In this document: piece after piece, positions 1 through 29,972 of the stretch
Numbering within the stretch: the first letter of the stretch is position 1
Layout of the letters: each line of letters starts with the position of its first letter
Program-made: the position numbers and the translations under genes
Virus record (IMG/VR): IMGVR_UViG_3300003277_000033
Location: 1 to 29,972 of that record
Length of the DNA: 29,972 bases
Source of the DNA: a virus
Taxonomy: Duplodnaviria > Caudoviricetes
Direction: 5' to 3' (one strand)
The notes under the pieces: model-generated
What the model saw: only the letters and a program-made list of their open reading frames with translations
What the model was told of the DNA's origin: nothing
The model's database searches: none

Positions 1-1161
1 GATTCAGATGTTACGAAAAGAAACCGCAATGGACAGACTAGTTCAGGACTATATAGTTTGTTCATACCTATGGAATGGTCGTACGAGGGATTCATTGACG
101 CTTATGGGATACCTGTATTCGATACTCCAGCAAAACCAATTAAAGGTATAGATGGGAATTATATAGAATATGGGGTTATTGAACATTGGCAAAATGAAGT
201 TGATGGTTTAAAACAAGATCAAGATGGTTTAAACGAATACTACCGCCAGTTTCCGAGAACAGAACAACACGCATTTAGAGACGAGACAAAACAATCTTTG
301 TTTAATCTTACAAAAATATATGAACAAATAGATTACAATGACGATCTACGAAACTCACAAGTTATAACACAAGGTAGTTTTCAATGGGAGAATGGAATAC
401 AAGATTCAAAGGTTGTATTTTACCCAAGCAAGGAAGGCAGATTTTTAATATCATGGGTTCCACCGAAACATCTTCAAAACCGCGTGATGATAAAGGATGG
501 GCTTAAATATCCAGGCAATGAACACTTAGGTGCATTCGGATGTGATAGTTATGATATATCTGGAACAGTTGATGTAAGAGGATCTAATGGTTCACTTCAC
601 GGGTTAACTAAGTTTTCAATGGAAGACGTTCCACCAAATCATTTCTTTTTAGAATATATAGCTAGGCCGCAAACTTCTGAAATATTTTTTGAAGAGGTTT
701 TAATGGCGCTAGTGTTTTATGGTATGCCAATATTAGCAGAGAATAACAAAGCTAGATTATTATACTATTTAAAGAGAAGAGGTTACAGACACTTCTCAAT
801 GAATAGGCCTGACAAAGTTTGGAACAATTTATCCCCAACAGAAAAAGAGATTGGTGGTATACCTTCAGCTGGACAAGATATAATACAAGCTCACGCATCT
901 GCTATTGAAACGTATATAGAAGATTATGTTGGTTACAAAGAAAACGGATATGGCGATATGTATTTTCAAAAAACATTGAATGATTGGTCTAGATTTAATA
1001 TAAATAATAGAACAAAGCATGATGCAACCATAAGTTCTGGGTTTGCTATAATGGCATGTAACAGACATTTATATTCTCCGTCAACGCCGTATAAAAAAGA
1101 AAAAGTAGAATTAAATTTCAAAAAATATAATAACCGAGGTTATAGTTCACAAATAATATAA
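1..1161 (+). CDS. terL: Terminase large subunit, C-terminal (nuclease) part; 5'-truncated by window edge
   Basis: The frame is open back to base 1 (DSDVTKRNRNGQTSSGLYSLFIPMEW...). RNase H-like acidic motifs GAFGCDSYD, ILAENNK and KHDATISSG are present, plus YYRQFPRTEQHAF. It lies directly upstream of the portal. Confidence 0.88.
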   Translation, partial: DSDVTKRNRNGQTSSGLYSLFIPMEWSYEGFIDAYGIPVFDTPAKPIKGIDGNYIEYGVIEHWQNEVDGLKQDQDGLNEYYRQFPRTEQHAFRDETKQSLFNLTKIYEQIDYNDDLRNSQVITQGSFQWENGIQDSKVVFYPSKEGRFLISWVPPKHLQNRVMIKDGLKYPGNEHLGAFGCDSYDISGTVDVRGSNGSLHGLTKFSMEDVPPNHFFLEYIARPQTSEIFFEEVLMALVFYGMPILAENNKARLLYYLKRRGYRHFSMNRPDKVWNNLSPTEKEIGGIPSAGQDIIQAHASAIETYIEDYVGYKENGYGDMYFQKTLNDWSRFNINNRTKHDATISSGFAIMACNRHLYSPSTPYKKEKVELNFKKYNNRGYSSQII

Positions 1162-1164
1162 TAG

Positions 1165-3582
1165 ATGATTTATACTAACACGAATAGCTCTTTCCCAAGT
1201 CAGGTGGTACCGGACGAAGAAAAACAAACATTAGACTATGGCTATGCAGTAGGTATGGCGATAGAAGGTGAGTGGTTCAGAGGTAATAGAACTAGTCTTG
1301 GAAATGGCAGATGGAGTACCAACTGGCAAACATTCCATAACCTTAAATTATACGCTAGAGGTGAACAAAGCATACAAAAATATAAAGATGAATTATCTAT
1401 TAATGGCGACTTATCTTATTTGAATTTAGACTGGAAACCAATACCAATTATACCAAAGTTTGTTGATATAGTTGTTAACGGTATGTCTAATAAATTATTT
1501 AAAATAAAAACATTTGCACAAGATCCACAATCAGTGGCACAGAAGACTAACTACACTGCTGCATTATTAAGGGATATGAATGCAAAAGATTTGTTGAATG
1601 ATATTCAAGAAAAGTTAGGAGCAAACTTATATAGTACGCCAAACCCAGATTCATTACCAGAAGATAATGAAGAATTAGAAATACATTTACAATTAAATTA
1701 CAAACAAGCTGTTGAAATTGCAGAAGAAGAAGTCATTAATTATGTTTTGAATAAAAACAAATATGACAACATTGCAAAGAGGCTTAATTATGATTTAACA
1801 GTATTAGGTATTGCGTGCGCAAAAACAAACTGGAATGGTTCAAATGGTATCGTTATAGATTATGTAGATCCGGCTAATTTAGTTTATTCATACACTGAAG
1901 ACCCTAACTTTGATGACGTGTACTACGTCGGCGAGGTTAAGTCTATTAGTTTAGAAGAATTAAAGAAAGAGTTCCCTAATTTAACTGATGAAGAATTAAA
2001 GGAAATAGAAAAGTTTCCCGGGACAAATGATTATAGTCGTACATATACAAATCAAAATTACGACACAACTACAATACAAGTTTTATACTTTGAATACAAA
2101 ACATATTCAAATCAAGTGTTTAAAATAAAACAAACAGAACAGGGATTAGAAAAAGCGTTGGTTAAGTCAGATGCATTTAATCCGCCAGCTAATGATAACT
2201 TTAATGTAGTATCAAGAAGTATTGAAGTTCTTTATTCGGGGGCAAAAATACTTGGACATAAAAGAATGCTTAGCTGGGAATTGTCTCAGAATATGACAAG
2301 GCCATTAGCGGATACTACTAAAGTAGACATGAACTACGCTATTTGTGCACCGCGTCTTTATAAAGGAAGAATTGAGTCTATAGTAAGTAGAATTACTTCT
2401 TTTGCTGATATGATCCAAATAACACATCTAAAATTGCAACAGGTGCTTGCTAGAATGGTCCCCGATGGAGTATTCGTTGATGTTGATGGTTTAGCAGAAG
2501 TTGATTTAGGTAATGGTACAAATTACAATCCAGCAGAAGCATTAAATATGTATTTTCAAACTGGTAGTATTGTTGGTAGATCTATGACGCAAGATGGGTC
2601 TGGCAATCCTGGCAAAGTGCCAATTCAGGAGTTACAAACATCGTCAGGTAATGCTAAGATTTCATCGTTAATAAATACATATCAGTATTACTTACAAATG
2701 ATTCGTGATGTAACCGGACTTAATGAAGCAAGAGATGGTTCTATGCCGGATTCCAATTCATTAGTGGGCTTACAAAAAATGGCCGCAGCGAATTCTAATG
2801 TAGCGACCAGACACGTATTAGACGCAAGTTTATATATAACATTAAGAATATGTGAAAATATATCTAAAAGGGTTGGTGATTCATTAAAATTCCCATTAAC
2901 TGCAAATGCTTTGGTGCAAAGTATATCAATATCAAATGTTAAAACGCTAGAAGAATTACAGAACTTAGATATTCACGACTTTGGCATATTCTTAGAATTA
3001 GAGCCAGATGAAGAGGAGAAAGCGCAATTAGAACAAAACATACAAGTTGCTTTGCAATCAGGCGGAATTGACCTTGAAGATGCCATTGATCTAAGAGAAA
3101 TTAATAATCTTAAACTTGCTAACCAATCTTTGAAATATAAGAGAAGAAAAAAACAAGAAAGAGACCAAGCAAACCAGCAAGCAAATATACAAGCACAGGC
3201 CCAGGCAAATTCTCAGACAACAGAAGCAGCCGCATTAGCTGAAGTGCAAAAACAACAGGCTTTAGCTCAGACTGAAATTCAAAAGATGCAAGCAAAGAAT
3301 CAATTTGAAATTCAAAGAATGGAGCATGAAGCGCAACTTAAAAAGTTGTTAATGGCGGAAGAGTTTAAATATCAAATGCAATTAGCTCAGGTTAATGCTC
3401 AAGTGCAACAATCAAAACTTAATACTATTGAGGATCGTAAAGACAATAGATTAAAAACAACAGCAACACAACAATCAGAGCTAATAGACCAAAGACAAAA
3501 TAAAACAATGCCTAAAGACTTTGAGTCTGCTGGTTTCGACAATATGGGTGGATTTGATTTAGCTCAGTTTGAACCAAAATAA
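1165..3582 (+). CDS. Portal protein (805 aa)
   Basis: Follows terminase. Size and motifs (SFPSQ, PIIPKFVDIVVNG, IRDVTGLNEARDG) match crAss-like/Bacteroidetes phage portals. The long Q/A-rich C-terminal coiled coil fits a portal barrel. Confidence 0.85.
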   Translation: MIYTNTNSSFPSQVVPDEEKQTLDYGYAVGMAIEGEWFRGNRTSLGNGRWSTNWQTFHNLKLYARGEQSIQKYKDELSINGDLSYLNLDWKPIPIIPKFVDIVVNGMSNKLFKIKTFAQDPQSVAQKTNYTAALLRDMNAKDLLNDIQEKLGANLYSTPNPDSLPEDNEELEIHLQLNYKQAVEIAEEEVINYVLNKNKYDNIAKRLNYDLTVLGIACAKTNWNGSNGIVIDYVDPANLVYSYTEDPNFDDVYYVGEVKSISLEELKKEFPNLTDEELKEIEKFPGTNDYSRTYTNQNYDTTTIQVLYFEYKTYSNQVFKIKQTEQGLEKALVKSDAFNPPANDNFNVVSRSIEVLYSGAKILGHKRMLSWELSQNMTRPLADTTKVDMNYAICAPRLYKGRIESIVSRITSFADMIQITHLKLQQVLARMVPDGVFVDVDGLAEVDLGNGTNYNPAEALNMYFQTGSIVGRSMTQDGSGNPGKVPIQELQTSSGNAKISSLINTYQYYLQMIRDVTGLNEARDGSMPDSNSLVGLQKMAAANSNVATRHVLDASLYITLRICENISKRVGDSLKFPLTANALVQSISISNVKTLEELQNLDIHDFGIFLELEPDEEEKAQLEQNIQVALQSGGIDLEDAIDLREINNLKLANQSLKYKRRKKQERDQANQQANIQAQAQANSQTTEAAALAEVQKQQALAQTEIQKMQAKNQFEIQRMEHEAQLKKLLMAEEFKYQMQLAQVNAQVQQSKLNTIEDRKDNRLKTTATQQSELIDQRQNKTMPKDFESAGFDNMGGFDLAQFEPK

Positions 3583-3603
3583 ATTTTATCAATCAATCTT
3601 ATA

Positions 3604-3619
3604 ATATTATATCATGTCA
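3604..3619 (+). promoter_or_regulatory. 16-nt motif ATATTATATCATGTCA spanning the start codon (copy 1)
   Basis: The identical 16-mer occurs at 6413-6428 in the same register relative to ATG. Confidence 0.45.
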
Positions 3620-4828
3620 GAACAAATTAAAACAGAAGGCGAATTCAAAGTAAAAAAACAAACGCCAAGGAAATTAAATAAAGTGGATCAGATTACGAAG
3701 GTTATAATCAAAGAAGATGAACCTATCGTAGCGAAAGAACCTGAAGTAACAAAAGTATTTATTCCTAGCGGAACAGAAACAACAGATACCATTCAAGAGC
3801 AAAACGCAAACGGAAGCCTGTTAGGTAGCGAAGGATCCAAAGCGGGACCGCGAGAAGTAGCCCAAGGAAACGAAGAATCTAAAATCGTTACCAGTCAAGA
3901 AGAAGTAACTGTAATAAACGAAATTACAGAAGAAGAAATTCAGCAAGAGACCACGAGTTTAGCGCAGGAAGTAAAGGATGCAATAAGAGCGTCTGAATAT
4001 TCTGGCAAACCGCTACCTGAGAACATAGAGAAACTTATTTCTTTTATGGAAGAAACCGGGGGTGATATTAACGACTATGTTAGGCTAAATGCCGACTACT
4101 CAAATGTAAATAACGAAACCTTATTAAAGGAATATTATAAAAAAACACGTCCACATTTAGACAATGAAGAGATTGAATTCCTTATGGAAGACAACTTTGA
4201 ATATGACGAAGAGTTGGATGAAGAGCGAGATATTCGTAAAAAGAAACTCGCTTTCAAAGAAGAGGTTGCAAAAGCAAGAATCTTTTTAGACGGGCTTAAA
4301 AGTAAATATTACGAGGAAATCAAGTTGAGACCTGGTATTACACAAGACCAACAAAAAGCAAACGACTTTTTTAACCGCTATAATGAAGAGCAACAAATAG
4401 TGGAGTTGCAGCATTCAAAATTTAAAGACGACACTAAAAACTTATTCAACCAAGATTTCAAAGGTTTTGATTTTAATTTGGGAGATAAAAATTTTAGATA
4501 TGGCGTTGCTAATAAAGATGTTGTAGCAGACAAACAATCAAACATAACTAATCTAGTTAAGAAGTTCTTAAATGATAAAGGAGATGTTGTAGATTTGAAA
4601 GGGTATCATAAAGCCATGTATGCCGCTGATAATGTGGACACGATTGCAAAACACTTTTACGAGCAGGGTAAAGCCGACGCAATAAAAGAAGTTGTTGCAA
4701 AATCCAATAATATATCAACTGAGCCTAGGCAAACTAGTTCAGGGGAAATATTTGTTGGAGGAATACGTGTTAAAGCAATTAACGGTGTTGATTCTTCAAA
4801 ATTGAAAATACAAACAAGAAAATTTTAA
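3614..4828 (+). CDS. Putative capsid scaffolding/assembly protein (404 aa)
   Basis: Lies between portal and MCP. Very acidic low-complexity N-terminal half, helical/coiled-coil C-terminal half, short basic C-terminus (SSKLKIQTRKF). Confidence 0.65.
   Translation: MSEQIKTEGEFKVKKQTPRKLNKVDQITKVIIKEDEPIVAKEPEVTKVFIPSGTETTDTIQEQNANGSLLGSEGSKAGPREVAQGNEESKIVTSQEEVTVINEITEEEIQQETTSLAQEVKDAIRASEYSGKPLPENIEKLISFMEETGGDINDYVRLNADYSNVNNETLLKEYYKKTRPHLDNEEIEFLMEDNFEYDEELDEERDIRKKKLAFKEEVAKARIFLDGLKSKYYEEIKLRPGITQDQQKANDFFNRYNEEQQIVELQHSKFKDDTKNLFNQDFKGFDFNLGDKNFRYGVANKDVVADKQSNITNLVKKFLNDKGDVVDLKGYHKAMYAADNVDTIAKHFYEQGKADAIKEVVAKSNNISTEPRQTSSGEIFVGGIRVKAINGVDSSKLKIQTRKF
3786..3908 (+). pseudogene. Decayed overlapping small ORF (MPFKSKAQ-like basic peptide) in the +1 frame of the scaffold gene
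   Basis: The +1 frame reads IPFKSKTQTEAC*VAKDPKRDREK*PKETKNLKSLPVKKK*. ATA stands where ATG is expected, and two TAG codons (3822, 3858) stand where Trp would be expected from recalled MPFKSKAQ...W..ET...LP.KK phage peptides. Confidence 0.5.
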
Positions 4829-4845
4829 CATTAAATTAAAAAATT

Positions 4846-6336
4846 ATGGCAGTAATAACGCCTTCTCCAGCATTTGGTGCACTTATACCAAGTCAGACTC
4901 AAACTCCTAATCCAGGAAGTTATTTAACATTTGATTCCGCCTCAGGTGGGGGGACATTTGCAAAACAGTATTTACCAGAAATCTACGAACAAGAAGTAGA
5001 GAGATATGGTAATAGAACATTATCAGGATTCCTTCGTATGGTTGGAGCTGAAATGCCTATGCAATCTGATCAAGTTATTTGGTCTGAGCAAAATAGATTA
5101 CATGTTGCTTACAAAAACGTAACAATCGTTTCAGCAACAACTTTTAAATTTACAGTAGGTAGTGTTACTGATGGTAACGTTACGGCTACAGTTACAAACG
5201 TTTTATCAAAAAATCAAACAGTAGTTATTATTAATCCAGCAACTGGGCGTGAAGTAAAAGCTATTATTACAGCGGTTGGCGCAGTAGTTTCAAATGAAGT
5301 TACAATTACAGTTGCTCCTTATTTATCAGCTTCTATTGTAACTGGTTCAGACGGGACTAATGGTATTCCGCTAACGACAGCTAGTTGTAGAGTATTCGTT
5401 TATGGTTCTGAATATGCTAAAGGATCTACTTTAACAAACGATTCTTACCTTAGTATTGACCCGTCTTTTACTCAATTTAACAATTCCCCTATTATAATCC
5501 GTAATAAATATACTATTAACGGATCTGATATGGCTCAAATTGGATGGGTAGAAGTTGCTACAGAAGCAGGCGCAAGCGGTTTCTTATGGTATCTAAAAGC
5601 AGAATCTGAAACTAGATTACGTTTTGAAGATTACTTGGAAATGGCGGTAATTGAAGGTGAAATTGCTTCTACAACACCTGGGGCTGCTGGAGATACAACC
5701 AATAAGAAAAAAGGTACTGAAGGTCTTTTTGCGTCTGTTAAGAAACGAGGAAATACAGTTGCTGCTTTTGGCGGTACTGCAGCAGAAAATTTAACTAGTT
5801 TTGATAATATCTTAAAAAATCTAGATACCCAAGGAGCTATTGAAGAGAATATGCTTTTCCTTAATAGAGCTACCTCTTTAGAAATTGACACAATGTTAGC
5901 TGGGCAGAATTCTTATGGGTCAGGAGGCACTTCTTTTGGCGTATTTGAAAACTCTGAGCAAATGTCACTTAACTTAGGATTTACAGGCTTCCGTAGAGGG
6001 TCTTATGATTTCTATAAAACTGACTGGAAATACCTAAATGACGCTTCTACAAGAGGTGGTCTTGCTAGTGTAGGAGGCAATATTGATGGAGTTTTAGTTC
6101 CTGCGGGCACATCTACTGTATACGACCAACAATTAGGAACTAACATCCGTCGCCCATTCTTGCACGTTCGTTATAGAGCTTCACAAGCTGATGACCGTAA
6201 AATGAAGACTTGGGTATTAGGTTCTGCTGGTGGGGCTTATACTTCAGATACAGACGCAATGGAAGTACACTTCTTGTCTGAAAGATGTTTATGCGTACAA
6301 GGAGCAAACAATTTTGTATTGTTTACCGCAGTATAG
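4846..6336 (+). CDS. Major capsid protein (496 aa, HK97 fold, crAss-like type)
   Basis: Follows the scaffold. Motifs QYLPEIYEQEVERYGNR, WSEQNRLH, GTEGLFA, LGFTGFRRGSYDFYK, HFLSERCL. A beta-rich insertion follows the E-loop region. A strong downstream hairpin is present. Confidence 0.88.
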   Translation: MAVITPSPAFGALIPSQTQTPNPGSYLTFDSASGGGTFAKQYLPEIYEQEVERYGNRTLSGFLRMVGAEMPMQSDQVIWSEQNRLHVAYKNVTIVSATTFKFTVGSVTDGNVTATVTNVLSKNQTVVIINPATGREVKAIITAVGAVVSNEVTITVAPYLSASIVTGSDGTNGIPLTTASCRVFVYGSEYAKGSTLTNDSYLSIDPSFTQFNNSPIIIRNKYTINGSDMAQIGWVEVATEAGASGFLWYLKAESETRLRFEDYLEMAVIEGEIASTTPGAAGDTTNKKKGTEGLFASVKKRGNTVAAFGGTAAENLTSFDNILKNLDTQGAIEENMLFLNRATSLEIDTMLAGQNSYGSGGTSFGVFENSEQMSLNLGFTGFRRGSYDFYKTDWKYLNDASTRGGLASVGGNIDGVLVPAGTSTVYDQQLGTNIRRPFLHVRYRASQADDRKMKTWVLGSAGGAYTSDTDAMEVHFLSERCLCVQGANNFVLFTAV

Positions 6337-6348
6337 TAATAAATAAAT

Positions 6349-6388
6349 GTAAATTTACCCTCACGGCAATAGTGAGGGTAATATTTAC
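6349..6388 (+). terminator. Stem-loop after MCP gene (terminator or mRNA-stabilising hairpin)
   Basis: TTACCCTCAC (6355-6364) pairs with GTGAGGGTAA (6372-6381), extended by GTAAAT/ATTTAC. There is no clean U-tract. Confidence 0.65.
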
Positions 6389-6412
6389 TAAATAAAAATA
6401 ATAATAAAAATT

Positions 6413-6428
6413 ATATTATATCATGTCA
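6413..6428 (+). promoter_or_regulatory. 16-nt motif ATATTATATCATGTCA spanning the start codon (copy 2)
   Basis: Identical to 3604-3619. Confidence 0.45.
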
Positions 6429-7190
6429 ACAAAAGAAAAAGAACCGTTAAAAGTAAATTGGGAAATAAAAGATAGAACTTATATATTAAGTACAGGCTAT
6501 AATCCATTAACCCACACAATTCAATCAAAGCACTCATCCAGATATCCGTTTTTATGGTTTGATCCAGAAACAAAAGAGCAAAGAGAGTTAAGGTATGCCA
6601 CAAACCAGAATTCGCCATTTAAAGATGAGCAAAAAGGAGAATCTACAATGGGGCATATTGTATTTGAAGATGGCGCATTATTTGTTCCTAAAGAAAAACA
6701 AAATTTACAAAAACTATTATCAATATATCATCCAGCAAAAAGCAATTCATACTATGAATTAGATGCAGTAGCAGATGCAGCGGATGAACTAGAAGATCTA
6801 GAATTAGAAATCAATGCCCTCAATATGGCAATGAATATTGAAATTGACCAGGCGGAAGCAATATTAAGAGTAGAGCTAGGTTCTAGGGTTACATCGATGA
6901 CTTCTAAGGAACTAAAAAGAGATTTACTATTATTTGCCCGTAACAATCCAGGTTTGTTCTTAGAACTAGCCAGTGACGATAATGTTCAACTGCGTAATGT
7001 AGCAATTAGAGCAGCTGAAGCGGGTATTATAAAACTTTCACAAGACCAGCGTACATTTACGTGGGGAACTAATGATAAAAAATTAATGACAGTGCCTTTT
7101 GATGAAAATCCATACTCAGCAATGGCAGCATTCTTTAAGACAGACGAAGGAGTAGAAATCTTTAAGTCTATAGAGAAAAAACTTAAATAA
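6423..7190 (+). CDS. Conserved phage protein downstream of MCP (255 aa), probable virion/assembly protein
   Basis: Long ORF with phage-like codon usage in the structural operon. No catalytic motif recognised. Confidence 0.6.
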   Translation: MSTKEKEPLKVNWEIKDRTYILSTGYNPLTHTIQSKHSSRYPFLWFDPETKEQRELRYATNQNSPFKDEQKGESTMGHIVFEDGALFVPKEKQNLQKLLSIYHPAKSNSYYELDAVADAADELEDLELEINALNMAMNIEIDQAEAILRVELGSRVTSMTSKELKRDLLLFARNNPGLFLELASDDNVQLRNVAIRAAEAGIIKLSQDQRTFTWGTNDKKLMTVPFDENPYSAMAAFFKTDEGVEIFKSIEKKLK

Positions 7191-7207
7191 TACGTAATAC
7201 TAATATA

Positions 7208-7250
7208 TAGGCGGATATTGTAAATAAAACTGCAGTATCCGCTTATTTAT
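7208..7250 (+). terminator. Putative intrinsic terminator/hairpin
   Basis: TAGGCGGATATTGTA ... TGCAGTATCCGCTTA stem with G-U pairs, followed by TTTAT. It is intergenic. Confidence 0.55.
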
Positions 7251-7266
7251 TATAAAAATATAGCAA

Positions 7267-7959
7267 ATGGCAGTAAGTGTAGATACAGTTTATAGAACAG
7301 TTTTATTAATACTTAATAAAGAACAAAGAGGGTATATGACACCTGATGAGTTTAATAAAATTGGCACCCAAGTACAACTTGAAATATATTCAAAATATTT
7401 TGAGGACCTAAATCAATTACTTAGAGTTCCCCAAACTGATTTAGATTATGCTGATCGCGTAGATTTGCTTGATGAAAAAATGGCTATATTTAAAAGAAGC
7501 CAATCTTTATCATCACCAACTTCAGACGGATATACTTTACCTACCGATTTACAAGAGTTGGGCAGCGTTGTATACAATAGCACAGAAATGCAAAGAGTTC
7601 AGAGAAATGAGTTCTATAATCTTTACAGATCAAAACTTACAAAGCCTTCAAGTTCTTATCCAATATACTTATACGAGAATAGTCTTGTAAAAGTATATCC
7701 GGAAACTATAACTTCGGGAGTTAGCGTTAACTATTTAAAATTTCCAACCCCAATTGTTTGGGGATTTACTGTTAATAATAATTTGGGTAATTATGTATAT
7801 AGCTCCTCGTTGTCTACAAACTTTGAATTACACCAATCCGAGCAAACAGAATTAGTAATAAGAATATTAGAGTATGCAGGTATTGTTATTAGAGATCCTC
7901 AAGTTATTCAAATAGCAGCACAAAAAGTACAACAGGATAATATGAATGAAAAACAATAA
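7267..7959 (+). CDS. Head-tail adaptor / tail ring (tubular) protein (230 aa)
   Basis: Helical N-terminus (ILNKEQRGYMTPDEFN), YTLPTDL motif, VNYLKFP, FELHQSEQTELV. This pattern fits P22 gp4-like/crAss ring proteins. Confidence 0.65.
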   Translation: MAVSVDTVYRTVLLILNKEQRGYMTPDEFNKIGTQVQLEIYSKYFEDLNQLLRVPQTDLDYADRVDLLDEKMAIFKRSQSLSSPTSDGYTLPTDLQELGSVVYNSTEMQRVQRNEFYNLYRSKLTKPSSSYPIYLYENSLVKVYPETITSGVSVNYLKFPTPIVWGFTVNNNLGNYVYSSSLSTNFELHQSEQTELVIRILEYAGIVIRDPQVIQIAAQKVQQDNMNEKQ

Positions 7960-7965
7960 TAAGAT

Positions 7966-9180
7966 ATGGCACTTCTAAATAATGGCATAATAACTGAAAG
8001 TAATAGACAATATTATGAAGGCGCACAAAGCATAACATTAACAGGCACGACTTATGGCCTTGTTTTTGAAGGCTTTGATACTCCATTCGTTTTATATACT
8101 ATGGATGTTAATGATGATAATTATGCACTTAACAACTTTAAATTATATAAGAGTACTGACAACGGTCTAACTTTTAATGAGGATTTTACAGCACAACAAA
8201 TATATAATGGTAATACCATATATATAAATTCAAGCGGATCTGCGGGTGATATATATACCGTACAATTAAAAAGATTAGAAGGAGGTAAATATGGCGACAA
8301 TGACGCATTCGGTACTGTTGTTGAAGAAAACTATGGTAGCTACGCTTATATTACATTAGACGATATTATAAATAACTTTCTTATCGCCTACGTTGGAGCG
8401 GGGAAATTAATATCTGACGTTAAACGTACAGATGTAATATTCCATGCCAAACGTGGCATGCAGGAGTTTAGTTACGACACTTTAAGAAGTATAAAATCTC
8501 AAGAGTTAACTATACCTCCAAGTCTAAACGTAATAATACCACAAGACTACGTGAACTACGTTAAGATCTCCCGTATTGATGGAAATGGGGTTAAGCATAT
8601 TATATATCCTGGTATGTTAAATGGTTCGCCATATACAATGCCAATCCAAGACACGGAAGGAATACCGGTACAAGATACTTTCGACACTAATATAACAGGC
8701 ACTTCTATAATGGAGGAGCGCTGGAAAGCCGACAAGCCCACATCAAACCAAGTTAGAGATAGATTATCTAGTTTGAACTTTAATGATCAAGGAGCAAATA
8801 CCTATAATTACCTAGGACAGCGATACGGTATGGATACTGCAAATGCTAATTTTAACGGAACTTTCATTATGAATGATAGAGAAGGTAAAATATCATTTAG
8901 TAGTGATCTAGTTGGATCATTAATACTATTAGAATATATTTCAGATGGGTTAGCTTATGATTTAGATACAAGAGTGCCTAAAATGGCAGAAGAAGCTTTA
9001 TATGCTCATATTATACACGCTATATTATCCACAAGGTCTAATCAACCTGAATATGTGGTGCAAAGATTAAAACAAGAAAAATTTGCTAAACTAAGAAATG
9101 CTAAACTAAGATTATCTAATATTAAATTAGAAGAATTTACAAAAGCATTACGAGGTCAATATAAATGGATTAAACATTAA
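7966..9180 (+). CDS. Second tail ring/adaptor structural protein (404 aa)
   Basis: The C-terminal part has a ring-protein-like pattern (IPQDYVNYVKIS, LEYISDG, VPKMAEEALY, AKLRL), with a beta-rich variable N-terminal domain. It lies before the nozzle gene. Confidence 0.6.
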   Translation: MALLNNGIITESNRQYYEGAQSITLTGTTYGLVFEGFDTPFVLYTMDVNDDNYALNNFKLYKSTDNGLTFNEDFTAQQIYNGNTIYINSSGSAGDIYTVQLKRLEGGKYGDNDAFGTVVEENYGSYAYITLDDIINNFLIAYVGAGKLISDVKRTDVIFHAKRGMQEFSYDTLRSIKSQELTIPPSLNVIIPQDYVNYVKISRIDGNGVKHIIYPGMLNGSPYTMPIQDTEGIPVQDTFDTNITGTSIMEERWKADKPTSNQVRDRLSSLNFNDQGANTYNYLGQRYGMDTANANFNGTFIMNDREGKISFSSDLVGSLILLEYISDGLAYDLDTRVPKMAEEALYAHIIHAILSTRSNQPEYVVQRLKQEKFAKLRNAKLRLSNIKLEEFTKALRGQYKWIKH

Positions 9181-9184
9181 ATAG

Positions 9185-12100
9185 ATGGCAGAAATCAAGA
9201 ATAGTTTTACATCGTCTAAAATGAATCAAGATTTAGATGATAGATTAGTGCCGTCTAATGAATATAGGGAAGGGCGTAATATATCTATAATAAGTTCAAA
9301 TAATAGTAATACAGGTTCTATTGAAAATATATTAGGAAATGATTTAGTTGCAGATCTTATTATTAATTTTGATAATTTAAACTTTGAAATTATTGGGTAT
9401 ACATATAATCAAACTGCCGGTATATTATATGCGATGGCAACTAATTATACAGATACATCCCTTAATCAATTAGACAATCCACAATCGTATATGTGGGCCA
9501 CTGATTATGCTAATTATGAAGATACATTATCTAGAATAATACAAATAAACTTAAATAATAAAGAAGTTAAAACATTAGTTAGTGGAAAGTTTCTTAACTT
9601 TTCAAAAACACATCCAATTACCGGTATTAATCTTATTGAAAATTTATTATTTTGGACTGATAATAGAAATCAACCTAGAAAAATAAACGTTAATACCGCC
9701 TATAATGACGGAAACTACTATATAAATGAAGATCAAATATCAGTTGCAAAATACGCTCCTATTTCGTCTATTGAATTTATAAATGGAGGGGTTTGCACAA
9801 TGCGGGATGTTGTAAGTAAATTCCTCCCCGATGGAAGCGATAATCCTTATTGGGCCAACACAGGTGGATTGAATCCGGTTGGAAATTACGCCGGTGACCC
9901 CTCGTATTTACAAGACAAATTTGTTAGGTTTAGTTATAGGTTTAGATTTGATGATGGAGAGTATTCTATACTTGCTCCATTTTCACAAATAGCTTTTATA
10001 CCCCAGCAAGATGGTTCATTTATAACTGACGGCGCATTATCTGATGAGAATGAAGCTTATAGAAGTTCTATTGTTAGTTTTATGAAAAATAAGGTTAGCG
10101 AAATAGGATTAATTATACCATTGCCAACAATTGGGTCCTCGTTAGAAGCCTTGTATAAGGCAACAGAAATTGACATAATATACAAGGAATCAGATAGTTT
10201 GGCAATACAAATATTGGATACAATATTAGCTAGCGAATTATCTAGTGTAAATGAAAATTATTATAACTACGATTACCAATCTCGTAAACCAAAAACAACC
10301 TTGTCAGGTGATCAATTACTTAGAGTGTATGATAAAGTGCCTGTTAGAGCGCTTGCCCAAGAGACATCGGGAGGAAGGGTTATTTATGGTAATTATATAG
10401 ATAAGCATACGCCTCCTACAGCAATTGATTATAAAGTTGGAATAAACGCAAAACTAGTAGACGGTGATATATCAATTGAATATCCGTTACATACAGTAAA
10501 GCAAAATAGGAACTATCAAGTTGGCATTATATTGTCCGATAAATTTGGTAGACAATCGGATGTGATATTGTCTTCTATTGCTAACAGTCAAACGGTTGAT
10601 GGAACATTTTTTGGAGGGTCAAGCTTTTATTCGCCGTACTTAAGCCCTAATCCTAATGTATTAACCTTCTTTGGTAATTCAATAAAAGTATTATTTGATA
10701 ATTTTATAACTAGTAATAGAGAACCTCTCAACGACAGAGGCGTTCCTGCAACTGGAGAACCTGGTTTATATGCAAAAGGGAGTTTTCTTGAATCTTTTTC
10801 TGTAATAAATACAACGTATGCTCTTGTTCCTGGGACATACATTCACACGCTAGCTCTAGTATTAACGGGGCCTTTAAGCGGCGTAACGCCAGCTTATTTC
10901 GATGTTGTTGTTGGACTTGACGGTACCGTTTCAAGTATTATACTAAACGAATCTGTAAATGAGGTTACAATAGGAACGGAAGCTTTATTATACGATGTTC
11001 CACGTTCAACTCCTGTTGTTGATGGTAGGCCAATTATTAGAGTAAATAGTGTTACAAAAGAAAATCCTACAGGTTGGTATTCATATAAGATAGTTGTTAA
11101 ACAAACGCAACAAGAGTACTATAATGTATACGTTCCTGGGGCGTTAAGTGGTTATCCAGCCACAGCTACTACAACTTTCCCAACAGGCGAAGATACAAAG
11201 ACTAGTCATGTTGTATTATTTAGTGATAATATAAACAAAGTACCTAGAGATTTATCTGAAGTGGGCCCGGATCAAAAACAATATAGAAGTTCTATAAGAT
11301 TATTTGGTAGAGTTAAAAATGATTCAGCAACAAGTAATACGCAATTTATACCTACAAAAGAGGGCTTCAGTGTACCCACATTGGCTAACGCTTCAGATTT
11401 AACAATGAGTGCCGGGGATATAACTTCTGATGGTAATTTTTATCAATTAAATACTAATCCTATAATAGGTAGAATATCTACAAACGGCGCGCAATTTGGG
11501 GTTACTAATACAACTATGGTTCCTTACCTTTCCGTGTTAGAAACAAACCCTGTAATATCTAATATAGATATTTATTGGGAAACATCTTCTACCGGCTTAA
11601 TATCAGAATTAAACGATTTAATAGCGCAAAATTTTGAAGGTGCATATTCATTCATAGATGTTAATTATTCTCAATTTGAATGGCAAGATCCTGACCCGGC
11701 AATAGATTCTGGCAATACAGGAGAGGCAGACTGCAAATATGTTACTGATTGGTTTTACCCTGTAACTTATACAAATATTACATTAGCAAGTACAATCAAC
11801 GGAACGATTGTTAGTGTAAAAAATGCTAATGGAAGCGATGTAACCGGCTTTGCTTTAGAGTCAAGTACTATTGGAGGCATTAATAAATATAGAATAAAAA
11901 TAACTAATAATTTCTATTATAATATAGCTACAAACTTAAACCAATTTAAGTTTATATTAGCGGTAACAGACCCGCTTTCTTCTACAACAAATAATATTAC
12001 TATAAAAGGAGACTTAGACAATATTGCTCCGACTATAAATGCTTTTACAATACCTCTACTATATACTGGTACAACTAGTATTTACACATTTACAGGGGTA

Positions 12101-12412
12101 AATGGTTCTTTTGGGAATGTTCCAGCCTCGCCTCCATATACGTCTACAACAACTAGCGATTTAAAATGGACGTTTGAAGACGGAGCCGAGACGTTTACCG
12201 GGGGAATTGGAGTTAGTGAATTTACCTTAACAATAAACGCAAATTCAATTCCTGGATACTTAGCAGTAACGGCGGGTAATCCAAGAACATTAGAAACACC
12301 AACAATAGTATTAATAGACTCTGGAAACGCAATAGACACAGCCACTTTATCATTAGATTTTAGACCTGGCGAGTTTAATCCAATACAATTTAACTTAGAT
12401 TTTAACTTATAA
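9185..12412 (+). CDS. Tail nozzle/'stabilization' (muzzle) protein, N-terminal part (1075 aa)
   Basis: N-terminal KMNQDLDDRLVPSNEYREGRNI, LLFWTDNRNQPRKIN, RFSYRFRFDDGEYS, RVIYGNY and RNYQVGIILSDKFGRQS are typical of beta-propeller nozzle proteins of crAss-like phages. The C-terminus is Ig-like and T/N-rich. Confidence 0.7.
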   Translation: MAEIKNSFTSSKMNQDLDDRLVPSNEYREGRNISIISSNNSNTGSIENILGNDLVADLIINFDNLNFEIIGYTYNQTAGILYAMATNYTDTSLNQLDNPQSYMWATDYANYEDTLSRIIQINLNNKEVKTLVSGKFLNFSKTHPITGINLIENLLFWTDNRNQPRKINVNTAYNDGNYYINEDQISVAKYAPISSIEFINGGVCTMRDVVSKFLPDGSDNPYWANTGGLNPVGNYAGDPSYLQDKFVRFSYRFRFDDGEYSILAPFSQIAFIPQQDGSFITDGALSDENEAYRSSIVSFMKNKVSEIGLIIPLPTIGSSLEALYKATEIDIIYKESDSLAIQILDTILASELSSVNENYYNYDYQSRKPKTTLSGDQLLRVYDKVPVRALAQETSGGRVIYGNYIDKHTPPTAIDYKVGINAKLVDGDISIEYPLHTVKQNRNYQVGIILSDKFGRQSDVILSSIANSQTVDGTFFGGSSFYSPYLSPNPNVLTFFGNSIKVLFDNFITSNREPLNDRGVPATGEPGLYAKGSFLESFSVINTTYALVPGTYIHTLALVLTGPLSGVTPAYFDVVVGLDGTVSSIILNESVNEVTIGTEALLYDVPRSTPVVDGRPIIRVNSVTKENPTGWYSYKIVVKQTQQEYYNVYVPGALSGYPATATTTFPTGEDTKTSHVVLFSDNINKVPRDLSEVGPDQKQYRSSIRLFGRVKNDSATSNTQFIPTKEGFSVPTLANASDLTMSAGDITSDGNFYQLNTNPIIGRISTNGAQFGVTNTTMVPYLSVLETNPVISNIDIYWETSSTGLISELNDLIAQNFEGAYSFIDVNYSQFEWQDPDPAIDSGNTGEADCKYVTDWFYPVTYTNITLASTINGTIVSVKNANGSDVTGFALESSTIGGINKYRIKITNNFYYNIATNLNQFKFILAVTDPLSSTTNNITIKGDLDNIAPTINAFTIPLLYTGTTSIYTFTGVNGSFGNVPASPPYTSTTTSDLKWTFEDGAETFTGGIGVSEFTLTINANSIPGYLAVTAGNPRTLETPTIVLIDSGNAIDTATLSLDFRPGEFNPIQFNLDFNL

Positions 12413-12422
12413 TAATAGCAAT

Positions 12423-13361
12423 ATGGCAATACCGGTAAATAAACAAACATTAGACACAAAAATAAATACTGATTTAGCAAATAATTCAACTCAAGCAATC
12501 ACAGCAGCGGTATTACGTGATACATTAACGCCAATAGTAAATAGCACATTTGGCTTAAAAACTATATGGGCAGGATATATAGCCAGTCAACGTAGATGGG
12601 TTAATAGCTCTGGACAAGATTATGTTGCAATATTTGTATGTGAAAGATATTATGACCCTAATTATTTCCCCGCTTTAGATCCCAATAGTCTAGATACTAC
12701 AATATATAATCAAGCGGCCTACTCAGCACCGGGTTGTAGATATAAGATAACTAATTCTGGTGTTAATTTAGTTAATGGTGAATTTTCTAATGTTGAGACT
12801 GTTATAAAAAATTCCACTGAAAACACCGGAAATATTGGGAATGGATTAACTTTTGATGTAAAGGTAGAAGGCGGAGTACTTAGAGCTATTAAGGTTAAGA
12901 ATACTGGCTCTGGTTATTGTTGGGGGCGATATGGTTCTCAAGTGTCCGGCCTGTACCAACCATCATATAAGTCAACTATTGTGGAACTAGTATTAAACTA
13001 TACTGGAATTGGGAATAGGCCAGAAATTACAATAGATTTATCAAGTGTAATCGATTCTGATAGGCGTGTTGCAACATCAGGATCAAATTTTGGCGGTCAG
13101 GCTTTAAATTTATTTATTCCGCAAGCCGGACCAAGTATTGGACTTGGATCATCAATATGGCTAGGCTCAGATGGAGCAAATGGCAGAACAGGAAATATAT
13201 GTACCCCGGATAGTTCATATAATACATATTATCCAAATGTAAATAATAATCCGCTTGTGCCGGGTTATTATAAATCTGGATTTTTTACAGTTGGAACAGA
13301 CTGGGCTCTCCAAGGTAATAACTTAGAAATTAAAGTTCCTATAATTAATACAACTATATAA
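12423..13361 (+). CDS. Putative tail fibre/spike or receptor-binding appendage (312 aa)
   Basis: N-terminal helical attachment-like segment (INTDLANNSTQAITAAVLRDTL). The G/N/S/T-rich beta body contains an IKVKNTGSGY motif seen in phage tail/baseplate proteins. Confidence 0.5.
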   Translation: MAIPVNKQTLDTKINTDLANNSTQAITAAVLRDTLTPIVNSTFGLKTIWAGYIASQRRWVNSSGQDYVAIFVCERYYDPNYFPALDPNSLDTTIYNQAAYSAPGCRYKITNSGVNLVNGEFSNVETVIKNSTENTGNIGNGLTFDVKVEGGVLRAIKVKNTGSGYCWGRYGSQVSGLYQPSYKSTIVELVLNYTGIGNRPEITIDLSSVIDSDRRVATSGSNFGGQALNLFIPQAGPSIGLGSSIWLGSDGANGRTGNICTPDSSYNTYYPNVNNNPLVPGYYKSGFFTVGTDWALQGNNLEIKVPIINTTI

Positions 13362-13370
13362 AAATAATAT

Positions 13371-14735
13371 ATGCCAGCAATTATAGAAGTAAAATATTTT
13401 AATTCGTTTATATTAGCTAAAACAGTTAATGGAAGTGGTGATCCGGTCTGGAGAGGTACTTCACCATTAACAGATGTTCCAGCTAAAAACTGGTTTATTG
13501 AAGAATCTAGAATCACGGGTGGTTATAATAATACATCCGTAGATTTTGGAGCAAAAGCATATTTAGTTAGTAAGCGAAATAATGCTTCTATTAGAAGTAA
13601 CTCTATGATATATTCTGGTGTATATAACTCTAGAACTGGTGTTAATAATACAAATCAATTTTCTGTTGCTTTAGACATATCAAGAAGCGCTGATCCAAAT
13701 TATGGTTCAATACAAAAGTTATACTCGGAAGATACAAACTTAACTATATTCCAAGAAAATAAAGTAAGTAGAGCATTAATTGATAAAGATGCAATATATT
13801 CTGCTGAAGGTTCTGCTATTACTACTTCTGGAGTCCAAGTAATAGGTCAGATTCAAGCTTACACCGGGGAATGGGGCATAAGTAAGGATCCTAGAAGTTT
13901 TGCGGTTTATGGCTATCAGAAATACTTCACAGACAGGAACAATAACGCTGTTTTGCGTTTATCTAGTGACGGTATAACGGAGATATCCAATTACGGTATG
14001 AAATACTTCTTTACAAAAGCGTTGTCAACATTAGGTGAAGGAAAAATAATAGCTGGGTATGATGTTGTAAATAAAAGTTATATATTATCTTTGCAATCTA
14101 CTGTTGGTACATACAATACTTTAGCTTTTGATGAAACGATTAATGGGTGGACTAGTTTCTATGATTATAAACCATCTAATATATTTAGCGTTAATTCTAA
14201 CTACTATACTACAAAGAATAGTAGTTTATACAAACATAATCAGGAGGGATTAACGTCTGATAATAGAGGAGTATTCTACGGCGTCCGTTACCCAGCAAAA
14301 GTAACTTTGATACTAAACTCAGATCCGTCTGTGTCTAAGGTGTTCAAGACTATAAACTATGAAGGTAGTAATGGGTGGGAAGTTACTTCAGTATATTCAC
14401 AATCTAATGTTGGTAATGGATCACCTGACTATGGTAAAAATATATTAAGTTACAACGAAGGTGCTTACGATTCTGCTGATCCACAGAATGAGGGTATTAA
14501 TGCCGTAGTACATCCTATCTATCATGCTGGCTTTAATCGTAAAGAAGGCAAATTTTTCGCGAATATTATTAATAACAGCTTTGCTACAGATGGAGAAGTG
14601 GTTTTTGGTAATTCAATGTCTGGTATTAAAGGATTCTTTAGCACTGTGGCCATGCAAACAGACAACTCAACTGGTCTTGGCAGATTCAAAGAACTATACG
14701 CAGTATCCTCAGAATATATAGAATCATCATACTAA
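13371..14735 (+). CDS. Tail nozzle/'stabilization' protein, C-terminal part (454 aa)
   Basis: IYSGVYNSRTGVNNTNQFS, PNYGSIQKL, GEWGISKDPRSFA, YFTD..NNAVLRLSSDGITEIS, GWTSFYDYKP and KVFKTINYEG are motifs recalled from the C-terminal half of these nozzle proteins. Confidence 0.65.
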   Translation: MPAIIEVKYFNSFILAKTVNGSGDPVWRGTSPLTDVPAKNWFIEESRITGGYNNTSVDFGAKAYLVSKRNNASIRSNSMIYSGVYNSRTGVNNTNQFSVALDISRSADPNYGSIQKLYSEDTNLTIFQENKVSRALIDKDAIYSAEGSAITTSGVQVIGQIQAYTGEWGISKDPRSFAVYGYQKYFTDRNNNAVLRLSSDGITEISNYGMKYFFTKALSTLGEGKIIAGYDVVNKSYILSLQSTVGTYNTLAFDETINGWTSFYDYKPSNIFSVNSNYYTTKNSSLYKHNQEGLTSDNRGVFYGVRYPAKVTLILNSDPSVSKVFKTINYEGSNGWEVTSVYSQSNVGNGSPDYGKNILSYNEGAYDSADPQNEGINAVVHPIYHAGFNRKEGKFFANIINNSFATDGEVVFGNSMSGIKGFFSTVAMQTDNSTGLGRFKELYAVSSEYIESSY

Positions 14736-14745
14736 ATCAAATTAA

Positions 14746-15195
14746 ATGACCGACGCTTTAATCACGAAAGAATTCATAGACAAAGTAGAAAATCTACAAG
14801 AAGCAATGTTAAATTTTGACTCTGATCTAATAGCAAAAGGTAATTCAGATATGTTTCCATTAAAGCATACTTTTGCAGAAGGAATTTATGTAAGAGAGAT
14901 GTTTATACAAGAAGGCGGGTTGATAATAGGTAGAGTGCATAAGAATGATCACATTTGGTTTTTGTTAACAGGAGAACTAGAAATTGCCACTGATAATGGC
15001 CCTGAATTATATATTGGACCTTGTTACATAAAAGCACCGGCTGGAACTAAAAGGGTACTTCACGCAATTACAGATTCAATCTTTGTTAATGTATATCCTA
15101 ATCCAACCAACAATACAAATATAGAAGAACTTGAAGGTAACCTAACGTGTATCTACTATAGTACTTATGAAAAATATAAACTTTTAAATAAATAA
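14746..15195 (+). CDS. Cupin-fold (RmlC-like) protein (149 aa)
   Basis: HTFAEGIYVREMFI..G.LIIGRVHKNDH..FLLTGEL and APAGTKR form a double-stranded beta-helix pattern. The gene sits in the usual slot before ejection proteins. Confidence 0.7.
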   Translation: MTDALITKEFIDKVENLQEAMLNFDSDLIAKGNSDMFPLKHTFAEGIYVREMFIQEGGLIIGRVHKNDHIWFLLTGELEIATDNGPELYIGPCYIKAPAGTKRVLHAITDSIFVNVYPNPTNNTNIEELEGNLTCIYYSTYEKYKLLNK

Positions 15196-16274
15196 TGATG
15201 GTGTTTTTAATACAAAATTTAATTTATAATTCTATTGCTGAACCCGTAATGCAACATGCTACTATGGTTGTTGCCGGGATTGTTGGTGGTGCTGCGTCTG
15301 TTGTTACTGGCCTTATAGGAATGGGTTCTGCTAAAAAAGCAAGACGATCAGCTGAAAGAGACGCTAGGGCAAGACAAGCAGAGTTAACCGCATTAGAGAA
15401 TAATAGGCAAGCAATTATCAATCCTTACGCCGGGGTTAAAGACTTAAGCGGTTTAGCTAAAGATTTGTCTGGTATGATAAGTAATCCTTATGCTAATTTA
15501 GGTGTTGCAACACAGGCATCTAAATTCCAGGCAGAGCAAACTGACATGGCTTTAGCATCGTCATTAGATACATTAAGAGAAACCGGAGCAAGTGCTGGAG
15601 GAGCAACTGCATTAGCACAGGCGGCTTTGCAATCTAAACAAGGTATATCCGCTAGTCTTGAACAACAAGAAGCAGCAAATGAAAAACTAAGAGCGCAAGG
15701 TCAACAGCAACTTGAACAGATACAAATGTCTGAAGCAGGTAGAATTCAAGGTGTTCAAATGTCAGAAGCAGGTAGAATGCAAGAAGCAGAAGTTGCTGGT
15801 AAACAATTTGTATTTGGACAACAAGAAGCAAGAGAAATGCAGAAAATGGATAGAGTTGCTGGGCAATTAAGTGGAGCACAGGGAAGAGCAGCTCAAGCAA
15901 GAGCGGATCAAACAGGTGCATTAACTGGAATGATTGGAGGTATAACATCTACGATAGGATCAATGGCTAGTTCTGGAGCGTTTAAAGGCGGCGGCGGTGG
16001 TACAAACACCGGTCAATTTAAAGCCTCAAACTATGATGTGCCTATGACAAGACCTGGTTCGGATAGAAGGTTAAAAAATAACATTAGTAAAATAGGAAAA
16101 TCACCGAGTGGATTGAGTATTTATTCTTTTGAATATAATGACAAAAAATTTGGAGAAGGAATTTGGCAAGGAGTAATGTCAGATGAAATACCGGCGATAG
16201 CGGTAATAAATCATGAGGATGGTTTTGATAGAGTTGATTACTCTCTATTGGATGTAGAATTTAAACAAATATAA
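15195..16274 (+). CDS. Putative small ejection/DNA-transfer protein with C-terminal Peptidase S74 (intramolecular chaperone)-like domain (359 aa)
   Basis: Gly/Ala-rich hydrophobic segments near the N-terminus and before the C-terminal domain flank an A/Q-rich coiled coil. The C-terminus reads SDRRLKNNI...IYSFEY...QGVMSDEI...VDYS (SDRRLK at 16059-16076). Confidence 0.7.
   Translation: MMVFLIQNLIYNSIAEPVMQHATMVVAGIVGGAASVVTGLIGMGSAKKARRSAERDARARQAELTALENNRQAIINPYAGVKDLSGLAKDLSGMISNPYANLGVATQASKFQAEQTDMALASSLDTLRETGASAGGATALAQAALQSKQGISASLEQQEAANEKLRAQGQQQLEQIQMSEAGRIQGVQMSEAGRMQEAEVAGKQFVFGQQEAREMQKMDRVAGQLSGAQGRAAQARADQTGALTGMIGGITSTIGSMASSGAFKGGGGGTNTGQFKASNYDVPMTRPGSDRRLKNNISKIGKSPSGLSIYSFEYNDKKFGEGIWQGVMSDEIPAIAVINHEDGFDRVDYSLLDVEFKQI
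15723..15788 (+). repeat. 33-nt tandem duplication encoding QMSEAGRIQGV / QMSEAGRMQEA
   Basis: CAAATGTCTGAAGCAGGTAGAAT at 15723 and CAAATGTCAGAAGCAGGTAGAAT at 15756. Confidence 0.8.
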
Positions 16275-16277
16275 TAA

Positions 16278-17690
16278 ATGGGAGCATATTCAAATCCACA
16301 AGAAGTATTAGATACTCAAACAGGGCAATATTTTCAAAATCTTCAAAGTACAATAACACAAACTGTTGCCGGTATTGCACAATCTTATTCTGCTAGACAA
16401 GCACAATTAAAGAAAGAACTAGAAGCAAATAAAAAAGAATTACTAGCAAATCAATTAAGCGTTGACGAGGGTAATCTAAAACTATATTCTGAAATAGATA
16501 AAGCATCAGCTGGTAAGCAAGGTGTAGATTTCCATGTTCCATTGGATCCGCTTGTTAAAGAGTACGGAGAATTAAATATGTCTTTACAAACTGGAGCAGC
16601 GCCTAACAGGAGCCAAACTTTACAAAGAATGGCAAAAATAAGGTCTTCTATTTCTTCAGCACAAAATGATATTGCAACCATAGGTTCTTTTGGAGAGTCG
16701 TTTGATAAAAATAGTGCTAATATTGGGAATATGGGAGGCTTATCAGCTAGCAATGACCCAACTATGGTTATGGCTATGAAAGTGTTAACCGGCAAAGCAA
16801 AAGGTACAACTTCATTTGAGGTTAATAAGGAAGATCCAAATATACGTACTTGGGTAATAAAAGGAGAAGTTGGGGGTAAACCGTTTACACAAAAAATTGA
16901 TGGAAATCAATTAAACAGTATGAACGAACAAGGTGGCGGTCCATTCGTTTACATACCAAACAAGATGGACGATATTGATCAAAGCAAGCTTAATAGTGGA
17001 GCTTATGTTGTAGATACGAAGCAAGATGCCAAAGGGAATGCAATTAGATCATTAGGTTTAATTGATGAAAAATTTTTAGGTAAAGAAATATTAATTGATA
17101 GCCCAGATAGAATAACAGGTAAAACTGTTAAGCAAGTTTATAGAGAAGTGGATAAAGTAAATATAAAACCTTTGCTGGCAATAGAAGCAAATAAACAATC
17201 AGCCGGTATGTTAGCAGATACTAGATCAGCTTCTGCTTGGTATAATGAAGTATATGCAAAAGGTAAAAATGATTTTTGCACACCGTTAGACTTAGCCGCT
17301 CCTGATGGCAAGCAAAGGTTTCAAGATGCTTATTTGCAGTACATCGTTGATACAATACCAGATAAGCAAGCAGTAATGACGCCTGATAATAATATTGCTA
17401 CAGTTACAGATGTGGAAGCAAAGCCAACTAAGACAAGAAGTGCAGGCGGCGCTGCAAAAACAGGTAGACCTACAAAAGCATTATTTACGGAACAAGAAAT
17501 AAGTGATTATAAAAATGATTATAGCGATTTAGTATCCGGCAAAATAGAAGCAATTGATTTACCAGTTAGAGGTAAAGGCACAATGCGTTTTGAATTTAAT
17601 GATGGTAAAGTGCAAATGGTTAGAGCAGACGGTACTGTATTGAAAGATCGTGTAACAGGAGCTCAGTTCAGATCATACTTAGGTAAATAA
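16278..17690 (+). CDS. Putative middle ejection/internal virion protein (470 aa)
   Basis: Lies between the small ejection protein and the giant protein. Helical coiled-coil N-terminus starting MGAYSNP. No catalytic motif recognised. Confidence 0.5.
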   Translation: MGAYSNPQEVLDTQTGQYFQNLQSTITQTVAGIAQSYSARQAQLKKELEANKKELLANQLSVDEGNLKLYSEIDKASAGKQGVDFHVPLDPLVKEYGELNMSLQTGAAPNRSQTLQRMAKIRSSISSAQNDIATIGSFGESFDKNSANIGNMGGLSASNDPTMVMAMKVLTGKAKGTTSFEVNKEDPNIRTWVIKGEVGGKPFTQKIDGNQLNSMNEQGGGPFVYIPNKMDDIDQSKLNSGAYVVDTKQDAKGNAIRSLGLIDEKFLGKEILIDSPDRITGKTVKQVYREVDKVNIKPLLAIEANKQSAGMLADTRSASAWYNEVYAKGKNDFCTPLDLAAPDGKQRFQDAYLQYIVDTIPDKQAVMTPDNNIATVTDVEAKPTKTRSAGGAAKTGRPTKALFTEQEISDYKNDYSDLVSGKIEAIDLPVRGKGTMRFEFNDGKVQMVRADGTVLKDRVTGAQFRSYLGK

Positions 17691-17721
17691 AACAATAAAT
17701 AACTAGTTTAAACAAAACAAT

Positions 17722-20700
17722 ATGTTTGAATATCTACTCCCTGATGGGACCGCGTTGCCAGAGAACGAAGTAATAAAACTGGCTAAAGATTCTTTTACTG
17801 ATATTAATACTTATATTAAGAAAAATAAACTTACTTTAAGACCTAAGCAAAAGAAAGTCGAGGCTAAAAAAGAAGTTGTAAAACCAGTAGTTGTTGAAAA
17901 GCCAGTTGCCGCTGAAAAGCCAATAGTTGAAAAAGTTAAACCTGCTCCTATTGAAAAATTTAATGCAAAGCAATTTGCAAAAGATTTAGGGGCTTCTAAA
18001 GGTGAAGGATTTTATACTAAAGGAGAAAGGAATATTGAAAAAAGCGGTATAAAAATAAAACAATTAGAAGATAAAACAGTACAAGATGTATTTGATAATT
18101 TTAGCGATTTATCATATACTAATTTATCTCCAGAAGAAAAAAATACTATAGACGACAGGTCTGTTGAATTATTATCTAAAAAATATAAAGTAGGCGAAGA
18201 TTATAGTTTATCTAGTAATGACATAGAATTAAAATCAAAGGAATTATTAGCTTTAGCATCGAAAAAAAAGAAAGCAATTGAAGGGGAAACTTATGGCGAA
18301 AGGATATTAGATGCTACGGCGGCTGGGCTTAATTATGCCGGCGAAATGTTTGCTTCAATGCCTGAAACTATATATCGCGTTTTTGCATTGCCCCAAAATG
18401 CTATAAGCATGATGACCGGAAATAAAGAGCTAGAAGCAAGTCCTGAAAAACTAAAAGCCGATACAGGTATTACTAATCCAATAATGGATTATTTTATTGA
18501 TGAAAGAAATAGACTCGGTAAAAAGAATGAAATATATGACAATGCCAATTACGATTCTACTAGCATTGCCACAAATCTACAAGATGGAAATTATACTGAC
18601 GCTTTTAAGTTACTAGGCTCAGGCTTAGCTGAGAGCGCTCCTATTAGCGTTGGGCTTATGATGGGTGGGGCGGAAATGGGTATTGCCAAAGCAGCAGCAT
18701 CTAGCACAGCGTTATTCGCAGGTCCTAATGTAAGAGAACAAAAAGAAAAAAAATTAGACGACTCCGAATTAAGTACAGTATTAAAAGGATTTGGTATTGC
18801 TGGAGCAGAAGGCGTTTTTAGTGCCATAGGCGAAGGAAGTCTTGGTAAAGTATATAAAGATATAATTAAAAGAGAAGGAGCCGACGTAGGATCAAAAATA
18901 TTCAAGGACGGTCTTGTTGTTGCTTATCAAACAGCTTTAAAAAAATACGGCGCTCCTGCCGCAATGCTTGGAGAAGGATTAGAGGAAGTGGCTACTACTG
19001 TAACCCAAAACTTAATTAATGAAAAGCCAGCTTTTGAAGGGGCAATGGATTCCTTTATTGCAGGCGTTGGAGGCGGCGCTGTTTGGGGTGCTCCTGTTAA
19101 TATAGCCAAAGCTACACAAGGTTTTAAAGACGGTGTTACTGTTCATCAAATAAATAAAACTTTAAAAGATCAACCAGTTAAAACAATAAAAGATGTATTT
19201 AATCCGAATACGCCTATTACAAATGCTCAAGTAAATATATCATTAATACCTAATTCATATAAAATACTAAATAGTCAATTAGATATTGCCCAAAATACTG
19301 ATGAGATTACCGGAGAAGAAGCCGATGCCATAAGAAAAGAGTTTGCCGGAACGTATTACGCTGCAAATAAATTAAAAGAATTAAAACTAAACGAAGATAA
19401 TAATACTAAAATTGCTAATTTATTAAAAGAAAGAGGAGCACTTAAAGCAAAAGTAGACGCTGTTAATGATCCAACCCTAACTACAATACAATCTAATAGA
19501 ATAAAAGAACTAAACGTAGAAATAGAAGGTGTTATTAAGGATAATGCAAAGACTGAAATTGAGAAAGGTATTGCTCTATCTGAAAAAAGTATATTAGAAA
19601 CTGGTGAAAAAGTTTATGAAAAACCATTAGGAACAGGTAAAAGTTTTGAAGTATTTGACACGGCAGAAGAAGCTCAAGGCGCTTATGATAAATGGGCAGA
19701 AGAAAACGGTAAAAAATCTGAAGATATAAGAGAATCTGATGGATTCAAATTGCCAAATGGGCAAATGTTAATAAATAAAGAAAGAGCTATTGAAGTAACT
19801 GCTTTAAATGTTGCCCCTCACGAATTGCTGCATAATATCATTGATAACGAATTTACTGAACCGTCTAAAGCTGAGGAGTTAAAAAACAAATTCTTAGGCA
19901 CATTAAGTAAAGCGGAAAGAGAAAAATTAGATATAAGGATATTAGCAGAAGACAGCAAAGGAAATAGACTTTATGATGATGAGTATTTAAAAAATTCACC
20001 AGGTGAATATGCCACTCAATTTTTTGAGTTAGTAAGAAATGGCGATATTAAATGGAGTGATAATGTAAAAGAATCTTTAATAAGAATGTGGAAAGGCATA
20101 TTTAAACCTATATTTGAAAAGTACGGTTATAAAAATATTGAATTTACAGATGGTAGAGATATTTATAATTTTATTAAAGATTATTCAAAATCAATAGAAA
20201 AAGGAACTTTATCCACAAGAGCAAAGAAACTTTTAAAACAAGGAGAAGGAGTTTCTGGTGTAACATCTTTTTCAAAATCAGCAGATTTAAAAGTTGAATT
20301 AGAAAAGTTATTAGGAAAAGAAGATGACTTTGATGATCCGCAAGAATTCGATGATTTAGTTGCCAACTTAGAATTTAAAATAAAGTCAGCAATTAGAGCG
20401 GAAGAAAAAGCTCCCGTTACAGAAGCAAAAACTGAAAAACCTAAAACAATAGTCACTGAAGAAGAGATTGTTAAAGAAATTATTAAAAACGAAAAGGGAA
20501 CTATATCTTCTGACAAAGTTCAACAAATATACAGCGCTAAAGGAAAAGAAGGAGCAGATGAAATAATAAAATTGTTTAAGCCTATAACCGCAAAAATAGT
20601 AGATAAACGTAGAGATGCGCCTGGATTTGACAAAGAATTACTCACCGATGAAATAGAAAGCGGGAAAGGTGGCATATTAGATTTAATAATGAAATATGAT

Positions 20701-23700
20701 CCTAATAGTGGAGTTCCATTAGCGGCTTATATTAATAAATATTTGCCAGTTAGAGCAATTACATCGTCTAGAAGGGTATTAGAATCCAATTTTACTAGTG
20801 ATGTTGAAGCAGAAGTTAATGTAAGAGCTACAGAAACTGCTGATCAAGGAATGACAGTTAATGCTCCTGAAAAACCTAAATATAAAAATGCTTTAGAGTC
20901 AAATATTCTTGAACCTAAAGTTTTAGAAAATGTTACTAATAAAATTATAAGCACTGTTCGATTATTAAAAAGCCGCATAGATGCTCCTGTTACATTAAAT
21001 AGAACTGTAACTCCGCTTATTGCAGAGATACGTGACGAAATTGGAAAACAGTTGGACATTGATATAAAAACAATGTTAGGTGGCAAGAAAGACGGTGCGC
21101 TTAGAAAAGAACTTTTAAAAGCTAAGCGTTATATTCTAGAGAATATGACTACTACTTGGTTAATGGGTAAAGATGGACAAGGTGGTATACCGCAAGCAAT
21201 ACAAAAACGTATTGACGGACAGTGGGTTAGTTTTCCTAATTGGGCAGGACAAAAAATAGATCGTGAAGCAATGTCTACTGATTTAGCAGGAAGAACTTCT
21301 GGTGCCGAATTAGTTAGAAGATTGCCTAATGTATTCAATAACGTTTCTAATGAAGAATTTTTAGCGCAAATAATTGGACCAGATGGTAATCCTATTAGGG
21401 GTAGAAAAGAATCTATTTCTAAGGCTATGGCTGAAGAAGTAGCCTTTGACATTACGAAACGTGACTTGGAAGAAGAAGGTCCAATATATGACGCTTTAAA
21501 AGCTAATCAAGAGCGTTTAGGTGTTGAGATTCTAGAAAATTTACCAGTTGTATTTGCTAAACAAGCGGATAGAGGTAATATAAAGCTCTCTAAAAGCGTA
21601 GTAAAAGGTATTAATATTTCAACAACTAAACTAGCTGAAGATATATTTAATGCTCCAGATTTGCAGTCAGAAATAAAAGTTATTAATAATTGGATAGCTA
21701 GCGACGGAAGGTCAATAAGAACATTGGCTTATACTTTATTTGGAAAAGACGATGGGCGAGCTACTAATTTAGGGTTATTTAAACAAATCATTGCTCCAAT
21801 AATAAAAGTTAATTCTAAATTTGAAGGTCTATTAACAAAAGATGCTTACAATATTAAACAAGGAGCAAGAGGTTATTCGATATATTTAGGGGAAGATAAA
21901 ATACCATTATGGAAAGATACTGAATCTATAAAAAAGGATTGGAAAAATAATATTGGTGTAATAAATTCAGAAGCGATAGAGGCTACAAATAGATTAGTTG
22001 ATATAGTAGACTCTTTTAAAAAGGGTAAAAAGACAGAGGACGATTTAAGGTCTTATTTTGCTGTATTGAAATTTGATCAAAGAGGATTGGCTCGTAAAGT
22101 ATCAAAAGCCGGATTAGGTGTATTAGGGCTAAAAGCAAACCAAAAACCATATTTGGAACATAATGCTCCAAACTATGATATTATGGAGAAATTTGTTGAT
22201 TACTTTAATAAAAAAATTACTGAAAAACAATTAAGAAAATTTGTTGAAAATTCAAAAGTAAATTTAGTACCTGTTGAACTAAATAATTTTTTACCTGCGT
22301 ATAAAGAAGGCATGAATAGAATGCATGCTCCAAAGGTTGTTTTATATCTTCAGGGATTAATAGATAAAGGCCATACTATATTAAACTTAGAAAACGAGTA
22401 TGGATCAAAAAGAAAATTTAATGCTTTAGTAAATTTAGCAAAATCAAATGTAAACTCAGACGCTAATATAAATAATGCTAATAATATAAATGCAGTTGCT
22501 AATTCTCCAACTTTTTCAAAAACACCTAAAGGAATATCTGTTTTTGATTTTGATGATACTGTAGGATTAACAAAGGGTAGTGTGCTATACACAATGCCTG
22601 GTGATCTAATGGTTTACCATGGTGCACCAAAAGGTAAAGACGTAACTAAGATTAGCGATAAAGGGGTTAAGTTCTTTGCTACTGATAAGCGTGAAGCTGA
22701 TGAGTATGCTCGTATGAACTCAGGTGTTACTCAAGAGTTTTTAATAAATGAGTCTGACTTAGTAAATGAAGATGCTATTATTGAAAAAATTAATGAACTA
22801 GGATTAAAGCCAAAGAATAAAGAATTTGAGGCAGAAGATGCTTCTTTCTATGAATTAATAGATACTAGATTTGAAGAGTCGCTAAGTAAAGCGGATATAA
22901 CAAAACTATTTAACGCTCTCAAGAAAGACGGAATAAAAGCAATAAGTTATAGTGATGGAGCACAGGTAAGTGGCAGATCTACAACCAGTATTGCTGTAAT
23001 TGATCCGTCTATAATAGCTACTCCTAAAAAACTTAATGCAGAAGAGTTTGCTAAAAATGGATCAAAATTATTAGAGGATGGAGCTGTCTTTGATTTCTCT
23101 GAATTTAGTAAAGTTGTTGATGGCAAGCCAGGACCAATGGTTCAGAAAATGAAAAAGATGATTGACAAGTTTGGACCTAAAAACTTCTTTATTCTTACGG
23201 CTAGACCGGCAGATGCAGCGGGACCAATACATGAGTTCTTGAAGTCAATAGATATCAATATACCATTAGAAAATATAACAGGATTAGGCAACAGTACAGC
23301 TCAAGCAAAGGCTGATTGGATGGTGGGTAAAGCTGCAGAAGGATATAATGATTTTTATTTTGCAGATGATGCGCCGCAAAATGTTGAAGCTGTTAAGAAA
23401 GCATTAGAAGTTCCCGGTATAACTTCAAAAGTACAACAAGCTAAACTTAAATTTTCATTAACAACTAAACAAGTTCTTAAATGGGAACTTGATGAAGACG
23501 GCCACAATGCTTTATTTACTGTTGGAGGAAGAAGATATTATATATCGCTTATAGACACAGGGGCGGTGTCTTACGACGATAAAACCTTAAGTACTCTATA
23601 TGAAATAGCAGAAAAAAACGATTTAGATACAGACGAAATATTGGTCGCTAAAGACGGATCAAGCTTAAATTTAGAATTCTTAGATAGGAATAAAGGCCAA

Positions 23701-26205
23701 GGCATAACCGATAAAGGTAACGCGTTCAAAGTAATTAGTATAGTCGCGAACGGCATGATGGATCGTATTAAAGACAAAGGCATAGAAACCTTAGTTTTTA
23801 CAGCAAAAGAGCCAAGCCGCATAAAACTTTACAACGCTTTGTCTACCTCGTTTTCTGCTAAATTAGGATGGGACGCTTACTTTAAAGACGGGGTTTATGT
23901 AATTACAAAAAATAAAGATGGCATAGGCGCCGATACCGGTATTGGTAGTTTGAAAGAAGTAAGAGGTGTTTTGAATGTTGTAGATATTAAATCACCAATA
24001 AACCAAGCAAAAATTAAATTTAGTAAAACTTTAAATTCTAGATTTAATGATATACTACAAGAGAATGTAGGATTAGATCCTAATGAAAATTTCTCTGATA
24101 TATTAGCTAAAAGAAAAGGTACTGCTATTGGTAAATATAGATTTTTTGTTCCTCCATCCGCAGCCGACTTTGAATTACTTTTGTATGACTTCTTAGGAAG
24201 AGGAAAGGTTGGCGAAAGACAGTACAAGTTTTTTACTAAAGCATTATTAGAACCGTACTCAAATGGTATTGCGCTAATAGATGCAGCTAAGCAGTCAATT
24301 AAGAATGATTATACGGCTTTAAAAAAAGCTTTTCCAGATGTAAATAAAAATTTAGGCAAACTAACGCCTGATGGTAACTTTACTTATGACCAAGCTATAA
24401 GGGTTTCTATGTGGAACTCTATGGGAGCCGAAATACCTGGACTAGATCAAACTGACATTACCGCAATGGTTAATTTTGTAAATAACGATGCATCCTTATC
24501 CGCTTACAAAGCCGGGTTAATAGCTACCGGCCGTCAAGGCACTGGATGGATAGAACCTACAGAATACTGGGATGCTGAAACTATAATTTCTGATTTACAT
24601 AACATAACAGAAAAATTAGGTAGAAAAAAATACTTAGCTGAATTTATAGATAATTCAAAAGAAATATTTACGCCTGAGAATCTAAATAGAATTGAAGTAG
24701 TATATGGATCTAACTTTAGAGAAGCTTTGGAAGATTCTATTTATAGCATGTCTAATGGAACAAATAGGGAAGGTGGTCCCGGTAGAATAAACGCCGCATG
24801 GTTAAATTGGATTAATAATTCTACAGGAGCTATAATGTTTTGGAATACTAGATCAGCTGTACTGCAAACCGTTGGGGCTATTAACTATTTAAACTGGAGG
24901 GATAATAATCCTTTAAATGCAGCTAAAGCATTTGCAAACCAACCACAATACTGGAAAGACTTTTCTTATATCTGGAATTCAGATAAAATGAAGGAAAGAA
25001 GATCTGGCTTGAAAGAAGACGTTAGTTCCGCCGAAATAGCTAACGCCGCCGCAGGTAGTAAAAATAAAGCTAATGCTGTAATATCTTATTTATTGAAAAA
25101 AGGATTTTTACCAACACAAATTGGTGACAGTTTTGCTATTGCCTCAGGCGGAGCTGCATTTTATAGAAACCGTATTGATTATAATTTAAAGCAAGGAATG
25201 TCTGAAGCAGAAGCTGAGTCTAATGCTTGGAAAGAATTTTTAAAAGTAACAGATCAAACGCAACAATCTGGAGACCCAAGAGACGTGTCGCAACAACAAA
25301 GAAGCGCAGCAGGTAGATTAGTATTAGCATTTCAGAATACATCAATGCAGCAAGCTAGACTTGTTAAGAAAGCAGGGTTAGATCTTATAAATAATAGAGG
25401 CGATGCAAAAACGAATATATCTAAGATCGTATATTATACAGCGGTTCAAAACATTATTTTTGGAAGTTTGCAAAGTGCTTTATTTGCTACAATTTTTAGC
25501 AGTGACAGTGACGAAGAGAAAGAAAAAAAGAAACAAACCGTCGAAGATAAATGGCTTGACATTGGTAATAACATTGTTGATACTATACTGCGTGGTTCTG
25601 GCATGGCTGGTGCTATTGTAGCGACTCTTAAGAATACTTATTTAAAATATAATGAGGAACATGAAAAAGGTTTTAAAGGCGACTATGCTAAAGTAATAAC
25701 TGAAGCCGCTAATATTGCGCCGCCATTAGGATCTAAGTTTACTAAAATGATGGGAGCAATGAAAACTGGAGATATTGAAAAAGATGTTATTGCTAAAAGG
25801 GGTTGGGGCATTACACAAGGAGGTAGGTTGGATTTAAGTCCGTCTTATTCTGTATTAGGACAGGGGGTTGAGGCCGTTACTAACTTGCCTATGAACAGGT
25901 TTGTTACAAAGGTTGGCAACCTGAGTGAAGCAATGGATAGTAGAAACAAATCCTGGCAACGTATTGCATTAGCAATCGGATACAGCCCCTATATTGTTGG
26001 AGCAAAGAATGAAGAAAGCGATATTATAAAAGCAGAGGCAAAAATTCAAAGGAAGATTGAAGGTAAAGAAAAAGCAATAGAAACTAGAAGGAAAAACAAA
26101 GAAGAGCTAAGGAATATGCCTGCTAGCGAAAGACGCGCTTTAAGAGAAAAGAAACGTGAAGAAAAAAGAAAACTTAGAGAAAGAAAAAGGAACATGTATA
26201 AATAG
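17722..26205 (+). CDS. Giant polyvalent ejection/internal virion protein (2827 aa): zincin, sigma-region-2-like, HAD phosphatase with nested ART-like domain, GNAT-like, helical C-terminus
   Basis: HELLH at 19819-19833; KYDPNSGVPLAAYINKY near 20692-20742; HAD motifs DFDDT (22546), ILTAR (23191), K (23308), FADDA (23359); ART-like VYHG..FFAT..A..YA..DGI..AVIDP (22606-23016). It is the last gene of the virion operon. Confidence 0.8.
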   Translation: MFEYLLPDGTALPENEVIKLAKDSFTDINTYIKKNKLTLRPKQKKVEAKKEVVKPVVVEKPVAAEKPIVEKVKPAPIEKFNAKQFAKDLGASKGEGFYTKGERNIEKSGIKIKQLEDKTVQDVFDNFSDLSYTNLSPEEKNTIDDRSVELLSKKYKVGEDYSLSSNDIELKSKELLALASKKKKAIEGETYGERILDATAAGLNYAGEMFASMPETIYRVFALPQNAISMMTGNKELEASPEKLKADTGITNPIMDYFIDERNRLGKKNEIYDNANYDSTSIATNLQDGNYTDAFKLLGSGLAESAPISVGLMMGGAEMGIAKAAASSTALFAGPNVREQKEKKLDDSELSTVLKGFGIAGAEGVFSAIGEGSLGKVYKDIIKREGADVGSKIFKDGLVVAYQTALKKYGAPAAMLGEGLEEVATTVTQNLINEKPAFEGAMDSFIAGVGGGAVWGAPVNIAKATQGFKDGVTVHQINKTLKDQPVKTIKDVFNPNTPITNAQVNISLIPNSYKILNSQLDIAQNTDEITGEEADAIRKEFAGTYYAANKLKELKLNEDNNTKIANLLKERGALKAKVDAVNDPTLTTIQSNRIKELNVEIEGVIKDNAKTEIEKGIALSEKSILETGEKVYEKPLGTGKSFEVFDTAEEAQGAYDKWAEENGKKSEDIRESDGFKLPNGQMLINKERAIEVTALNVAPHELLHNIIDNEFTEPSKAEELKNKFLGTLSKAEREKLDIRILAEDSKGNRLYDDEYLKNSPGEYATQFFELVRNGDIKWSDNVKESLIRMWKGIFKPIFEKYGYKNIEFTDGRDIYNFIKDYSKSIEKGTLSTRAKKLLKQGEGVSGVTSFSKSADLKVELEKLLGKEDDFDDPQEFDDLVANLEFKIKSAIRAEEKAPVTEAKTEKPKTIVTEEEIVKEIIKNEKGTISSDKVQQIYSAKGKEGADEIIKLFKPITAKIVDKRRDAPGFDKELLTDEIESGKGGILDLIMKYDPNSGVPLAAYINKYLPVRAITSSRRVLESNFTSDVEAEVNVRATETADQGMTVNAPEKPKYKNALESNILEPKVLENVTNKIISTVRLLKSRIDAPVTLNRTVTPLIAEIRDEIGKQLDIDIKTMLGGKKDGALRKELLKAKRYILENMTTTWLMGKDGQGGIPQAIQKRIDGQWVSFPNWAGQKIDREAMSTDLAGRTSGAELVRRLPNVFNNVSNEEFLAQIIGPDGNPIRGRKESISKAMAEEVAFDITKRDLEEEGPIYDALKANQERLGVEILENLPVVFAKQADRGNIKLSKSVVKGINISTTKLAEDIFNAPDLQSEIKVINNWIASDGRSIRTLAYTLFGKDDGRATNLGLFKQIIAPIIKVNSKFEGLLTKDAYNIKQGARGYSIYLGEDKIPLWKDTESIKKDWKNNIGVINSEAIEATNRLVDIVDSFKKGKKTEDDLRSYFAVLKFDQRGLARKVSKAGLGVLGLKANQKPYLEHNAPNYDIMEKFVDYFNKKITEKQLRKFVENSKVNLVPVELNNFLPAYKEGMNRMHAPKVVLYLQGLIDKGHTILNLENEYGSKRKFNALVNLAKSNVNSDANINNANNINAVANSPTFSKTPKGISVFDFDDTVGLTKGSVLYTMPGDLMVYHGAPKGKDVTKISDKGVKFFATDKREADEYARMNSGVTQEFLINESDLVNEDAIIEKINELGLKPKNKEFEAEDASFYELIDTRFEESLSKADITKLFNALKKDGIKAISYSDGAQVSGRSTTSIAVIDPSIIATPKKLNAEEFAKNGSKLLEDGAVFDFSEFSKVVDGKPGPMVQKMKKMIDKFGPKNFFILTARPADAAGPIHEFLKSIDINIPLENITGLGNSTAQAKADWMVGKAAEGYNDFYFADDAPQNVEAVKKALEVPGITSKVQQAKLKFSLTTKQVLKWELDEDGHNALFTVGGRRYYISLIDTGAVSYDDKTLSTLYEIAEKNDLDTDEILVAKDGSSLNLEFLDRNKGQGITDKGNAFKVISIVANGMMDRIKDKGIETLVFTAKEPSRIKLYNALSTSFSAKLGWDAYFKDGVYVITKNKDGIGADTGIGSLKEVRGVLNVVDIKSPINQAKIKFSKTLNSRFNDILQENVGLDPNENFSDILAKRKGTAIGKYRFFVPPSAADFELLLYDFLGRGKVGERQYKFFTKALLEPYSNGIALIDAAKQSIKNDYTALKKAFPDVNKNLGKLTPDGNFTYDQAIRVSMWNSMGAEIPGLDQTDITAMVNFVNNDASLSAYKAGLIATGRQGTGWIEPTEYWDAETIISDLHNITEKLGRKKYLAEFIDNSKEIFTPENLNRIEVVYGSNFREALEDSIYSMSNGTNREGGPGRINAAWLNWINNSTGAIMFWNTRSAVLQTVGAINYLNWRDNNPLNAAKAFANQPQYWKDFSYIWNSDKMKERRSGLKEDVSSAEIANAAAGSKNKANAVISYLLKKGFLPTQIGDSFAIASGGAAFYRNRIDYNLKQGMSEAEAESNAWKEFLKVTDQTQQSGDPRDVSQQQRSAAGRLVLAFQNTSMQQARLVKKAGLDLINNRGDAKTNISKIVYYTAVQNIIFGSLQSALFATIFSSDSDEEKEKKKQTVEDKWLDIGNNIVDTILRGSGMAGAIVATLKNTYLKYNEEHEKGFKGDYAKVITEAANIAPPLGSKFTKMMGAMKTGDIEKDVIAKRGWGITQGGRLDLSPSYSVLGQGVEAVTNLPMNRFVTKVGNLSEAMDSRNKSWQRIALAIGYSPYIVGAKNEESDIIKAEAKIQRKIEGKEKAIETRRKNKEELRNMPASERRALREKKREEKRKLRERKRNMYK

Positions 26206-26225
26206 GCACCATACCTAACGTTCCA

Positions 26226-26270
26226 AAATAAGAAAGGGGACCTCGTAATGAGAATCCCCTTTTTTTATTT
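26226..26270. terminator. Bidirectional intrinsic terminator between the convergent virion and RNR blocks
   Basis: AAATAAGAAAGGGGA-C-CTC-GTAAT-GAG-AA-TCCCCTTTTTTTATTT: a GC-rich stem with a T-run on the + side and an A-rich run on the other side. Confidence 0.85.
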
Positions 26271-26307
26271 ATGTTCATTATTTATAAGTGTTCATTGTCA
26301 ATGAACG

Positions 26308-28029
26308 TTAACCATCACAAGATAAACAACCCTCATCCATAGCTTTAGCCGCTATATCTCCACGTAGGACAGATTCAGTCCTCATATAATATAAAGTCTT
26401 AACTCCTTTTTTCCACGCATCCATGTGCACTTTATTGAGCCACTTAGGGGTTGCTTCACTTGGAAAAGCTAAATTCAAACTAACTGCTTGGTCAATATAC
26501 TGCTGTCTCAAGCCTGCCTGATTAACTAATTCTAATTGATTGATTTCTTTAAACGTTCTAAAAACATCTTTAGCCGGAACTTCGTGAGCACAGAATATAT
26601 TCTCAAGTTCATCAATACCCTGTACCGATCCTCCGTCTGCCAAAATCTTATTCCAAATTTCATCTGTATTTAATTTATGTTTCTTTAATAACTTAACTAA
26701 CGTAGGGTTTTTTCTAATGAATGTTCCTTTTGCGCTTTGTTCAGTGAAAACGTTTGCAGCCCACGGTTCAATCCCCGCTGACACGTTTCCAGAAAGCTTG
26801 CTATTACTAACAGTAGGAGCAAGGGCACGCAAGTGAGTGTTGCGCATACCAGTACCAACACACCATAAAGGCTCACCATAAACCTCAGCAAGAACACGAC
26901 TGGCACGTTCGCTTTCAATTTTGATTTGACTAAATATTTTTCTAGTTTCGTATTGCGCGAGCAAGCCTTCGAACGGCAGTCCTTTTTCTTGCAGGTATGT
27001 ATGCCAGCCAAGCACTCCGAGGCCAAGTGCTCTTCCCTTAGTTGCTGACCTAATTGAATTTTCAAATCCACGTAATCCTTTTGCTCTTTGTATAAACTCC
27101 TCCATGACTCCATCAAGAAACCATACTGAGTCATAAATGAGGTTAGTGTCTTTCCACTCTTCATATTTTGCTAAATTTAATGACGATAGACAACACACAA
27201 AACTGTGCGTCTCGTCTGTATGTAATGTTATTTCACTACATATATTAGTCATGTGAACTTTTAAACCGTTGGTTTTATATGCTTGCGGATTTGCCTTATT
27301 AACATTCCCTTTAAACATGATGTACGGCTCTCCAGTCGCTTTTCGCTTTCTAAGAAGTTTACTCCATCTATCTCTAGCTTTAGCATCTCCTTGTTCAAGC
27401 TTTCGCATAAATTTGTCACCAACAACTGCACATTGATGTAGATTAAGTGATTGTCTATTGACATCTCCTTTGGGTTCGCGGATTTCAAGCCATTCCTCAA
27501 AATCAGGGTGTTCAATGTTGATGTTAACTGATGCTGCTCCTCTTCTAACAGAACCTTGATTTGTCGCAAGGATTGTTGAATCATAGATTTTACAAAATGG
27601 CACGACTCCGTCTGATGTTCCATTACCTGTTATTTTAGCGCCAGCGGGTCTAATTTGATTAATACCGACACCAACTCCACCGCCGTGCTTAGCGAGTAGC
27701 ATCATCTCTAAATTTTTAGTACCAATATCTTGAATACTATCTGCAACATCAATTCCAAAACAACTAATAGGCAATCCTCGATCTGTGCCTGTATTAGACA
27801 ACACTGGAGAGGCTAAACATAGCCAACCATTCCAAATGTATTCAAAAAACTTTTCAGCTAGTTCTGGTTTGTATAAACGCCTCGCTACTGTTTTAGCAAC
27901 CCGCAAATAAGCATCTGCGGGCGATTCATCAAATATTAAGTAACCTCCTGTTATTGTTTTCTTGTATACATCTGTATCACCCCATGCGGGATAATCTATA
28001 CCTTTAACCCACTCATTATTCCACATCAA
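26308..28029 (-). CDS. nrdA: Class I ribonucleotide reductase alpha subunit (compact, no ATP cone; NrdAi/class Id-like)
   Basis: PISCF, TNICSEI (N-C-E active site), FVCCLSSLN, RALGLGVLG, APTVS, TLYYMR (radical-transfer Tyr pair) and C-terminal CLSC are present. The protein is only 573 aa. Confidence 0.95.
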   Translation of the reverse strand: MMWNNEWVKGIDYPAWGDTDVYKKTITGGYLIFDESPADAYLRVAKTVARRLYKPELAEKFFEYIWNGWLCLASPVLSNTGTDRGLPISCFGIDVADSIQDIGTKNLEMMLLAKHGGGVGVGINQIRPAGAKITGNGTSDGVVPFCKIYDSTILATNQGSVRRGAASVNINIEHPDFEEWLEIREPKGDVNRQSLNLHQCAVVGDKFMRKLEQGDAKARDRWSKLLRKRKATGEPYIMFKGNVNKANPQAYKTNGLKVHMTNICSEITLHTDETHSFVCCLSSLNLAKYEEWKDTNLIYDSVWFLDGVMEEFIQRAKGLRGFENSIRSATKGRALGLGVLGWHTYLQEKGLPFEGLLAQYETRKIFSQIKIESERASRVLAEVYGEPLWCVGTGMRNTHLRALAPTVSNSKLSGNVSAGIEPWAANVFTEQSAKGTFIRKNPTLVKLLKKHKLNTDEIWNKILADGGSVQGIDELENIFCAHEVPAKDVFRTFKEINQLELVNQAGLRQQYIDQAVSLNLAFPSEATPKWLNKVHMDAWKKGVKTLYYMRTESVLRGDIAAKAMDEGCLSCDG

Positions 28030-28234
28030 GTTCTAGTTTTTTTTCGTCTGATTTAGCAATCACATCTGCTTTTAGTTTTTCTATTGCTTCGTTATATCCA
28101 GGCATGGTTTTTAAAGCTTCTAACGTGCCAATTGATAAGTCTCTTAAGTTTGTTAATTCATTTATAACTTGCCGCATTACTCTTGACAAAGCTTCAACTT
28201 TGTTTTTCATTTCTACTAATGACTGTTCTTTCAT
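28016..28234 (-). CDS. Small coiled-coil hypothetical protein (72 aa) between nrdB and nrdA
   Basis: Fills the nrdB-nrdA gap, has an A-rich leader, overlaps the nrdA start by 14 nt and shows a heptad-like pattern. Confidence 0.7.
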   Translation of the reverse strand: MKEQSLVEMKNKVEALSRVMRQVINELTNLRDLSIGTLEALKTMPGYNEAIEKLKADVIAKSDEKKLELDVE

Positions 28235-28249
28235 TTTATTATTTTTTAA

Positions 28250-29218
28250 TTACCAAATATTTTCATAATCTTCTCCTTCGCCAGCTTTACTGTAATCTGT
28301 AGATCTTATTGCAAAGAAATCCGTATGCGTATGTCCGCCAGTTAAATGGTAAAACCAATCTAAATTTGCTGCAGCATCTTTGTCATAAGCAAAATGATCT
28401 TTTAATTCAACGTAACCAAGCTCCATCAACTTCTCATTTGTACGTTTCTTAATGAAATGTTTTAAGTCTATTGCTTTAATACCCTCAATATCACCCATCT
28501 CAAACATCTTGTCGATATAAGCAACTTCTAGTTCTATCATCGTATTAGCGGCTACTATTATATCTTTTTTGCATAAGTGTAATAATTGTGTGTTTTCTCT
28601 GCACATATCGCGAAATAACTTACAACCCATTTTACTGTGTAATGATTCGTCACGCACGCTCCACTTCATTTGTTGTCCGATGCCTTTTAATAAATTCCGC
28701 ATTTGAAAAGAATATAATACAGCAAAAGCAGAATAAAGACTAACCCCTTCAGCAAAGGCACTAAACACAGCAAGAGACTTAGCAATCCCAGCGTGAGAGT
28801 TACCTTCATATCCAACCAAGTTGTTAAACCTTTCAGCCGTAGCAGGTTCATGTAAAAAAGCTTTGTAATCTTCAAGTCCAAGTGTTTCATTTAAGTAGCT
28901 ATAAGCAACAGCGTGAATAGTTTCTTGTGATCCAAACATCATAGCCATTTGTTGTATTTCGTGTTTAGGAAACCAACTAACAACTTTTTGTGTCCAATAA
29001 TCTGAAACTGCGCATTCTGTTTGAGCAAAACCTAGTAGAATATTGCCTACCAGGTTCTTTTCTTTTTCATTTAATTTTTCATTCCAATCTTTTAAATCTC
29101 CTGACATACTTATTTCAGTATGCAACCAAAAAGCCTGCGCTTGTTTGAGCCACCCTTCCGTGTAATAGTCGGGATATTCAAATGGTTTGTATTCTAATCT
29201 CTTATCAAATAATCCCAT
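28250..29218 (-). CDS. nrdB: Class I ribonucleotide reductase beta subunit
   Basis: FWLHTEI, metal ligands E68, E99-x-x-H102, EGVSLY, DESLH; Tyr106; C-terminal DFFAIRSTDYSK. Confidence 0.95.
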   Translation of the reverse strand: MGLFDKRLEYKPFEYPDYYTEGWLKQAQAFWLHTEISMSGDLKDWNEKLNEKEKNLVGNILLGFAQTECAVSDYWTQKVVSWFPKHEIQQMAMMFGSQETIHAVAYSYLNETLGLEDYKAFLHEPATAERFNNLVGYEGNSHAGIAKSLAVFSAFAEGVSLYSAFAVLYSFQMRNLLKGIGQQMKWSVRDESLHSKMGCKLFRDMCRENTQLLHLCKKDIIVAANTMIELEVAYIDKMFEMGDIEGIKAIDLKHFIKKRTNEKLMELGYVELKDHFAYDKDAAANLDWFYHLTGGHTHTDFFAIRSTDYSKAGEGEDYENIW

Positions 29219-29224
29219 ATATTT

Positions 29225-29371
29225 TTATTTTTCTATTTCAAAAGCAATATCTATGAATGGTAAGTATAAAACATGCGTTGAATACGTCTCTTCTTCATAA
29301 GTTCTTATTCCAAATAGGACTCCCGGATAAAATCCAATTGTTAAACTCCAATATTTATCTTTTTTTTCCAT
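29225..29371 (-). CDS. Small hypothetical protein (48 aa), not in ORF track
   Basis: MEKKDKYWSLTIGFYPGVLFGIRTYEEETYSTHVLYLPFIDIAFEIEK*. It has an A-rich leader and ends 6 nt before the nrdB start. Confidence 0.7.
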   Translation of the reverse strand: MEKKDKYWSLTIGFYPGVLFGIRTYEEETYSTHVLYLPFIDIAFEIEK

Positions 29372-29381
29372 AATATTTTAT

Positions 29382-29549
29382 TTAATTATCTATTTTATAT
29401 TTTTCTCGCATTTTTAATATATCCTTATACTTAACTTTACCATTAACATTGAAAGACCACTTAACCCATTTATCAAATTGCCTTTCAGCGTAATTTTTCC
29501 CTGCTAACCTTCTCGATTCTGCAGGATTAACTGAACTGTCTTGTCGCAT
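29382..29549 (-). CDS. Small basic hypothetical protein (up to 55 aa), not in ORF track
   Basis: MRQDSSVNPAESRRLAGKNYAERQFDKWVKWSFNVNGKVKYKDILKMREKYKIDN*. It fills the gap but overlaps the endonuclease end by 46 nt, so the start is uncertain. Confidence 0.5.
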   Translation of the reverse strand: MRQDSSVNPAESRRLAGKNYAERQFDKWVKWSFNVNGKVKYKDILKMREKYKIDN

Positions 29550-29950
29550 TCTGGTTGATTTTGTGGTTTATATAATGTTCTTGTGTCATCGTTATCGTGC
29601 ATCCATTTCTTGAATAACTTCCATCGTAATGGGAAAGATTCGTTGGCCCTGCCTTTTGTTTCAATTATAAAGTCTCTGCCAATGAAGTCTGGTGTATATT
29701 TTAAGTTAAGTATTTTTTTGTCGCCACGGTCCTCAAAGCCTCCTTTACCATTGGATTGTCTCTCAAAGCTTTTGTTCGGAAATTGAAAACTAGGGACAAG
29801 TTCAAAAGTGTGTGATTCATATTGTGCTTTTATATCGTGTTCTTTTAATACTTTGTACATATACTTTTCAAGACCTGAAGCAAAGGTAATGCCGTCGTAC
29901 ATTACCTTTTTTGCTACTACAGGGCCTTTCTTTCTGCTAACCCTTTTCAT
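29504..29950 (-). CDS. PD-(D/E)xK endonuclease, T7 endonuclease I / Holliday-junction-resolvase-like
   Basis: FASGLE...YE...YTPDF...FIIETKG motifs. The ATG at 29950 (MKRVSRKK) is preferred over the TTG at 29965. Confidence 0.8.
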   Translation of the reverse strand: MKRVSRKKGPVVAKKVMYDGITFASGLEKYMYKVLKEHDIKAQYESHTFELVPSFQFPNKSFERQSNGKGGFEDRGDKKILNLKYTPDFIGRDFIIETKGRANESFPLRWKLFKKWMHDNDDTRTLYKPQNQPECDKTVQLILQNREG

Positions 29951-29972
29951 TAATTGCAATTGCAATTACGAG

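Follow-up and report, generated by a model that had tools for sequence, protein, structure and literature searches.

Genetic organisation of the locus

The DNA analysed here, referred to as the window, was a stretch of 29,972 nucleotides from the IMG/VR record IMGVR_UViG_3300003277_000033 (Duplodnaviria; Caudoviricetes). It encoded a podophage virion operon of flavobacterial type, and the sequencing runs that represented it best were freshwater metagenomes. The closest cultured matches of the portal protein were found in Maribacter phage Panino (44%) and Flavobacterium Elemovirus (42%); 68 of the 87 records matched by the portal were Flavobacterium phages and 15 were Cellulophaga phages. The last gene of the operon encoded a giant protein whose neighbours, as identified by profile matches, were terminase, portal, virion proteins and pieces of a crAss-type muzzle. 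Ribonucleotide reductase genes on the opposite strand came after the giant ORF. The muzzle (9185 bp–14,735 bp) was split into two ORFs, 9185 bp–12,412 bp and 13,371 bp–14,735 bp, with an unassigned ORF of 312 amino acids between them, and Elemovirus had a single gene of about 1470 amino acids at the matching place. Elemovirus also had a giant gene at the position matching that of the window, where it was annotated as structural. The features of the giant gene were as follows.

17,722–26,205, + strand: giant polyvalent protein of 2827 amino acids without cysteine (ORF; last gene of the virion operon)
19,819–19,833, + strand: HELLH zincin-type motif at amino acid 700, with HExxH nearly invariant in homolog alignment A1; candidate polyprotein-processing protease
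22,510–22,521, + strand: T-F-S-K linker preceding the HAD module (possible processing site)
22,531–22,599, + strand: N-part of the HAD, with beta-1 carrying motif I (D1609-x-D1611-x-T1613) and then the first cap-hairpin strand (alignment, model)
22,603–23,025, + strand: nested ART-PolyVal-like (ADP-ribosyltransferase) domain, net 138 amino acids (Pfam match below cut-off, model, fold matches)
22,618, 22,672, 22,705 and 22,954: predicted NAD site, formed by H1633, F1651, Y1662 and D1745 respectively
Helical insert of the ART: conserved acidic residues E1683, E1711 and D1714, together with F1717
23,029–23,442, + strand: C-part of the HAD, which completes the small cap and carries motif II (T1826, together with R1828), motif III (K1863) and motif IV (D1882-D1883)
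23,449–23,460, + strand: K-F-S-L linker following the HAD module (possible processing site)
23,461–23,940, + strand: DUF6934-like domain after the HAD (Pfam PF22028, E 0.047; Atlas 0.93, the family being on 13% of that cluster)

The name 'GNAT-like' for the domain downstream of the HAD was dropped, as only the weak DUF6934 match was obtained. Of 110 long homologs, 46 had the motif [FYLM]S[KL] shortly before the HAD (0.07 expected per protein) and 84 had a linker motif within 16 amino acids after it (0.05 expected). Given the position of the giant gene in this operon and by comparison with crassvirus cargo proteins (PMC10172136), the giant protein is likely to be packaged and injected with the DNA.

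Neither the giant protein nor any of its pieces had a family in PHROGs. A tblastn search of 50,697 phage records with the module and the C-terminal 754 amino acids returned no match, and profiles of the ART, HAD, kinase and DUF6934-like domains had no match in the part of the Elemovirus giant protein within L232; thus no cultured carrier was found. The region between 20,614 bp and 20,760 bp, around YDPNSG, had no Pfam match and presumably resembles sigma-70 region 2.

An insertion at the hairpin turn of the HAD

The sequence-only reading had placed an ADP-ribosyltransferase-like block between motif I and motifs II–IV of a HAD phosphatase, and all of its coordinates were correct: DFDDT is at amino acid 1609 (22,546 bp), ILTAR at 1824 (23,191 bp), the motif III lysine at 1863 (23,308 bp) and FADDA at 1880 (23,359 bp), with the insert edges LMVYHG at 22,606 bp and SIAVIDPSII at 22,987 bp–23,016 bp. 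Among 27 viral loci, four of which had the insert, the distance from motif I to LTAR was 77–78 amino acids without the insert and 214–216 amino acids with it. As the two distance classes are sharp (77–78 against 216 amino acids), the net insert is 138 amino acids. The insert-less homologs read ...YTMP-DGSKG-KLNAEEF, so that in the window a short turn has given way to the insert, as predicted. Orthologues without precisely this block were present among the homologs. The proposal that the insert occupies the C1 cap position held in that the ART is nested after HAD motif I, but the HAD keeps its own small cap, which the ART does not replace. This cap consists of a hairpin, a helix and strands (DSSP on the model), and the ART is at the tip of the hairpin, between two cap strands.

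An assembly artefact was ruled out, as contigs of run X1, possibly the run of origin, bridged both insert junctions. A contig from an RNA library of another study (X4) crossed the 3′ junction with zero differing letters, and related insert-less alleles in X1, X2 and X3 had joints that skipped from about 22,600 bp to 23,035 bp–23,079 bp. An intron or intein was also rejected because the insert is in frame, lacks intein ends and was unspliced over the 3′ junction in the RNA-library contig, from a library that may contain DNA. The insert ends are G-D-L-M and A-T-P-K, with no N-terminal Cys or Ser, no C-terminal His-Asn and no HINT fold, in a protein free of Cys. No terminal repeats or target-site duplication at the insert ends were present among the repeats listed, and no hidden out-of-frame gene ahead of the ART was found, there being no such ORF of at least 30 amino acids on the + strand between 21,900 bp and 23,600 bp.

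The HAD module

Residues D1609, D1611, T1613, T1826, K1863, D1882 and D1883 were invariant in 67 rows, as were the Phe of motif I and K1870. Motif I read DFDDT in 83 of 84 ART-bearing rows and the HAD motifs were intact whatever the insert. The 320 amino acid module was modelled at a pLDDT of 88 (36-row alignment). VIA alignments spanned model residues 8–316 with Z scores of up to 12.8, which supports the prediction that motif I joins motifs II–IV in one HAD fold. The best VIA match was the T4 Pnkp phosphatase (Z 12.8, rmsd 2.3, 126 aligned, 14% identity), followed by Pnkp1 (12.4), T4 PNK (12.0) and then unrelated HADs from 11.3 to 10.9. A Foldseek search of the PDB with the whole module gave no match at E ≤ 0.001. 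The insert-less homolog P0137 matched phrog_415, 'polynucleotide kinase' (E 1.4e-6). The HAD is therefore predicted to be a Pnkp-like phosphatase. HADs near the ORF start with a similar hairpin-cap pattern and tips of varying length were also seen on other viral contigs (L118, L119, L126, L134, L138 and L140).

The nested ART domain and its predicted active site

Modelled alone, the insert reached a pLDDT of 93 (60 rows) and matched ART-fold structures, in agreement with the proposal of an ART fold and not of an ordinary HAD cap. Its VIA list was almost wholly made up of ART folds and contained a cyanophage A4 pre-ejectosome chain (Z 7.8, 128 aligned), diphtheria toxin (7.2), MbcT (6.8), KptA (6.2, 75 aligned), AcrIF11 (6.1, 118 aligned) and PARPs. 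The top Foldseek ranks were a cyanophage ejection protein, tankyrase, KptA, RES and PARP4. No fold match of the insert in the PDB reached Z 8 (VIA) or E 0.001 (Foldseek), so the case for an ART rests on the agreement of these lists, on BFVD, where 17 matches at E ≤ 0.001 included ART-PolyVal-named proteins, and on the Pfam ART-PolyVal match. This last match bore out the ART-PolyVal identity in part: PF18760 was matched at E 5e-5, but its 24.5 bits were below the Pfam cut-off of 31.2. Among the ART-family rows, 19 of 60 matched PF18760 at E ≤ 0.01. At the sequence level nothing significant came from the PDB, which was searched with the module, a stand-alone homolog and two ART alignments.

The best ART-fold match was PDB 9k3a chain B, residues 1421–1600, which by its residue numbers is probably gp27 of the cyanophage A4 pre-ejectosome. 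As the main text of the corresponding paper contained neither 'ADP-ribos' nor 'NAD', a virion-packaged ART may be unannotated in this structure. Six stand-alone ARTs of 151–172 amino acids (P0273, P0281, P0305, P0331, P0332 and P0339) had short leaders ending in F..NE(S/N), which we take to recall the head-targeting or prohead-protease leaders of large phages.

G1648, A1659, Y1662, G1668, E1683, E1711, D1714, F1717 and D1745 were invariant in 36 non-redundant nested ARTs. The active-site configuration of ART-PolyVal has H on strand 1, Y on strand 2 and a D; the window ART has H1633 and D1745 but F1651 where Y would be expected, in a register taken from spacing. The position of F1651 was aromatic (F or Y) in all 36 of these rows, with Y in 20. 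The four residues of the predicted NAD site were spaced by 18, 11 and 83 amino acids, much as in AcrIF11 (PDB 6KYF), where H7, F26, H37 and D115 are spaced by 19, 11 and 78 (PMC8120803). As the H-F-Y-D spacing is nearly that of AcrIF11, we infer that D1745 is the putative catalytic residue matching D115, in a register taken from spacing and not from a residue-level superposition.

The fold could also belong to a catalytically dead ART that serves as a binding or decoy module. The position of H1633 was His in 25 and Asn in 11 of the 36 nested rows, and Asn in 9 of 91 free rows, a change that would suit a dead domain, as would the Pfam score below cut-off. However, the window copy keeps H1633, Y1662 and D1745, the aspartate was present in 36/36 nested and 81/91 free rows, and AcrIF11 is itself active with H-F-H-D (bioRxiv 10.1101/2024.08.26.609590). 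We therefore consider a dead ART improbable. Much the same holds for an insert that consumes NAD+ as a hydrolase or phosphorylase, or that acts on an immune signal derived from NAD by degrading or binding it, with no macromolecular acceptor in either case. The toxins MbcT, RES and NatT were among the fold matches (Z 5.6–6.8) and the equivalent of the PARP catalytic Glu, aligned by eye, was Ser or Asn in 36/36 nested rows, leaving this position without an acidic residue. These toxins were, however, tied with the transferases diphtheria toxin and AcrIF11, the His-aromatic-Tyr-Asp pattern is that of a transferase-type clade (PMC5512222), and a lytic phage would presumably suffer from a drain on NAD+. 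NAD+ consumption alone is thus a poor candidate for the function of the insert.

The dN/dS of the ART was 0.045–0.073 against four close relatives (L001, L002, L003 and L203; dS above 1 in three of the four), and 0.30 and 0.19 against the more distant L004 and L030, in a set that left out L207 (a duplicate of L002) and L017 and L175 (insert-less loci with spurious 'ART' alignments). Both the ART and the HAD are under purifying selection.

Contents of the hairpin turn in related proteins

The turn was compared in 265 distinct homologous HADs with both parts present, a sample that was enriched for the window-type ART by the queries used. It was empty in 164 and held an ART like that of the window in 84, a P-loop kinase in 10, a helical insert in 4, a permuted DUF6934-like domain in 2 and an ART of a second clade in 1. 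In the two domain-level examples of the kinase cargo that were scanned, AAA_33 and Zeta_toxin were above cut-off. The helical insert was 46 amino acids long and predicted to be helical.

A second census used F-D-F-D-D-T-L-A as its sole anchor, which does not capture the clade of the window itself, and covered 120 of about 710 stretches. The C-part of the HAD was present in 104 of these 120 viral loci. No domain was inserted in 93 of the 104; 6 carried a kinase, 3 the helical insert, 1 a second-clade ART and none a window-clade ART, and 1 was mis-anchored. Of the 80 metagenome loci ranked highest by likeness to the empty HAD, 71 were empty and 6 were truncated, and the ART was present in 3, one of these being identical to the window.

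The second-clade insert, at L038:1570–2130, was a distinct ART-PolyVal clade of about 183 amino acids in the same HAD hairpin. Profile comparison with the window-ART alignment was weak (probability 8.5%), and its assignment as an ART rests on Atlas (0.93, 28/30 hits) and on motifs. Its presence in the hairpin implies an independent ART insertion. The domain nested in P0150 and P0198 was related by circular permutation to the DUF6934-like domain located after the window HAD (23,461 bp–23,940 bp); tandem DUF6934-like copies were seen in P0070 and P0092 and offer a possible route to permutation. P0258 and P0267 had a free ART ahead of a kinase-filled HAD.

Movement of the ART between proteins

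A tree of the HAD C-part was built with FastTree from 260 rows and about 136 columns of a domain that itself recombines; on it the ART state required 35 changes, at least 15 of them forced by starred branches. The nearest row to the window HAD C-part was P0060, which is empty and 94% identical. In the ART tree (129 rows), where the 'free' label is wrong or ambiguous for P0126 and a few other fragments, the nested state required 13 changes, at least 8 of them forced. An AU test on the 36 nested rows and 20 of the 93 others, chosen after the tree was seen and leaving out mislabelled or ambiguous rows, rejected the nested ARTs as one clade (p 6e-56). All nested copies nevertheless fell within one 59-row part of the ART tree, of which they made up 36 rows. 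The hairpin is therefore a favoured home of this sub-clade, and selection for keeping ART and HAD together could be the reason.

The sister of the window ART was the free-standing P0244 (84% identical), in a protein without a HAD match. Clustering at 50% gave 116 ART representatives, many of them fragments: 10 were nested, 2 were nested but incomplete, 3 had the HAD elsewhere, 100 had no HAD match and 1 was unscored. The C-part of the HAD was present in 12 of the 81 representatives of at least 1000 amino acids and absent from 69. The window-type ART was also found in P0275, P0278 and P0282 in a loop of the C-terminal domain, at the equivalent of KQG/MSEAEAE (window 25,162 bp–25,218 bp).

The identities of the two domains were weakly correlated (rho 0.28, 600 non-independent pairs). 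P0018 shared 89% identity with the window over the ART and 57% over the HAD, whereas six rows shared 38–42% over the ART and 79–82% over the HAD. Nucleotide identity to L001 was 80–82% just upstream of the insert, 92–98% from the 5′ edge of the insert to 23,050 bp, and 86–90% and then 70–82% past this point. The dS against L001 was 0.28 for the ART and 1.27 for the HAD C-part. A recombination tract thus covers the insert between the window and L001.

Coupled enzyme or independent cargo

The nesting had been taken as a sign that dephosphorylation and ADP-ribose transfer might be coupled. The comparisons argue against this, as the site is optional and accepts unrelated cargo, and most ART-family proteins lack this HAD. 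No HAD position tracked the presence of the ART; the largest frequency differences (0.33–0.42) were at variable positions of mixed residues. Since the same turn may be empty or hold a kinase, an ART or other domains, a swappable slot is likelier than a part of a coupled enzyme. We put at about 65% the probability that the hairpin turn of the HAD serves an injected polyprotein as a cargo socket, optional and subject to recombination, and that the ART acts independently.

The HAD module between the T-F-S-K and K-F-S-L linkers would form one cargo unit of this polyprotein. Cutting at these K/T-F-S-K/L linkers would free the HAD and ART as one piece of about 313 amino acids, so nesting would deliver the cargo without a new cleavage site. 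The ART would carry out NAD+-dependent mono-ADP-ribosylation by an AcrIF11-type H-F-Y-D site. Its target may be a conserved host protein, modified early in infection in a takeover like that by T4 Alt or in counter-defence; a protein is suggested because the acidic residues of the ART are invariant and the insert is net acidic (20 K+R against 26 D+E). In our judgement, mono-ADP-ribosylation of a host protein at an early stage of infection, without dependence on the phosphatase, is the probable role of the ART. The HAD would separately strip terminal phosphates, most likely from nucleic-acid 3′ ends, and recombination within the conserved flanking HAD sequence is the likely route by which the cassettes spread.

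Functional neutrality of the socket is open to doubt, as its commonest other enzyme cargo, a Pnk-like kinase, is the natural partner of a Pnkp phosphatase. In a coupled end-processing scheme, the Pnkp-type HAD would bind and open broken RNA or DNA ends and the ART, as an alternative to the kinase, would remove or ADP-ribose-cap the terminal phosphate in the manner of Tpt1/KptA. T4 Pnkp and Pnkp1 as the best structural matches of the HAD, the invariant T-x-R of motif II, a kinase cargo of AAA_33/Zeta type at the same site and KptA among the ART matches are all consistent with such a scheme, and HADs with ADP-ribosylating enzymes have been proposed in phage RNA repair neighbourhoods (PMC9503650). 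Against it, the H-H-h triad of Tpt1/KptA (PMC8120803) differs from the window ART, whose second position is aromatic in the register given by spacing, and no Pfam match to the Tpt1 family was obtained. The net acidic insert with its invariant acidic residues, the 69 of 81 long ART-family representatives without the HAD C-part, the lack of any HAD position that tracks the ART, and P0258 and P0267, in which kinase and ART are not alternatives, also argue against coupling. We regard coupled end processing as unlikely; what keeps it alive as a minority view is a Pnkp-like HAD together with a Pnk-like kinase as the other cargo. A broader form of it, to which we give little credence, would make the Pnkp-like phosphatase a chassis that grips broken nucleic-acid ends and whose hairpin carries interchangeable warheads, the kinase for classic end healing and the ART for an undescribed NAD+-dependent capping or healing of phosphate ends, delivered by the virion before phage expression and swapped by recombination as host defences change.

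An independent cargo socket would give polyvalent proteins a route to gain and swap effectors, in which whole enzymes are plugged into one tolerant enzyme loop. The five kinds of cargo and the visible recombination tract illustrate such loop swapping, and natural pairs with and without the insert, such as the window and the empty P0060, bear on the question of coupling. The ART family is widespread in giant phage proteins and its acidic surface motif is conserved, which makes it a candidate enzyme of host takeover or counter-defence in abundant aquatic phages.

Comparison with known systems

Phage polyvalent proteins with ART domains and a zincin motif have been described, and both packaging and the modification of host proteins have been predicted for them (Iyer et al. 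2017, PMC5512222). The window protein resembles them in being a giant protein of a late operon with a zincin HExxH and a mobile H-aromatic-D ART. Unlike the polyvalent proteins of PMC5512222, it has its ART nested inside another enzyme domain, with a PF18760 score below cut-off. In the main text of PMC5512222 a word search found 'phosphatase(s)' and 'inserted' zero times and 'HAD' only as an ordinary word; its supplements may list such architectures. No ART nested in a HAD was found in the literature searched, outside which most subscription papers lay. The ART-in-HAD is a real architecture, undescribed in that literature, and its parts (ART-PolyVal, Pnkp-like HAD and polyvalent proteins) are known.

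T4 Alt is the model for a virion-injected ART (PMC5512222). Unlike the window ART, Alt belongs to the R-S-E clade. AcrIF11 is a small phage ART with a diphtheria-toxin-like fold; the insert resembled it in structure (Z 6.1) and in residue spacing, and had no sequence-level match to any PDB chain.

The 3′-phosphatase domain of T4 Pnkp/PseT (PDB 5uj0, 1ltq), the best structural match to the predicted fold of the window HAD, shares with it the DxDxT, S/T, Lys and Asp motifs (PMC3592404). Unlike T4 Pnkp, the window protein (P0001) had no kinase match, a kinase being present in 10/265 of the homologous HADs. The window HAD also differs in its extra hairpin-helix cap, which takes inserts, and in being embedded in a virion polyprotein.

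In P-type ATPases, a whole nucleotide-binding domain is inserted after motif I of the HAD P-domain. The window HAD likewise has a domain inserted after motif I, and CopA was at the top of its weak Foldseek list (E 0.006). The insert of P-type ATPases is fixed and feeds the catalytic Asp, whereas that of the window HAD is optional, exchangeable and drawn from unrelated folds.
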